From: an uncultured Candidatus Saccharibacteria bacterium
GTDB lineage: Bacteria; Patescibacteriota; Saccharimonadia; CAILAD01; BJGX01
Assembly (NCBI GenBank): GCA_964552475.1
Contig: CAZKFZ010000006.1
Coordinates: forward strand, 27 to 64,026
Length of the DNA stretch: 64,000 nt
Direction of reading: 5' to 3'
The position numbers and the translations under genes were made by a program. Every line of letters starts with the position of its first letter. The stretch's first letter is position 1. The notes under the pieces are model-generated. The model was not told the origin of the DNA. It searched no databases and was given only the letters and a program-made list of their open reading frames with translations. Of this stretch, positions 1 to 64,000 are shown piece by piece.

Positions 1-150
1 AGCAACAATCGCTCTACCGAGGTCACATCACCCCACTACCGGGCGATTTCTGAGGTGTAAGCCCAGAATTGTACACAGTTTTACGTCTGCCGACGAACCT
101 TGCCCTACCAATTCTTTTTTCTCTTGATAGAACTTCTGTTGCCAGAGAGG

Positions 151-396
151 TTAGTCCCCCGAAGCGAGCGCAGACAACGCGCTCCCCCACGGGTCGAATC
201 CCGCGAGAGAGTTTGTTGATCCGACTTGCACGGTCGGCTCCCAGTAGTAATCGTCGGGGTCATCCCCGAAGGTACCCGTAGGGTACGCCCGACCACAGTC
301 TGGGCACCACCTTTTGAGCAGGTCACCCGTGCCAGTCGAGACCAGCACGGCGCCGTCCACTGCGCACTTCTCTTCTTCTTGCATGTTGGTTGTCAT
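151..396 (-). CDS. small hypothetical protein (contains CPDC motif), encoded in a GC-rich patch at the window edge
   Basis: 81-aa ORF in the track. Local composition is markedly more G+C-rich than the flanking AT-rich spacer. No recognisable family; overlapping alternative-frame ORFs exist. Confidence 0.2.
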   Translation of the reverse strand: MTTNMQEEEKCAVDGAVLVSTGTGDLLKRWCPDCGRAYPTGTFGDDPDDYYWEPTVQVGSTNSLAGFDPWGSALSALASGD

Positions 397-625
397 ACCA
401 AATACGCAGTCAATGTGTACTTAGAATGACAACCAATTGCAATGGGCTTAAAGGTGCTGTCTGGTAGTATAGCAAATATTACATATTATGTCAATAGTTA
501 TTTACATTTTTTATATATTATATATATCAACTGGTTAACTAATACAATATTTTGTGTCTGTATATTTGTCACTTATGTGTTTTTGGCTACTTTTTTTGCA
601 AAAAATAATGCCATATATTGAAATC

Positions 626-670
626 GCCCTGGTCTTGCTTTTTGCAAGACCAGGGCGTGGTGGTTTTTAT
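626..670. other. perfect 13-bp stem / 5-nt loop hairpin (gccctggtcttgc-ttttt-gcaagaccagggc) followed by a T-run
   Basis: Palindrome read directly in the sequence. It sits at the start of a ~460-bp GC-elevated stretch with no credible ORF. Confidence 0.5.
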
Positions 671-1127
671 GGTACGTCCCTACACTTGTGGCTATATTAG
701 CCTTTTTAGTCCTTATCTGGGACTGAGGCGCGTGGGAATTGATCTCCGTCTGTTAGGAGACGAGTCAACCCTCTATTTAGGGGTGACTGTATTCAGCTTG
801 GCCTCACGTGGCTGTAAGATTAGTCACCGGGTTTGCTGAATGGCGAATACTGCTAATACCGAAGGGCACTATTAATGCTTCTGCAGCAATGCATGGGGCT
901 TCAAATACTTCCCATCCTGAGTAATTCCTTTCAGGAACGCTGTTGGCCCTAACGGCCTTACCCCAGGACCTTCCTGGGGTTCCTCGCCGCCCCCATCTTA
1001 CAGGGGCACTGGAAGGGTTAGATCCCATCCATTTAGTACCCCCTTTTAGATAACGGTTGGCGAGAACAGCTATAAAGTAATATAACATAAAAAATACTAT
1101 TTTGTCAATAGTTGTCAACAAATTATA

Positions 1128-1886
1128 TTATTTTTGGTTTTTCCAGGCCATTTCAAAAAGTTGACGCAAAACACCTGCAATATCCTTACTTTCTATTACC
1201 ACCCCAACCGAGTTTTTTCCATTATATGTCGAAATGACAGCGGCATCTTCGTACAGATTAACATCGGCTTTAATTGGGTAACTAACTTTTTTAGTTTCTC
1301 TAAGCTGAGTACGATCGGATTTAACATCACCTATACTATATGAGTAAATTAGTTTACTTGAAAGTCTTTTTCTAAGCCTCCTCTGTGGATTCTCTTCTAG
1401 AATATTCGGAAATATCTTATGAACTTCGTCTATATTTGTAACTCCATACATCAAAGAGTTGGGTTTGGCTTTTCTACGATAATGAGAGTGTATAGTGTGG
1501 GCACCTTCGTCGCCCTTATAAAACCTTACTACCGGGGTTTCATCTCCGTCGGTAGCACGTGATACTTCTTTAAGACCGGGTAATAAATTCTTTAGCTCAG
1601 ATTGTTTTTGGGTTAGGGCTTGGGTTTGAGCTTCTAGGTATCTTTCGATAGCCTCTGGTGGCTCGGCCACAAAAACGGTTTTTTTACCTTGAGTGCTTTC
1701 ACTCACCAAGCCCATTTGAGCCAGTTCGTCTAGTATTACATAGGCCGTAGCTCGGTTAATTTCGGCTTGTTCAGCAATTTTTTGCACAGCGCTTGGGCCC
1801 AAAAATAAGGCTGCTACATAGACTTTGGCTTGTTTGTCGCTGAGCCCCACCGATTGGAGTTTGGCAGCTAGTTCGATGATTTGCAT
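1128..1886 (-). CDS. TrmB-family transcriptional regulator (N-terminal winged-HTH, C-terminal sugar-binding-like domain)
   Basis: N-terminus MQIIELAAKLQSVGLSDKQAKVYVAALFLGPSAVQKIAEQAEINRATAYVILDELAQMGLV resembles the TrmB HTH domain. 252 aa, typical length for the family. Confidence 0.55.
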   Translation of the reverse strand: MQIIELAAKLQSVGLSDKQAKVYVAALFLGPSAVQKIAEQAEINRATAYVILDELAQMGLVSESTQGKKTVFVAEPPEAIERYLEAQTQALTQKQSELKNLLPGLKEVSRATDGDETPVVRFYKGDEGAHTIHSHYRRKAKPNSLMYGVTNIDEVHKIFPNILEENPQRRLRKRLSSKLIYSYSIGDVKSDRTQLRETKKVSYPIKADVNLYEDAAVISTYNGKNSVGVVIESKDIAGVLRQLFEMAWKNQK

Positions 1887-2285
1887 TTACTGTTACCTCT
1901 TTATGCCTTAGAGCTTAACAGTTTTACACGCTGTTGTCAATAGTTTTCAACAAAATGATATATACGAATACACCCCCTCTTAAACATTTAAGCTTAAGAG
2001 GGGGTGTTAGTTTGAGCCTTGCATGCCAGCAAATTTTCGCTGACAAAATTCGCATGATTCTAGATGGATTTGAGCAAGCTCAAGGTATCGTGCACCTAAG
2101 AACTCGTCTCCTTCCATGTACTCGGGTACTACTATGTCACATCCGGGTGAGGGCTTGGTGAGTCGGATATGAGGAAAGGTGCTATCTTTTTGGCTAGCAA
2201 CCATATCTACCTCCTTTAAAAGGTTTTGTGCTAGTCTTTTTGCGTTACCTACTATATGTTATTAGTTCTAATAAGTCAATACGAT

Positions 2286-3287
2286 CTAGCGTGCCTCTGG
2301 CATATCACACTGGCTACGAATCTTTCTTTCAAGCTCTGACCTATAGGCTTCTATTAACTTGAAGCCTTTTATCCACTTTTGATCAATATCTACCTCTACT
2401 ACTCTTACCCTCTCGCCGTTAATGGTTATCCATTTGTCTGTTGCGCTGTTTCCATCGGTTTGGTGGCCACCAGTCTTAAAGTCGACTCTATATAATCGTC
2501 CAGATTGATGGGTAATTTTTAAGTCAACTTTTTTACGATCTTCTTCTACGGTAGGCTGCCCTGTTCTAATAACATCACTCATACCTTCACAAACTTCTTT
2601 ACCAACAACTTCTGTTACAAAACCAGCTACTATAGCCTCAGCTTTACCATGTGGCCACTCACCTATGCCACTCAACCAACCAACTAATTGGTCACGAGTG
2701 AAAGAACCGTCTTGGTTGTCGATAATTTCTTTTAGCAAATGATTAAAAGCAACCAATCTGTTCATTAATTTATCGTACTGATCTTGTTGTTCTTTAGATC
2801 TATTTTTACGATTCGCGGGTAATTTGTCTTTGGCTTTTTCGGCTTGATAGACCAACGGGGCTTCCAACATAAGTTGACAAAAATGTTGTTGAGCAGGGTT
2901 GGAATGTTCAGGACCTTTTATGAATCTTTCATAAACATTTCTTCTAGCAATCGCATCGGGGCGTGTAGTCATTACTTTTACCCTTTGTCTATCTTGCGGA
3001 TCGTGTATGTCTGCTAGTTTTAGGGGGTGCTGAGAACTACTAACTTGTTGCGCCAAACTTCGCAGACGTTCTTTTTCTTTACCCGGAAGAGTTTCAAGTT
3101 CGAGTTTTTCAGAACGAGCTTTGTCACGCTCCTTTCTAATACTTACTACAACTTCAGCAAATTGCTCAAACTGCGAATCTTCTTTCTTGGCCAATTCACT
3201 TTCTTCGGGTTTATCTTTGGGCTTTTTTATTGGGCTACCTTTAGGCTTGTCTCTGTGACCACTTGGTGTGTGAATCTCAATACTCAT
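2286..3287 (-). CDS. hypothetical protein with a K/E-rich low-complexity N-terminal third
   Basis: 333-aa ORF; N-terminal 100 aa highly charged (KPKDKPEESELAKKED...); no motif recognised. Confidence 0.45.
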   Translation of the reverse strand: MSIEIHTPSGHRDKPKGSPIKKPKDKPEESELAKKEDSQFEQFAEVVVSIRKERDKARSEKLELETLPGKEKERLRSLAQQVSSSQHPLKLADIHDPQDRQRVKVMTTRPDAIARRNVYERFIKGPEHSNPAQQHFCQLMLEAPLVYQAEKAKDKLPANRKNRSKEQQDQYDKLMNRLVAFNHLLKEIIDNQDGSFTRDQLVGWLSGIGEWPHGKAEAIVAGFVTEVVGKEVCEGMSDVIRTGQPTVEEDRKKVDLKITHQSGRLYRVDFKTGGHQTDGNSATDKWITINGERVRVVEVDIDQKWIKGFKLIEAYRSELERKIRSQCDMPEAR

Positions 3288-3423
3288 ATTGCTTATACTA
3301 ACATAACCACCCCAACTACACCAAGTAGACTTTACATATACAACAATTTGCGCTATACTTTCATCTGTTACTAAAAATCTTAAGAAAAGATTTAAAAAAA
3401 TAAGGAAATCAACTTAAAATAAT

Positions 3424-3792
3424 ATGCCAATTATCAAGTCAGCCAAAAAAAGAATGAAACAAGCCCAAAAGCGTCAACAATACAATGTGGCTGTTAAATC
3501 TTCTGTAAAAAAACAAACCAAGATAGTAAGAGCCCAAATTAGTTCTGGTGATATTAAAAGCAACGAAGCTTTAGTTCTTGCTATTGCACAACTCGACACC
3601 GCAGTAAAAAAGGGTGTGCTACACAAACGCACCGCTGCACGCAAGAAATCACGCCTTACAAAAGCCTACAATGCTGTTGCCAAAAAGCCTTTTGGCACAG
3701 AAAACCCCAGCAAGCCGGGTGTAAAAAAGACTACCAAAAAAGTGGTAGCCAAAAAGCCCGCTAGTAAGACTACTAGCGCAAAAAAGAAATAA
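3424..3792 (+). CDS. rpsT: 30S ribosomal protein S20 with a lysine-rich C-terminal extension
   Basis: Starts MPIIKSAKKRMKQAQKRQQYN, the classic S20 N-terminus. Length is 122 aa against ~87 typical; the extra tail is AKKPxxKKTTKKVVAKKPASKTTSAKKK. Confidence 0.85.
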   Translation: MPIIKSAKKRMKQAQKRQQYNVAVKSSVKKQTKIVRAQISSGDIKSNEALVLAIAQLDTAVKKGVLHKRTAARKKSRLTKAYNAVAKKPFGTENPSKPGVKKTTKKVVAKKPASKTTSAKKK

Positions 3793-3807
3793 GGTAGGAA
3801 TTAATAA

Positions 3808-3831
3808 AACCGAGCATTCAGCTCGGTTTTT
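3808..3831 (+). terminator. rho-independent terminator after rpsT
   Basis: ccgagc-attca-gctcgg stem-loop followed by TTTTT. Confidence 0.6.
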
Positions 3832-3986
3832 GCTATTAAATTTCATTTTTTCAACTCAGGGTGTAGAAAAGAGTTTATATATTCTACTGTTGCGAGAACA
3901 TTATCTGCATACCTAGTAATAACAGTCTGTAGAATATGGAGACATCCAACTATTTATTCTATATGAAGGGTGTACACTCCTAATTT

Positions 3987-4202
3987 CTATCTACCACAAT
4001 CATTCTTCTTATATGAGCCTGGCGAGATCCACTGCGAACAGGTTGACTTGTGTTGGCATAAAACTGCTACTCCACCACATTCGTCGCAAAAAACTTTTCT
4101 GGTAGGTTGGTTGCTACTTTCTTGTTCTTCTCTTCGTGTGCATCTAATACATTTACCACTTCCTAGCGATACTCCATGTTCACACGTAAACCGATCGATC
4201 AT
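3987..4202 (-). CDS. small Cys-rich (zinc-ribbon-like) hypothetical protein
   Basis: 71-aa ORF with spacing CEHG...CIRC...CDECGG...C. Uncertain; could be spurious. Confidence 0.2.
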   Translation of the reverse strand: MIDRFTCEHGVSLGSGKCIRCTRREEQESSNQPTRKVFCDECGGVAVLCQHKSTCSQWISPGSYKKNDCGR

Positions 4203-4274
4203 GACAAACTCTCTTTCAGTAGATGGTTCTATACACTTGTGGTATCGGTTTTAGAATAACATACTTACACAACC

Positions 4275-5207
4275 TTACAAACAATGTAACTGGGATAATT
4301 TCATCATCAGATCTATTAGTGCATCGCTTGATTCGAGATCACCAGTCTTGATAGCCATATCGGTATCTATAATTAGTTGATAAGCGGTCTTTAGTTTATT
4401 CATTTCGATATTGTGTACCAAATTTTGAGCCTTGGTAGCAGCGTACGGCGACACCTCGAGTTCTTTTATCCATTTGTTACTACCAGATTGGTTGTCTTTT
4501 GCTAACACCAACACTCTGTATTGATAAACAATAGCGCCCAATATTTTTTGGTCTGGCTCACCAGAAAGAGCTAAGTTGTGGTATAGCTCAACTGCTTTCG
4601 GGGCATTACCTCTCATAATTGCATCGGTCATCATAAAGGCAGTTTGCTGTAGGTTGGGTACTACCAATTTATCAATAGACTCAACAGTGATTTGTGGGCT
4701 ATATAAAGCTAGTTTTTTTATCTCACTGCGTAGTTGCCATTGGTCACCACCCACCCGCTCAATGAGTAAGCTTATTGTGCGATTATCGGTCTTAGCGTGA
4801 CACTTTTCAATCTCACTCTTTACCCAGGCAACCAATTGAGGTGGCGAAAGCAAGGTGTAATTTTTTGAGTTTTTTAGTTGGGATAATTTTTTAAAATATG
4901 CACTACGTTTGTCTACCCTGCTATCGGTAATGATTACATTGGTAGAGTCAGGAATTGTGCTGAGTAATTCTTGTAACTTTTCTGGGCTAAGTTTTTGTGT
5001 ACTTAGATCTCGTACTATCATTAATCGACTACTAACAAACATCGGTACCACAGAAAGTGCATTGAGCAAATCACTTAAACTGCGCTCGCTCATATCAAAA
5101 GTTTCCATGTCTGAGCTACCACCAGTCTTTTTTATGTACTGTTGTTTGATATCGGCTATCCGCTCACTTATAGCAAAACTATTCTCACCAAAAAAGTAAA
5201 ATATCAT
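4275..5207 (-). CDS. holA: DNA polymerase III delta subunit
   Basis: 310 aa with N-terminal MIFYFFGENSFAISERIADIK, typical of the delta subunit N-terminus. Sits in a replication/repair neighbourhood. Confidence 0.6.
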   Translation of the reverse strand: MIFYFFGENSFAISERIADIKQQYIKKTGGSSDMETFDMSERSLSDLLNALSVVPMFVSSRLMIVRDLSTQKLSPEKLQELLSTIPDSTNVIITDSRVDKRSAYFKKLSQLKNSKNYTLLSPPQLVAWVKSEIEKCHAKTDNRTISLLIERVGGDQWQLRSEIKKLALYSPQITVESIDKLVVPNLQQTAFMMTDAIMRGNAPKAVELYHNLALSGEPDQKILGAIVYQYRVLVLAKDNQSGSNKWIKELEVSPYAATKAQNLVHNIEMNKLKTAYQLIIDTDMAIKTGDLESSDALIDLMMKLSQLHCL

Positions 5208-5252
5208 AGTATTAGTATCTGGTAATAATGACTAAGTATCAAGCTAAGCTAG

Positions 5253-6134
5253 TTAGTTCTTTGGTGGTTTTTGGCAATGAGTACATACATGGGTACCTCG
5301 CCCGGCTACTCTAATTTTTTGAATTAGCTTGCCACAGTTGGGGCAAGGTTGGCCATTTAGTCTAAATACCTTGGCAAACTTAAGATAGCTCCCTTTTTTA
5401 CCCTCGGCATCCACATAGTTTCTATCACTACTGCCACCCTGGGCAATACTCAGCTTCATTACGTCTATTATTGCACTAAATAACCTTTTGAGCTTAAAAG
5501 TACTAATATTTGCAACTTTTGTAGCTGGGTGAATGCGAGCTATAAACAAGCTTTCGTCGGCATAAATGTTGCCCACACCAGCTAAAACTGATTGGTCTAG
5601 TATAGCGGCTTTTATTGCTGAGCCACCGCGTTTTTGTAGTGCAGAGTTAAATTGTTCAAATGTATAGTCATCATCTAGAGGTTCAGGGCCAAGTTTGCTT
5701 AAAAACTTATTACTTTTGTAGAGGTCTTTAGATGGCTCTAATTTAACCCAGCCAAATTTACGCTGGTCGTTAAAATACAAAACTGAGCCATTTGTAAATG
5801 CAATTGTCACTCGGGTAGATTTATCAGGCAACTTACTTACTAAGCTATCATTGGGGTGACCCGCTCCAAAGCGTTTTTTGCCATCTACAAACACCAATTG
5901 CCCGGTCATTTTGAGATGAATTAGCAAACTATAGCCACTCTCAAGCACAATAATAACTACCTTACCTCGCCTGTCAACCCTCTCTATTTTGGTGCCGATA
6001 AGTTTTGTGCTTACAAGTTGTTTGGAGTTAGGAAATCCTTTGGGCCAATCAAAGTCGACAGACCTTACTCGTAAGCCGGGTAAAAACTGCTGCAAACCTA
6101 TTCGTACTGTTTCTACTTCTGGTAATTCTGGCAT
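5253..6134 (-). CDS. mutM: formamidopyrimidine-DNA glycosylase (Fpg/MutM)
   Basis: MPELPEVETVRIGL N-terminus (catalytic Pro2) and C-terminal CPNCG...CTHCQ zinc finger. The true start is the second ATG of the tracked ORF. Confidence 0.85.
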   Translation of the reverse strand: MPELPEVETVRIGLQQFLPGLRVRSVDFDWPKGFPNSKQLVSTKLIGTKIERVDRRGKVVIIVLESGYSLLIHLKMTGQLVFVDGKKRFGAGHPNDSLVSKLPDKSTRVTIAFTNGSVLYFNDQRKFGWVKLEPSKDLYKSNKFLSKLGPEPLDDDYTFEQFNSALQKRGGSAIKAAILDQSVLAGVGNIYADESLFIARIHPATKVANISTFKLKRLFSAIIDVMKLSIAQGGSSDRNYVDAEGKKGSYLKFAKVFRLNGQPCPNCGKLIQKIRVAGRGTHVCTHCQKPPKN

Positions 6135-6271
6135 ATAAACATTATAAACCAATCGCTATGTTTTCTCGTATTTACTGAGCTTTCACATATATTTGTAATA
6201 TTTATGTTGTTATGGTATAATACAGCAGTTAGTTCTTTGACAAACCTCTAAACTACGTTGAAAGGCGAGAT

Positions 6272-6907
6272 ATGCCTAGATATTCTGTTGTAGTAGTCTG
6301 TGAAGAAGAGCACCCTCAGCATGCTGAAGTCACACTTAAAGATCTTCGTCTCGGTCGTAAACCCAAAGAGCTGCATACCACCGACCAAACCATTCTCGGG
6401 TATGTGCTACAGACGCACATTGGTAACTTCAAGCGTAACTACGGCTGCCCCGATGCAGGCGGCAGTATCCGTACCGAGCAAGACCTGCCAGAGCTAAAGA
6501 TTCGTAAAGGCACTACTGTTGTTGAGTGTCGGGGTAACGTTGCTAACTACCTGCCGTATTTACAAGTCTGTAGCAACTGTGGGTGGAGGTGTGATAGTGG
6601 TACAGTAATGGGCGACGGTGAATTTTTCTGCTGGAATAAGGCATGTTGGGATAAATCAGTGGAACAATTTGACGCGAAAAAGCGTGTTACTATTGCGAAA
6701 CACCGCTCAGAAGGACTGTGTATATTCGATCAGGCTTGGATAGGCTTATGCTCAAACAAGGCACTCACCGGACATAGCGTCTGTAGCGACCATCTAGGCA
6801 CCAAGTGCCACTGTGGAGCTCAAGCGACCAGAGAATGTAGCCATGCCGGTTCTTTTGTGTGTGGCAGGCCACTGTGCGATGAGCACAAATGCCCGGCACA
6901 TCCTTAA
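6272..6907 (+). CDS. Cys-rich hypothetical protein (20+ cysteines in 211 aa), GC-rich gene
   Basis: ORF with many CxxC/CxC spacings (CSNCGWRCDSG, CHCGAQATREC, CGRPLCDEHKCPAHP). Composition is clearly more G+C-rich than neighbouring genes. Confidence 0.45.
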   Translation: MPRYSVVVVCEEEHPQHAEVTLKDLRLGRKPKELHTTDQTILGYVLQTHIGNFKRNYGCPDAGGSIRTEQDLPELKIRKGTTVVECRGNVANYLPYLQVCSNCGWRCDSGTVMGDGEFFCWNKACWDKSVEQFDAKKRVTIAKHRSEGLCIFDQAWIGLCSNKALTGHSVCSDHLGTKCHCGAQATRECSHAGSFVCGRPLCDEHKCPAHP

Positions 6908-7085
6908 ATGATACCGAGTATTCTACCTATTCAACATGGCCCCGCTCTATAAAAAAACTAGAGCGGGGCCTTATAATTACTGTTATTTATAATAATACTA
7001 CATATTGACTAATAAGTGATATTATGCTACTATTATTCAGATATCCAAACGGATTTGAACCTACTATTGTTGAAAGTGAGAGACC

Positions 7086-7280
7086 ATGAATAAGAGCACT
7101 ATTGTAGCTCTGGTGGTAGGTGTACTGTTGGTGCTGTTTCTAATTTTCGCCGTAAGCAAGTTCACTATTTTGTTCTTGCTACTTTTGTCTGTAACAATCA
7201 ACATCGTGCAGTACAAGATTCGCGACAAGAAAGAAAACGAGCCCAAGAGTGTGTCAGACGAACCTTCTGACTCACCGTAA
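7086..7280 (+). CDS. small two-TM membrane protein
   Basis: 64 aa: hydrophobic stretches VALVVGVLLVLFLIFAV and ILFLLLLSVTINIV, followed by a charged tail. Confidence 0.3.
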   Translation: MNKSTIVALVVGVLLVLFLIFAVSKFTILFLLLLSVTINIVQYKIRDKKENEPKSVSDEPSDSP

Positions 7281-7327
7281 ATAAGCTCGATTACCAAAAA
7301 CCAAATCACACCCGGAAAGGAGTGAAG

Positions 7328-7675
7328 ATGCCTAACATTCTGGTAGTGGATGACGAGCGAGTGCTTGATTTGCCAGGTGCTGTGCATGTGCTAACGTGCA
7401 GCGAGGCGATGGCATTTCTTAAAGGCCACCCAGTTATTGACGAGCTTTGGCTCGATCACGACCTGGGGCCCGACGAGGACGTAATGCGCCTGGTAGATCA
7501 CCTGTGCGAGATGGCTTTCTTTGAGATGGGTTATGAGATTGGCAGAATTGTGGTTCACACCATGAACCCGGTTGGTGCCGAAAACGTAATTCGCGCTCTT
7601 AACCGCTACTACCCTGTGCACCGCGTAAACGTTACACCCTACATTCTTGATATCAACGCAAACGAAAGAGTGTAA
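7328..7675 (+). CDS. stand-alone receiver(REC)-like domain protein
   Basis: NILVVDDE N-terminal strand and an LWLDHDLG acidic pocket resemble the CheY-like fold. GGAAAGGAG Shine-Dalgarno 7 nt upstream of the ATG at 7328. GC-rich. Confidence 0.45.
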   Translation: MPNILVVDDERVLDLPGAVHVLTCSEAMAFLKGHPVIDELWLDHDLGPDEDVMRLVDHLCEMAFFEMGYEIGRIVVHTMNPVGAENVIRALNRYYPVHRVNVTPYILDINANERV

Positions 7676-7676
7676 G

Positions 7677-8198
7677 ATGCTAACACTACGTGATTTGCTG
7701 CCAACTGCAGCCGAAAACGCACTAGTTGTGGTTGAGTGTGAGTTGCAGCAAGACACCACCCCTGAGGCGCTTAAGGGTATGGTGTCGGCGCTAACTCTGG
7801 CTAAAACCTTTGCTTATAGATGGGGTCAAAGTAGCGATACTTTATCGCCAGACACCACTATGAAGCTAGTACTACTTCTTGGTCAGTACGTGAAGCCTGG
7901 TCTCAATGACCGAGGCTGGCGCACCACGCCAGCTAGCTTTGCCGATATGACACAAGCTGTGCAAGCTAGCTCGCTAGAAAATGCCATGCAACAATGGTGC
8001 TTCTTGTTTGCTAGCAAGCTCTGGGATACTGCCGACGAAGCCTACTACGCCTTTGAGCGGATTCATCCGTTTAGAGACGGTAATGGCCGTGTTGGCTGGC
8101 TTCTGTGGCTTATCTATACCTACCTGACTACTGGTGAGTGGCTACAGGAACTCCCCCCGGAGTTTACTGAGCTTAAAACTCGCTTTGGTCACAACTAA
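7677..8198 (+). CDS. Fic/Doc-family protein (putative AMPylator/toxin-like)
   Basis: HPFRDGNGRVGW matches the Fic motif HxFx(D/E)GNGR. ATG lies 1 nt after the stop of the REC-like gene (TAAGATG), indicating translational coupling. Confidence 0.65.
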   Translation: MLTLRDLLPTAAENALVVVECELQQDTTPEALKGMVSALTLAKTFAYRWGQSSDTLSPDTTMKLVLLLGQYVKPGLNDRGWRTTPASFADMTQAVQASSLENAMQQWCFLFASKLWDTADEAYYAFERIHPFRDGNGRVGWLLWLIYTYLTTGEWLQELPPEFTELKTRFGHN

Positions 8199-8202
8199 AC
8201 AA

Positions 8203-8240
8203 CCCCACCTTCAAAACACTGAAGGTGGGGTTTTACTTTT
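8203..8240. terminator. bidirectional rho-independent terminator between the convergent Fic and cca genes
   Basis: ccccaccttc-aaaacact-gaaggtgggg stem followed by TTTTACTTTT. Confidence 0.65.
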
Positions 8241-8245
8241 GTATA

Positions 8246-9700
8246 TTATCGCTCCTGGGCAATAATTTGTTTTGCTATTTCAATTGCTTTGTCGCGGTCA
8301 TCAATAGTCAGTTCGCCGTTGGCGAACATTTCTTCTAGGTGATTTTTTACAATACCTATTAGCTTACCATCGGCCTTGGTAAAATTTGGTATAAGACCCA
8401 TTATTACCCTACCATCTATACCAAGGTCTCTCACTATACTAGGCTTTTGCACCTCTGCAGGCTCGGATTGGTGTTTTTGCCAAAGCTCAACAATAGCATC
8501 AAAGGCTGGTTTTTTGTGGCCAGTAGAGCCGTCTGGCAATGTTGAGTGGCTAGCCATTCCATCGGCCTCATGTAGCCTTACCAAGTCACCAAAAGCTGGG
8601 TGATTCATCATTTTCTTCTGATTAGCAGGGCGCATTTCTGGTAGTTGTTTTATATCTATGTGGTGGTCTATTAGCCACAATATATTCTCTTTTTGAGCAT
8701 TAGAGAATTTAAGTTTATTTAAGATTGGCCTAGCTAGCTCGGCGCTTGTTTGGGCATGACCATAAAATTTAAAATAATTTGGATCTTCGGTGGCTTCTTG
8801 AGTGTGTGGTTTGCCAATATCATGCAATAGCGTTGCCCACAAAAGCTCTTCACTAGCATCTGGCGGCAGAGCCTCCATTATAAGAAGTTGGTGTGTCCAG
8901 ACGTCACCTTCTGCATGAAATTTTGAGCCTTGCTCTACATCTTTTCCAGCGGTAAGCTCTGGTATATAAAAATCTAAAATACCTAGCTCGTCTAAATCTT
9001 CTAAGGCCTCTCGACGAGATAATGCCGTTTTGAAAATTGCTGTGAGCTCAGCTCTCATTCTTTCACCCGATATATCACCTATAGCACCCTCTTTTACAGC
9101 GTCTTTGAGCGCACGGTGCGTGCTTGGCTCGTAGCTAAACCCAAAGCGGTTTTTAAACCGAACTGCTCGCAAAATTCGTAATGGATCTTCTTGTATTCGT
9201 TCAGATGGGTCACCTACAAAACGAATAAGTTTATTATCTAAGTCACTAAGACTTTCACCTACGTAAAGTAGTTGATGAGTTACCGGATCAAGCGCCATAT
9301 TGTTGATCGTGAAATCACGCCTTTCTAGATCGTCCTCTAAAGAAACGTTGTCGGTATAAACCTGGGTAGCTTGACGACCCAAATGCGCATCTACATCTTT
9401 TCTATAGGTAGCTATTTCTAGCTCTACTCCATTCATTATTACCCTAGTAACCACATAGGCCTGCGAAGTGTCTGGAGTTTTAGATTTTTCAAATAGCTTC
9501 TCTATTTGTTCTGGTTTGGCATTGGTGGCAAGATCGTTATCTTTTGGCTCTAAACCAAGTAAAAGATCACGCACCGCACCGCCAACAATGACGGCTTCAA
9601 ATCCTTGGGATTGGAGTTTTTCATAAGCCAAAACTGCCTGATGCCACTCTGGGTGCATTTCGTCCCTAGTTTCGGCTGGATTGTATGGCATTGTCTCCAT
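8246..9700 (-). CDS. cca: CCA-adding tRNA nucleotidyltransferase / poly(A) polymerase-family enzyme with HD domain
   Basis: GGAVRDLLLG...DNDLAT nucleotidyltransferase head and an LLHDIGK HD motif. Confidence 0.8.
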   Translation of the reverse strand: METMPYNPAETRDEMHPEWHQAVLAYEKLQSQGFEAVIVGGAVRDLLLGLEPKDNDLATNAKPEQIEKLFEKSKTPDTSQAYVVTRVIMNGVELEIATYRKDVDAHLGRQATQVYTDNVSLEDDLERRDFTINNMALDPVTHQLLYVGESLSDLDNKLIRFVGDPSERIQEDPLRILRAVRFKNRFGFSYEPSTHRALKDAVKEGAIGDISGERMRAELTAIFKTALSRREALEDLDELGILDFYIPELTAGKDVEQGSKFHAEGDVWTHQLLIMEALPPDASEELLWATLLHDIGKPHTQEATEDPNYFKFYGHAQTSAELARPILNKLKFSNAQKENILWLIDHHIDIKQLPEMRPANQKKMMNHPAFGDLVRLHEADGMASHSTLPDGSTGHKKPAFDAIVELWQKHQSEPAEVQKPSIVRDLGIDGRVIMGLIPNFTKADGKLIGIVKNHLEEMFANGELTIDDRDKAIEIAKQIIAQER

Positions 9701-9824
9701 TAGTAATTATTATACAAGAAATACTGCTTGGGTGGTTTTTTAACATAGTAAGTTAATATTGACTATTTGGTGTATTTATGCTAATATCTAAGCTGTTAAT
9801 AGCACCTACTACTAGGAGTTAAGG

Positions 9825-10364
9825 GTGTCGGTAATGACAAAAAACGATCTTGTATCGGTTCATTTGAGGTTCCGCACCTCGAGGGTGCCAGAAGGTCTAC
9901 CCGAGGCAGAGCCAGAAGATTTAGAAATTATGTTCAAAACTGCCACCGCTGTTCGTGGTGAAGAACTCTGGATGTCTGAAGGACTGGTAGATCTTGAAGA
10001 TCTATACTCCCAGATGAAAGCGGCTGGCTACCAGCTAGTGGCGGGTTATGCTCGCGAGCGCTACAACTCCTTCGGGGGTGTTAGACGTAGTTATGTTCTA
10101 CACTTCCACTTTGTTAGAGTTGAAGAAGCGAAGATTCCTGACAATCTTGAAGATCTGGAAAGTGCTTTGCATCAGCTCGTACAAAGGGCATATTGGAGAA
10201 CTCAGGTTTTTCGTAATCCTGGGGAGAATGGCACTTGGCTCAGCTTTGCCTGCACTAGTCGCGAGCAGCGTTTCGCCATGGAAGATCCGGCAAAGCCACG
10301 AGAAATTACTGCAAATGCAGTAGTTCACTTTAATGGTGGAGATCCTGTCCTAAAGTACAACTAA
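9825..10364 (+). CDS. hypothetical protein, GC-rich ORFan
   Basis: 179-aa ORF, no recognisable motif, followed by a strong terminator. Confidence 0.4.
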   Translation: MSVMTKNDLVSVHLRFRTSRVPEGLPEAEPEDLEIMFKTATAVRGEELWMSEGLVDLEDLYSQMKAAGYQLVAGYARERYNSFGGVRRSYVLHFHFVRVEEAKIPDNLEDLESALHQLVQRAYWRTQVFRNPGENGTWLSFACTSREQRFAMEDPAKPREITANAVVHFNGGDPVLKYN

Positions 10365-10376
10365 CCCCACAACACG

Positions 10377-10420
10377 CCCCGACGTCTTCCCTTACTAGGG
10401 TAGATGTCGGGGCGGTTTTT
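10377..10420 (+). terminator. rho-independent terminator
   Basis: ccccgacgtc...gatgtcgggg 10-bp stem followed by cggTTTTT. Confidence 0.6.
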
Positions 10421-10428
10421 ATTTACAT

Positions 10429-13359
10429 CTAATCTAGATCTCCCCAACTTTGTCCAGTTTTAATACCTACCTCAATAGGTACTTCAAATTTGTGCACACC
10501 AATCATTTCACGCTCCATTATTTTGGCAACCTTTTGTGTTAAGTCGCTTTTGCATTCAACAATAACTTCGTCGTGAATTTGCAATATTAGATTGGCCCCT
10601 AAGGGTAGTTTTTTGTGTATTCTTACCATTGCGAGCTTCATCATGTCGGCAGCCGTACCTTGCAAGGGCATGTTTACCGCTGCTCTCTCGGCGGCTGAGC
10701 GTACAATAAAATTACTCGAGCGAACATCTGGGCAAGGCCGACGACGTCCAAATATGGTTTCAGTATAACCTTTATCGTGCGCCATTTTCTTAATACTAGC
10801 AATGTAGTCGGCTACACCCTTGCGTAACTCGAAATATCTATCTATAAAATCTTTGGCCTGCTCGTAGCTAAAACCGGTAGCTACTGCTAGGCCATGTGTG
10901 TTCATACCGTATAGCACTCCAAAATTTATAGCCTTTGCCGCATAGCGTTGCTCTGGGGTTACATCTTTTGGTTTAATATTAAACATCTCTGCACTAGTAA
11001 GAGTATGGATATCGGTTCCTTCTTTGAAGGCTTTTATCATTGGTTTATCTTTAGCTAATGCTGCAGCAAGCCGCAACTCTATCTGACTATAATCAGCTGA
11101 AACAAAAGTATTACCTGGCTGCACCACAAAAGCTTTTCTGATACGTTTACCCTCTACTGTTCTTACGGGTATATTTTGCAAGTTGGGATTAGTACTGTTT
11201 AATCGTCCAGTTTGAGCGATAGTTTGGTTGTAGCTAGTATGAATCTTGTTATCATGGTCTACGTAACCTGGTAAAGCATCTACATAGGTGCTCATTAGTT
11301 TGGTAAGTTCTCTATACTCAAATAGCTCGTCTATTATTGGGTGTTTGCCTTTGAGCTTCTCGAGTTCGCCAGCCGCAGTGCTTACTCCGGTTTTTATTTT
11401 TTTGAGACCCGTAGTGTCGATTTTGAGATCATCAAACAAAACTACTTTGAGTTGTTGTGTAGAACTAATGTTAAATTCGCGGCCAGCGTGCTTGAAAATA
11501 GCTGATTTTATTCTGCTAAGCTTTGCGTTAAATTCTTTAGCCAAACCTTCAAGATATTTTTTATCTAGAGTAACACCCGTTAGCTCCATGTCCCCCAATA
11601 CCTCAATAAGTGGCCACTCTAGTTGCTCAGCCATTACGGCGAGTTTTTTTGTACCAGTAGGTTCAGTTTTGAGTAAGTGAGATAATTTTTTGTACAAACG
11701 CCAAGCGATATCGGCATCTTCGGCAGCATATTGAGTGGCGGTGGCTACCTCTACTTGGTTAAAAGTAGCTTGGGTTTTGCCTTTTTTGCCTATCAGCTCT
11801 TCAATGTCTATCATAGAAATACCTAGCTCAGAGTATGCTAGCTCTGAGAGGCTTTGTGCTCTACCTATAGGGTTAATTAAAAACGCCGCTATCATAGTGT
11901 CGAAAACAATATTTTGTAGTTTAATACCGTTGCCCGCGAAAACTTCGTAGTCATACTTAAGGTTGTGGCCAATTTTACCAATCTTGGTGCTTTCTAATAT
12001 TGGTCTTAGTTGTCCTAGAACATTTTTTTTATCTAACTGTCCATTGGCTAGTTTAAGATCTTCATATTCATTATCTTTCAATAGATCTAGCTGGCCATTC
12101 TGCGAATTAAGCTCAGAAGCTATTCTAGGATGAGCCGAGGATCGCGAAGGAGACGTAGATTTGCTACGTTGACTGCGACCCACAGGTTTAGACAACGAAG
12201 AGCCCTGAGATTCATTTGTAGATATGGTGTGACCAACCGGAATATAGTAGGCTTCGCCTTCTTTGAAACATATAGAGATACCTACTAAGTGGGCCGATAT
12301 AGCATCGGTACTGGTAGTCTCAGTATCTATCGAGATGACTTTTTGTTTTTTGAGGTTAATCACTAAATCTGTTAGAGATTTTTCGGTATTTACTGTATGG
12401 TATTTAACTTTTCTAAGATGATCTCGAGATTTGTTTGAGCTATTTATCTCTTCAACAGCTTCTTTGGTATTTAATTGCTGCTCTTCGGTGAAAGACTGGT
12501 TGGGTAATTTAGAAAGCAGGCTTTTAAACTCAAGTTTGTGAAATAGGTCGAATACCTTTTTTCTGTTATATTCGTGTAGTGCAGCATCTTTGAGATCAAA
12601 CTTAAACTCTACATCACGCTTAATAGTTGATAAGTCTAAGCTCAAATAAGCATTTTCTTTACCAGCCTCAAGTTTTTTTGCCAGTGCAGGTTTTATTTTG
12701 TCTAAGTTTTTATAAATGTTATCGAGGGTCTTGTAGGTAGCCACAAGCTCAGTAGCACCTTTGTCGCCAATTCCAGCCACGCCCGGAATATTATCGCTAG
12801 AATCGCCTTTTAAAGCTTTATATACAATAAACTCCTGTGGGGTGACCCCGTAGCGCTCTTGTACTGCAGGGGGGTCGTACATAAAAGTGTCTGTAAAACC
12901 TTTGCGCATGGTATAGACACTCACACTATCGCTCACTAGCTGCAACTCATCTAGATCGCCCGTTACTACCACTAAATCGTGCGATTTTTCGTAGTTTTTG
13001 GTGAGTGTACCAATAATGTCATCGGCCTCGTAACCTGCCGACTCAATGAGTGGGATATTAAAGGCACCAACTACATCTTTGGTAAGAGGCATCTGGGCAT
13101 ACAGCTCGTCTGGCGCTTTTACTCGCGTGGCCTTGTAGTTAGTAAACTGATCGTGTCGAAAGGTCTTACCTGGTGCATCCCAGGCCACAATAGCATAGTC
13201 TGGTTTTATCTCACGCAGAGCAAGCAACATCATCATAGTAAATCCATATACCGCGTTGGTAGGCGTGCCATCTTTGGTGGTGAGGTGCGGTATAGCATGA
13301 AATCCTCTGTGCACCAAGGCATGGCCATCAAAAACGACAATTTTTTTACGGTTTTTCAT
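10429..13359 (-). CDS. polA: DNA polymerase I (5'-3' exo, 3'-5' exo and polymerase domains) with an internal low-complexity insertion
   Basis: 976 aa. 5' nuclease N-terminus, ISIDTETT Exo I motif, and C-terminal polymerase motifs (DYSQIELR, QIHDE). S/Q/K-rich insert between the exo and pol domains. Confidence 0.9.
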   Translation of the reverse strand: MKNRKKIVVFDGHALVHRGFHAIPHLTTKDGTPTNAVYGFTMMMLLALREIKPDYAIVAWDAPGKTFRHDQFTNYKATRVKAPDELYAQMPLTKDVVGAFNIPLIESAGYEADDIIGTLTKNYEKSHDLVVVTGDLDELQLVSDSVSVYTMRKGFTDTFMYDPPAVQERYGVTPQEFIVYKALKGDSSDNIPGVAGIGDKGATELVATYKTLDNIYKNLDKIKPALAKKLEAGKENAYLSLDLSTIKRDVEFKFDLKDAALHEYNRKKVFDLFHKLEFKSLLSKLPNQSFTEEQQLNTKEAVEEINSSNKSRDHLRKVKYHTVNTEKSLTDLVINLKKQKVISIDTETTSTDAISAHLVGISICFKEGEAYYIPVGHTISTNESQGSSLSKPVGRSQRSKSTSPSRSSAHPRIASELNSQNGQLDLLKDNEYEDLKLANGQLDKKNVLGQLRPILESTKIGKIGHNLKYDYEVFAGNGIKLQNIVFDTMIAAFLINPIGRAQSLSELAYSELGISMIDIEELIGKKGKTQATFNQVEVATATQYAAEDADIAWRLYKKLSHLLKTEPTGTKKLAVMAEQLEWPLIEVLGDMELTGVTLDKKYLEGLAKEFNAKLSRIKSAIFKHAGREFNISSTQQLKVVLFDDLKIDTTGLKKIKTGVSTAAGELEKLKGKHPIIDELFEYRELTKLMSTYVDALPGYVDHDNKIHTSYNQTIAQTGRLNSTNPNLQNIPVRTVEGKRIRKAFVVQPGNTFVSADYSQIELRLAAALAKDKPMIKAFKEGTDIHTLTSAEMFNIKPKDVTPEQRYAAKAINFGVLYGMNTHGLAVATGFSYEQAKDFIDRYFELRKGVADYIASIKKMAHDKGYTETIFGRRRPCPDVRSSNFIVRSAAERAAVNMPLQGTAADMMKLAMVRIHKKLPLGANLILQIHDEVIVECKSDLTQKVAKIMEREMIGVHKFEVPIEVGIKTGQSWGDLD

Positions 13360-13407
13360 ATGGTTATTATTATAGCATCAAGAGGCGTTATATGATTAAA
13401 TAACAAT

Positions 13408-13779
13408 ATGCCAGAGCCAACAGCACCAGACCCCGCCCGAGGTGTGCCACCTCACCCACCAAGCGAGTACCGAGTAGACGAAGAGACACGTCAAGATATT
13501 GGCTATGTAGAACCAAATGCAGAAACAGACGCCAAACTGGCAAAAATTCGCGACCAAGAAGAAGCCAAACGAAAAGGTAGAGCTTTAAGAAATCCAGATG
13601 CCAAAGCTGCTCAGCAAGAAATAAATAAAGCTGGCGCACAAGCTGCCTGGCTCAACACGCCAGATGGCATGACATTTACCAATTTAAAAGCTAAACAAGA
13701 AGTTGGCATTGCACTTACTAGCGACGAAACTGCCACCCTAGCCCGTATTATCGCAAGGCGCGAAAATCGTCACAGCTAA
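13408..13779 (+). CDS. hypothetical protein, Pro/Ala/Lys-rich, GC-rich ORFan
   Basis: 123-aa ORF divergent from polA; no motif. Confidence 0.3.
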   Translation: MPEPTAPDPARGVPPHPPSEYRVDEETRQDIGYVEPNAETDAKLAKIRDQEEAKRKGRALRNPDAKAAQQEINKAGAQAAWLNTPDGMTFTNLKAKQEVGIALTSDETATLARIIARRENRHS

Positions 13780-13816
13780 TAACTACTCTTAAGTAAATAC
13801 TTAGGAGTTTTTTATT

Positions 13817-14923
13817 TTAGGCAATGTAATCTTTTAGTCGCTTAGAATCTTTGTGTTTGCGTAGCTTTGTGAGTGCTTTGGCTTCTATCTGGCGAATACG
13901 TTCACGAGTAACGCCAAATTCTTGACCTACTTCTTCTAAAGTATGACTACGTCCGTCTTCTAAACCAAATCGCATGCGTAATATTTTTTGCTCTCGAGGT
14001 GTAAGCATGTCTAGAGTGTCATCAATATGTTCTTTTAGGAGTTCAAAAGTTGCAGCCTCGTGCGGACTGACAGTATCTTGATCTTCTATAAAATCACCAA
14101 GGCTAGAGTCTTCATCCTCGCCAACAGTAGCATCTAGGCTGGTGGTATCTTGGCTAATCTTAAAGATATGGTTTACTTTATCTACATCTATTTCTAGCTC
14201 TTTTGCAAGCTCCTCTGGCAAAGGCTCACGCCCCAACTCTGTAGTTAACCGACGTTGTGTACGAACAAGTTTATTGATCGTTTCTACCATATGTACCGGT
14301 ATACGAATTACTCTGGCTTGATCGGCAATCGCTCGGGTGATAGCTTGTCTTATCCACCATGTTGCGTAAGTACTAAACTTAAACCCTCTAGTATAATCAA
14401 ACTTTTCAACCGCTCTAAGTAGTCCAGTATTACCCTCTTCTATAAGATCGAGTAGATCTAGACCACGGCCAATATATTTTTTAGCAATACTAACTACCAA
14501 TCTTAGGTTGGCTTCAGCCAAGGCATCTTTGGCAGCCTTGTCACCTTTTTCAATACGTTTCGCTAACGATACTTCATCTTCTGCAGTTATCAGTGGAATT
14601 TTCCCAATTTCGCGCAAATATAAACGAACTGAGTCGTCTGCTATGTCTTTAATGTAGTCATCACTAGTAGCATTTTCTATATCCTCTTCTGGCTCAGTTT
14701 GCCAGATCATTTTGTCTTTTTGATCAACAACTTCTACACCCTGCTCTATGAGTGCGGAGTATAAATCATCTAATCCTTCAATATTATTTTCGGCATCTGG
14801 AATATCTGAAAGAATTTCTTGTTGGGTGACAAAACCTTTCTGTCGACCTTTGGCAACCAATTTATCAATGGCTTTATGAAGAACATCGTCTTCACTAGAT
14901 ACTGGGTCTTGTTTTTTGGGCAT
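13817..14923 (-). CDS. rpoD: RNA polymerase sigma-70 (primary sigma factor)
   Basis: Regions 1.2-4 are recognisable ([39 protein letters not shown]). Immediately downstream of dnaG, as in the classical operon. Confidence 0.9.
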
Positions 14924-14928
14924 AAAAT

Positions 14929-16719
14929 TTACTCCTCGTTTAATAAGGCTTGATATTTTTGTAGTAGTTTATTTACTTCTATAGTATTTTTCTCTGATTC
15001 GGCTCGTGAAATGTCGCGAGTAAGTTGGCGTTTGGTTTTTTCGCGAGCAATTTTATTGAGACGGTGTATTTGGGTAAAGGCTTCGAGCCGTGCGTCATGT
15101 TCTGACAATGCAGAATACATGTGTTCTCCACGTAATGAGAGTATCTTAACATAATCAGAATATTTAGGCAATAGTTTGGCCAAGCGAATGGAATTAGCTT
15201 TGGGATTAGCTTTGAGTGCCAAGATAATTGGTTTATGTAAATCTGATAAATTTTGCGTTTCAATATCATAGAGCCCGTCGCGTGCCGACATATTGGAAAG
15301 CATTAACTCAAGTATAATTCTCTCTATCTTCTCGCTACGTGTTAGCTGACGTTTGGGTTTATTTAACTGTTTTTCACTATCTTGTTCGTTAGACTTTACC
15401 ACCGTAACCGGCTTGTGATCTAAACCGGTTGCTAGTTTTTTTCTAATACTTAGTTCTTCTACATCTAAAAGTTGGGCAATTTGCTTGGTATAGTGATCTT
15501 TTTCAATTTCGTCTGTCAATACCGCTATGGTTGGTAAAACAAAACCAGCAAATAGTTTTTTGCCATGAGCAGTTTTGATATCAAATTGTTTTTTGGCGAC
15601 CGAAAAAATATAATCTGGTGCATACTCAGCCAACTCTACTGCCCTTGCCCATGCTTGTGGATCTTTAGTAATAAGCTCGTCAGGATCTTTTGCGCCAGAG
15701 TAACTAATAACCATTATTTTTACATCTAGTGTGCTAGCCAACTCCAGAGTTCGCTTGGTAGCCTTTAAACCAGCTGAATCTTGGTCGAAACATAGTTTTA
15801 TATTTTTGGTAAGTCTTGCGATTATTCTAAGTTGCTCTAAAGTAAGTGCTGTTCCACTTGCCGCTATTACATTTTCAACTCCGTTATTTGCCAAAGCAAG
15901 AACATCCATATTGCCCTCTACTAGAATCACTTCGTTAAGATTTCGAATAGCTTCTTTTGCTTGAGTGAGCCCATAAATAACCTGACCTTTGTGATAGACT
16001 AGTGTTTCTGGAGTATTTATGTATTTAGCGCTATCTGTTTGGTGTTTGAGCACCCTAGCCGAAAAGCCCACTACTCTACCTTGGGTGTCAAAAACCGGAA
16101 ACATCAAACGACCACGAAATATGTCGTAAATAGTATTGTTTCCGGTTTTTTGCTTGGCCAAACCAGTATCTTGCAACTCTTTTTGAGTAAAGCCTTTAGA
16201 CAATAGGTATTTACATAAGGTCTCCCAGTCGTCAGGACTATAGCCTAGGCGAAATTTCTTGATAATATTTGAACTTAGATGACGATCTTTAATAAAGTAG
16301 TCTAGCGCTAACGGCGACCTAGACAACGTGAGGTGGTAATATTTCATGGCTTGCTCTAGTGCGTCGTAGAGACGACTCTTCGATTGGCTTTGTGCTTGAT
16401 GTTTAGCACTACGTGGTTTGAGTTCTACACCCGCCTTTTTGGCCAGAAGCTCAAGGGCTTCTCTAAACTCAATACCCTCAATGAGCATAACAAAAGTAAA
16501 TACATCGCCGCCTTGTCCGGTGCTAAAATCATGCCAAATACCCTTTTCAGAGCTAACCATAAAGCTAGGAGTCTTCTCGGTCTTAAATGGGCTCAAACCT
16601 TTAAAATTACTGCCGGCCTGTTTAAGAGGTACGTAGCTACCTATGACGTCGACTATGTCGAGCCTATTTTTTATCTCTTCTACATCATTCATATATCTAA
16701 TAGTATAGCGTTTTTTCAC
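14929..16719 (-). CDS. dnaG: DNA primase
   Basis: Zinc-binding N-terminus and Toprim core (EGNMDVLAL). Start codon ambiguous (alternative ATG 27 nt downstream). Confidence 0.85.
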
Positions 16720-16791
16720 ACTAAAGAGTAAAAAACTCGCATATCGCTAGGATATACGAGTTGTTTTTAGTTCGATTTTGAACTATTAAAT

Positions 16792-17163
16792 CTACGTTCT
16801 AGTTGCAAAGACTACGCCTGAAGGATCGCGATAAGGGGCGGTTTTTTTGGTGCAAACCTTAGGCCTTAGTTCTAAAAAATCTGGTCGATTTCTAAGATAT
16901 GCCTTAACGGCAGCTACGCCCTTGCGCTTACACTTATTACGATCTTTGGTTTGGCCGAGTCCCATAATCGAATTGAAGGCAATTGTGTCTAGAGTACTAG
17001 TACACGACTTTAAGTACATGGACTCGTCGCCCAACTTGAGCTGAGTAAGTGCTAGTTGCATCGCATCGTTGGCAATTCTTATTACTTCATTGCGTGTTAC
17101 GAAGGTTGCCCTATTGTCATAGTCAACTTGCACATCTATTCCCTTCAACGAGGTTAGGTACAA
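16792..17163 (-). CDS. hypothetical protein
   Basis: 123-aa ORF with no recognised motif. Confidence 0.3.
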   Translation of the reverse strand: MYLTSLKGIDVQVDYDNRATFVTRNEVIRIANDAMQLALTQLKLGDESMYLKSCTSTLDTIAFNSIMGLGQTKDRNKCKRKGVAAVKAYLRNRPDFLELRPKVCTKKTAPYRDPSGVVFATRT

Positions 17164-17215
17164 TAAAGTTTATTTATACAAAACAATACAATAAAAATCA
17201 ATGATATTTTGTTAT

Positions 17216-17788
17216 TTAATTGAGTCGCTTAATTATGGATAATAGCTCTGGTAACTGAGGTGTCTGTTTGTTAAGAAAATGACCGTAACCGCTAAGACGT
17301 ATTTTCTCACCTCCAATCTGGTCTGCAAGTTCTATACTCTTAATAGGTTTTACAAGTTTGTCGTCATCTGAGTAGATATTGAATATTTTCTGTGCTCGCA
17401 TTGCTACTTTTTCTATATTCAATATCGGTGGAAAAAATTTTTCTGCATCTCTTCTACCTGGCTGCAAAAAACCCGAAACCAAAATAAGAGCCTTTGCTTG
17501 TTCGGGTTCAGGCCCTTTATATTTAGCTAAATACCTTAGCAGTATATTAGTTCCTAATGAGTGCCCTATAAGGATAGGGTTGTCCCCTAATGTGCCAATA
17601 GCTTCTGTGGCAGTTTCTACCCAACTTTCAATATCTGGGATAGTCGGCGCTGGCATTTGAGGGGCAATAAAACAGTAGCCCATACGTTAGGCTTGTTGAG
17701 ATAACCAACCCATCCAGCCGTAGTTTGGGTGATCGGCCCAGCCGTGTATTAGAACTATTCTATTACTCTTTTTATTCATCTGAGACAT
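17216..17788 (-). pseudogene. YdeN/RBBP9-like small alpha/beta serine hydrolase interrupted by an in-frame TAA
   Basis: An upstream 33-codon ORF (MSQMNKKSNRIVLIHGWADHPNYGWMGWLSQQA) is in the same frame as the tracked ORF. A TAA at 17687-17689 separates them. The HGW oxyanion-hole motif lies upstream of the stop; GHSLG, Asp and His lie downstream. Confidence 0.5.
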
Positions 17789-17867
17789 TATAGCACTATT
17801 TAATTACGCTATATCTTAATATTGTTATGTTTTTGAAAATAGTTAGGATTGTATATAGTATACCTAT

Positions 17868-19820
17868 ATGAAGTATCTAAGATTAAATAAATACATCAAA
17901 GATATTGAGCCACAGACTATTATTGTGGATATTTTTGATACTTTGCTGCTAAGAAGATGGCAACCAGAGCAATGGCGATTTTATTGTATTGCAAAACTAT
18001 TCTCAAAAGAATTTAAAAAAATAAACTTAAATGCCACCGCATACTATCTATACAGACAACGTATTTACTTTAGCAAGGTATTGCGCATACAAAACCATTT
18101 AGACGGCTACGACAATGAAGCTACTCACCAAGCAATTATTAACGCAATAATACTAGATTGCGCGCGGCGACAACGTAAATCACTAAACGCTAAATCTCGC
18201 AATTCTCTATATAAAAAACTACTAAATATAGAATTGAACTTTGAGAAAGATCAGTTGATATTGAATAAAAAACTTTATAAGTTGCTTGTTAATCAAAAGA
18301 GGTCCGGTAAAAAGATATACTTTGTAAGTGATATGTATTTTGAACAAAATGATATCACAAAGTTACTAAGTAGTTTTAAAATAAAGTTTATTTCCGGAGG
18401 TGTAAGCTCGGCAGACAAATTACTTGGTAAATCTAGTGGTCGGTCTTTTGTGGTGCTAGCAAATGAGTACCCCGCTATAAAGCTAAACCTATCACTATAC
18501 ATTGGCGATAATTATCACGCAGACGTATTGCGACCAAAGCAATTTGGTTTGCAATCTGTTTGGCTTTACTTACCATTGCACCGCTTAAAGCTTTTTTTTG
18601 GAAAGGCAGTGTATAAAGTTGCCTTAACTAGTTTGTCTACGAAAGAAAAATATCTACAAAACAAACTACAAAAGAATCAGCTAAGTAAGTTATTTTCAAA
18701 AAAATCTATGAATACCAGAAATGAAGCAAAATATTTAGGCTGGATTTTTGGACCGGCATTAATATATTACTTGCATCGTTTGGGCACTCAGAGTCAAACA
18801 GCTAACAAAAAAATAATCTTTGTCACTAGCGAGAGCCTGATACTTGAAAGTCTATACAAGCAGTTAGGTTCTGGCAAAACAAAAAAACTGCCATATCTCA
18901 ACAGAACCACACTAATAAAGTCTTACGCCCACCTATTATCAAAAAAAGGCTTACAGCTAACCGAAATAGTGCCATTAGTAAAAAAAATTCTTAGGCGAAA
19001 AGACACTACCAACGCTTTGCTTACCTTAGGTATAATTTCAAAATCCAATAAACATCATCATTTGCTTGGTAAATCTATATTAAGTAAAAAATCTTTGAAC
19101 AAAATAGACATATCCAAAGCACAAGAAGATTGGCGTAACCAATATTCATCGGTAATAAAAAGCTGGAAATCTCTTGGCTTAAATAAGCAGCCAAATATAA
19201 TGCTGGCAGATGTTGGCTGGAATGATACCGTCCAAATTTTACTCTCTGAGATATTGATTGATAATGCTATAAGTACCTCAAAAATGAGCGGCTTATACTT
19301 AGGCCGAACTGGCGTGAACATATTTGATCCTCAAATAGTGACAAGCTCTCAGGGCGTAGTATTTAATTCATTAAAAGGTAGAAAAGAAAAATATCTTTAC
19401 CAACCAGAGGTATGGGAAAGCTTTTTAAATCAAGACAATATTAAAACTGAAACCCAATCAGATATTATGATTGGGTTGAGCCAAGCTATTGAATATTACA
19501 ATAAAAGCCAACTCACAGCTGAAGATTTTTGGAGACTTAACAGGCAAACAATTTTTAAAACCTTTAGAAAGCCTACGCACCGAATGATCGAAGTAATGTC
19601 TTCTTTGCAATTCGATTACGGAACTGCAGAAGAACCTATTTGTCCGCTAGTAAATATTTCTAGCACTAAATTACAAACTTACAAGTGGCTACTTTTTGAT
19701 AGGAAAAAGTTTAAATCATTCTATTTTCATCAAGGCTGGAAATGGGGTGCAGCTACTTACTACCGCTTTCGTATGCCTTACCGTTTGTGGCGGTTTATCA
19801 ACAAGAAACCTAGCTACTAA
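17868..19820 (+). CDS. large K/N-rich protein with N-terminal HAD-superfamily phosphatase-like domain plus ~400-aa unknown C-terminal region
   Basis: HAD motif I DIFDTL (DxDxT), motif II FVSD and motif III K...GDNYHAD are present. Extremely AT-rich coding sequence. Confidence 0.5.
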   Translation: MKYLRLNKYIKDIEPQTIIVDIFDTLLLRRWQPEQWRFYCIAKLFSKEFKKINLNATAYYLYRQRIYFSKVLRIQNHLDGYDNEATHQAIINAIILDCARRQRKSLNAKSRNSLYKKLLNIELNFEKDQLILNKKLYKLLVNQKRSGKKIYFVSDMYFEQNDITKLLSSFKIKFISGGVSSADKLLGKSSGRSFVVLANEYPAIKLNLSLYIGDNYHADVLRPKQFGLQSVWLYLPLHRLKLFFGKAVYKVALTSLSTKEKYLQNKLQKNQLSKLFSKKSMNTRNEAKYLGWIFGPALIYYLHRLGTQSQTANKKIIFVTSESLILESLYKQLGSGKTKKLPYLNRTTLIKSYAHLLSKKGLQLTEIVPLVKKILRRKDTTNALLTLGIISKSNKHHHLLGKSILSKKSLNKIDISKAQEDWRNQYSSVIKSWKSLGLNKQPNIMLADVGWNDTVQILLSEILIDNAISTSKMSGLYLGRTGVNIFDPQIVTSSQGVVFNSLKGRKEKYLYQPEVWESFLNQDNIKTETQSDIMIGLSQAIEYYNKSQLTAEDFWRLNRQTIFKTFRKPTHRMIEVMSSLQFDYGTAEEPICPLVNISSTKLQTYKWLLFDRKKFKSFYFHQGWKWGAATYYRFRMPYRLWRFINKKPSY

Positions 19821-19827
19821 TACTTTC

Positions 19828-20709
19828 TCATAAATTTTCTTTATATGTGTAACCCAACAAATTCATAAGATCATTAATAATTGGTGACTGCAAAACTTCT
19901 TGTTTTTGAGATTTACTTAAACTGACTTTTTTAAATCTTTTTACCACACCCTCTTTATAAAATCTGGGGTGGATGAAGAAATCTTCTCCCAAACCTTTAT
20001 TCATCTTTTTAAATATTTTAGAATCGAAGTTCTTACCTTCGTAAGCACCGGCATTACCGCCTATAGCATGCAAAGGACGTTTTGGTGGCAAACTGATTTT
20101 TAGTTTGCCTTCAGCACCTAAAAAGTCTAATACATTTTGGAGTGTAGATTTAGTATCTTCGCTAAAATCTTCGCTCCTTATGACTATAAAAGGTATCTGA
20201 CGCGTGTTTACACTACGCAGAGCGTCATAGTAGGTATCGCGCCAAATATTCGCAAGTTGCCAAATCTCCATTTTGTCGTTTTCAAACCTGGACCTACAAC
20301 TTTCTACAAAAGCAATTGGGTGTTTTACAGTAATTATTGCAAATACTTTAGCACCTCTTGGTCTTTGGTTGAGTGCTGTATTGAGCCAACTAACATACTT
20401 TGTACCGTCTACAACAATTGGCTTATTAGTTTTTTTTGCTAGCTCGCCATGTAGTTTTATTGGGTCTAGGCTAAAAGATTTTTTAACAATGTCTTTGTCG
20501 ATAACCTTACATTCGCGACTAGCAAGTTTGCACTCCATACAATCAGCGGATTGACCGTGTAAGTGGTATTTTTCAAAATATCCTTTAAGTCTGCAGACTT
20601 CTCCGGCATACATAAGTTGATTTTGCAAATCTAAATACCTACCGAGAATTGTAGACCCACTGTATGGCGTACCTAATATAAATACACTTTTATTTAGTAG
20701 TTTTTTCAT
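19828..20709 (-). CDS. sulfotransferase-family protein
   Basis: GTPYSGST PAPS 5'-phosphosulfate-binding loop and an IRSED region resembling the 3'-phosphate motif. AT-rich. Convergent with the HAD-like gene. Confidence 0.5.
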   Translation of the reverse strand: MKKLLNKSVFILGTPYSGSTILGRYLDLQNQLMYAGEVCRLKGYFEKYHLHGQSADCMECKLASRECKVIDKDIVKKSFSLDPIKLHGELAKKTNKPIVVDGTKYVSWLNTALNQRPRGAKVFAIITVKHPIAFVESCRSRFENDKMEIWQLANIWRDTYYDALRSVNTRQIPFIVIRSEDFSEDTKSTLQNVLDFLGAEGKLKISLPPKRPLHAIGGNAGAYEGKNFDSKIFKKMNKGLGEDFFIHPRFYKEGVVKRFKKVSLSKSQKQEVLQSPIINDLMNLLGYTYKENL

Positions 20710-20772
20710 ATCTACTAAGTGTAGTTGTAATTAGTGCCTTATTGCAACAGTACAAAACCAATAGCAACTTAT

Positions 20773-23532
20773 CTACTGAGTAATTTCTTGTACCCTAACA
20801 TTTGCTAGATGCACTCTTCTGGCTTCGCTATCTACACCTACCTCTGTTTGCAAAACTTGGTTTGGTATAGTTTTTTGTAATAGCAGTACGATTTCACCAT
20901 TAGGCCGACGGGCGTTTTGTAAAAACTGATACATAATTGTTTGCACCACCGGATCGCTACATATATTTTCAATTAAATGTCTATATTGCTCGTCTAGTAG
21001 TAGTCCGTTAGGAGTTGATATTGTAACTAAACCATCCTGGTCTGCGTCGAACCGTATAACTATTTCTCTTAGCGTACTTGGGAAGTAATAGTCGTGCATT
21101 GCCTCTGAAACGGCTAGCTTTAGTAGGTCTTCACGTACCGAGTTGATCGGGAACCCATCACTAATATCGCTATAGTCAAGAGATATATCTACTGCATCAT
21201 TTTGACTACTAGTCTCGATTGGTGGTGGCAGTACTACTACAGAACCTTCTGAGTCAGTGTTTCTGTCAATAAATATCTTTCTTTTTTCACTAAGATAGTC
21301 AGGATGTATATGCGAGGGGTCGTGGCTGGCGAGCTGTTTTGCAAGCTTTCTGGTAGCCGGAACAGACATCCAGAGCGGTACCCTTGATCTAATAGGGTTA
21401 CCCATTCTATCTCGACTTTGTACCGCTAAAGAATCTTTAACATAATTAGGCATCTCTGCTTCTCTGTCTTCGGCGAAGGCAATCGGGCCTATTCTATAAA
21501 TATCGGTATCTATATATCTAGAAGCCAACTCTTCTGGGTTACCGGTCTGATCATGTTCGTCTAAAACTTTTTCGGTTCTTAATTTTTGTGATGGCATTTC
21601 AATAGAATCAAATACAAATTCACCAGTATCTAATAGTCTGTCGAAAGAATCTAAGGTTTCGGTTATGGGTATGGTCATTAAAAAACTTTCTGGTTTTGAT
21701 TCTGTTACAAACTCTGGCTTACGTTTTACTAACCAAGTAACAGAGTGGTGTCCTTGAAAAGTAGTTTTTTCTAAAACTTGTAGTGAATCATATTCACATT
21801 CTTCAGAAGCATGTATATAGGCATTTTGGGTCCTTAACGCTTCTTGGAGTCTTAAATATTTCTCACTTTCTTCACTTATAATCTCTGCATTGGCCCTAGC
21901 GCATACTGTATCTAGAAAATCTTGTTCAAAACCAGCAGTAAATACTACGTGGTCTACTATTATATATTCGGTATGTTCATAATCTACTTCCTCGCCATTT
22001 GAGTTAATAAACACTCCCTCTACACCTTTTTTGGGTAGCCCAATATTTACTTTTATTTTACCGTCTGGTGTATATTGCAAACCTAGTGCGTGTCCTGCAT
22101 ATGGATTTATTCTGTGTGGATAGTTGGGGTCGTCAAATCTTGGAAAATCAGCGCCCAGCTGAGAGTAGCGGGGTCTGATTGTACTCACATACTTTTGACC
22201 GTTCTGTGCTTTCTGGCCCACCCAAGATACTTCAATCTGTGTGTCTTGTCGGGTTGTTAATCCTGTAGAACCCTCGTAACCAAGAAGCTTACCTACAGTT
22301 GTTGCACCAGAATCACCAGCACCAATTACAGCCACTGAGTGATAGCTATCAAATGGCCTTTCTCCTTTTTGAACACTTTTTATTATGTGCCTCTGAAATT
22401 GTCCCAAACTTTGTACTCTAGCATCTTGGCCTAACTGTGCCTTCTCAGCTTCTCGAGCAATGACTTTTTGAGATTCTATTTGGGCTTCTTTGGTGCCCTC
22501 AAGTTCAAATTTATCTTTGCCTAGACCGGCAGCAACAATCACTCGATCTGTCTGTAATTCATAGATTTCTCCAGTCTCAGTGTCTATCATTTCAACAATT
22601 GTAGAGCCTAGCCCACCTCCCGAGTGAGGATTTCTTCTTACACTCACCACCTCGGCACATGTCATAGTGTGTCCGGCAAGAACTTGATTTATTCGAGTGG
22701 CAGTAGCAATATTGTCTTGAAAATCATAGGTAACATTATCTAGATCGGGTTCTTGAACATCACCGAGCCCCAAACTATTCTTATTTCCACTTCCGCCAGC
22801 AACATTATCTTCTGGATTGGCGCTCTCCGGACCAGTCTTGGTATTTAAACCATGTATGTCCATGTCGGGCTGAAACTGCCCTCCAATTCTATGACTTGCC
22901 TCAATAGTAAGTGCTGGATGAGCAGCATCTTCGTGTAGACGTTCGGAATTATAAACTTGTGCTTGTGGACCAGAGCCTATTACAATTTCAGCAAAGTACC
23001 TTCTACCAGATTTAATTTGTTCTTTTATCTCGTCACTCTCTCTTTGAACTAATCTATCAATAGCCAAATTTACTAATGCTTGTCCTCTATCAGATTTAGC
23101 TATCCCAGATAAATAAGCTGTTAGGTCTCTATGGGTTTGTCCTTCTAAGTATGATCGGTCGGCGGCAAGTATTGGGTCGGCGAGCATTTTTTGCCTAAGA
23201 ACATTTCTAGCTTCTGTACGAGCACCTGTCGCCTGAGCCTCAGTCCTGCCTCTTTTAATTTCTCTTCTTACTTTGTCGCGTCTAACGTTTTCTGCAACTT
23301 CTTCCATTAACTCATAGCTACTGGCTACCGTTGCGGCCAAAGCTCGTAGTTCTGGTTCACGAAGTCTTTGGGCTTTTACTCGTCTTGCTTCTATCGCCCT
23401 AAATCTCTCTGTAGAAGTAAGTACTCTATCAGCATCCGAACCTTTCTCGTGTTTGGTTAAATCTATAAAAAGTTGTGGTTTGGGTCTTGGCTCTGAGCTG
23501 CCGTGGTGCTGGACTATTGTTGGTTCGTTCAT
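20773..23532 (-). CDS. 919-aa protein with a two-dinucleotide-binding flavoprotein-like core (FAD and NAD(P) Rossmann motifs) flanked by long unique extensions
   Basis: IVIGSGPQA (GxGxxA) and VAVIGAGDSG (GxGxxG) plus a later VFTAGFEQD element. An Arg-rich N-terminal ~180 aa and a ~350-aa C-terminal region have no recognised motif. Confidence 0.4.
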   Translation of the reverse strand: MNEPTIVQHHGSSEPRPKPQLFIDLTKHEKGSDADRVLTSTERFRAIEARRVKAQRLREPELRALAATVASSYELMEEVAENVRRDKVRREIKRGRTEAQATGARTEARNVLRQKMLADPILAADRSYLEGQTHRDLTAYLSGIAKSDRGQALVNLAIDRLVQRESDEIKEQIKSGRRYFAEIVIGSGPQAQVYNSERLHEDAAHPALTIEASHRIGGQFQPDMDIHGLNTKTGPESANPEDNVAGGSGNKNSLGLGDVQEPDLDNVTYDFQDNIATATRINQVLAGHTMTCAEVVSVRRNPHSGGGLGSTIVEMIDTETGEIYELQTDRVIVAAGLGKDKFELEGTKEAQIESQKVIAREAEKAQLGQDARVQSLGQFQRHIIKSVQKGERPFDSYHSVAVIGAGDSGATTVGKLLGYEGSTGLTTRQDTQIEVSWVGQKAQNGQKYVSTIRPRYSQLGADFPRFDDPNYPHRINPYAGHALGLQYTPDGKIKVNIGLPKKGVEGVFINSNGEEVDYEHTEYIIVDHVVFTAGFEQDFLDTVCARANAEIISEESEKYLRLQEALRTQNAYIHASEECEYDSLQVLEKTTFQGHHSVTWLVKRKPEFVTESKPESFLMTIPITETLDSFDRLLDTGEFVFDSIEMPSQKLRTEKVLDEHDQTGNPEELASRYIDTDIYRIGPIAFAEDREAEMPNYVKDSLAVQSRDRMGNPIRSRVPLWMSVPATRKLAKQLASHDPSHIHPDYLSEKRKIFIDRNTDSEGSVVVLPPPIETSSQNDAVDISLDYSDISDGFPINSVREDLLKLAVSEAMHDYYFPSTLREIVIRFDADQDGLVTISTPNGLLLDEQYRHLIENICSDPVVQTIMYQFLQNARRPNGEIVLLLQKTIPNQVLQTEVGVDSEARRVHLANVRVQEITQ

Positions 23533-23595
23533 ACTTAATACTAATTATGTTTATACTTATATTGTACAATCATTTTCAAACTAACAACACAATAA

Positions 23596-25377
23596 CTAAT
23601 CTTTTTTAAGCATAACCATAAAAGCTTCTGGTGGTATATCTACCTTGCCTATTTTTTTGAGTCGCTTTTTACCTTTTTTTTGCTTATCGAGTAGTTTGTT
23701 CTTACGGCTCACATCACCACCGTATAATTTAGCCGTAACGTTTTTGCCCATAGCTTTTATGTCTTCCCGAGCAATTATCTTGCCCCCAATAGCCGCCTGC
23801 AAGCTCACCTCGAATTGTTGACGAGGAATAACATCTTTGAGCTTTTCTACTATTTTCTTACCCAAGCTCTGTGCTTCATTGCGATGAGTAATAAGACTTA
23901 GTGAATCTACCATCTCACCACCTACTAATATATCTACGCGCACCAAGTTTTCTACTCTGTAATCAGAAAAGTCGTAGTTAAAAGAGCCATACCCAGCCGT
24001 AATACTCTTAAGGTCGTCGTAAAAATCTGTCAACACATTGCTAAGTGGCGCCTCAAATTCTACCAACGCCAAAGCCGAATCTATATAACTAAGGTTCTTT
24101 TGAATACCCCGAACGCCATTTACAAGCTGTATTACCGAGCCAAGATATTCACTAGGTACAATGATTTCACCTTTTATCCACGGCTCGGCAATCGATTCTA
24201 TTCGGCCAGCATCGGGTAGATCGGCGGCACTTTTTACTTCTAGATTTTGGCCAGAAGTGGTTTTTACTTGGTAGTCTACACTGGGGTTTGTAATAACCAT
24301 GCTAAGACTAAATTCACGCTCTAAGCGCTCTTTAATAATTTCTAGGTGCAAAAGGCCTAAGAAGCCTAACCTATAACCAAAGCCTAATACTTGTGAATTT
24401 TCTGGTTCATATTTAAGTGCAGCGTCATTAAGAGTGAGCTTAGAGAGGGCGTCTTTAAGCGCTGGATAATCTTCGCCACTACTAGGGAAAAACCCAGCAT
24501 AAACGAATGGCTTAACTACTTTGTAGCCAGGTAGTTGCTCGGTAGCTTGAGCATTATCAAGCGTAACTGTATCACCTACGTTAGCGTCGGCAATAGATTT
24601 TAAATTTGTTACACAATAACCAATTTCACCACAACTAATCTTTGGGCTAGACTGCATAGTGGGCACAAACAAGCCGGTATCTATTGCCAATGTTTTTTTA
24701 CCGGCCGCCATTAACCACAGTTGGTCACTCTTACTTATCTCGCCATCTACTATTCTAAGATATAAAATAACTCCACGATACTCGTCATAAACAGAGTCAA
24801 ATATTAAAGCCCTGGTAGGTTTAGACTTATCACCATTTGGTGATGGAACCTCATTCACAATTTTGTCTAACAACAACTCTATGTTGGTACCATCTTTAGC
24901 AGAAATCTTTAATATTTCGTCAGGCTTACATCCAAGTAGTGAACTAATTTCAGCAGCAACTTTGTCTGGCTCGGCGGCTGGTAGATCAATTTTGTTAAGT
25001 ACCGGAATAATCTTGAGATTAGCCTCGAGCGCCAAGTATACATTGGCTAGGGTTTGGGCTTGAATACCTTGGGCGGCATCGACCACCAATATTGCTCCTT
25101 CACAGGCAGCTAGGCTACGACTTACCTCGTAACTAAAGTCTACATGGCCCGGCGTATCTATTAAATTAAGTTGGTGGTCTTTCCAGTTCATGCGTACTGG
25201 CTGAAGCTTAATAGTAATACCCTTTTCTCGTTCTAGATCCATTGAGTCGAGTAGCTGGGCTTTCATTTCGCGTTTTTGCACCGTCCCAGTTAACTCAAGC
25301 ATTCTATCGGCCAGCGTACTTTTACCATGGTCTATGTGGGCAATAATTGAGAAGTTCCGAATGTTTGACTGGTTCAT
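23596..25377 (-). CDS. lepA: elongation factor 4 (LepA) GTPase
   Basis: NFSIIAHIDHGKSTL G1 motif and DTPGHVDF, with characteristic LepA length. Confidence 0.9.
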   Translation of the reverse strand: MNQSNIRNFSIIAHIDHGKSTLADRMLELTGTVQKREMKAQLLDSMDLEREKGITIKLQPVRMNWKDHQLNLIDTPGHVDFSYEVSRSLAACEGAILVVDAAQGIQAQTLANVYLALEANLKIIPVLNKIDLPAAEPDKVAAEISSLLGCKPDEILKISAKDGTNIELLLDKIVNEVPSPNGDKSKPTRALIFDSVYDEYRGVILYLRIVDGEISKSDQLWLMAAGKKTLAIDTGLFVPTMQSSPKISCGEIGYCVTNLKSIADANVGDTVTLDNAQATEQLPGYKVVKPFVYAGFFPSSGEDYPALKDALSKLTLNDAALKYEPENSQVLGFGYRLGFLGLLHLEIIKERLEREFSLSMVITNPSVDYQVKTTSGQNLEVKSAADLPDAGRIESIAEPWIKGEIIVPSEYLGSVIQLVNGVRGIQKNLSYIDSALALVEFEAPLSNVLTDFYDDLKSITAGYGSFNYDFSDYRVENLVRVDILVGGEMVDSLSLITHRNEAQSLGKKIVEKLKDVIPRQQFEVSLQAAIGGKIIAREDIKAMGKNVTAKLYGGDVSRKNKLLDKQKKGKKRLKKIGKVDIPPEAFMVMLKKD

Positions 25378-26963
25378 CTGCTAATTCTTTTTAGAATTTT
25401 TATTGGATGCATAATTTTAGCCAAGATCTTATCGGTCTCATGTACTTTTAATATTTTAGCGCAGACAAAGAATATCATTATGCCGCTTATTGAGATTGCT
25501 GCAAATTTGGGTGCAATAGTGAGAAACCCTACGTCACTAGCATATAGTGGGAATACTTTTGTAATTAACACATATATCCATAACGACATCACGCTACTGG
25601 CAATTGTTAGTTTAACACCAGATTTAATAATCGACTTATAGCCGTAGTTACCAATTTTTCTAGTTAGTAGTATCATTAGTAAGATTAATTCATAAAAGGT
25701 AGAGATGGTGAGCGCCAGCCCTAGTCCTGATACTCCGTAGCGGGACGAAAATATAATACTAAGAATAATATTAATAATAATTGAGCTCAAGCTAGTGAGT
25801 AGGGGTGTAAGAGTGTCTTCGAGTGAATAATAAACTCTGGCAATCATAAAAAACAGACTTGTAGCTATTATTGACCCGGCCAACCAACCTAGAGTATCTG
25901 ATGTTGCTTGATCACCAAAACCAAAAAGCAATCTCACAATGTAACCACGCATAACTATCGCAATAGCTGCTGAAGGAATTACAAAAAACATGATAAGACA
26001 CATATCGCGAACTATAGCCGATGCCAACCTAGCTCTGTCTTTAGATTTGGCAGCACGAATAAGGCTTGGGAACACAGCTGTAGAAATTGCCATGCCAAAT
26101 ATACCCAATGGCACATTCTTAAGATTATTGGCGTAATAATAAGATGTAAGGCTACCTACGGCTAGCTTAGAGCTTATTGCAGTTTGAATAATCCAATTAA
26201 ACTGATCAATAGCCAAGTCAATTGAGCGTGGTATCATCAGCTTGATAGTTCTAAGTACACCCGGATGAAATAAATTAAAACTAAGCCGATATTTAAAATG
26301 TAATCCAATTATTCCAAAAAATTGTAAAGCGAGTTGTAATGCCGCCCCAAGCGCTACTCCCCAGGCCACCCCGTAGATAGGCTGATTAGGGAAAAACTTG
26401 CTCAAAAATACTATACCTATAATAATACCAACGTTATACATAACGCTGGCCATAGCAAATAGCGTAAATCTATTAAAAGCTTGTTGAATAGCACCTAGTA
26501 CACTAGAAATCGAAAAAAGAAACGGTGTTACTAGCATTATTCTAGTAATATTTACTGTTAGGTTATAGCGCTCGGCATCGAAGCCAGGTGCCAATAGCTT
26601 AACTAACTGTGGCGCAAATATAAATGCAAGTGTACAAAGCGCAATGGTTACTACAGAAAAAATATTTAGTAACGAACTAGCTACATGCCAGGCTTCGTCG
26701 GTTTTTTTATCTTCTATATACCCAATAAAAACTGGTATAAATGATACAGCAAATGCGCCAGATACTAGTATTGTAAAAAGTAGGTCTGGTATTCGAAAGG
26801 CGGCGGTGTAGGCATCGGTACTAGCCGACACACCAAAGTTACTAGCTAGCAACCTGTCTCGCACTAAGCCAAGCAATCTACTTAAAAAATAACTGAGCGA
26901 AATTAAAAACGCCGCTACTGAAAGCGCCCGAGATTTGTTTAGTCTTTTTAAAATATTTTTCAC
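25374..26963 (-). CDS. murJ: lipid II flippase MurJ (MviN)
   Basis: ~14-TM 529-aa protein with a MurJ-like N-terminus (LLGLVRDRLLASNFG). Its stop overlaps the lepA start by 4 nt. Confidence 0.75.
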   Translation of the reverse strand: MKNILKRLNKSRALSVAAFLISLSYFLSRLLGLVRDRLLASNFGVSASTDAYTAAFRIPDLLFTILVSGAFAVSFIPVFIGYIEDKKTDEAWHVASSLLNIFSVVTIALCTLAFIFAPQLVKLLAPGFDAERYNLTVNITRIMLVTPFLFSISSVLGAIQQAFNRFTLFAMASVMYNVGIIIGIVFLSKFFPNQPIYGVAWGVALGAALQLALQFFGIIGLHFKYRLSFNLFHPGVLRTIKLMIPRSIDLAIDQFNWIIQTAISSKLAVGSLTSYYYANNLKNVPLGIFGMAISTAVFPSLIRAAKSKDRARLASAIVRDMCLIMFFVIPSAAIAIVMRGYIVRLLFGFGDQATSDTLGWLAGSIIATSLFFMIARVYYSLEDTLTPLLTSLSSIIINIILSIIFSSRYGVSGLGLALTISTFYELILLMILLTRKIGNYGYKSIIKSGVKLTIASSVMSLWIYVLITKVFPLYASDVGFLTIAPKFAAISISGIMIFFVCAKILKVHETDKILAKIMHPIKILKRISR

Positions 26964-27015
26964 TAGCTAATATTATAACAGCCTAACCTGTAAATCAAAA
27001 TAAAAAAGCCCTAGT

Positions 27016-27405
27016 TTATCTAGGGCTTGAATTGCTTTTTTTGTTTTGTTCTTCAATTTTACTAATGTATTTGTGTGCTCGGAACAATGCAAAACCAGAA
27101 GAAACATAAACTGCAGATATAATAAAAAACAAAAATAGGTTAAATTTTACACCTTCGACTGGTCCTGTAATAAGATAGTACGCTGCAAGTGTAGCTATAA
27201 TTGCAAATGATACATATAGGCCACAGATTCTCTCATAGGTTTTTGCTGTTGTGTCTTTTAGAGTTATTACGCCCCACAAAAAAAGGCCTAAGAATGCAAC
27301 GTTAACTATAATAGTACCAACTAACTCGGGCACAATAAGGCCGAAGAAGACAATAAAACAAATTCCACTGTTCGATGCCAATACTACCTTATCTCTAGCT
27401 CTCAC
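27016..27405 (-). CDS. small 4-TM membrane protein
   Basis: 129-aa hydrophobic ORF. Confidence 0.3.
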   Translation of the reverse strand: MRARDKVVLASNSGICFIVFFGLIVPELVGTIIVNVAFLGLFLWGVITLKDTTAKTYERICGLYVSFAIIATLAAYYLITGPVEGVKFNLFLFFIISAVYVSSGFALFRAHKYISKIEEQNKKSNSSPR

Positions 27406-27470
27406 CTCAGATCCCCATTTCTAGAGTGGTCAAAAGAGATTGTAAACTATAAAAACCTATTATTCAATTG

Positions 27471-29315
27471 TTAGTTTTCTGATATAGCAGTCTTGGTATC
27501 TTTTTTAGGGGCCGTTTTATCGATTCTACTAAAAAGTTTAGTAAATTCTGGACCTTCTAATGTTTCTTTTTCTATTAAGGTCTTAGCGATAAGATCGAGC
27601 ATTTTACGATTTTTGGTAATTGTAGTTCTAGCAACTTTGCTAGCTTCGGCAATTAGTTTTTGTACCTCAGAGTCAATTTTAGCAGCAACTTCCTCTGAAT
27701 AATTTTTGTGCTCACCCATTGTTTTGCCTAAAAATACTGAACCTTCGCTATCACCAAAAACTTGGTTTGATAAACTTGGGCTCATACCATACTCCATTAC
27801 CATGCGCCTTGCTAAGTCATTAGCATGTTTAAGATCGCTACTGGCACCAGTAGTGATGTCACCAAAAACTAGCTCTTCTGCAGTACGACCACCAAGACTC
27901 ATAGCTATATCGTCTTTAAAATCAGCTACTGAATGCAGGTGCTTGTCTTCTTCTGGCAGACTCCAAGTAACGCCACCCGCCATACCACGAGACACAATAG
28001 ATACTTTGTGTACAGGGTTACAATGTGGCAATAAGTGTGAGAGCAGTGCATGGCCAGCCTCGTGGTAAGCAGTAATCTCTTTTTCTTTTTCGTTTAAAAC
28101 ATGACTTTTACGTTCTGGTCCTAGCGCAATCTTTTCTACTGCTTCATGAAAATCACCCTGGGTAATCTTTTTACGATTTTGGCGTGCGGCGAATATTGCA
28201 GCCTCGTTGGCAATATTCGCTAGATCGGCACCAGACACTCCGGGTGTCTTCTTGGCAATTTCACCCAGCTTAACATCTTTTTCTAATGGTTTGTTCTTAG
28301 AATGTACTTCTAGTATTTCTTCTCTAGCTTTCATATCTGGGCTATCTAGAGTAATGCGTCTATCAAACCTTCCTGGTCGCAACAGCGCAGGGTCTAATAC
28401 GTCCGGTCGGTTAGTAGCGGCCATTACTATTACATTGGTGCCTTGCTCAAAACCATCCATTTCTGTAAGTATTTGGTTGAGGGTTTGCTCACGTTCATCG
28501 TGACCACCACCTAGGCCTGTCCCACGTTGACGACCAACAGCATCAATTTCGTCAATAAAAATTATACAAGGTGAATTCTTCTTTGCCTTACTAAATAAGT
28601 CTCTTACCCTACTTGCACCAACACCCACAAACATTTCTACAAATTCTGAGCCCGATATTGAGAAAAACGGCACATCTGCCTCGCCAGCAACTGCTCGCGC
28701 TAGCAAAGTCTTACCGGTACCCGGGGCGCCAAACATCAATACACCTTTTGGAATTTTTGCACCTAAAGCTTCAAACTTAGACGGAAATTTAAGAAACTCT
28801 ACTACCTCTTGCAGTTCTGTTTTGGCTTCAATTGCACCGGCTACATCAGAAAACTTCACCTTTTCTTTTTCTAAACCAAACACTCTTGCCTTGCTTTTTC
28901 CAAAGCTCATAGCTTGGTTGTTGCTACCTTGTGCTTGGCGCATTATAAAGTAGAAAAAGCCAATAATAATTACAATAGGCAAAATTCCTAACAATATATC
29001 AAACCACTTACTAGAACCATCGTCTGGGTTTTTTACATCAACTACTACCTTAGAATAGTCTAGCCCGTAGTCTTTTAGGCTACTTGTGCGTTCCTTGTAG
29101 CCAACTTCTTTACCACCATCTTTTAGAAAAACGGTAATTTGGTCGTTAACAACTTCAATTTTGTCTACTTGTCCTTGCGAAGTTTGTTCAATTATTTTGC
29201 TAAGACTCACTTGAGCAGGTTTTTGTTCGTTGTAGTTGGCGAACACCAAAAGACCAGCCAGCACAAGAACGCCAACCGCTACATATATAAATTGTTTGGG
29301 AATCTTTTTAAACAT
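27471..29315 (-). CDS. ftsH: ATP-dependent zinc metalloprotease FtsH
   Basis: Walker [12 protein letters not shown] region, HEAGHA zinc motif, and an N-terminal TM pair. Confidence 0.9.
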
Positions 29316-29318
29316 ATA

Positions 29319-30656
29319 CTATTTAAGCACCTCGAAATTTACTCGAATATTATTTTCACTTAAGGGGTCTGCCACCGCTCGCCTATCTACAACTAGATTA
29401 GGTAGCCACACAATCTCATTATTTCTGTTAATTAGCACCGGCCAAATATCTCGCTTATCACGCGGTACTTTTTTATCTACAAAAACATCCTGCAATTTTT
29501 TACTTCCAGACATACCAACTGGATAAATTCTATCACCTTCTTGGCGATGTCTTACCATCAATCTTTGTTTGGCAACAACAATATTGTCTACGTTATTATT
29601 ATTAAAAGATTGGGGTTGAATTGTAACTCTAAACGTTTCATTTTCAAATGGCGACTGAGGTGTAAGAATGTGTGTAGACCTATCGCTATACCTTGCTGTG
29701 TTATCTGATTGACAGGTGACTTTTAGATTATCATAACCTATAGCCAGGTGCAAGCCATTTTTAAAGTGTTGGCTAGCACCGCTACGACCTTCTAGTAAAA
29801 ATTTTTCAGCCTGAGCAATATTGCTTTTGCTTAAATTTACGCCTGGCTTAATTTGTCGTACAACATACACTAGTAAGCTGGTGGCAATTTGTGGTGGCAA
29901 CTCTCTAAACTCTTTTTTGTCTATTAGAATAGTTTTTTCAGATCTTTCAGATTGAATCCTACCTAGTAGATCTTCTAGTTGATAATCTATTTGTTGATTG
30001 AGACGGCTTAGCTTGTGCAGACTTTGGGTAAAAGAATGGTGAAAATTGCGATACAACATACTGCCCTGGGGTACCAGTACATGGCGTACAAAATTTCGAC
30101 TAAAGCCAATATCTACATTGGTACTGTCTTCGTTGTATGGTAGTTTTTGTAACTGTGCGTAGGTAATAAGTTCGGCTTTATGAAATGGCAGTAGCGGCCT
30201 TACTAACACGCCACGGCGGGCTCGCATAGCTGTAATACCATGTCTGTCTGATCCTCTAATGGTGTTAAATATAGCTGTCTCAATGGCGTCGTCGGCATGA
30301 TGAGCGGTAACTATGTTGTCAAAGTTGATATCTTGTCGCAAGCTTTCTAGGTAATTGTAGCGAGCTTTGCGCAATTCTGCCTCACTCGTTTTTTTACCGC
30401 TGTATTTTTCTAGGTTAAACCTCATACCATACTTTTCGGCCAATTGTGCAGTTAGTTCGGCATCTTTATAGCTGTCTGGGCGAATTTTATGATCAAAGTG
30501 AGCTACTATAAATTGCCAGTTGTAAAATTGCTTGAGTTCAGCCAATAGGTGTAAGAGTGTCACAGAGTCTACCCCACCACTAACAGCCACCACTAGCTTA
30601 GATTGCGGGGGCAGCAAATCGGTGTTTTGAATATGGTTTTGAAACTTAGTTAGCAT
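29319..30656 (-). CDS. tilS: tRNA(Ile)-lysidine synthetase
   Basis: PP-loop VVAVSGGVDSVTLLHLL. Conserved position immediately upstream of ftsH. Confidence 0.8.
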   Translation of the reverse strand: MLTKFQNHIQNTDLLPPQSKLVVAVSGGVDSVTLLHLLAELKQFYNWQFIVAHFDHKIRPDSYKDAELTAQLAEKYGMRFNLEKYSGKKTSEAELRKARYNYLESLRQDINFDNIVTAHHADDAIETAIFNTIRGSDRHGITAMRARRGVLVRPLLPFHKAELITYAQLQKLPYNEDSTNVDIGFSRNFVRHVLVPQGSMLYRNFHHSFTQSLHKLSRLNQQIDYQLEDLLGRIQSERSEKTILIDKKEFRELPPQIATSLLVYVVRQIKPGVNLSKSNIAQAEKFLLEGRSGASQHFKNGLHLAIGYDNLKVTCQSDNTARYSDRSTHILTPQSPFENETFRVTIQPQSFNNNNVDNIVVAKQRLMVRHRQEGDRIYPVGMSGSKKLQDVFVDKKVPRDKRDIWPVLINRNNEIVWLPNLVVDRRAVADPLSENNIRVNFEVLK

Positions 30657-30736
30657 CTATACTTATTATACAAGAAAACAGCTTAGCTTGCTCTTGTGGT
30701 AAATAAAAAAGCCAGCACAATATGCTGGATTATCTA

Positions 30737-30813
30737 TGGTGGCTGCGGTAGGAATTGAACCTACGACCTCGGGCTTATGAGTCCCGCGCTCTAACCAACT
30801 GAGCTACGCAGCC
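30737..30813 (-). tRNA. tRNA-Met (anticodon CAU), elongator type
   Basis: Cloverleaf read on the minus strand: acceptor GGCTGCG/CGCAGCC, anticodon loop CTCATAA, CCA encoded. G1-C72 is paired and Y11:R24 is present. Acceptor and D-arm are near-identical to E. coli elongator tRNA-Met. Confidence 0.8.
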
Positions 30814-30953
30814 GCACTTACCTTTATTGGCTAATACATTTGGTTTTCTAAGCTGTTATTTTTGCACAAAAAACTAAAATATTCAACCTAAGACACTTGA
30901 TATACTAATCATAAGCGTTTAGTATAGTAAATATTGAATTAAAGGAAATATCA

Positions 30954-31115
30954 ATGCCAGCCAAGAAAACTACAAAAAAATCTACCCCTCTTGCCCGTAA
31001 ACAAAAATCTTTTGTCGACCCTGTAATAGTTGTAACTATTGCTTGTATTGTAATGGGTGGTCTCATATTTGTACTCTATGCAAGTGCTGCTACTGTCAAC
31101 ACACTTGCTCACTAA
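30954..31115 (+). CDS. unannotated 53-aa small membrane protein (K-rich N-terminus plus one TM helix)
   Basis: ATG preceded by AAAGGAAA 6 nt upstream. Encodes MPAKKTTKKSTPLARKQKSFVDPVIVVTIACIVMGGLIFVLYASAATVNTLAH. Below the ORF-track length cut-off. Confidence 0.35.
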   Translation: MPAKKTTKKSTPLARKQKSFVDPVIVVTIACIVMGGLIFVLYASAATVNTLAH

Positions 31116-31154
31116 AATTCTAGAATACTTTAGCACTCCTGCTATACTGTCTTA

Positions 31155-32048
31155 ATGACAAGCGTTAGAAGCAAAGCAATTTTATTGGCCCTACGTACCT
31201 CAAAGATATTTAGTGAGCCTATTACGCTAGAAAATATTAATCACAAACGCGAAGCCGTGGCCAAGCTAGCCAAGTTTGCTATTGTAGATAAAGATGTAAA
31301 AATTACGCCACACAAAACTGATAGATTTAATGGCGAGTGGATAGTTGTTCCAGAGTCAAGAGCCAACAAAGTGCTGTTATATTTTCATGGCGGTGGGTTT
31401 ATTTTTAATTTTACCCCACATCATCGTGATTATATTTCACGCCTTGCCAAAGCCGGGCAAATAAAAGCCTTTTCGCTAGACTATAGCTTGGCGCCAGAGC
31501 ACCCTTACCCTGTTGCACTCAATGAAGCGCTAGCCGCTTACAAGTGGCTACTCAAAACTTACAACGCCAGTGACATTGTTATTATGGGCGACTCAGCCGG
31601 TGGTGCCATGACTCTCTCGCTTCTACAAATGATTAAGCGCGACAAGTTACCTATGCCAGCCTGCGCCATCGCTATTGCCCCGCCCACAGACGCCACGTTG
31701 GAGAGCTACCAAAAATATGCCAAGCCCAATGATTATATTATTAAAGACGAAAACTTAGAATTTTTTATTAATTTGTATTTTGGTAGCACACCCCACAACG
31801 ACCCCATTGCATCACCATTTTTTGGTGACTACAAAGGTTTGCCGCCGCTACAGCTGCATATTGATAAAAGTGAGATACTCTACGGCGATGCGGTAGCTGT
31901 GGTAAAAAAAGCCCAGGCTGCCGGGATAGATGCCGAGCTCTATGAAGAAAAAGACCTTTGGCACGTATGGCATATTTTTGCGCGTTACGTACCAGAGGCA
32001 CAAAAAGCTGTAGACCACATTGGCAAATTTATACTAAAAAATACTTAA
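31155..32048 (+). CDS. alpha/beta-hydrolase esterase/lipase (hormone-sensitive-lipase family)
   Basis: HGGGF oxyanion motif and GDSAGG nucleophile elbow. Confidence 0.7.
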   Translation: MTSVRSKAILLALRTSKIFSEPITLENINHKREAVAKLAKFAIVDKDVKITPHKTDRFNGEWIVVPESRANKVLLYFHGGGFIFNFTPHHRDYISRLAKAGQIKAFSLDYSLAPEHPYPVALNEALAAYKWLLKTYNASDIVIMGDSAGGAMTLSLLQMIKRDKLPMPACAIAIAPPTDATLESYQKYAKPNDYIIKDENLEFFINLYFGSTPHNDPIASPFFGDYKGLPPLQLHIDKSEILYGDAVAVVKKAQAAGIDAELYEEKDLWHVWHIFARYVPEAQKAVDHIGKFILKNT

Positions 32049-32069
32049 GTAGTCTGTTATTATATTTTT

Positions 32070-32525
32070 ATGGAAAAACACGACTCACACCCTACTCCAA
32101 GTAAACACCGTTCCAAAACTGGCTGGCGCCCAAGCAAAAAATTGATATTTACCACTGTCATTTTGCTAGTTGTGGCCGGCACGGGCTTTTACTTTGGTAC
32201 CGTGTACCAAAAGAACCGCGATACTGCCGACGCTGAAGCTCAAAAAAAAGCCGCTCAAGTTGCTGCCACACCTATTATTGGCAAGGTGACTGACATTTCA
32301 GACAAAAAAGTAACTGTAAAAATCACCAAGACCAACGAGACCAAAGGCTACGACATTACTAGCAATACCCAAATACTATTAAATGGCAAAAAGGTGGGCG
32401 CCGGCGATATTAAAAAAGACCAGTCGGTAATTATACTCACCGAGCCCGGCAAGCCAAATGTTGCCCGACGTATCACTGCCTCTACTCCGCCAGCTACTAA
32501 CCCCTCTGTGAAAAAGACCGACTAG
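32070..32525 (+). CDS. membrane-anchored hypothetical protein
   Basis: N-terminal TM helix (LIFTTVILLVVAGTGFYFG), then a K-rich extracytoplasmic domain. Confidence 0.4.
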   Translation: MEKHDSHPTPSKHRSKTGWRPSKKLIFTTVILLVVAGTGFYFGTVYQKNRDTADAEAQKKAAQVAATPIIGKVTDISDKKVTVKITKTNETKGYDITSNTQILLNGKKVGAGDIKKDQSVIILTEPGKPNVARRITASTPPATNPSVKKTD

Positions 32526-32617
32526 TCTCTTTATACAAGCAATAGACAAGGCATAAGCATTAATAGTATGCTTATGTTAGCACCTGTACTACACACTACC
32601 TCAAGGGGGCTAGTTAA

Positions 32618-33202
32618 GTGCAAACCAAGTTCAAGATAATCCTACTGGTAACACTATTAGCCGGTCTGCTACTAACCGGCTGCAATGGTTTCGCTTACCA
32701 GCGGATATCCAATGGCCAGCCTGTTGGCTGGGGCTGTGCTACCGTGCACTATCGCATTGATGTGAGTGGCATGCCTAGCTTAGCCTGGGGTCAACACATA
32801 CACGATGCTTTCAGGGCCGCCTCGGCCGCCACGGGCATACCGGTGCACTACGATGGCCGTTTGCCGGCGGGTTACGCAGCTACCCACGGCTGGCAATCCA
32901 GCCCAGGCGACCCTGTGTGGGTTGGGTACAAACCGTTTGACGACCCACCGGTTGCTAGTAGTGGCTTCACCGAGCCGACCTTTTCTGGCAATCGCATTAC
33001 TGGTGGTAAGATTTGGTTCAACACCCTCTGGCGCTGGACTCGAACCAATCACAAACAGACACTTTGGCACGAGGTTGGCCATCTATTTGGTTTAGCCCAC
33101 CCTGTTGACAGCACCAATCAAGTTATGGGTGTTCATAGCCCACCCTATCAGTCTGGCGACTTGTTGGGATTTAGGGGTCTAAGACGGCCAAGCAACTGCT
33201 AA
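32618..33202 (+). CDS. metzincin-type zinc metalloprotease lipoprotein, GC-rich gene
   Basis: GTG start with AAGGGGG Shine-Dalgarno. LLLTGC lipobox. HEVGHLFGLAH matches the HExxHxxGxxH metzincin signature. Confidence 0.55.
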   Translation: MQTKFKIILLVTLLAGLLLTGCNGFAYQRISNGQPVGWGCATVHYRIDVSGMPSLAWGQHIHDAFRAASAATGIPVHYDGRLPAGYAATHGWQSSPGDPVWVGYKPFDDPPVASSGFTEPTFSGNRITGGKIWFNTLWRWTRTNHKQTLWHEVGHLFGLAHPVDSTNQVMGVHSPPYQSGDLLGFRGLRRPSNC

Positions 33203-33270
33203 CTATCACTTAGCCATTAGAAGTGGCAAACCTCGACGAGAGTCGGGGTTTTTGCTTGTTTGAATTAACT

Positions 33271-33777
33271 CTACGTAAGCTCATTTACCATCTGCTCAAG
33301 TACTACTTGTGTTGCAGCGTCATTGCGAATAACCTTTACATCAAGCTTCTGCGCCTCCTCTATCAAATACTCTTGTATCATTCGCACTGCTGTAAAGTTC
33401 TGTTCTGATTCATCTGTTTCTTTTCTTTTTTCGAAAAACTGTCTTTTGTGTATGGCCTCATCAAGACAAACCAACAAAAATACTTTTGCTTTATTGCGAT
33501 ACGGCGCTGGGTCTATAAACACTGCCTCAAGAATCACTTTATCATGCTCAACAAGCACTCTATCTACATCTTTGCGCATATAGTCTCTTACGTAGAGAAG
33601 TCCTTTCACAGTATTCTCTTTTGTAAGTGAACCATACTTTCGCCAAACAAACTTTGTGGCTGGGTACGGCCTAATATAATCACCTTCTATAAATGGAATC
33701 CCAGTTTTATATTGTAGTGCTTTGCTAATAGTAGTTTTCCCTGCGTCGGGAACACCGTATATCAAAACTTGGCTCAT
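33271..33777 (-). CDS. P-loop NTPase / small kinase-like protein
   Basis: Walker A GVPDAGKTT at the N-terminus. 168 aa. Its start overlaps the stop of the upstream surface-protein gene by 4 nt. Confidence 0.5.
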   Translation of the reverse strand: MSQVLIYGVPDAGKTTISKALQYKTGIPFIEGDYIRPYPATKFVWRKYGSLTKENTVKGLLYVRDYMRKDVDRVLVEHDKVILEAVFIDPAPYRNKAKVFLLVCLDEAIHKRQFFEKRKETDESEQNFTAVRMIQEYLIEEAQKLDVKVIRNDAATQVVLEQMVNELT

Positions 33778-36700
33778 ATCCTACTATTTCGTTTATTGGC
33801 ATAGAGACTTTGATAACCAGCTATGACTAGCCCAGCAATACCTGCGCTAACTAAAGCAATAGAAAAAATAACAAATATAGTTTTGTGTATATTTATACCG
33901 GTTTTTGCTAGCAACGATTCACCAACTGCTAACCCGATGGGGTCAGTAATTTTGCCGTCGGTAACGCCATCGGTGTCTAAGTTGCTGCCGTCAGTTATTT
34001 GATAGCTGGCTTTGGTGGCACTTTGGCCACCAACACTTACGCCGATGATGTTAGCACCATCTAAATTGGTGTAGGTATTACTATTAGGGTTGTACTTACG
34101 GGCGACAAAGCCTTGTGTAGCTACACCATAATAGTATTGAGTAACTGTAGTAGTTATACCGGGAGTGCCACAACTGAGGCTAAAGTTCATTAGCCCAGCT
34201 GGATAGTTGTAGTTAAGGTCTGGGGTGGTATTTACTGATTCTGCGGCTGTTGAAGCGGCGGTAATAGAGCACTCACTGCCTACCTCGAGAGTGGCATACT
34301 GCCCGGTGACAGGGTCAACAAAACTCGCTACATTGGCTTGCTCAGAGTCCGGGGTGTTGTCGCCGTTGGCATCGCCATTGTTGGGGGCGGCGGATTCGAT
34401 TTCGCTAGGTACTCCATCGTTGTCGTCTACTGGCGCGTTTGGGTCGTAAGTGTGTGTTACCAGACTATTGTTACTGAGAGTACTGAATGGATCTGTTCCG
34501 GTACCAAAAGCCTGACCAAATGTTTGAGCTTCTGGGTCTAGCTCATAGAACACCATAGCGCGGTTAAGAGTTGGTTGAGTTTCATCTATAGACTCTATGT
34601 TCACAACTATCTTAAAACTTACTGTCTGCCCGTTTGCGATGCTATCAAATCCAAAAACACAGGCTATAAAATGGCCAACGGTGCCCGGAAATGGCCAATC
34701 TTCGTGCGGGTCCTCGCAGCTCACATTGTCACCTATTACAGCGCTATACTCAACACCGTGAGGCAGAACATCAAAAATATACGTGCCACCAACTGCTGTG
34801 TCGGGCCCATGGTTGGTAAGACCAATAGTATAGGTAGCTTGTTGACCATTTTTGATTGTACCTGGCGCATCAAGAGTCTTAGTGATCTCAATGTCTACAA
34901 CTGGTGTAGGTACAAATGTATCATCGTCGGTGCCGCAATTATTGCTTTCGTCGATATCAATAATAGTTTGGCCCCCTAACCGGATAGGAGGGTCTATACA
35001 TACTTGACTTGTATCTAAGTTTCCAAAATTTTGCACATCACCACTCAATATCAAGGTAAGTGTTTCGCCAGACTTCAATAGACCAGACCAGGTATTACCA
35101 TCAAAGCTACCAGGCGATGTCGCGGTGGTGTTGTCGGAGTCTACTGAATACATATATGGATAAAGTACATTATTTGCACCCTGGAATGTAAAATGGTCAA
35201 CGTCACCCGGCCCGTTATTAGTGACGGTAAAGGTGTATTGATTCGGTTCTCCAAATACAGCGCTCGTAGTGCCATCGTCGCTTGTTACGGCCAAGTCTGC
35301 TTGCGGTTCATATTTACCAAATTCACTAGTTGGGCCAAAACCCGTAGGACTATCTGGATCAATCAGTGTGGCTGTCGCTGCAAGGTGTGTGTGACCTGTA
35401 CCGCTAACAGTAGTGGTAAAGTTTTGGCTACCGGTGCCGGTACTGGTGGCTTCGTCGTAGCCAAGGAAGGTTTCCCCCTCACCATAACCTGTCGGGTCAG
35501 CCTCTGTATTACTAAAGAATTCTATACGATAGTCGCCAGCGGGCACATCTAAGCTAAACCCTATATCGGTATTACCAGCGTTTTCGGTGGCCTGAGTAAT
35601 AATTGGGAAATTGAGCAAATCATTTGGGCCTGAATCGCCATCACCGGAATCATTTGCGGTTGGATAATTGTCGCCACCAGAACCGCCGCCTAGTTTTATA
35701 CCTGTGTAATTATTACTAAAAATAGAGTTGCCTAGAAATGGACTGTGTCCACTACCATAAAAAATCATACCAATACCATTAGCACCATTGAAGGCAATAA
35801 TATTACCTTCGCCCTGGTTTGTACCGCCAATCAGTGGTGCGGCTAAGGACGTCAAATGCACACCGTACTCTCCATTCCCAAGATCTATGGTATTTGTAAG
35901 ATCTGTACCTATGTGATTACCCTGTATTCTTGCACCAACTCCATCACCCATCCAAATCCCACTCGCTGTGTTACCACCTATTACATTATCTTTTATTAAT
36001 ACTCCGCTACAATCACCGCTACAACCTATTGATAGCCCGTGACCAGCATTTGGTATCTTAGCCGTGCCTGTCGAGTTAGTTCCAATTAGATTATTCTCGA
36101 TAGTTGCGACATTAAATGAAAGTGCCACCCCATAATTACTATTGCCAGAAATAACATTGCCATCATTTATGCCTGGCCCCCCAATCATTAGATTAATAAA
36201 CCCACCATAGGCCCCAATACCGTTATTTGTATTTGGTAGAGCTGCCGTACCGGCATGGTTTGTGCCAATCTTGTTACCCTTAATTATTGTATTTGTGTGC
36301 GTACCATACCAAAAGCTAATACCCCTACCTATTACTCCAGATATCAAATTGTTAGCAATAGTGGTGCCTGTGCTAGGGGCTACATTTATACCGCCGTAAC
36401 TATCTATTCCTAATGATGTTGTACCAGCAATATCTGTGCCAACAATGTTATTTTTAAACATTGTGTTATTACCGTTAATCCAAAGGCCATATTTACCAAA
36501 TAGATTCATGTCGGTAGAATTATTTCCACCAACCGTTGAGTCATTTCCAGATACGCTTAGACCGATGCGTGTTACCGTGCTAACAGCTGTTGTACCATCT
36601 GCGCTCGTTCCAAAAAAATTACATCTTACTATATTGGTGTCGCTTTGGGTCTCCAAATATGCATTGCCAGTGCCAAACACCAGCCCATTGATCTCTGAGC

Positions 36701-37070
36701 CAGCAGCATTTGCGCTAGTAGTAATCAATGGGCTATTTTCTATAACAACTTTTAGGGTTGAGCTAGTGCCGTTACAAACAGACCCAGATTGAGACATCCC
36801 ATTTATTTTGAGTTGATCGGTAATAGTAATCCCGCCTGTTGTGAGTGCAATAGTATGCGGGCCGGCGCCGGAAATATTAAAGTCTATTTGGTCTGCTCCA
36901 GCATTATTGTTGGCATCGGTAATAGCTTGCCTTAAACTACCGGCACCAGCATCGTCGGTAGTAGTAACGGTATAAGTTGCAGCCTTGGCGGCGTGCGGCA
37001 GTGTTAAAAATCCAAAAGCTAGAGCAATGACCGGTAGTACTAAGAGGAGTTTGATCTTTGTTCCTGTCAT
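33774..37070 (-). CDS. 1098-aa secreted right-handed beta-helix surface protein with C-terminal LAxTG-type sortase signal
   Basis: Signal peptide. Dozens of G/N/T-rich parallel-beta-helix-like repeats (NNLISG, IKGNKIGTN...). C-terminal LAKTG plus hydrophobic segment plus KRNSRI tail. Confidence 0.6.
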   Translation of the reverse strand: MTGTKIKLLLVLPVIALAFGFLTLPHAAKAATYTVTTTDDAGAGSLRQAITDANNNAGADQIDFNISGAGPHTIALTTGGITITDQLKINGMSQSGSVCNGTSSTLKVVIENSPLITTSANAAGSEINGLVFGTGNAYLETQSDTNIVRCNFFGTSADGTTAVSTVTRIGLSVSGNDSTVGGNNSTDMNLFGKYGLWINGNNTMFKNNIVGTDIAGTTSLGIDSYGGINVAPSTGTTIANNLISGVIGRGISFWYGTHTNTIIKGNKIGTNHAGTAALPNTNNGIGAYGGFINLMIGGPGINDGNVISGNSNYGVALSFNVATIENNLIGTNSTGTAKIPNAGHGLSIGCSGDCSGVLIKDNVIGGNTASGIWMGDGVGARIQGNHIGTDLTNTIDLGNGEYGVHLTSLAAPLIGGTNQGEGNIIAFNGANGIGMIFYGSGHSPFLGNSIFSNNYTGIKLGGGSGGDNYPTANDSGDGDSGPNDLLNFPIITQATENAGNTDIGFSLDVPAGDYRIEFFSNTEADPTGYGEGETFLGYDEATSTGTGSQNFTTTVSGTGHTHLAATATLIDPDSPTGFGPTSEFGKYEPQADLAVTSDDGTTSAVFGEPNQYTFTVTNNGPGDVDHFTFQGANNVLYPYMYSVDSDNTTATSPGSFDGNTWSGLLKSGETLTLILSGDVQNFGNLDTSQVCIDPPIRLGGQTIIDIDESNNCGTDDDTFVPTPVVDIEITKTLDAPGTIKNGQQATYTIGLTNHGPDTAVGGTYIFDVLPHGVEYSAVIGDNVSCEDPHEDWPFPGTVGHFIACVFGFDSIANGQTVSFKIVVNIESIDETQPTLNRAMVFYELDPEAQTFGQAFGTGTDPFSTLSNNSLVTHTYDPNAPVDDNDGVPSEIESAAPNNGDANGDNTPDSEQANVASFVDPVTGQYATLEVGSECSITAASTAAESVNTTPDLNYNYPAGLMNFSLSCGTPGITTTVTQYYYGVATQGFVARKYNPNSNTYTNLDGANIIGVSVGGQSATKASYQITDGSNLDTDGVTDGKITDPIGLAVGESLLAKTGINIHKTIFVIFSIALVSAGIAGLVIAGYQSLYANKRNSRI

Positions 37071-39025
37071 ACTCTACCCCGTTGTTTCTTTTTGGAATAA
37101 ACTCTGTGTCCTGTAAGGCCAGCGACACCTAATACTCCTGCGGCAATGAGAGTTAGTGCGATGAATAATCGTTGGTTGGTGTGCTGTGGCTGCCCGGTGT
37201 TGGCTAGTGAGCTGGAGTTGCCAGAGGGGCTAGGAGTAGGTGTTGGGGTTGGTGGTACTGGTACTGGTGCGGCAATGGCTTGTACTGGAGCTGAGAATTC
37301 TGAGCTGTGGCCATAACCATCACTAGATACATCGGTCATGGTAGTTACGGCAGTAACATAGTAGTCGGCAGGCACAGAACCGGGGAGATTAAGAGTAGCC
37401 GATTGGCCAGTGACAGAGCCTGGCACAATATCTGAGCCAAGATAAATAGCCCCTTCACGATCACTTGTTGAATTGGCATAAAAATCTACACTGTAGCCAG
37501 TAGCCCCTACCTCGGCTGGATTAATGTCGAGGTCGTAATTGACAGTTACTTGGCCACTACCCTTTGTGGCAGAGTTGATGACAGGGAAGTTCATAAACAT
37601 ATTGGGGCCAACATCGGGGTCGCCAGCATCATTGGGATAAGGCTCAGGGGTGTCGCAGACAAAATTACTGTCTGTGTCGTTACATAAGCGTATGCCACTC
37701 TCAGTGTTTTGTTCTATGTCGTTACCGATGATGGTATTGTTTAATGGTGCATCACCAAAGCCAGCAATATTTATTGCAAACACACCGCTGCCAGTACTAC
37801 CGGCAATCTTATTGCCTTCACCCACGCCAGTACCACCAATAAGGATATCGTGACTATTATTGGCCATTGCGACACCAGAGGTATTACTTAAACCTGGGGT
37901 AACATCACCATTCTTATCAGTGCCAAAGTAGTTACCCTGAATAGTATTACTAGAGGATTCGAACATAAGTATGCCACCCCATATAGCAGTATTGTTTGTT
38001 ATGACATTACGGGCTGCTACTGATGTGCCTCCAATAATATTGTTGCTACCACCCGATAAGCAAATACCGCCTATGCCATCATTTGAAAGCGGCGCAAGCC
38101 CAGTAGCATCTAACCCAATATAGTTACCTTGAATAGTATTATTGGACGCCCCTTCCCCTTGTATACCGCAATTACCATTACCCGATATAACATTCATTGC
38201 ACCCGTTGCTGTACCCCCGACAGTAACATTCCCTGAGCTCATAAATATACCATCATCGACATTACCTATATCGGCAATACCATTAGCTGCTACACCGATA
38301 TAATTACCTTGTATTACAGTACCCATACTAGTGGACATACCAAACCCCGAATTTCCCGAAACCAAGTTCCGTTCGGCAGGGTTTGTACTACCCACATGTA
38401 CCCCTGTACCCCCGGTTGAATTTGATATACCTCTTTTATTACCCAAATCTACTAAACCGGTGGTATCTGTCCCTAAGTAATTACCAAAGACATTGATGTT
38501 GTTGTTGACACCATTACTAATACGTATGCCATTATTATCAAACCGGTTTATAACTAAACCTCTAATAGTCGAGTTGCTAGTATTTATATTAAGACCATCA
38601 CACCCATTACCGGCACTTCCCCCATCAATCTCAATCGTTAGTGTGCCATTAAAAGGGTTAGGTGATATGGCAGTATTGACAGCTGAGCCGGGTTGAGAGT
38701 AACCGTCTATAGTCACAGACTGAGTAATGTCATCAAAACAAGAAGCTGGTTGAATGGTGTGTACCCCAGTGCCAGATATACCAAAGTCTATGGTATCGCC
38801 ACCAGTGCCAGCATTCACTTCTTGAATGGCCGCCCTAAGAGTACAAGTATCTAGGGCTGTATGGCAGGCCAGGTCGCCAGGATTGTCGTCGGCTTCATCG
38901 CCAATAGAATCGACAGTGTAAGTAGTAGCGGCTTTGGCAGAGTGTGGTTGTAATACAAAAGCAATGGCTAATGCAATAGCACACATTAGTAGTGTTAGCG
39001 AAATTGTTTTATTATGTATCCTCAT
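37067..39025 (-). CDS. 652-aa secreted beta-helix surface protein with Pro/Thr linker and C-terminal LANTG sorting signal
   Basis: Signal peptide, beta-helix-type repeats, and a PVPVPPTPTPTPSPS linker. LANTG plus TM plus KKKQRGRV tail. Overlaps the downstream gene by 4 nt. Confidence 0.6.
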   Translation of the reverse strand: MRIHNKTISLTLLMCAIALAIAFVLQPHSAKAATTYTVDSIGDEADDNPGDLACHTALDTCTLRAAIQEVNAGTGGDTIDFGISGTGVHTIQPASCFDDITQSVTIDGYSQPGSAVNTAISPNPFNGTLTIEIDGGSAGNGCDGLNINTSNSTIRGLVINRFDNNGIRISNGVNNNINVFGNYLGTDTTGLVDLGNKRGISNSTGGTGVHVGSTNPAERNLVSGNSGFGMSTSMGTVIQGNYIGVAANGIADIGNVDDGIFMSSGNVTVGGTATGAMNVISGNGNCGIQGEGASNNTIQGNYIGLDATGLAPLSNDGIGGICLSGGSNNIIGGTSVAARNVITNNTAIWGGILMFESSSNTIQGNYFGTDKNGDVTPGLSNTSGVAMANNSHDILIGGTGVGEGNKIAGSTGSGVFAINIAGFGDAPLNNTIIGNDIEQNTESGIRLCNDTDSNFVCDTPEPYPNDAGDPDVGPNMFMNFPVINSATKGSGQVTVNYDLDINPAEVGATGYSVDFYANSTSDREGAIYLGSDIVPGSVTGQSATLNLPGSVPADYYVTAVTTMTDVSSDGYGHSSEFSAPVQAIAAPVPVPPTPTPTPSPSGNSSSLANTGQPQHTNQRLFIALTLIAAGVLGVAGLTGHRVYSKKKQRGRV

Positions 39026-39095
39026 AAACTATTATTTATGATATATATTTTAGCATAAGAGTAATAGGTAGCGAAAGGTTAGGGCAGATTTATAT

Positions 39096-40754
39096 TTAAT
39101 GCCTGCCTTTGGGAGTTTTGGTGGGGTTACCAAAGAACTCCAAGCCTTTGGCGTTTTTTAGTGTCTCTTTTAGTTCTTTTTGATGAGTGAGCATATAAAG
39201 CAAACTGCCTATGCGACGAGGCAATGATGCAGTATTGTTGGTAATAACTTTTTTGAGCTTGGGGTTGCCACTTAGCCCAGACATCTTTAACGCATTGTCA
39301 GTAGTATCGGCATACTGCACAGCCTCGGCAAAACCTCGGCCAATATCTTTGCCTTCTCTATTTTTGAGAATTACTGCGCCCTCATTATACTGTGCTCCAT
39401 TGGCAAAAAAGTTGGTTTGCCCTCCAGGTACTATTTGAGTCATGCTAAATCGCCGGATGTCGGCTGGCATAGTATGGTCAAAACTAAAGTGCCACTCGTT
39501 GGGGTGCCATACATTGGTGATTGGATACAGTTCAGGATTCGAACTTAGCTTGGCCTGTATCCACTTGGTAATCTTAAGATTTCCCCAAGTGTTATGCATT
39601 TCACCGTTCTCATCCATATATTTGCCAGCTACCGGTATAGTCATAGTAGGCGGTGAGTCTGGGCCAGTCTGAAAATAATAGCTGAGGTATTTTTTGCTAT
39701 GTGCAGCAAACATAGTAATTTGTCTGTCGCCATCGAATTGCGCCATGTACCAATCCCAACCAGCTGGGCCAGGAGCCGAAATATTGTTGGCAGCCCTCAA
39801 CACTTCTGATTGCGGATTACCGCTCAAAAATCCCCATTGATGATCAAACCACATTAAGCCCTTTTTGAGCTTTACTGTCTCGTCGCCATACTGCAAAGTG
39901 CTGCCGGCACTTACTTGTATATTGGGAATAGAATAATAAAGTGAGCCGGTGCCAGCCACTGATGGCATAGCGCCATCATCGCCTTGCAATAAATAATCTT
40001 TGCCGCCAGTGAGCTTGAGATCTAGCGCTATAATGAATGGTTTGTCGGTAGAACGGTCTACTCCACGAGCTTGTATAGTGAGTGGTGTAAGTTCTTTGCC
40101 GCCAGTACCAACTATGCTGTTTTTGCCCAACACATATTTGAATGGTTTGGCTTGGAATTCTATGAGTCCTGAAGTACCAGCAATAACTGTTGGGTCGGCC
40201 TGGTGATGCATATCACCGGCTTTGGATATACCTAGCTGGATTTCTACTACTTGGTTTTCGATATCGGTTAGGCCAAATTTCTTGGCTAGCTCTGGTGCCA
40301 AAATAGTTTGGCGAAAGAACATCAGCTCTACCCCATACTCTTGGCCGTCTTCAGCCCAAACGCTACCCACAAAGAAGTGCCAACCAACTTGGCTAGTAAA
40401 TTTGGGCTGGTGATCGCGCGGAAACTGCAAGTTGGCAGACTCTGGCATTTGGTCAAAAAACTGCGTGGTGTTGTTACCCAAAAATCTGGTAGAGATAATA
40501 TAGGCTTGGTGCGGTGTAAGACCATCAATAGCTTTTGATAGCTCGGTATATCTTTCTTGGTAATTTGGGTTGTGGCTTTGTTGTTTATCTAATAATAATT
40601 TAAGATAGGCACGCATGCGCTCGCCATAAGCCTCTGGTGAGTGTTTTTCTGATTGGATTTTTTCTTGAATATCTTTTGGAATTTTATTTATATCAAAATC
40701 TTCTAGCCAAAGAGAGTCGGCTATATATTGAGAGTTTGGGATATTGTTATGCAT
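39096..40754 (-). CDS. AttH/CrtC-like (hydroxyneurosporene-synthase / lipocalin-like) domain protein with N-terminal extension
   Basis: WFDHQWG motif resembles the conserved W-[FY]-DH-[EQ]-W-G element of the CrtC/AttH family. 552 aa; no obvious signal peptide. Confidence 0.35.
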   Translation of the reverse strand: MHNNIPNSQYIADSLWLEDFDINKIPKDIQEKIQSEKHSPEAYGERMRAYLKLLLDKQQSHNPNYQERYTELSKAIDGLTPHQAYIISTRFLGNNTTQFFDQMPESANLQFPRDHQPKFTSQVGWHFFVGSVWAEDGQEYGVELMFFRQTILAPELAKKFGLTDIENQVVEIQLGISKAGDMHHQADPTVIAGTSGLIEFQAKPFKYVLGKNSIVGTGGKELTPLTIQARGVDRSTDKPFIIALDLKLTGGKDYLLQGDDGAMPSVAGTGSLYYSIPNIQVSAGSTLQYGDETVKLKKGLMWFDHQWGFLSGNPQSEVLRAANNISAPGPAGWDWYMAQFDGDRQITMFAAHSKKYLSYYFQTGPDSPPTMTIPVAGKYMDENGEMHNTWGNLKITKWIQAKLSSNPELYPITNVWHPNEWHFSFDHTMPADIRRFSMTQIVPGGQTNFFANGAQYNEGAVILKNREGKDIGRGFAEAVQYADTTDNALKMSGLSGNPKLKKVITNNTASLPRRIGSLLYMLTHQKELKETLKNAKGLEFFGNPTKTPKGRH

Positions 40755-40839
40755 AAGAGTTATTATAGCAAACTTATGTTTTTAACAATCTCTTTTGTAT
40801 CGAAAAGAAAAAGAACTCAACATAATATTGAGTTCTTTT

Positions 40840-40859
40840 CTTGGTAGCGGGGGCAGGAT
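40840..40859 (-). repeat. partial copy 1 of the tRNA-fMet 3' end (T-stem 3' half, acceptor 3' strand, ACCA, AG) with adjacent terminator-like hairpin
   Basis: Exact 20-nt match (cttggtagcgggggcaggat) to the 3' end of the tRNA gene at 41188-41262. Preceded by hairpin gaactcaa...ttgagttc and a T-run. Confidence 0.7.
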
Positions 40860-41009
40860 GGTTCGGCTTACGCCGTACCTCCGTAAAGTGCTTGGTCAAA
40901 GCGCAAATCAATTTGCTTTTGACGCTGCGCGCTTTACTCTACCGAACCTTTGGGTTTCGAACCGCACACATTATGCAAGATAAAAGCACAACCGTAGTTG
41001 TGCTTTTAT

Positions 41010-41029
41010 CTTGGTAGCGGGGGCAGGAT
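41010..41029 (-). repeat. partial copy 2 of the tRNA-fMet 3' end with adjacent hairpin
   Basis: Exact 20-nt match. Preceded by hairpin gcacaac-cgta-gttgtgc and a T-run. It lies 170 bp from copy 1 and 176 bp from the copy inside the tRNA gene. Confidence 0.7.
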
Positions 41030-41187
41030 AGCGGCTACGCCTTCTCCGCTCATTCGTGCTCGAAACAAGTTTCTGTGCGCGAAATCGCTACGCCGAACCA
41101 GCGACATGCCAAATAAATTTGGCGTCGCAGAACCGTATCTAGCTCAATACCAAGAAAAAGACTCAACACAAGGTTGAGTTCTTTTCT

Positions 41188-41262
41188 TGGTAGCGGGGGC
41201 AGGATTCGAACCTGCGACCTCCAGGTTATGAGCCTGACGAGCTGCCACTGCTCTACCCCGCG
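41188..41262 (-). tRNA. initiator tRNA-fMet (anticodon CAU)
   Basis: CGCGGGGTAGAGCAG...GCTCATAACC...GGTTCGAATCCTGCCCCCGCTACCA is collinear with E. coli tRNA-fMet. Positions 1:72 are mismatched (C:U). A11:U24 is present in the D-stem. CCA is encoded. Confidence 0.8.
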
Positions 41263-41339
41263 TTGTCGTCAGACAACGATACATTGACCGTTGAAATATT
41301 GGTGATACTTGGAAATTATAGCGCAAAAACTATAATTAT

Positions 41340-41856
41340 TCAACCCTTGCAGCTCCCCGACCCTTAAAAGTATCAGAAAAGAAAAGCAGTTGGCTGCTTC
41401 TGTTTTGAGGACTTGCCTGACGCTTCTTAAACTTGTTTAAGAAAGGAGTCCCGCAGAAACAGAAAAGGCAACTGGTTTTATGCTTCTATATACTTTTACG
41501 GTGTCGATAGCTTTGGTTCTTTGGCTTATCAAAGAACCGCTGTCTGCGTAGGACATAAAGTCTGTGCGAACAGCACAATAAGATAAAATTTAAATTAAAA
41601 AAGGTTTCGCTCTTTTAGGGAGCAATCTTCTTTTGTATGGTTAAACCCTTACATGGAAAACTAGATCCCGGATCTGGAGCGCTCCGCTTCCAGTCCGGGA
41701 TGACGGTGAGGGGTGTTGCTGCGGGACTCCTTCCGACTTCGTTCGGAGCGTTAGACAGTCCTCACATCTAGCAATGAGATGTATTCTATTCACGTTAGGG
41801 TAGCTCGATAGCCAGGGGGAATTAGCTTTATGATATTCGAGAGTTGAGGAGGAAAG
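41340..41856. ncRNA. structured non-coding element 1, bounded by nested imperfect inverted repeats (candidate novel ncRNA or MITE-like element)
   Basis: Outer inverted-repeat arm gaggacttgcctgacgct (41407-41424) pairs with agcgttagacagtcctc (41746-41762). Inner arm ggagtcccgcag (41445-41456) pairs with ctgcgggactcc (41718-41729). Internal hairpin ggttctttg...caaagaacc (41514-41538). No ORF. Confidence 0.45.
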
Positions 41857-41862
41857 ATTGTA

Positions 41863-42255
41863 TTAACCGCCAAACAAAAAGTCTCGCCATTGTTGCCAAT
41901 TGGACTTTTCGGCGTCTATTTCTTCTTGGGTTTTTAAATTAACAGCCTCGACCTGTACTGATTGTGTGCCAACACTATCTTTTTTGACAATTACCACCGA
42001 CTCACCAGGCTTTTGCATGCCCAAGTTTTCACGCGCTAACTTGTCTTGATAACTATCAGTACGATAATAAGTAATTTTGTAACCCAATTCTTCTATTTGG
42101 GATTGCATTTGGGCAATTTGAGCTTCTAGCTCTTCAGACTTAGAGCGCAACTGATAATTCTTGCCGGTTTCGTTGGTAAGAATTGCAAACATATACAAGA
42201 TGATGATGAGGCCTATCCAAAAGGCGGCTTTGGTAAAGTTGAAAACTTTTTTCAT
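41863..42255 (-). CDS. FtsB/DivIC-like septum-formation initiator (N-terminal TM plus coiled coil)
   Basis: 130 aa. TM AAFWIGLIIILYMFAIL, then a heptad-rich segment (EELEAQIAQMQSQIEELGYKI) typical of the FtsB/DivIC family. Confidence 0.5.
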   Translation of the reverse strand: MKKVFNFTKAAFWIGLIIILYMFAILTNETGKNYQLRSKSEELEAQIAQMQSQIEELGYKITYYRTDSYQDKLARENLGMQKPGESVVIVKKDSVGTQSVQVEAVNLKTQEEIDAEKSNWQQWRDFLFGG

Positions 42256-42432
42256 TAAACTACGCCTCTGGCTTCGCTTAATAGAAAAGATTGAAAATTA
42301 TGATGCATTTTTAATAAATGGCCTAAATAAGCGAAATGGAGATGCAGAGACTTTGTTGTACTATGAAGGATAAACGATTTATTTTTCATATGTTTATTTT
42401 ACCATAAGCTTTGATAATTATTAGTTGGAATT

Positions 42433-42952
42433 GAATTTACCACCTCCTCTCGACTCTCGAACTACATTCGGTCCTCTTCCGGCTATCGAACTACTAACTC
42501 CTGTACTTGCCCTCACTTCTCGGCTCTCGAGTATCAGAAAACTAAATACCAACAAGTGTTTATTGTTCGAGGACTTGTCTGAAGCTTAGCGAGTCCCGCA
42601 GAACAGAAAGCTTATTGGTATTGAGTGCTTCTAGATATGAGCCCGAGTCGTAAGTTTTTGTCTCATCTCAATGCTTATCAAAAAGTGAGTTGGCCCTAAA
42701 GGGCCGAAACCTTTTTATTTATCAAATAATAAATTATTTATTTTATGCACTTCCTGTGCAGGGGTTCTTTGTATGAGCAAAGAACCAAACTCACCAACTC
42801 GAACTCACAACTTTATGGATTGCTCTGAATTTTCTAAGATGAAGCTGCGGGACTCCTTCCGTCTTCGATCGGAGCGTCAGACAAGTCCTCGCTTCTATCT
42901 TTAGAAAATATCTTCACAATCTTTCAGGTTGCTCGAGAGTCGGGGAGGAGGA
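42433..42952. ncRNA. structured non-coding element 2, paralogous to element 1 (same nested inverted-repeat architecture)
   Basis: gaggacttgtctgaagct (42569-42586) pairs with agcgtcagacaagtcctc (42872-42889). gagtcccgcag (42591-42601) pairs with ctgcgggactcc (42844-42855). Outermost pair cctcctctcgactctcg (42445-42461) with cgagagtcggggaggagg (42933-42950). Hairpin ggttctttg-tatgag-caaagaacc (42763-42786). Confidence 0.45.
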
Positions 42953-42965
42953 AGGAAGGGACAAA

Positions 42966-44222
42966 TTAGTATTTAAAAGTGTGTTTGTGCGACGCACGCA
43001 ACGGCTTGTCTAGTTGAGTTGGCTTAGTAGCCAATCGCTCCAACCTGGTTTGTTTATGATTGTCTTCGCTCATTTGCCACAACACAATATTTACCTGGTC
43101 TTTATCAAGAGTCAGCTCTAGCCAACTCAGCTGATTAAGCGAGACATAAGTATTGGGTAAGCCCAGGTGAGCCTTGGTGGTATATATCATCTCTACCCCG
43201 CAGCCACTATTGGCAAAAAAGCCCTCACCAAAATCATTTATAACTGGGCGGTGAGTGTGGCCGGTAATAAGGCCGATGGTATTAGACTTGTTGATCTCGG
43301 ACTTAGCTTTGGTGCGGGCAGCTTCATTGTGACCTTCACCAGCATGACCACCAGGCATTGTCTTGGCCCGAGCAAGTATTTTGCGCGCAATAAGTGCAAT
43401 AGCTGTCAATATTACTGCAATACTGCTTATAACTACGAGACTGGTATAAATAATTATGCGAATTACTTCGTTGGCAGGCATACCATAATAAGCAAATGCA
43501 CCATAGCCAACTAACAATAGTAGACCAAAGATAATAACTAGCGGTACAATCAACCACCACAGACGATTGAATATTTCTCTATACATTAGTCGTGAGGCTA
43601 CAAACTTAGCAAACTTATGTGGCTCAGCCAGATGATTAATGCCATCTAGCATACTACCTTGAGTGGCTTGAGCCATAGGTAGAGCCTCTTGTACCAAGTA
43701 TTGACCAAAAGGCTTATCGTTGGGGTCGCGCGGGTCAGTAAATGCATTGTCGCTGTCTAGCATATGACCATGCTCAAATAAAATCGACCTTGTGGACTTA
43801 CCAGTTTTGATTTTTAATTGCAGCGAAAAACATATTTGCGCGTCAAACTTGTCTATTAGTATTTGTTGCTGAGTATTGTCCCAACCCAGTCTGCCGTCGT
43901 GATTACCAACTGTAAAAATAACTCCATGATGAGATTTTTGACCAAATTCTTGGAGAGCTTTGGTTAGTCTGGGGTGAGCCAATAAAGCCTTGGTGACACT
44001 AGGTTCTTTACCAGCCCACAACTCAAAGATATCACCATTGAGAACAATATTAGCCGACTTTAGCTTGGTCAGTTCGGCAATTCTTTGCCCTATCACTTTC
44101 TCAACATTATGACTAGCCTTGGTGGCCTGACCACTCAAATGGATATCACTAATAACCAAGACCGATGTTGGCAACGTAACATTGAGAGTGAGTTGGTCTT
44201 CAACTATGTTCTTTGATTGCAT
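42966..44222 (-). CDS. membrane-associated calcineurin-like metallophosphoesterase
   Basis: VLVISDIHL and GNHDGRL metallophosphoesterase motifs. Two to three TM helices in the middle (LWWLIVPLVIIFGLLLLVGYGAFAYY...). Confidence 0.6.
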   Translation of the reverse strand: MQSKNIVEDQLTLNVTLPTSVLVISDIHLSGQATKASHNVEKVIGQRIAELTKLKSANIVLNGDIFELWAGKEPSVTKALLAHPRLTKALQEFGQKSHHGVIFTVGNHDGRLGWDNTQQQILIDKFDAQICFSLQLKIKTGKSTRSILFEHGHMLDSDNAFTDPRDPNDKPFGQYLVQEALPMAQATQGSMLDGINHLAEPHKFAKFVASRLMYREIFNRLWWLIVPLVIIFGLLLLVGYGAFAYYGMPANEVIRIIIYTSLVVISSIAVILTAIALIARKILARAKTMPGGHAGEGHNEAARTKAKSEINKSNTIGLITGHTHRPVINDFGEGFFANSGCGVEMIYTTKAHLGLPNTYVSLNQLSWLELTLDKDQVNIVLWQMSEDNHKQTRLERLATKPTQLDKPLRASHKHTFKY

Positions 44223-44296
44223 ATCTAGTAATGTATCAGTTATAGGCCAATAAAAAAAGCTGTAAGGTTATTAATCTTGACTCTAGCGATTATTAA

Positions 44297-46243
44297 CTAG
44301 GCTTTTTTAGCAGCTTTTCTTAATCGTCTTCTTATTTCTTCAGAATTGAGAGCATAGACCGAGCCAAGTATTAGTAAGCCCGCCAAGCCACCGCTCGCTA
44401 GATTACCTCCAGCGTTAGCCAAAGATCCGCCGCCAGGTGTAGTAGGTATTGTAACTGTTGCAGAACACCCCCCAGTTGTTTGTCCAGAGCCCGTTACGGT
44501 GGCTGTATAAGTTGTCGTGGCGGTAGGCGCTACTTCTACCTCACCCCCACCTACTGGCGTAACTGTACCTATGTCTTGGTTTATAGACATACTTGTGGCA
44601 TTTGTAGATGTCCATGTAAGAAATGAGCTTTCACCACTAGTAATAGAGGCGGGGTCGGCTGTAAGTGTACAGCTAGGACTTGCCGGAGTATCATTGACAG
44701 TAATAGTCGTCGTACTAGAGCCCTCCCCTCCAGGGCCCGTCACCTTACATGTATACACTCGCGTAGCCGCCGGCGTCACCGTAACACTACCGCTGGCTAC
44801 TGGATTGACTGACACGTCAGTGCCTGCCGTTACAGTATCTATAGTAACATCTGTGGCATCTGTGGTTGTCCAGCCTAGGGCTGAACTACCGCCTGCACCA
44901 ATGGTGCTTGGGGTGGCTGTCAGCGTACAAGTAGGTGCCGGGGTATCGGTAACCGTAACAGTAACGGCATTACAGTCAGCTGTTCCACCAGGGCCCTCTA
45001 CAGTGCCAGAATAGGTAGTGGTAACGACAGGACTCACCGATGTACTACCACTAGCTACTGGATTAACTTCGCCTATGCCGTTGTCGAGTGTAAGTGTTGT
45101 GCCATCAGTGGTTGTCCAGCCAATCGACGAGCTCCCACCACTCGCAATAGTACTCGGTGTAGCCGTCAGCGTACAGGTAGGTGCGGTGATAAAACTAGTT
45201 TGATCAGTACTCCAAAATGGGCGGTAGCTATAACTTGATAGAGCACCACTATTGAGCACGCCCGGGCCACCATCGGCAGCGGGCACATTGGCCACCAACT
45301 GTATATTGCTACCATCGGCGTCCATGGTAACAAGCTCGGTCAAATTATTACTGGGGTTGAAGCGCACCGCAACTATTTGTGTTCCATCTGGAGAATAATA
45401 GCCACCTATATAGTCATTGTTGTCGTTGGTAATGGCTGTCGCAACACCACCAGGCGTTCTAGTGGTTGTCATTAATTGATCGCCTTGGCCTGATACCTTA
45501 CTATTACAATTAAATTGATCGTTACTTGTATAGAGTAATGTTTTTCCATCATTAGGGTGAATATCGTTGAGTCGGCAAACTAAGTCTTGTGTTGAAGCAT
45601 CTGTAGTAACATCTAGCGCCGTAACTTGGTTGGGCGTAGAAGCGTCAACGCGTCTTATATTATTTTGGTTGGCAATATACACATGTGCCCCACCGGGGCC
45701 CCATACAGGGTTTTGGCTATTAGTGCCGTTAATTTGATTGGTTAAGGTAATATTGTTGCTACCATCGGCATTCATCACATGTACTTCGCGTTCGCCACCA
45801 TTATTGGTAGTGTAGACTGCAAATGCTATTTTGGAGCCATCATTGTATACCGCTGGTTCTTGCATGCTTCTAGTACCGCTACCAGAAGGGCAGGTAATTT
45901 GAGTACCAGCTGGCGTAAGGGCATTGGTAACGCTAAACATACCCACGTTGCTTAGAGTACCAGAAGTACATTGGTTGGGATAATATATATCTGTTCCGGC
46001 CGGGTTATACACCGCCGCCCATTTGTTCGAACTGACAGTACTTGGTATATTGGTGTCTTTTATATCAGTGCCGTCGGCAAATATGGAGTAGTGAGTGCTT
46101 GGTGCGGCCCAAAGAATACGGCCATTTACGCCAGGAGTTTGAGCGCGTGCAACGCCAAAAGGTGTAAGCAAAAGCGTTACACCCACAATTGTAGAGATAC
46201 TTAATCTAAATAATTTCTTGATATGATTCTGTATTTTTTTCAC
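44297..46243 (-). CDS. secreted surface protein: TolB-like beta-propeller repeats plus three ~70-aa Ig-like repeats, C-terminal TM anchor with variant sorting-like motif
   Basis: Signal peptide. DGS/NADGSN repeats. Three repeats sharing TCTLTATPSTI.GGSS.LGWTTTD. C-terminal SLANAGG...LAGLLILGSVYAL plus RRRLRKAAKKA. Confidence 0.5.
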   Translation of the reverse strand: MKKIQNHIKKLFRLSISTIVGVTLLLTPFGVARAQTPGVNGRILWAAPSTHYSIFADGTDIKDTNIPSTVSSNKWAAVYNPAGTDIYYPNQCTSGTLSNVGMFSVTNALTPAGTQITCPSGSGTRSMQEPAVYNDGSKIAFAVYTTNNGGEREVHVMNADGSNNITLTNQINGTNSQNPVWGPGGAHVYIANQNNIRRVDASTPNQVTALDVTTDASTQDLVCRLNDIHPNDGKTLLYTSNDQFNCNSKVSGQGDQLMTTTRTPGGVATAITNDNNDYIGGYYSPDGTQIVAVRFNPSNNLTELVTMDADGSNIQLVANVPAADGGPGVLNSGALSSYSYRPFWSTDQTSFITAPTCTLTATPSTIASGGSSSIGWTTTDGTTLTLDNGIGEVNPVASGSTSVSPVVTTTYSGTVEGPGGTADCNAVTVTVTDTPAPTCTLTATPSTIGAGGSSALGWTTTDATDVTIDTVTAGTDVSVNPVASGSVTVTPAATRVYTCKVTGPGGEGSSTTTITVNDTPASPSCTLTADPASITSGESSFLTWTSTNATSMSINQDIGTVTPVGGGEVEVAPTATTTYTATVTGSGQTTGGCSATVTIPTTPGGGSLANAGGNLASGGLAGLLILGSVYALNSEEIRRRLRKAAKKA

Positions 46244-46361
46244 GGTTTATTTTTGGTTTTTCTTACACCTATGTGCTTATGTTTAATTCTACTCTACACA
46301 CTATCTGAACGTCAAGTGCTTTTGCATTGAAAAGCAAGCGTAACCTGTATACTATATAAGT

Positions 46362-47591
46362 ATGGACAAATATCGGTTATTCAATGACGACATGGCTCCT
46401 CTAAGCCACAACTTATCTTCGGGTGTTTCTAGATTTATAAAACCAATAGACGAAGATAGTGAGCAGATTGAGGGTTATTTTGTATCGCAAAGTGACACCA
46501 ATCAAGTACAGATGTCGCCACAAGCTATGGAAAAAATAGCCTTATATTTTGCTGAAGAACAAGATAATATCGACTATAGCCCTAGCGAAGCATCAGCCAG
46601 AACAATTGCGCTTCAGGCCAGATTACGTGAGTCGCGCAAATCAAATCGTCACTCTGCGGTGCCTAGCTACTTCTCCCCTCCATCGGCCACTACCACTCAC
46701 CACAATAGTGGCAAAAAAAGAACCAACACCGCCAAGGCTGATTTTTTGCGCGCCAAACGTACCCATACTGCCATGCAAGACGACTACCAGCTTGCAGCTA
46801 GCTCGGCAGAGGTGGACTTAATGGTGAGTATTCCTGGGCAAGTCTATACCCCCGGTAAGTCTGGCCACGAGCAACACCTGCAGCGGCGGGCTCAAGCTAG
46901 CTATCAGCGTACGCACGGCCATAAACGCCATGCCTATGTGCCCGATACTGACGAGCGAAACCTCATTAATAAACACATCAAAAACCCTCACGCCAAAACC
47001 ATCCTTACCGCCGTGGCCACACTGACCGGGCTGTACTTAATTTTTGGCCCAATGCTACCTGGCCTGCTCAAGGTATCATCATCTGTGGTAGGAACTGGCA
47101 ATAAAAATCATGCACAAGCTGACCAGTCTGAGTCTAAGGCCATTGCCCAAAGTGGCCTCACCCCACCGGCCGAGGCCCCCAAAGAGTTGGCGGTCAATCA
47201 GGTAGGTTGGCTCAACATACCAGTTATTGGCGTTGGCGCACCCATAGTAGAGGGTAAAGACGACAATGCTATGACTTATGGCATTTGGCACCGCCCCGGC
47301 ACCGGCACCCCTCTTACAGATAGCAACACGGTTTTGGCTGGTCATAGATATCAATATGTAAACGGTCCGCGCACCTTTTATTCGCTAGACAAAGTAAAGG
47401 TGGGTGATCCTGTAGAGGTAAAATGGGGTGAGCAGACTTTTCGTTACAAGGTAGTGCGCACCTTTGTGGTAGAAAAAGACAAGATGTATATTGAAGCTCC
47501 CACTACCGTGCCACTTTTAACTATCTATACCTGTACTCCGCTCTGGACGTCTACCAATCGCTTAGTAGTGCAAGCTACACCAATTACATAA
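46362..47591 (+). CDS. sortase (transpeptidase; class E-like by substrate motif) with ~210-aa cytoplasmic low-complexity N-terminal region
   Basis: C-terminal catalytic domain has His in VLAGHR, Cys in LLTIYTCTP (TLxTC) and Arg in TNRLVV. A TM helix (ILTAVATLTGLYLIFGPMLPGL) precedes it. Confidence 0.7.
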   Translation: MDKYRLFNDDMAPLSHNLSSGVSRFIKPIDEDSEQIEGYFVSQSDTNQVQMSPQAMEKIALYFAEEQDNIDYSPSEASARTIALQARLRESRKSNRHSAVPSYFSPPSATTTHHNSGKKRTNTAKADFLRAKRTHTAMQDDYQLAASSAEVDLMVSIPGQVYTPGKSGHEQHLQRRAQASYQRTHGHKRHAYVPDTDERNLINKHIKNPHAKTILTAVATLTGLYLIFGPMLPGLLKVSSSVVGTGNKNHAQADQSESKAIAQSGLTPPAEAPKELAVNQVGWLNIPVIGVGAPIVEGKDDNAMTYGIWHRPGTGTPLTDSNTVLAGHRYQYVNGPRTFYSLDKVKVGDPVEVKWGEQTFRYKVVRTFVVEKDKMYIEAPTTVPLLTIYTCTPLWTSTNRLVVQATPIT

Positions 47592-47603
47592 GATTTTTAG
47601 TTA

Positions 47604-47939
47604 ATGCAAGAACTCGACTCTAACCAGGCTAGGCCCAAAATACAAAAGTTTGTGCCGCACAAATCTCTACAAGAAATACGCGAACAAGAATCGCCTTATC
47701 ATAGCTATGTAGATTTTGAAGGCAGCGAGATAATATCGCCCAACCAAATGCAATTGGTCTCTCCAGACAAGCTCCCTGCAGGCAACGTAACACCTTCGGC
47801 TACTCAAACTGCATATTTACAGGCAAGGGTAAATCAAGCTCGCCGGTTGCACCCACCCGAGCCAGACCAAACAGTAGTAGACCCAGTGGGTGTTACCGCT
47901 CAAATTCAAGCCAAGATAGACGCTCAAAAGAAAAAATAA
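47604..47939 (+). CDS. hypothetical protein, probably co-transcribed with the sortase
   Basis: 111-aa ORF starting 13 nt after the sortase stop; no motif. Confidence 0.3.
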   Translation: MQELDSNQARPKIQKFVPHKSLQEIREQESPYHSYVDFEGSEIISPNQMQLVSPDKLPAGNVTPSATQTAYLQARVNQARRLHPPEPDQTVVDPVGVTAQIQAKIDAQKKK

Positions 47940-47986
47940 AAAGCGGCTTAATGTTATTTAAACCGCTTGAGTTTGCTATTTAGTAG

Positions 47987-48331
47987 TTACCACCTAGATG
48001 CTTGACGTTGCCTCTGGGCAATAATTTCGGGATGTCGACTTTCCATATGCACGGCCTGAGATCTTAGGTCGTCTTTTGCCAGCGATACCCCACAACCAGG
48101 TGCTGGGCAGGCAATAGTGCTGGGGTCTTGTTGTGTTACACTTTCTACCCTCTCGCCCAAAGCTTGTTTAATGAGCTCATGATCGCGAGTTGCAGTTGCG
48201 CTATGTCCTTCCCAGCATTGTAGTTTTACCACCGCTGGATCGTCGGTTTCTTCAATGCAAATATAGTTGCCGCCACAATTGCCACAATTGATTGGCCCAT
48301 ATGTGTAACCTTGCAAGACAGCCAAGGCCAT
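47987..48331 (-). CDS. Cys-rich hypothetical protein, GC-rich
   Basis: 114 aa with CGNCGGNYIC and CPAPGC. Confidence 0.3.
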   Translation of the reverse strand: MALAVLQGYTYGPINCGNCGGNYICIEETDDPAVVKLQCWEGHSATATRDHELIKQALGERVESVTQQDPSTIACPAPGCGVSLAKDDLRSQAVHMESRHPEIIAQRQRQASRW

Positions 48332-48561
48332 CTCCTTTGTCTAGTTACTATTACTTAAAGAATCATACTACTTCTCAAGACATTTACAAGCATAACAAAA
48401 AACAACTTTTAAGGTCTGTTATTAATATAGTGCGTCTGTCGGCTGATATTTGGAATCAAATCAAGAAAGACTTGGTTGAATTTTTGTAGTTGGTGGAGTA
48501 ACAGAGTATTAGTTACAATTGTGATTTATTTGAACTTGGTATTTAAAAAAGCATCTTAGGG

Positions 48562-49248
48562 CTATAGCGAACTTAAGTTTCCACGTTCGATAGTTCGGTT
48601 TGTGCCTTTGCGTTTTACGGCTCTCGCCACGCCCCAATGAATCAAGCTAGTTCTAACTTTTCCTACTGTGACAGCCTTGGATAATTCTTGATAAATTTGC
48701 TTTTTTGTATCTTCATCCCAGTCATCAAAATCGGCCGGTTTAGTGATAATTAATGTAGGTAAGAGCACTCTTGAATTATCTTCTTTTTGGCTTATACTAG
48801 TAACTTTTATTAAAGGGTTTGCAGGATAAATCATAGCTTCACCGCCAATTTTTAGTGTGCGTAGCATTTCACTTATTGCCTCAGAGCCTTTATCACGACC
48901 CAAGTAGTACATCATGTTGTGACTCACTATCCTATCAACGCTGTTGTTTTTAAAAGGCATGTGAGTGGCATCACCAGTAACTGCAGGCGCTACCCCTTCA
49001 GGATGAGAATTGTTATAGTCCCGGTCAAACCTTATTACTTTAGCCCTGTGATTAGTTAATGCCTCTATTTCGTCTGCCATTGTTTCATCACCTGCGCCAA
49101 CATCTAGAATTATCTCTTCATCTATACCAAATCCTTCGCCAAACACTCTTTTATAAGACTCTAGATTACGAGCAGAACGAATAACACTCTTGTCTTTATC
49201 TTTACCACTAACTATTTTCTCAGGAAGACTAGGACCAGTTTCTATCAT
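48562..49248 (-). CDS. class I SAM-dependent methyltransferase
   Basis: ILDVGAGDE motif I (GxGxG-type) followed by an acidic motif II region. Confidence 0.6.
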   Translation of the reverse strand: MIETGPSLPEKIVSGKDKDKSVIRSARNLESYKRVFGEGFGIDEEIILDVGAGDETMADEIEALTNHRAKVIRFDRDYNNSHPEGVAPAVTGDATHMPFKNNSVDRIVSHNMMYYLGRDKGSEAISEMLRTLKIGGEAMIYPANPLIKVTSISQKEDNSRVLLPTLIITKPADFDDWDEDTKKQIYQELSKAVTVGKVRTSLIHWGVARAVKRKGTNRTIERGNLSSL

Positions 49249-49262
49249 GTATAAAGTATATC

Positions 49263-49290
49263 AAAAAAGACCTTTTAAGGTCTTTTTAAT
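49263..49290. terminator. bidirectional hairpin terminator downstream of the tRNA at 49297
   Basis: aaaaaagacc-tttt-aaggtcttttt: the palindrome is flanked by an A-run and a T-run. Confidence 0.55.
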
Positions 49291-49296
49291 AATTTC

Positions 49297-49372
49297 TGGT
49301 GGGCCTGGTAGGAATTGAACCTACGACCAATCGGTTATGAGCCGACTGCTCTAACCACTGAGCTACAGGCCC
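49297..49372 (-). tRNA. tRNA with anticodon CAU, most similar to tRNA-Ile2 (lysidine-modified)
   Basis: GGGCCTGTAGCTCAGTGGTTAGAGCAG...CTCATAA...TTGGTCGTAGGTTCAATTCC. The D-arm and variable/T-arm closely resemble E. coli ileX. G1-C72 is paired, so it is not an initiator. Confidence 0.55.
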
Positions 49373-49483
49373 TGGTCGTTAGCAAAGCAATAATCACTCC
49401 TCTAACCTGATAATAATAACGTATTTTTTTCTATAACGCAAAAAGCGCCATGTGAGGCGCTTTTGCGATTTGAATAAAAAAAC

Positions 49484-49687
49484 TTACTTGTTGCTTTTTT
49501 TCAAAATAGGCAGGCCAGTTCGAGTGTTTTCAATCACTTCGTAACCTTCTGGTAGTGCATCAATTGCACCTTCTTTGGCTTCGCGACCGAAGAAGTAAAT
49601 AACTTGCTTTCGTCCACCTTTAAGTGTAACTTCGCGTTCGTGTAAATAATATGTTTGACCTTTTGAGTTTACTTGTGTAAATGCCAT
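49484..49687 (-). CDS. small hypothetical protein (67 aa)
   Basis: ATG at 49687 with a strong GAGGAGG Shine-Dalgarno 8 nt upstream. The tracked ORF's longer N-terminal extension lacks an RBS. Confidence 0.45.
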   Translation of the reverse strand: MAFTQVNSKGQTYYLHEREVTLKGGRKQVIYFFGREAKEGAIDALPEGYEVIENTRTGLPILKKSNK

Positions 49688-49865
49688 AAAATGGTTCCTC
49701 CTCTTAATGTTACTTCTGTACTCTAGGTTACGAAACCTAAAATTCATTGTCAAGAGCCTCAACCAGATTTTATTAAGCCAACAGGTTAGAACAGTAGGAA
49801 TAATACTTGTGTTAATAGCAAGACTTAAGTTTATATACCAGTAAAAATGATTGCCTTAAAAGTGC

Positions 49866-49895
49866 TTGACATGTTCGTATGCTGTTCGTTATACT
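49866..49895 (+). promoter_or_regulatory. lexA promoter (-35 TTGACA, -10 TATACT) with an embedded GTTC-N7-GTTC direct repeat, a candidate LexA operator
   Basis: TTGACA at 49866-49871. GTTCgtatgctGTTC at 49873-49887. TATACT at 49890-49895. GGAGGG Shine-Dalgarno before the ATG at 49927. Confidence 0.4.
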
Positions 49896-49926
49896 AATAA
49901 ATAAGAAATAAAATATTGGAGGGAAA

Positions 49927-50553
49927 ATGACCAAACAGGCACTTACTAAAAAACAGCGTAAAACACTAGATTTTATATCAACTTTTATTGAGCAACACGG
50001 CTATTCCCCTAGCTATCGCGAGATTGCTAATGGTCTTAAGCTAAATTCTGTAGCAACTATTGCCCAACACATAGATACTCTAGTAGCTAAGGGCTTGCTG
50101 GTAAAAGGCAATAACTCAGCTCGCTCTCTTATGCCCGTTGAAGAGCTACAAGAAGAGATGAGCAAGCCTCGTGTTGGCTTACCTATACTAGGCATGATAG
50201 CCGCTGGTAGCCCCATAGAGACCCTCTCTGGCCACACAGATACCCTAGAGGTACCACCTTTTATGGTAGGTAGTAAAAATTCCTACGTCCTTCAGGTAAA
50301 AGGTCAGAGTATGATAGACGACGGCATACACGACGGCGACTACGTGGTGGTTCAAGAAAAAGAAGTTCCTTCTAATGGTGATGTGGTGGTTGCTCTTGTA
50401 AACAATTCTGAAGCCACTCTTAAGCGTTACTACAAAGAAGCTCGTCGTATTCGCTTACAACCTGCTAACTCTACTATGGAACCAATCTATGTAGAGGCTG
50501 GCACTCCTTTAAAAATTCAAGGTGTAGTTATTGGCCTTATTCGTAAGTACTAA
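49927..50553 (+). CDS. lexA: LexA repressor
   Basis: N-terminal wHTH. An Ala-Gly cleavage site in MIAAGSPIE. S24 peptidase Ser (KGQSM) and Lys (TLKRY). Confidence 0.85.
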   Translation: MTKQALTKKQRKTLDFISTFIEQHGYSPSYREIANGLKLNSVATIAQHIDTLVAKGLLVKGNNSARSLMPVEELQEEMSKPRVGLPILGMIAAGSPIETLSGHTDTLEVPPFMVGSKNSYVLQVKGQSMIDDGIHDGDYVVVQEKEVPSNGDVVVALVNNSEATLKRYYKEARRIRLQPANSTMEPIYVEAGTPLKIQGVVIGLIRKY

Positions 50554-50567
50554 ACCAAGACTATTTA

Positions 50568-51155
50568 TTACTCTAAAACTAACATAGTACTAATAACTAT
50601 TTTGAATAAATAAATAGTAACAAACATACCTACCATGGCGCCTATTAGTTCTATTATTGCCAGCCCAATATTACTTGGTATATCAAAAATAAAGCCTACA
50701 AACCAAGTATTCCATAAAGGAAAAAGTACGGTAAGTGTAAGGATTGCTAAGGCAAGTAAAACTAGTAGTAAACCTAGCTCTTTTATAGGCCACTTTTTTT
50801 GGTCTTTTTTAGTTTGCTTATTTACATAATCTTTCTCTACTACTATCTCGTTTTGAGCTTCGCTAAACACACTATAAAGCCAAAACAGCACCATATAGGC
50901 AACTAGCCCCACTACTACCCAAAAAGCTACAAGGGTAATTTTGCTAAAAATTGGCGAAGAAAACCAACTACTTAACTGCTCTGAAATACTGGCTTGTACA
51001 TCCGACTTTGACAATATTGTGCCCTTAGTAAAGTGTAGAGAAATAGCACTAATATTTACTACCACAAATATACCAAGCCCAAACAAAAACATTATAGCTA
51101 CCTGGTGAAGATCGAGCGCAAAAACTCGTTTTTTTTGTTCGCTATCTAAGTGCAT
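50568..51155 (-). CDS. polytopic membrane protein, hypothetical
   Basis: 195 aa with 4-5 hydrophobic helices. Confidence 0.35.
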   Translation of the reverse strand: MHLDSEQKKRVFALDLHQVAIMFLFGLGIFVVVNISAISLHFTKGTILSKSDVQASISEQLSSWFSSPIFSKITLVAFWVVVGLVAYMVLFWLYSVFSEAQNEIVVEKDYVNKQTKKDQKKWPIKELGLLLVLLALAILTLTVLFPLWNTWFVGFIFDIPSNIGLAIIELIGAMVGMFVTIYLFKIVISTMLVLE

Positions 51156-51170
51156 TAAAAACAGGCCAGA

Positions 51171-51893
51171 TTATTGGTTCATATTATTGGTAACAGTAAG
51201 GTTAATGGCAGTATCGGTACTTTTTTGTGTGTCTTGAGCAATAAGTACCGTAAGCATCTGGTCGCCCTTCATAAAGCTCTGTGCGGTTAGCCCGCTACCA
51301 AAACTAATTGACTGACCGTCTTCACTACTCCAACCTTTTGCCTTTAGTTGATCTGTGTAAAAAGTTTTAACTTTATCTGGACTATCTGTAGTAGATAGCG
51401 TTACATTGTAACCATCATTGCTCTTAACGGCAATCTTTATAGAGGATGGCTGGTAAATAGGCACATCGCTAGGAAACCCACTTGGTAGTTTGGTGTTGTC
51501 ACCAAAGCTGGCCGATTCACCATCTTTGTTTTGTACTGTTAAGCTTTTACCATCGGTACTAAGACCATTGTCTTTGGCAGCTTTCTGGACTCCAGCTATA
51601 AAAAGGAATGTAAAGAGTAACATAAATAACATAAATATTGTCGACAATACTATGGCTGCAACCGCTAGACCCTTACCGTTGTCACCGTTTTTCTTAATAG
51701 AGCTAAGCGCTACAATACCGAGTATTAAACCTACTAGAGGCACAAAAAAGCTCAAAATAAGCGCAGCTATAGCAAGTCCGTTGGTTTTTTTTGGTGACGC
51801 CGAACCATTACTAGCTGTTGAAGTGGTTGGAGCTTCAGTGGCAGCTGGTTCACTAGTTTTTGTAGATGCAGGTTTTACTGGTTTCTCTTCCAT
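51171..51893 (-). CDS. membrane protein with Thr/Ala-rich N-terminus, TM hairpin and extracytoplasmic domain
   Basis: 240-aa ORF; no motif. Confidence 0.35.
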   Translation of the reverse strand: MEEKPVKPASTKTSEPAATEAPTTSTASNGSASPKKTNGLAIAALILSFFVPLVGLILGIVALSSIKKNGDNGKGLAVAAIVLSTIFMLFMLLFTFLFIAGVQKAAKDNGLSTDGKSLTVQNKDGESASFGDNTKLPSGFPSDVPIYQPSSIKIAVKSNDGYNVTLSTTDSPDKVKTFYTDQLKAKGWSSEDGQSISFGSGLTAQSFMKGDQMLTVLIAQDTQKSTDTAINLTVTNNMNQ

Positions 51894-52014
51894 TATTATT
51901 TAAATCTCCTTTTAGTTGTTCTTAAGCTTAATAGTAATGCTTTTCTTGATAGTAAACAAGTCTAACCTTATAGTTCTGTAAGTTTTAGCAATTAAATAGT
52001 ATTATTTAAGTTAT

Positions 52015-52644
52015 ATGAAAAAAACCAATAAGAAAAATGTTTTCAACCAACAAATAATACTCATTTTATTATTAGGGCTTTTGCTAGGACTAATAATTTT
52101 TTCTGCAATTAGGCTGTATAAATACTCACCCGAAGACCATGTACACTACCATGCAAACTTTCAGGTGTGGGTAAATGGCGAACAGGAAAAGTTTGAGAGC
52201 CCGCTCAACTACCAGGAGGTTAATGTTTGCACAGTAGGTTTTAAGAATTCTCCATTGCATCGTACTCACATGCACGACGATGTCTATGACATTATTCATG
52301 TTCATGCCAGTGCTGTAACATGGGGACACTTTTTTGAAAATATAAATTCTTCGGCTCAGCCAGGTTACTTACGTTTGGGTGAAAAAATCTACCAAAACAA
52401 TTTAAATAATAAAGTTAGCTATATCCTTAATGGAAAAGAAGTGCCTACCCTTAACGGTTTGGTTATAAATAGCGAGGATACTCTACTAATAAACTACGGT
52501 GTTGAAGACAAAGATGTTTTACAAGCTAGATATAAATATATAGAAAACAAGGCGCATAGCTACAATCTAAAAAACGACCCTGCAAGTTGTGGCGGTAGTG
52601 ACAGCCCCAGCTTGTCGGAGCGCTGGAACCACCTATTCAACTAG
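52015..52644 (+). CDS. membrane-anchored His-rich hypothetical protein
   Basis: N-terminal TM; HYHANF...HMHDDVYDIIHVHA histidine cluster. Confidence 0.35.
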   Translation: MKKTNKKNVFNQQIILILLLGLLLGLIIFSAIRLYKYSPEDHVHYHANFQVWVNGEQEKFESPLNYQEVNVCTVGFKNSPLHRTHMHDDVYDIIHVHASAVTWGHFFENINSSAQPGYLRLGEKIYQNNLNNKVSYILNGKEVPTLNGLVINSEDTLLINYGVEDKDVLQARYKYIENKAHSYNLKNDPASCGGSDSPSLSERWNHLFN

Positions 52645-53635
52645 TAGTTGGCAATTTAATGATAAATGTCGATCCTTTACCCTCCTTACTCTGAGCTTTT
52701 ATTGATCCTCCGTTTAGCTCAACAATATTTTTAGCCAGAGCCAAGCCCAAACCAAAACCTTTTACATTGCTTTGACTCCTAGAATTGTCTGCTCTATAAA
52801 ATCTTTCAAATATGTGCGGTAGGTCAGAAGATTTTATACCTATGCCGTTATCCTGCACTATAATACATGCAGATTTAGACGATTTTTTTGAGCTCATAAT
52901 AACTTTGCCTTTGGGCTTACTGTACTTTACAGCATTATCAAGCAGAATAGTGACGGCATCTACAATGTTTTCAAAATTACCACAAACAGATACGTCTGAT
53001 ACTTTGTTTTCTACCGATATTTTGTTTGTGCTAGCAACTTTTAGTACGTTGTTTAACGACTTAATTGCGATTTGCTCTAAAGATATTTTGGTTTTTACAA
53101 TATCTACCTTGTCTTGGCGAGCCAACTGTAACAATCTATCAGATAAAGTTTTGAGCTTGTTGGCTTCTTCTAGATTACTTTTTAGTAGTTCTACAGCTTC
53201 GGCTTTGGTAAGGTGTTTGTCTCGCAATGCAACTTCTATTTCGGTTTGCATAGCGGTAAGTGGTGTGCGCAACTCATGACTAGCATCTGCGGTAAATCGG
53301 CTTTGGGCAGCAAATGCATCTTCAATAGGCTGTAGTGTTCTTCGGGCCGAAACATTACCAACTACAGCTGCCAGCACGAACGTAATTGCATTAAATATTA
53401 GTAAACTGTTTTTTAGACTACTAGTAGCCTCTACTATTCTGGCATGTCGAAAATCTTCATAATTTATAGGGTTAAGTTGAGTGATAAAAAAATCTGGCGG
53501 CCTTCTTAATCCTCTATCTAGCTCTGTAGAATATATGCCATACAATAAAAGGCTAAAGCAAATGCTTAAAAGCATTATGGCTGCAATATAATAAAGCGTT
53601 AGTTTAAAAACTGCCGATTTTATCATAGTAAACAT
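52637..53635 (-). CDS. sensor histidine kinase
   Basis: Two N-terminal TM helices; H-box SHELRTPL; N, G1 and G2 boxes (DNGIGI, GFGLGLA). Confidence 0.75.
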   Translation of the reverse strand: MFTMIKSAVFKLTLYYIAAIMLLSICFSLLLYGIYSTELDRGLRRPPDFFITQLNPINYEDFRHARIVEATSSLKNSLLIFNAITFVLAAVVGNVSARRTLQPIEDAFAAQSRFTADASHELRTPLTAMQTEIEVALRDKHLTKAEAVELLKSNLEEANKLKTLSDRLLQLARQDKVDIVKTKISLEQIAIKSLNNVLKVASTNKISVENKVSDVSVCGNFENIVDAVTILLDNAVKYSKPKGKVIMSSKKSSKSACIIVQDNGIGIKSSDLPHIFERFYRADNSRSQSNVKGFGLGLALAKNIVELNGGSIKAQSKEGKGSTFIIKLPTTS

Positions 53636-53636
53636 A

Positions 53637-54314
53637 TTAGATAGTTCCTATCTTGTAGCCAAACCCGCGCACAGTATGGACTAGCTCTGGACCTTTAAAT
53701 GGTTTGTCAATTTTGTTACGCAAATAACCAATATACACCTCTACAGTATTTGGAAGTATATCTGCATCAAAATTCCAGACATGACTAATAATATTGGTCT
53801 TGGAAAGTACTTGTCCGGCATTTCTAAGCATGTATTCTAACAAAGCAAACTCTTTACTAGAAAGTGTTATATTCTTACCAGCTCTCGTAACCTCGTAAGT
53901 TATAGTGTTAAGTTTTAGATCTTCTACTTCTAAAACAGTACCTGTAACATCTTTTGGTCGGCGCAGTAGTGCGTGTACTCTAGCGATAAGTTCATCGAAA
54001 GAAAATGGCTTCACAAGGTAATCGTCTGCCCCTGAGTTCAACCCCTCTACCCTATCACCAATTTTATCTTTGGCAGTAAGCATTAGAACCGGGGTGTGAA
54101 TGCCGTTTTTTCTAATTCGCTCGCATATATCAATACCGTCAAGTGTACCTGGTAGCATCCTATCTAGGATAATAAGGTCGTACTCTATGTTTAAGATAGT
54201 AGCTAGGCCTTCGTCACTGTCGTGCTCTATATCTACAGCAAAGTGTTCTTGTTCTAAACCCCGTTTGATTGCTGCAGCAATTTTGTGTTCGTCTTCTACA
54301 ACCAAAATTTTCAT
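53637..54314 (-). CDS. OmpR-family response regulator
   Basis: MKILVVEDE receiver domain, then a winged-helix C-terminal domain. 1-nt intergenic gap to the kinase. Confidence 0.85.
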   Translation of the reverse strand: MKILVVEDEHKIAAAIKRGLEQEHFAVDIEHDSDEGLATILNIEYDLIILDRMLPGTLDGIDICERIRKNGIHTPVLMLTAKDKIGDRVEGLNSGADDYLVKPFSFDELIARVHALLRRPKDVTGTVLEVEDLKLNTITYEVTRAGKNITLSSKEFALLEYMLRNAGQVLSKTNIISHVWNFDADILPNTVEVYIGYLRNKIDKPFKGPELVHTVRGFGYKIGTI

Positions 54315-54503
54315 AATTCTATTCTACCTGTAAACTACTGAGAATACACTGAGAAAAAATAGTTTGATTTTTCAGCCGTTTTTAAGACTAGGTGTGTAGT
54401 CTTGGTAGTGATGCACTTAGTTGCTTTATGTGGGCCAGTAATAAGTCATAGGCCGAGCAAAAAAGTGTAATAAATATTAAAAGAATAAGGAGAACTATAC
54501 TAT

Positions 54504-54983
54504 ATGAGAAAAAAAGCACTAATAGCAAGTATTGCAACAGCCGGAGTTGCTGCCTCTGTTTTGGTTGGCGGAGTAACATTTGCCCAAACAAATGGCCAAA
54601 ACGCAAACCCCAGAGCAAGTCTAGCTCAAGCAATTGCTTCAAAGTTTAATCTTAATAAAGACGAGGTGGTCAAGGTAATGGATGAACAGCATCAAGCCGA
54701 AATGAATGAACGACTTTCGCAGGCTGTAAAAGACGGTAAACTTACCGAGGACCAAAAAAATAAAATAATAGCAAAACAGGCTGAAATGAAACCAAAGTTT
54801 GATGCCGCTCACGCCGAGACAGACTCTGCAAAACGCAAAGAAGCTCTAGATGCTTTACATAAAGAAATGCAACAATGGGCTAAAGATAATGGTATTCCTA
54901 AAGGACCTGGCGCAATTGGTAATGGGCCTATGGGGCATGGTGGACATCACGGAATAAGAGATGGAGGTGACACCTCGCAATAA
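54504..54983 (+). CDS. secreted CpxP/Spy-like (LTxxQ-motif) periplasmic protein
   Basis: Signal peptide; LTEDQ motif in a helical K/E-rich region. Divergently transcribed from the two-component operon. Confidence 0.4.
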   Translation: MRKKALIASIATAGVAASVLVGGVTFAQTNGQNANPRASLAQAIASKFNLNKDEVVKVMDEQHQAEMNERLSQAVKDGKLTEDQKNKIIAKQAEMKPKFDAAHAETDSAKRKEALDALHKEMQQWAKDNGIPKGPGAIGNGPMGHGGHHGIRDGGDTSQ

Positions 54984-55089
54984 CAACTATAACTTTCTAG
55001 TACTTTAGTATTTGGTTGGTCACTCACTCTTGGTCAGGGTGAGTGACTTTTGTATAATTAAAAACCCCGAAAATAATTCGAGGTAATAA

Positions 55090-55473
55090 TTAGTTTTCAG
55101 TTCCAGGTGCCTCAGTTTTAAAAAAATATGTAGAACTAATTAATTCTGAACACAAAGTCGATCCAACTATATAGATACTAGTAATTATTAGTCCAATATC
55201 TACTAAATAACGATTACTTAGTTGGTACGTTTCGGTAAATAACATGAGTCCACTAAAAATAGTAACAAGAACAAAAACAATAAGAGCAGAAACTTCCTCA
55301 TAAACTGAACCGCCGTTGTTTATAAAAACCAATATTACCCATACAACTGTACTTGCTACTATGCTACACAACAGCAGGCTAGAATACTGTTGGTTGCTAT
55401 CCAAGCCATAGATAATTGTGCAAAACATACTAATCATAGTAATTAGCCCAAAAGTAATTTTATAGAATAACAA
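55090..55473 (-). CDS. small polytopic membrane protein
   Basis: 127 aa with 4 hydrophobic helices. Confidence 0.3.
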   Translation of the reverse strand: MLFYKITFGLITMISMFCTIIYGLDSNQQYSSLLLCSIVASTVVWVILVFINNGGSVYEEVSALIVFVLVTIFSGLMLFTETYQLSNRYLVDIGLIITSIYIVGSTLCSELISSTYFFKTEAPGTEN

Positions 55474-55538
55474 GGTGCTCCCTCTTTTCAGGTGATAATA
55501 CTATATCATTTTATTAATAAAAAACAAATTGTATTATG

Positions 55539-56804
55539 CTAGTTATTTGCTGGTGCAATTGGTAATGGTTGAGAGCATGTGGAGTTATTGGGTTTATTTG
55601 AGAATCTATCGTTTATCCAACTTATTACCTGGGGCGATGTGACTTGCGGAATCTTTAAATGACCCACATCATTTATCCATAAGGATGTAAGATTGGATCC
55701 ACCCTGACAGGCTCTTTGTATGTATAGAGCAGTAGTGTTTGGTAAAACTACTGTGTCGCTTAAACTTTCTACTACCATTACTGGTTGTGATGGTGCTAGT
55801 ACCGGAGCGGTTTGTAGTTTCGCTACCTCGGCCCAGGCAGGTACACTAATTGGGTTTTGGGAGAAAATGTGTTGGTCTAAATCATTTCTTACCATACCAA
55901 TTATTGCAGCCTGACTAATACACTTGTCGGCAATTTGTTGATAATTTTTAAGCCCTTGAGGAGTAGTAATAGTGTTAATATCTAGATTCTTATAAACGTC
56001 TGGCCAAGAAATAAGTATCTCTGGTCCTATTACCCAGTCAATAGCGGTTCCATATTGTTCATTCAATAAAGCAGTAAGTTCGGCTGCAGGTGCAGAGGCT
56101 ACAGTACTTACTAGTTGTAGTTCTGGCGAATAGCTACTAGCAAACTGTGATGTAAAAAGAGCCGAGTGACCACCTTGTGAATGTCCCCATACAGCGAACT
56201 GATTACCCGCCCCCGAACCAGGTATTTGACGTGCCGCTCTCACACTATTCAATACATCGTGGGCCTCACTTTCACCTACTAAATATTGTTCCGTGCCTTC
56301 AGTTCCCAGACCAGCATAGTCTGTTGCAGTCACTACCCAGCCAAGTTTGAGCATAGAGCTTATCCAGTCTAGGTTTGCTATTGGATCGCTTAACCTAGTA
56401 GGTGCGCATCTATCACCCATGCCAATTGTTCCATGCGCCCAAGCCACAATAGGCCTTGGCGAGCTAGTTGGTAGACTGGGTATGAAAACCATGCCAGAAG
56501 AAAATGTAAAACTACCATCAGCTTTTTGGGTTCTATATAAAACTCTTACACCATTGCCGCCATCAACAGGTATTCCAAGAGGTTCTTGTTTAACAACTTC
56601 ACCGGCTTGACCTTGCAAACTTAGCCCTTGAGTGTCGTAAAAAGGCTGAAGCTCTGCTTGGTATCTATCCGCTCGAATACTAGCAAAAATTAACCAGGCT
56701 ACCAACAACACTATAGCCACTGCAAACATTATAATAAATGTTCTAAAAACTTCATGTTTTTGCCAAAAACTTAAAGTTGATTTGTCTTGGCTTTTTTGAC
56801 TCAT
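55539..56804 (-). CDS. secreted lipase/esterase (secretory-lipase-like alpha/beta hydrolase)
   Basis: N-terminal TM/signal; GHSQGG nucleophile elbow; 421 aa. Confidence 0.5.
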   Translation of the reverse strand: MSQKSQDKSTLSFWQKHEVFRTFIIMFAVAIVLLVAWLIFASIRADRYQAELQPFYDTQGLSLQGQAGEVVKQEPLGIPVDGGNGVRVLYRTQKADGSFTFSSGMVFIPSLPTSSPRPIVAWAHGTIGMGDRCAPTRLSDPIANLDWISSMLKLGWVVTATDYAGLGTEGTEQYLVGESEAHDVLNSVRAARQIPGSGAGNQFAVWGHSQGGHSALFTSQFASSYSPELQLVSTVASAPAAELTALLNEQYGTAIDWVIGPEILISWPDVYKNLDINTITTPQGLKNYQQIADKCISQAAIIGMVRNDLDQHIFSQNPISVPAWAEVAKLQTAPVLAPSQPVMVVESLSDTVVLPNTTALYIQRACQGGSNLTSLWINDVGHLKIPQVTSPQVISWINDRFSNKPNNSTCSQPLPIAPANN

Positions 56805-56832
56805 GTAATAATTTTATCACAAAAGCCTATGC

Positions 56833-58092
56833 TTATTGTTTGTCAATAAACTCCTTACACAGATACTCAAAAATAGAGTTAGTCCAGCCAAACCCCACTT
56901 GGGTGGGATACACGCCCTTCACGGGCGGTTTTTCTGGATTAACTACATTGTATTTTTCTATAAAATTACCATGTTCTTTAAACCAATTAAGATTATTATT
57001 GAGCCACTTCATTGCAATACGTCTAGCCTGGGAGTGGTAACCATACCTCTGAAGTGCCGTAATAACGATAAAGTGAAGTGGCGCCCAACCGTTTGGATAA
57101 GCCCACTGAGTAGGTACCGAACTTCTTCCTACCTTATTCATATTTGGAAACTCTGTGCAAGACAGTCCACCAATGTGCTCAAATCTTCTCAAGTTTCGAA
57201 CTAATAGCTCTGCCGTTCTGGTATCAACCATTCCAGCCCACATTGGAAAGTAACTCGCAAGTGAATTAACTAATGAGCGACGATGCTTAACATAGTTGTA
57301 GTCAAAGTATGTTTTGTGCAAATTGTCCCACATAAGATGGTTCATTACTCGTTTTCTATAGTGAGCTTTTTTAAGCCATTCTTTTTGGGCTGCTGTATTA
57401 CCGAGTATCTCGGCAGTTTTGGCAAAATCTGTTTCATACTTGTATAGTAATGCATTCAAATCTACTGGCAGATATTCTAAGCACTTTCTATTAAACCGCG
57501 TAGTCATATCCCAGCCACTTTCGGCCTCGGCTAAATCATTTAATACATTAATGTCATAATACCTACTCAAACCTAAATACTGTTTACGAACATTGGGTTT
57601 ATGGGTGCCCAACCAAACCACCCGATACTCTTTCTCTGCAGTGCTCATCATTTTTTTGAGCCATTCTTTGTCCATATCGTAAGTATTATATACATCTAGA
57701 ATGTAGCTTGTTAAAAATGGTGGATGAGATCGGCCGGTAAGATAATTGCGACTTGCGTTTGGAATAATATGGAATCTATCAAACATAAATATAAGATTCT
57801 CTAACATACCCACGACGTCTTTTTTGTGCTTACCATCTAGTATGCCTTGAGCAATAAAATAACTATCCCAGTAATATTGTTCTGGAAAATCAAACTCCCT
57901 ACCTGGTTCATAAGCAGGTACAATATATGGCTTTGGTAGGGCGATAAGCGTTGAATCTTCTTGTGGGTTGAATCTTCGCAAGTGCTTCCAATACGACTCA
58001 ACGTATTCTCTTGCCTTAGCCACGTCTTTTTGACTTAAGTCAAAACTTTTTCGTTGAAAAATATGTAATAGTTGTCTAGTTCTTCCTAACAT
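56833..58092 (-). CDS. trehalase (GH37-like)
   Basis: PGREF..PEQYYWDSYF approximates trehalase signature 1 (PGGRFxExYYWDSY). QWAYPNGWAPL approximates signature 2 (QWDxPxGWxP). Confidence 0.55.
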   Translation of the reverse strand: MLGRTRQLLHIFQRKSFDLSQKDVAKAREYVESYWKHLRRFNPQEDSTLIALPKPYIVPAYEPGREFDFPEQYYWDSYFIAQGILDGKHKKDVVGMLENLIFMFDRFHIIPNASRNYLTGRSHPPFLTSYILDVYNTYDMDKEWLKKMMSTAEKEYRVVWLGTHKPNVRKQYLGLSRYYDINVLNDLAEAESGWDMTTRFNRKCLEYLPVDLNALLYKYETDFAKTAEILGNTAAQKEWLKKAHYRKRVMNHLMWDNLHKTYFDYNYVKHRRSLVNSLASYFPMWAGMVDTRTAELLVRNLRRFEHIGGLSCTEFPNMNKVGRSSVPTQWAYPNGWAPLHFIVITALQRYGYHSQARRIAMKWLNNNLNWFKEHGNFIEKYNVVNPEKPPVKGVYPTQVGFGWTNSIFEYLCKEFIDKQ

Positions 58093-58251
58093 CAGTTTTA
58101 TAGTATCAGAAACAAAACAAAAGAGCTAAGGCAAAAAATGTATAACTATATTCCAACTTTTCTTATAATTACTAATCTTGTTTTTACAAGTAGCTTTGTC
58201 TATATAGCCTAACAAGCTGTGCTAAACTGATGATATGGTAAATACAGCAAT

Positions 58252-59520
58252 ATGATTATAAAAAACTTAGAACAATTGGCAAAAAATAAACTCAGAAAAG
58301 ATGCCTTAGAAATTGTTGAAGCTGGCTACGAGGCTATAGAAGTTGAGAATATTTACAACACACAGATATCGCTAAAAAATGATATGTTAAAAATTCAAAA
58401 CCAAACATTTAACCTCAAAAAATACAATAATGTTTATGTGGTAGGGGTTGGAAAAGGCTCCGACCACGCTGCCATGGCGCTTGAGAAGATATTAACTCCT
58501 AATAAAATTGCCGCTGGTTTTGTTATTGACACCGTATCTATCAAACTTAAAAAAATTACTACTCTAAAAGGTACTCATCCCCTACCTTCAGAACAAAACA
58601 TAATAGCGACAAAAAAAATCACCGACTTACTCAAGCGAGCAAAACAAGATGACTTGGTAATAGTTATTGTTTGCGGTGGTGGGTCGTCGCTATTTTGCAA
58701 ACCTGGTGGACTCACCTGCTTAGAACTCCAATTTATTTCTAGTTTCTTACTAAGAGCAGGTGCTAGTATCCAAGAGATAAATACCGTACGAAAGCACGTG
58801 TCTTTAATACATGGTGGGTATCTGGCCAAATATGCCTTCCCAGCAGAAGTGGTATCGTTGGTTATATCAGATGTGGTGGGTGACGACTTAAATTTTATTG
58901 CCTCAGGGCCTACAACTCTAGACAAAACTACTAAAGAAGATGCTCAAAAAATAATTAATCGTTACCAGCTACCCAATATTGAATTAGTGGATACACCAAA
59001 AGATCATAAATACTTCAAAAAGGTTACAAATATTATTCTAGCAAGTGGCAGTACTGCGGTAGAAGGAATGAAAACCAAGGCAATAAAACTGGGTTACAAA
59101 CCAAAAATTTTTAGTACAAAAATAGCCGGTATGGCCAACAAAATTGGCCCAGAGTTAGCAAGCAAAGCAAAGCCTGGCATAGCCCTTTTGGGTTGTGGTG
59201 AAACTCAAGTAGTTGTTAAACATCCTGGCATAGGAGGTCGAAATCAAGACGTAGTACTATCGGCTATTCCAAAGCTCCCAATAAATAGTGTAATTATTTC
59301 TGCTGCTAGCGATGGAAAAGACAATGTTGACGTTGCTGGTGCAATTGCTGATAGCGACATTAGTGTAAAAGTTCTTCTCGACAATAAAATTGATCCTATA
59401 AAATCGGTGCAACTTAATAATGGATATGATTTACTGAAATCTATGAATGATCATTTGCATATCAATAAAGTTACCGCAAACGTTTCTGATTTTATGTTAG
59501 TGCTAGGAGAAAAAGAGTGA
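58252..59520 (+). CDS. glycerate 2-kinase (MOFRL family)
   Basis: GIGGRNQ and ASDGKDNVDVAGA motifs, characteristic of the MOFRL glycerate kinase family. Confidence 0.7.
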   Translation: MIIKNLEQLAKNKLRKDALEIVEAGYEAIEVENIYNTQISLKNDMLKIQNQTFNLKKYNNVYVVGVGKGSDHAAMALEKILTPNKIAAGFVIDTVSIKLKKITTLKGTHPLPSEQNIIATKKITDLLKRAKQDDLVIVIVCGGGSSLFCKPGGLTCLELQFISSFLLRAGASIQEINTVRKHVSLIHGGYLAKYAFPAEVVSLVISDVVGDDLNFIASGPTTLDKTTKEDAQKIINRYQLPNIELVDTPKDHKYFKKVTNIILASGSTAVEGMKTKAIKLGYKPKIFSTKIAGMANKIGPELASKAKPGIALLGCGETQVVVKHPGIGGRNQDVVLSAIPKLPINSVIISAASDGKDNVDVAGAIADSDISVKVLLDNKIDPIKSVQLNNGYDLLKSMNDHLHINKVTANVSDFMLVLGEKE

Positions 59521-60728
59521 AAATCACAAAGCTGATTGCTACCGAAGTATTAGATTCACGTGGTGAGCCCACTATAGAAATAAGTATGTATTGCAATGAT
59601 ATTCAAGAAACTTTTGGAGTACCGGCAGGTGCTAGTACTGGCAAAAACGAAGCCCACGAGCTTCGTGATGGTGGTGAAAGATATGAAGGTAAAGGTGTAA
59701 AAAGTGCTATCAAAAAGATATTAGAAATTACCCCAAAGATTATTAATTTATCTCTCAGCAACCAAGAAGCTTTTGATAGTCTACTGATAGACTTAGATGG
59801 CACACCAAATAAGTCAAATCTTGGTGGAAATGTAATAGTTGGACTAAGCTTGGCCTACGCCCAATTAACAGCTAGAGTCAACCAACTGCCATTATGGCAA
59901 TATTTGGCCCAACACTATGCTACAACCCCCAACCTTCCTAAGCTCTACGCCAACCTCGTAAATGGTGGCAAACACGCCCCTGGCCTAGACATACAAGAAT
60001 TTATGATTGTACCCAAAACCATTAGTATTGAAGATAACATTGAAAAGATACATGGCTTCAGAACTTTACTATCTCAAACCCTAACACAAGAATTTGGTGA
60101 AGGTGCCAAACTTGTGGGTGACGAAGGTGGTTTCGCTCCTGCTGGTGCTACTGCCGAACAAATTTTAGATTTGTACCAACTCACAAACAACAAAATGAAT
60201 AACTATTTTGATTTCGCCTTAGACGCAGCAGCAAGTTCATTTTACAAAGACGGTAACTACATATATGAAAAAAGTATACTAACATCTAAACAGTTGTCTG
60301 ATCTATATAATAATTACAACAATAAGTATGGCCTTCTCTCTTTGGAAGATCCTTTTTCTGAAGATGACATAAAAGCATGGGAAGAGCTTTCTAAAACTGA
60401 TCATTCTTTTTTCGTGGTTGGCGACGACCTAACTGTAACCAACTCTGTTTATACAGAAAAATACTCCAAGCAAAAAATAATTGATGGAGTTATTATTAAA
60501 CCCAACCAAATAGGCACACTCACCGAAACTATGCAAACTGTAAAGGTGGCGAATACAAACAACATAAAGGTAATAGTAAGCCATCGCAGTGGCGAAACAA
60601 TGAGTACGTTTATAAGTGACTTGGCTTATGCAGCTGGAGCGTATGGAATAAAAATTGGTGCTCCAGTGAGGGGTGAGCGGGTCGCTAAGTATGATAGGTT
60701 CTTAGAAATAGTAAAGGAGGTAAAATGA
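59517..60728 (+). CDS. eno: enolase
   Basis: EVLDSRGEPTIE, VPAGASTGKNEAHELRD and GDDLTVTN enolase signatures. Start overlaps the glycerate kinase stop (GTGA). Confidence 0.8.
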   Translation: MKITKLIATEVLDSRGEPTIEISMYCNDIQETFGVPAGASTGKNEAHELRDGGERYEGKGVKSAIKKILEITPKIINLSLSNQEAFDSLLIDLDGTPNKSNLGGNVIVGLSLAYAQLTARVNQLPLWQYLAQHYATTPNLPKLYANLVNGGKHAPGLDIQEFMIVPKTISIEDNIEKIHGFRTLLSQTLTQEFGEGAKLVGDEGGFAPAGATAEQILDLYQLTNNKMNNYFDFALDAAASSFYKDGNYIYEKSILTSKQLSDLYNNYNNKYGLLSLEDPFSEDDIKAWEELSKTDHSFFVVGDDLTVTNSVYTEKYSKQKIIDGVIIKPNQIGTLTETMQTVKVANTNNIKVIVSHRSGETMSTFISDLAYAAGAYGIKIGAPVRGERVAKYDRFLEIVKEVK

Positions 60729-61729
60729 AAGTAGCACTATTTGACGTTGATCAAAATGAAACAGGAATATATAAACAGCTATTATCTACTAAAGGAGTAG
60801 TCGACTGTTTTAATGAATCGCTCAACGAAGATTCTATTAAGCTAGCTAGTAATGCCGAGGTGGTATCGGTTTTTGTTACTTCTAAAATATCAGCTAAAAT
60901 GTTTAGCGATTTACCAAAGCTTAAATACATTGTTTGTAGATCTACGGGATACGACAACATAGATATAGAGTCTGCCAAAAAACACGGTATTGTGGTGTGT
61001 AATGTTCCAAACTATGGTGAGCACACAGTCGCAGAGTACGCCTTTGCCCTACTACTAACGGTTACGAGAAGAATACAAGAATCATCTAAGCAAGTTAGTC
61101 AGGGGCAGATTGACCACACCAAGCTGGTTGGGACCGACTTAGCTAGCTCTACTCTTGGAGTGGTAGGAGCAGGTAGAATTGGTCAACGAGTGATTAAAAT
61201 AGCTCGTGGTTTTGAAATGAACGTGGTAGCCTACGACCCCTACCCCAAGCCAGAAGTTGCCAAAACGCTCGGCTTTGAATATTTAGAACTTGACGATCTT
61301 TTTGCCAAGGCCGACGTAGTGACCCTACACGTGCCAGGCGGTAAAAATAATGAAAAGTTAATCAATAAAAATTCTCTTAGCAAATTTAAAGATGGCGCAA
61401 TACTAATAAACACAGCTCGGGGTGATTTAGTAGATAATCTTGCACTTATTGAAGCTCTGCAGAGCGGTCAGTTAGCTGGTGCTGGCCTGGATGTTCTTGA
61501 CGGCGAAGCGATGATAGACATTGACCACGAAACTGCCTTACTACAAAAACCTACTATCAAAGATCTCAAACTATCTGCAGAGCTTGATATATTAGAGAAA
61601 ATGCCCAACGTTATTATTAGCCCGCACAACGCCTACAATACCCGTCAGGCACTGCAAAGAATTAGACAATCAACCGTAGAAACTATAATTGGTTTTGAGA
61701 GTTCCAAAGTTCAAAACCAAGTCAATTAA
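60725..61729 (+). CDS. D-isomer-specific 2-hydroxyacid dehydrogenase (glycerate dehydrogenase / hydroxypyruvate reductase-like)
   Basis: NAD-binding GVVGAGRIGQ and catalytic-region motifs. Start overlaps the enolase stop (ATGA). Confidence 0.7.
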   Translation: MKVALFDVDQNETGIYKQLLSTKGVVDCFNESLNEDSIKLASNAEVVSVFVTSKISAKMFSDLPKLKYIVCRSTGYDNIDIESAKKHGIVVCNVPNYGEHTVAEYAFALLLTVTRRIQESSKQVSQGQIDHTKLVGTDLASSTLGVVGAGRIGQRVIKIARGFEMNVVAYDPYPKPEVAKTLGFEYLELDDLFAKADVVTLHVPGGKNNEKLINKNSLSKFKDGAILINTARGDLVDNLALIEALQSGQLAGAGLDVLDGEAMIDIDHETALLQKPTIKDLKLSAELDILEKMPNVIISPHNAYNTRQALQRIRQSTVETIIGFESSKVQNQVN

Positions 61730-61879
61730 TTATTTCAATTCTTTTGATATTTTTCTATAGCAAACTTTACATAAGTGAAATTTCTTCACCTCATTTTTTG
61801 TGTTTGGTGGGCTAAGTAGAATTCCACCAAACTCAATTAGTTCCTTACCGCACTTGTCGCATTTAGGTTTTATTGTCAT
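61730..61879 (-). CDS. unannotated 49-aa zinc-ribbon protein
   Basis: MTIKPKCDKCGKELIEFGG...FHLCKVCYRK: two CxxC pairs. No strong Shine-Dalgarno. Below the ORF-track cut-off. Confidence 0.3.
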   Translation of the reverse strand: MTIKPKCDKCGKELIEFGGILLSPPNTKNEVKKFHLCKVCYRKISKELK

Positions 61880-61979
61880 TGCTTAATACTAGCATATAAA
61901 TATGATATTTATGCTTGACAACCAATAGATACTTCTATAGATTTATAAGGCACACATATGTACCTACATAAGGAGCGTC

Positions 61980-62354
61980 ATGCACGAGGATCAATGCGAC
62001 CCCGTAGTATTTAGAGATGGTGAATCAATAGCTGTTCTAGAAGAAGGAAGGCTTCAGCCACAAGCCGTAACCGACTGGCTGAAAGAAGTTTCTAAGTTGG
62101 CCAATGCCACACTCGACTGGCACTATAGCGGTGGTTGGGCACACGTTTTGCACCTAGGTGATTCTGAAAGCCGCGAACGTGCCGAAAAAGCCCTAAGAAG
62201 CTTTAGCGGTAAACACGGCATAGTGTTGGTTAGAATTATACCTAGTGGATCACCAGGACTCTTCCGTGCAGGAGTCACTTCTGTCCCCGAAGGCACTACC
62301 GCCGTTGCATATGATGGTGGAGATGGCTCTACGGTATTTGTTGAGAATATTTAA
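61980..62354 (+). CDS. hypothetical protein, GC-rich ORFan
   Basis: 124-aa ORF; no motif. Confidence 0.3.
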   Translation: MHEDQCDPVVFRDGESIAVLEEGRLQPQAVTDWLKEVSKLANATLDWHYSGGWAHVLHLGDSESRERAEKALRSFSGKHGIVLVRIIPSGSPGLFRAGVTSVPEGTTAVAYDGGDGSTVFVENI

Positions 62355-62395
62355 TTGTACACAAACCTATTTTAGATAAAGTAGGTTTTTTATTT

Positions 62396-63412
62396 TTACG
62401 ATCTTGCACAATTACTGTAGCCTTGGTCAAGTACCTGGCCAGTAGTGGTATTAAATCTCCAATTATAGCTGTTATATCCAAGTGATAGTTGTAAATAACC
62501 AAAATTAGTGTTATCAAAAAACTCACTATTGGGCTTAGTGGCAACTTTTTTATACAGATCTTTACCACCCGTTCCAACAGTAAATTGTCTTATACTATTG
62601 GCGTTGGCTTGGCTAAGACTGTTTTGTGGAGCAAATCTCTCATAAACATGGTCGTGCCCATTTAGTACCAAAGATGTCTTATGGGCATCTAGTAATGAAT
62701 AAATGCTTACCATTCTAGATGTCTCCTCGGGCTGTGCGCCATGCTCGGATGAGCTAACAATAGGATGATGCCAAAACGCCAACTTGCAGTTATTCTTATC
62801 TTTGGCAAGCTCGGCCTCTAGCCAAGTATACTCTGGGCTACCAGGCTCACAACCACCAATGTTTTTACAGTTAGAGTTAAGTGAGTACAAAGACCAACTG
62901 CCTACACTTGTTTTATAAAATCCTTGAGTCCTACTCCCAGCTATACCGCTATCTACATTAACTCCATTGAAATAATCAAAATATCCACTCGCACCTTTGG
63001 TTTCGTACTCATGATTGCCTGGTGCTGGCAAGAAGTACGGCATTAACCCGCCCCAGTTTTTGTTAAAGGCTTGTTGAAATTTGGTTAGATTGCCGTTGTC
63101 GTATTGAATATCACCTAACAGTAGTATTTTCTCTGCACCAGCGGCGCTAATAGCACTAGCTACTTTGGTATCTTGGCATTTTATAGGATTTTCTCCGCCA
63201 GCGTACTGACTGGTAGGATCGCAACTAATATCACCCACCGCAACAACTATCTTGGGAATATAAATATTCACCGGCTGTATTTTGGCTGCAATAACAAATT
63301 TTGGCCTACCACATACATAGTATGCAGCGGTAGCATAAGCTATGATTACAAAAATTGCTAGCAAAACAAAGGTAAATATAAATCTAGGGTTTGAACGCTT
63401 ATGGTGTTTCAT
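62396..63412 (-). CDS. membrane-anchored calcineurin-like metallophosphoesterase (purple-acid-phosphatase-like)
   Basis: GDISCD, GDIQYDNG, GNHEY and GHDHVYERF motifs; N-terminal TM. Confidence 0.7.
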   Translation of the reverse strand: MKHHKRSNPRFIFTFVLLAIFVIIAYATAAYYVCGRPKFVIAAKIQPVNIYIPKIVVAVGDISCDPTSQYAGGENPIKCQDTKVASAISAAGAEKILLLGDIQYDNGNLTKFQQAFNKNWGGLMPYFLPAPGNHEYETKGASGYFDYFNGVNVDSGIAGSRTQGFYKTSVGSWSLYSLNSNCKNIGGCEPGSPEYTWLEAELAKDKNNCKLAFWHHPIVSSSEHGAQPEETSRMVSIYSLLDAHKTSLVLNGHDHVYERFAPQNSLSQANANSIRQFTVGTGGKDLYKKVATKPNSEFFDNTNFGYLQLSLGYNSYNWRFNTTTGQVLDQGYSNCARS

Positions 63413-63458
63413 TATCTAAATTATAGCCCATATTAAGAATTTTTAAGTAGTATTGTTC

Positions 63459-63995
63459 TTAAGATAGACTGAGGTCTTTGGCGGTGTATCTCCACACAGC
63501 CAATGCGACAAGTAAGATGCATGTCGCTAAAATCGCTAATACATACCACCAGTCAGTGCTACTAAACCTAAGTCCTGCTATTTCGGTTTGAAACATAAAG
63601 TAAGGCGATAGGTATTTAAGTTTTTCTAATTTGGGTAATAGTTCCGCAGCAATACCGGCTAGATAGCTAGCAAAAAATATCGATACAACAACTAGTGTAC
63701 TTTTAGATGAGCGTTTAGAAATAGCTGCAAGAGAAAATGCTAGCGTACCAAATAGTAAATACTCCAAAAAAACCTTGAAAAATAGTCTCAACATTTCGCC
63801 AAAGTACGATACTTTGTCGGCATTAAACACATAGACCGATACATAACCTACTAATAGTAAGGCCAGACTAAAGAGTATTAAATAAGTAACCAACACCTTG
63901 TATTTAGCGAGTATTATATAGCCTTTACTAATAGGTTTGGTTGCTAAATAGTCTATGTAAGTGATGCAATAGGTGTAGATATTATTAATACTCAA
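63459..63995 (-). CDS. polytopic membrane protein (ABC-2-type permease-like), hypothetical
   Basis: 178 aa with 5-6 hydrophobic helices. Confidence 0.3.
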   Translation of the reverse strand: MSINNIYTYCITYIDYLATKPISKGYIILAKYKVLVTYLILFSLALLLVGYVSVYVFNADKVSYFGEMLRLFFKVFLEYLLFGTLAFSLAAISKRSSKSTLVVVSIFFASYLAGIAAELLPKLEKLKYLSPYFMFQTEIAGLRFSSTDWWYVLAILATCILLVALAVWRYTAKDLSLS

Positions 63996-64000
63996 ACAGA

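Follow-up and report, generated by a model that had tools for sequence, protein, structure and literature searches.

The window, a 64,000-nucleotide stretch of DNA from an uncultured Candidatus Saccharibacteria bacterium, contains a segment of ~1.7 kb with almost no coding sequence on either side of a cell-division gene, and the question raised by this locus is what kind of element occupies it. The segment lies beside the gene for tRNA-Met (41188-41262, minus strand), and the only credible open reading frames of the region were the DivIC/FtsB gene and, at its far border, the Metallophos gene. A first-pass annotation had described the segment as nearly all non-coding and interrupted by an ftsB/divIC-like gene, and both the open reading frames and the PF04977 match agreed with this description. 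All of the sequence features that it listed were present where it had placed them. The features had, however, been interpreted as two ~0.5-kb units of parallel architecture, each a single element closed by nested helices, and this interpretation had to be revised.

Each ~0.5-kb unit was found to be a head-to-head pair consisting of one type A and one type B copy of a non-coding hairpin element (Table 1). A single element is ~210 to 280 nt long and modular, with H0 and H1 being followed by a long imperfect hairpin. H1 is laid out as TTCTTTG-loop-CAAAGAA and then CAAAG..ACC, while the tip of the long hairpin reads CTGCGGGACTC, variable hairpin H2 and TCAGACA(N)GTCCTC. This tip forms a small junction made up of a helix (GCG/CGC plus GGACT/AGTCC), the variable H2 and a 6-nt strand, TCAGAC, that is conserved. 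As the tip motif occurs once per strand, it gives rise to the nested inverted repeats; the arms are, hence, two opposed instances of one ~33- to 50-nt motif. A covariance model detected exactly four copies of this motif in the 64-kb window and none elsewhere in it. A repeat search matched the interior segments of units 1 and 2 in reverse orientation, indicating that the two units are mutually inverted. Outside the conserved blocks, the window copies were 54 to 60% identical, which replaces the earlier figure of ~70%.

Table 1. Positions of genes and element modules at the locus
Feature	Position	Strand	Remarks
Half-unit A1 (unit 1, type A): H0, H1, long hairpin with tip motif, tail	41349-41580	-	Covariance model, 49.9 bits
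A1 tip motif: CTGCGGGACTC - long H2 (cttaaacaagtttaag) - CGTCAGGCAAGTCCTC	41407-41456	-	
A1 H1: GGTTCTTTG-loop-CAAAGAACC, then AAAGCTATCGAC on minus strand	41515-41538	-	
A1 H0: GTGCTGTTCGCAC hairpin	41562-41578	-	
Half-unit B1 (unit 1, type B)	41603-41862	+	Covariance model, 48 bits
B1 head: GGTTTCG + hairpin	41603-41623	+	Minus strand: terminator-like hairpin + GAAACC + T-run
B1 tip motif: CTGCGGGACTC - H2 (CTTCCGACTTCGTTCGGAGCG) - TTAGACAGTCCTC	41719-41763	+	
B1 tail (TTCGAGAGTTGAGGAGGA)	41836-41853	+	Outer end of unit 1, adjoins ftsB stop codon
ftsB/divIC gene	41863-42255	-	PF04977 match; between units 1 and 2, outside element
Half-unit B2 (unit 2, type B)	42437-42716	-	Covariance model, 50.6 bits
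B2 tail copies	42443-42465	-	
B2 tip motif: CTGCGGGACTC - minimal H2 (GCTAAGC) - TTCAGACAAGTCCTC	42569-42601	-	
B2 head	42690-42716		Plus strand reads as terminator: GGCCCTAAAGGGCC GAAACC TTTTT
Half-unit A2 (unit 2, type A)	42746-42955	+	Covariance model, 59.2 bits
A2 H0	42746-42760	+	
A2 H1: GGTTCTTTG-TATGAG-CAAAGAACC + AAACTCACCAACTCGA	42763-42786	+	
A2 long-stem base	42790-42805	+	
A2 tip motif: CTGCGGGACTC - H2 (CTTCCGTCTTCGATCGGAGCG) - TCAGACAAGTCCTC	42845-42890	+	
A2 tail (CTCGAGAGTCGGGGAGGAGG)	42932-42951	+	Local pairing with 42790-42805
Metallophos (phosphoesterase) gene	42966-44222		Domain match

Several features of the first-pass annotation could be reassigned to modules of this element. 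The left arms and the 'hairpin insertion' of unit 1 together make up the A1 tip motif. The hairpin containing CCGACTTCGTTCGG, positions 4 and 10 of which had been taken as a conserved base pair, is the variable H2 of the family, and these positions pair only when T11 is bulged. The right flank described for each unit was present, and a third copy was detected in inverted orientation at 42443-42465. The partner of this flank is local, namely the sequence that directly follows the GGTTCTTTG hairpin within the same half; for the A2 tail, the pairing (alignment columns 79 to 86 with 228 to 234) exhibited compensatory changes. Unit 2 is bounded by inverted tails of ~20 bp (42443-42460 and 42933-42951). 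Small open reading frames within the units were ruled out as genes, as the length of the motif (33 to 50 nt) shifts the frame and a related locus, L004, lacks the ATG of the H1 loop.

All of the arms were recovered by a repeat search of the window. With up to 3 mismatches, GAGGACTTGYCTGAMGCT had 3 matches versus 0.04 expected; there were 2 matches to TCGAGAGTYGRGGAGGA (0.08 expected) and 2 to TTCTTTG-N-CAAAGAA (0.01 expected), while the 12-mer CTGCGGGACTCC alone, with 2 mismatches, had 4 versus 1.7 expected, which was not significant. On both strands, both units folded far more stably than shuffled sequences (z scores of -5.8 to -7.7). A promoter scan detected a single good plus-strand site, a near-consensus TTGGAA-16-TATAAT at 41309-41336, which is directed into the A1 tail and overlaps the tRNA promoter palindrome. 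Terminator-like sites identified by a consensus scan (42690-42707 on the plus strand and 41625-41607 on the minus strand) coincided with the type B H0, a G+C-rich hairpin with a T-run, and the same layout was present in the type B heads of L004, L005, L067 and L069. Judging from this layout, the type B H0 probably doubles as a putative intrinsic terminator on the opposite strand.

The motif was detected at 47 metagenome loci from at least four phyla, where it mostly caps solitary long hairpins; at all 47, it contained a variable inner hairpin and had self-pairing flanks. Labels derived from flanking proteins placed these loci in the Coriobacteriia, Bacteroidota and Spirochaetota, besides Saccharibacteria, and one contig of 2.05 Mb carried two of them. 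Genes flanking the motif at 10 loci were unrelated housekeeping genes with no common associated gene. Many copies were located directly downstream of genes, some flanks (L014 and L026) resembled bidirectional terminators, and the loci recurred stably across many gut samples. The covariance model detected a single copy in 31 of the 35 loci run and paired copies only in L004, L005, L013 and L042, those of L013 and L042 being tail-to-tail, while the three complete A+B units seen (window units 1 and 2 and L005) were always head to head. The long-range nesting proposed earlier was not borne out by these loci, as at most of them the motif occurs alone and folds locally, and a solo copy was also present in L056.

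As the motif scan required 21 exact bases, ascertainment accounts for part of the invariance seen at the tip, and diverged copies of the motif do vary there. The C after ACT, the TC before AGACA and the G after GTCCTC were conserved even though they were not imposed by the search pattern. The earlier view that the family is structured was upheld, its helices being conserved, its loops variable and its compensatory changes genuine. Double changes were observed in 6 of 6 pairs of H2 (53 cells versus 20 +/- 3.6 in shuffles, with 0 of 500 shuffles reaching 53), and 12 of the 26 consensus pairs were compensated in type A copies. RNAalifold analysis of 10 type A copies recovered H1, the base and top of the long stem and the core helix; between orthologues, more of the predicted pairs were broken than kept. 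The stems of this family drift with compensating changes while the sequence of the tip is held.

The family is widespread, of low copy number and outside Rfam. A search of the window with Rfam 15 detected only tRNAs above the gathering threshold and nothing relevant between 40700 and 43100 even at an E value of ≤10, and no match over the motif was found at the related loci searched, in keeping with the first-pass failure to assign a known RNA family. Three exact matches to a 17-mer were found in viral contigs, none with the remaining motif around it; the gapped motif had no match in viral sequences, and a BLAST search of plasmids gave no match to the motif. Literature searches with motif sequence strings returned primers only or nothing, and those on miniature inverted elements in Saccharibacteria returned nothing relevant. 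Strand tests were inconsistent. Long-stem mismatches of the G.U type numbered 56 versus 84 of the A.C type overall, with the G.U signal pointing to the motif strand in Saccharibacteria type A copies and to the opposite strand in most other lineages; the orientation of the motif relative to flanking genes was ~7 to 3. A sequencing-adapter or assembly artefact, with variable arms around a constant 45-mer, was ruled out by the imperfect arms and varying H2 and by the location of the elements between intact genes in many independent assemblies. A triple helix involving a purine mirror repeat after H1 fitted five proteobacteria-like copies but not the Saccharibacteria-type copies.

By comparison with orthologous sites, at which elements were either present or absent, both window units are evidently lineage-specific insertions around ftsB. 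The spacer between the Metallophos gene and ftsB is 21 to 117 nt long in L056 to L059 versus ~710 nt in the window. The site after ftsB was either empty in relatives or occupied by one solo copy: L004 lacks unit 1, while L056 has at this site a solo type A copy that is positionally orthologous to A1. Unit 2 of the window and L004 were 84% identical (B2, 81%; A2, 84 to 85% relative to the copies in L004 and L005), compared to 78% for ftsB and 75% for the phosphoesterase gene. The best intragenomic pair, two copies at different loci of MAG CAYMHI01, exhibited 92% identity. Four strain variants (L061, L065, L067 and L069) encode an identical FtsB. A deletion in L061 kept one hairpin. L065 exhibited an apparent inversion with its joint exactly at GGTTCTTTG, the crossover point corresponding to H1 of A1, although this joint derives from a short-read contig and may be an assembly error; what is inverted is the entire ftsB interval between units 1 and 2, the interiors of the units being left as they are. 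The elements are sites of deletion and, apparently, of inversion between strains. An inverton, or invertible promoter switch, which would have a promoter between inverted repeats, an invertase nearby and both orientations within a population, was rejected, as there is no recombinase in the window and L065, the sole orientation variant, spares the unit interior.

None of the 51 open reading frames of the 64-kb window matched a transposase (including Y1_Tnp), a recombinase or a reverse transcriptase. Target-site duplications, named in the first-pass annotation as a sign of a MITE, were not seen in comparisons of filled and empty sites for unit 1 (window, L056, L004 and L059) or unit 2 (window, L004 and L056), the only possible candidate being a shared TAA at L056. 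Inverted tails are present at the ends of paired units; in L056 and at most metagenome loci, the two ends of the solo copy differ. Many near-identical copies, another feature expected of MITEs, were also lacking, the four copies in 64 kb being 54 to 60% identical. The view that the units were not recently transposed identical MITEs was correct as regards copy identity, but the lineage specificity and strain variation of the units speak against its leaning away from mobility.

Our preferred reading, to which we assign a probability of roughly 0.55, is that these sequences represent a family of structured hairpin elements, intergenic in location and polymorphic for insertion, that has not been described before; its conserved tip would be a recognition site, either as RNA or as single-stranded DNA. 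The elements have entered formerly very short spacers on both sides of ftsB in this Saccharibacteria lineage. Each would be a non-autonomous, insertion-prone structured element, the folded tip of which (RNA or single-stranded DNA) may be recognised by a factor that acts in trans from a gene elsewhere. If TwoAYGGAY RNAs, some of which have the H0/H1 module in common, are taken as a guide, the transcribed strand would be 5'-long hairpin-H1-H0-3', and on this strand the tip would place tandem G.A pairs beside a 5-nt bulge in a kink-turn-like arrangement. Points against this reading are the lack of a moving enzyme in the window, of a duplication and of terminal inverted repeats in the solo copy, together with the low copy number, the age of the copies, the inconsistent strand tests and the excess of broken over kept pairs between orthologues; the ascertainment at the tip and the possible assembly error in L065 weigh in the same direction. 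A bolder form of the proposal, which we advance tentatively and at less than even odds, is that structured non-coding elements with the CTGCGGGACTC-hairpin-TCAGACAGTCCTC junction constitute a new multi-phylum class, module-related to TwoAYGGAY, which spreads in and rearranges genomes without a gene of its own. Its folded tip would be recognised by a conserved host or mobile-element enzyme in the form of single-stranded DNA or of RNA, the latter possibly being copied by a reverse transcriptase whose gene lies elsewhere, and the GGTTCTTTG hairpin would be a recombination point.

The half-units could instead belong to a stand-alone family of small-RNA genes, a sister to TwoAYGGAY, that is vertically inherited and occasionally duplicated, with a tip that binds a conserved protein and with gain and loss rather than mobility producing the presence/absence pattern. 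Conservation of the tip across phyla while stems covary, the terminator-like type B heads and the near-consensus promoter directed into the A1 tail, the stability of loci over many gut samples, the greater conservation of unit 2 than of neighbouring genes and a module common to an Rfam RNA are all in its favour. We regard it as somewhat doubtful, since no promoter is conserved across copies, the orientation and G.U strand signals are inconsistent, the insertions occupy spacers of only 21 to 37 nt in close relatives, strains are rearranged at the elements and related genomes have zero, one or two copies at one site.

Mobilisation of a classical MITE, bounded by the inverted tails, in trans by the DDE transposase of an insertion sequence would account for the ~20-bp inverted tails of unit 2, the presence/absence polymorphism and the intergenic location. 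This is improbable given the lack of target-site duplications, the commonest form being solo halves without terminal inverted repeats, conservation of the centre and not the ends, the few and diverged copies, and the failure to find a matching insertion sequence or transposase among window open reading frames or in plasmid and viral searches. A similarly low likelihood attaches to the long hairpins being passive by-products, merely terminators or mRNA-stabilising 3'-untranslated-region palindromes spread by recombination with a functionless tip: many copies do lie directly downstream of genes, and the flanks of L014 and L026 are bidirectional-terminator-like, but retention of a 25-nt motif, including unimposed bases, in at least four phyla is unexpected for generic terminators. 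Least credible is a single large structured RNA for each 0.5-kb unit, with the nested inverted repeats as outer and inner helices. While the minimum-free-energy fold of unit 1 used long-range helices and the three complete units always have A and B head to head, the plus-strand fold of unit 2 was local, solo copies are the rule elsewhere (with one at the same site in L056), L061 keeps one hairpin and the L013 and L042 pairs are tail-to-tail. Since the arms never vary between copies, they provide no covariation for long-range pairing; such covariation as was observed favours helices formed locally.

The genomes of Saccharibacteria and of other ultra-small bacteria are densely packed, and few mobile elements have been recognised in them. 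Here, ~1 kb of strain-variable, structured non-coding DNA has been inserted on either side of a gene for cell division, in spacers that were a few dozen bases long. The presence of the same tip on long hairpins of Coriobacteriia, Bacteroidota and Spirochaetota suggests that these groups have an as yet undescribed partner or mechanism in common. If mobile, the family would be unusual among elements without genes in having a conserved centre and free ends; if an RNA gene, it would represent a new RNA gene family across several phyla.

Known systems resemble the family in part. REP sequences are species-specific elements of 20 to 40 nt whose near-identical copies number tens to hundreds and are accompanied by a RAYT (Y1 transposase) gene; they have a conserved 5' tetranucleotide, and REP doublets are mobilised by RAYT transposases. 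Like the window elements, the REP/REPIN/BIME sequences of Proteobacteria are intergenic, structured, non-coding and often inverted doublets, lack classical terminal inverted repeats or target duplications and are thought to be recognised as folded single strands. The window elements differ in being ~250 nt long, few and diverged, with a tip common across phyla and no Y1 transposase in the window. ERIC/IRU and Correia-type elements are confined to one family or genus and are conserved along their full length or at their ends, with Correia elements having a TA duplication. These too are imperfect palindromes (100 to 150 nt) of intergenic, transcribed regions that vary in presence between strains and may carry promoters or terminators or be processed as RNA hairpins, whereas the window family is conserved mainly at the tip and showed no duplication. 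A retron non-coding RNA (msr-msd) resembles the motif strand in having small stem-loops followed by one long hairpin; however, no reverse transcriptase adjoins the window element or the loci examined, and the closing inverted repeat of the window element encloses the long hairpin only and not the small stem-loops.

The closest relative is TwoAYGGAY (RF01731), in which two AYGGAY hairpin loops lie inside a closing stem (Weinberg et al. 2010, PMC2864571). Its tip consists of two AUGGAU loops and that of the window elements of CTGCGGGACTC-H2-TCAGACAGTCCTC, with one variable hairpin and no AYGGAY; no TwoAYGGAY match was found in the window even at an E value of ≤10. A genuine match, above the gathering score of 43 bits, was detected in L084 (43.7 bits), and a near-threshold one in Aeromonas (L053; 41.5 bits). 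The Aeromonas element with the H1 module had no BLAST match in E. coli genomes, and the neighbours of TwoAYGGAY-type copies were Mu-like prophage genes with no reverse transcriptase. A 2026 preprint with 52 occurrences of TwoAYGGAY, 14 of 'reverse transcriptase' (abstract included) and 24 of 'cDNA' may, on these term counts, provide a lead only. The H0/H1 module adjoins the TwoAYGGAY matches of L084, where H1/H0 lie on the 3' side of the Rfam strand, and of L075. This shared flanking module (GGTTTCG hairpin plus TTCTTTG/CAAAGAA hairpin), which is present in the window halves and is not Rfam-defining, connects the family to TwoAYGGAY, which has been an orphan among Rfam motifs since 2010. Some TwoAYGGAY members are flanked by the same GGTTTCGCC hairpin, ACTTTTCTTTG-loop-CAAAGAAAAGT and CAAAAGAAA as the window elements, and both families consist of long imperfect hairpins with a conserved multi-stem tip, located in intergenic regions of several phyla without fixed neighbours.

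The region between tRNA-Met and the metallophosphoesterase (Metallophos) gene was confirmed to be mostly non-coding, with ftsB/divIC as its only credible gene. The first-pass annotation had proposed two ∼0.5-kb structured RNAs here (units 1 and 2), each with nested inverted repeats; all the repeats that it listed were present, at a frequency far above chance expectation. On both strands, each unit had a far more stable predicted fold than its shuffles (z of −5.8 to −7.7). Rfam 15 matches across the window consisted of three tRNAs only, with no relevant match at E ≤ 10 over 40700-43100, and no transposase, recombinase, integrase or reverse transcriptase was detected among the 51 ORFs of the window.

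Features of the unit-bearing region (window coordinates)
Feature	Position	Strand	Remark
tRNA-Met	41188-41262	-	Borders the region
A1 (unit 1)	41349-41580	-	Type A half
B1 (unit 1)	41603-41862	+	Type B half
ftsB/divIC	41863-42255		PF04977
B2 (unit 2)	42437-42716	-	Type B half
A2 (unit 2)	42746-42955	+	Type A half
Metallophos gene	42966-44222		Other border

Within 19 kb, the minus strand carries three CAT-anticodon tRNA genes (30737-30813, 41188-41262 and 49297-49372), and the one beside unit 1 has an initiator-like mismatch in its first acceptor pair (C1/U72). At 40809-41205, a terminator hairpin plus the last 18 nt of tRNA-Met (TGGTAGCGGGGGCAGGAT) occurs three times in tandem, with spacings of 170 and 176 nt. 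Just the last copy belongs to a complete tRNA, and the ∼130-nt spacers are kept in related genomes (L004 1-400; L059 4174-4345). The array resembles a stack of att-site remnants left by small integrated elements or, alternatively, an RNA carrying the tRNA 3′ end.

When GTDB genomes were searched for the right-arm pattern, one related Saccharibacteria MAG was retrieved, containing one locus syntenic with the window (L004) and one at an unrelated site (L005). Metagenomes were scanned with CTGCGGGACT-N(14-32)-AGACA-N(0-1)-GTCCTC, yielding 47 loci. In all 47, conserved blocks surround a segment variable in sequence and length, with a hairpin (H2) in most copies, and the outer flanks pair into a long imperfect stem. 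Conservation was also found at bases outside the demands of the pattern (C after ACT, TC before AGACA and G after GTCCTC). Read on the minus strand, the "left arms" of the window carry the same tip motif as the right arms, H2 being the sole difference: the left-arm H2 is minimal in unit 2 (GCTAAGC) and long in unit 1, such that the hairpin described as an insertion in unit 1 exists but is the long H2 of the motif. A covariance model built from 31 copies detected four copies in the 64-kb window (48 to 59 bits) and no further match; of the 35 loci on which it was run, 31 had one copy only. As the left arms are the same motif on the minus strand and single copies predominate, the nested inverted repeats are two motif copies in opposite orientation and not, as had been supposed, the closing helices of one RNA.

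On the strand bearing CTGCGGGACTC, the element runs from a small hairpin, H0, through H1, the left strand of the long stem and the tip motif to the right strand of the stem, which ends in the previously described purine-rich right flank. H1 consists of (G)GTTCTTTG-loop-CAAAGAAC(C), followed by CAAAG..ACC. Saccharibacteria elements are of two subtypes: the type A head is a GTGC..GCAC hairpin plus GGTTCTTTG..CAAAGAACC, and the type B head is AAAAAGGTTTCG plus a hairpin, its other strand forming a terminator-like hairpin with GAAACC and a T-run. One A and one B are paired head to head in unit 1, in unit 2 (relative to which unit 1 is inverted) and in the L005 unit, while L013 and L042 have tail-to-tail pairs. 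Mutual identity of the four window halves is only 54 to 60%. RNAalifold analysis of ten type A copies gave four helices, namely, H1, the stem base (ACCGACTCG with CGAGAGTCGG), the stem top and a core helix (GGACT/AGTCC), with compensation at 12 of 26 pairs. All six H2 pairs covaried (53 doubly changed cells; shuffles gave 20 ± 3.6, and none of 500 was as high), and slid controls fell far below the true register. Compensation in H2 and the long stem, with no Rfam 15 match at the units, upholds a structured, covarying family outside Rfam. The sequence observations of the first-pass annotation thus stand, as does this family; the functional unit is, instead of a 0.5-kb RNA, a modular hairpin element of ∼250 nt whose tip is conserved.

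Loci around FtsB homologues were compared. The Metallophos-ftsB spacer was 21 to 117 nt in four relatives (FtsB 74 to 82% identical) versus ∼710 nt in the window, indicating that unit 2 is an insertion common only to the window and the L004 genome. The interval between ftsB and the tRNA promoter was empty in L004 and L059, held a solo type A in L056 and held the A+B pair in the window. No target-site duplication was visible at the compared sites. In MAG CAYMHI01, type A copies at two separate loci were 92% identical. Strain variants were sought as short contigs encoding a 100% identical FtsB: L061 lacks window positions 42457-42789, leaving a solo hairpin; in L065, the H0 of A1 is fused to the A2 loop, body and tail, after which the Metallophos gene comes in reverse; and L067 and L069 have still other arrangements. 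The L065 switch point lies exactly within GGTTCTTTG, where the shared stretch of only 9 to 10 nt is too short for a k=31 assembly chimera to be likely. This joint, on a short-read contig, is apparently the one that a flip of the ftsB segment between inverted A copies would produce. The elements behave as insertions and rearrangement sites.

In two other contigs with an identical FtsB (L060 2698-2882; L064 1221-1405), the tail of unit 1 is separated from the tRNA-Met promoter by ∼110 nt more than in the window. A −10-like box of ftsB, gcttatggtaaaata (reverse complement of 42395-42415), lies ∼140 nt from the ATG in the window (42256-42395) and ∼7 nt from it in L004 and L056. The ∼140-nt insert starts ATGAAAAATAAA, resembling a duplicated ftsB start, and holds a 44-codon ORF (42255-42389, minus strand).

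Of the transition mismatches in the long stems, 56 would be G.U on the motif strand and 84 on the opposite strand. Preference for the opposite strand was clear at L008, L009, L020, L041, L042, L044 and L046; the motif strand was preferred in L004 and A1 (W-41456), which are type A copies from Saccharibacteria, in both L005 copies and in L029. Co-directional flanking genes ran opposite to the motif at seven loci and with it at three. A diverged L042 copy retains the core helix via a G.U possible on the opposite strand only. The tip of the family reads GGAC-UGUCU-GA-G[H2]C-GA-GUCC on that strand, placing tandem G.A beside a 5-nt bulge and suggesting a kink-turn-like fold. The terminator-like heads of type B and the analogy with TwoAYGGAY (Rfam RF01731) would also point to the opposite strand.

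Between orthologues, 13% of paired positions changed versus 18 to 27% of unpaired positions, and more predicted pairs were broken than kept. Identity of the window to L004 was 84% for unit 2, 78% for ftsB and 75% for the phosphoesterase gene. With moderate confidence, we consider this to be a non-autonomous, insertion-prone structured element, the folded tip of which, as RNA or as single-stranded DNA, would be recognized in trans by a putative factor encoded elsewhere. The main rival, a stand-alone small-RNA gene family, is compatible with the insertion-prone reading.

At ten loci, the genes beside the motif were unrelated housekeeping genes (carB/pyrK, recR/gltA, ftsY, tsf, bipA, thiolase and others). 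Exact look-up of flanking proteins gave Coriobacteriia, Bacteroidota/Bacteroidales and Spirochaetota, the Saccharibacteria label being taken from GTDB record titles; both Coriobacteriia loci (L009 and L016) lie on a single 2.05-Mb contig. The tip motif had no occurrence in 2.9 million viral contigs or in a plasmid collection. The H0/H1 module without this tip had a broader range (Pasteurella, Aeromonas, Ilyobacter and several provirus contigs), attached there to long hairpins bearing other tips.

In Pasteurella multocida (L054 1490-1930) and Ilyobacter polytropus (L055 2500-2660), H1 borders long palindromic elements lacking the CTGCGGGACTC tip. In the former, a ∼420-bp palindrome with H1 at each end separates dapF from a DUF484 gene adjoining xerC; the latter record has six places with such an element. 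In IMG/VR contigs (L071, L072, L075, L076, L082 and L084), H1 is often 0.3 to 0.7 kb or less from the contig end, reflecting either a boundary feature or an assembly-breaking repeat. It lies ∼0.2 kb from a Mor gene in L075 and, in L084, immediately outside a Mu-like prophage on the repressor side; the L084 contig also has two type II hammerhead ribozymes (1351-1423 and 2238-2309; 65.7 and 69.9 bits). In proteobacteria-like copies (L042 7838-7885; L054 1501-1550; L053 1506-1555; L045; L032), a purine run after H1 mirrors the H1 purine strand, A4GA3 and A3GA4 being swapped jointly from one lineage to another, an arrangement from which an intramolecular triple helix could form; in Saccharibacteria-type copies, the repeat at this place is direct rather than mirrored.

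The tip beside the H0/H1 module in L084 is a TwoAYGGAY RNA (43.7 bits versus a gathering score of 43), with H1/H0 on its 3′ side in the Rfam orientation; the Aeromonas element scored 41.5 bits. As the module adjoins a threshold-passing TwoAYGGAY RNA, this motif is the closest catalogued relative of the family. A preprint reportedly uses the name alongside reverse transcriptase and cDNA, going by term counts alone; if that link is real, cDNA copying would be a concrete hypothesis for the spread of gene-less hairpins. TwoAYGGAY resembles the present elements in the H0/H1 module and in architecture and differs from them in the sequence of the tip.
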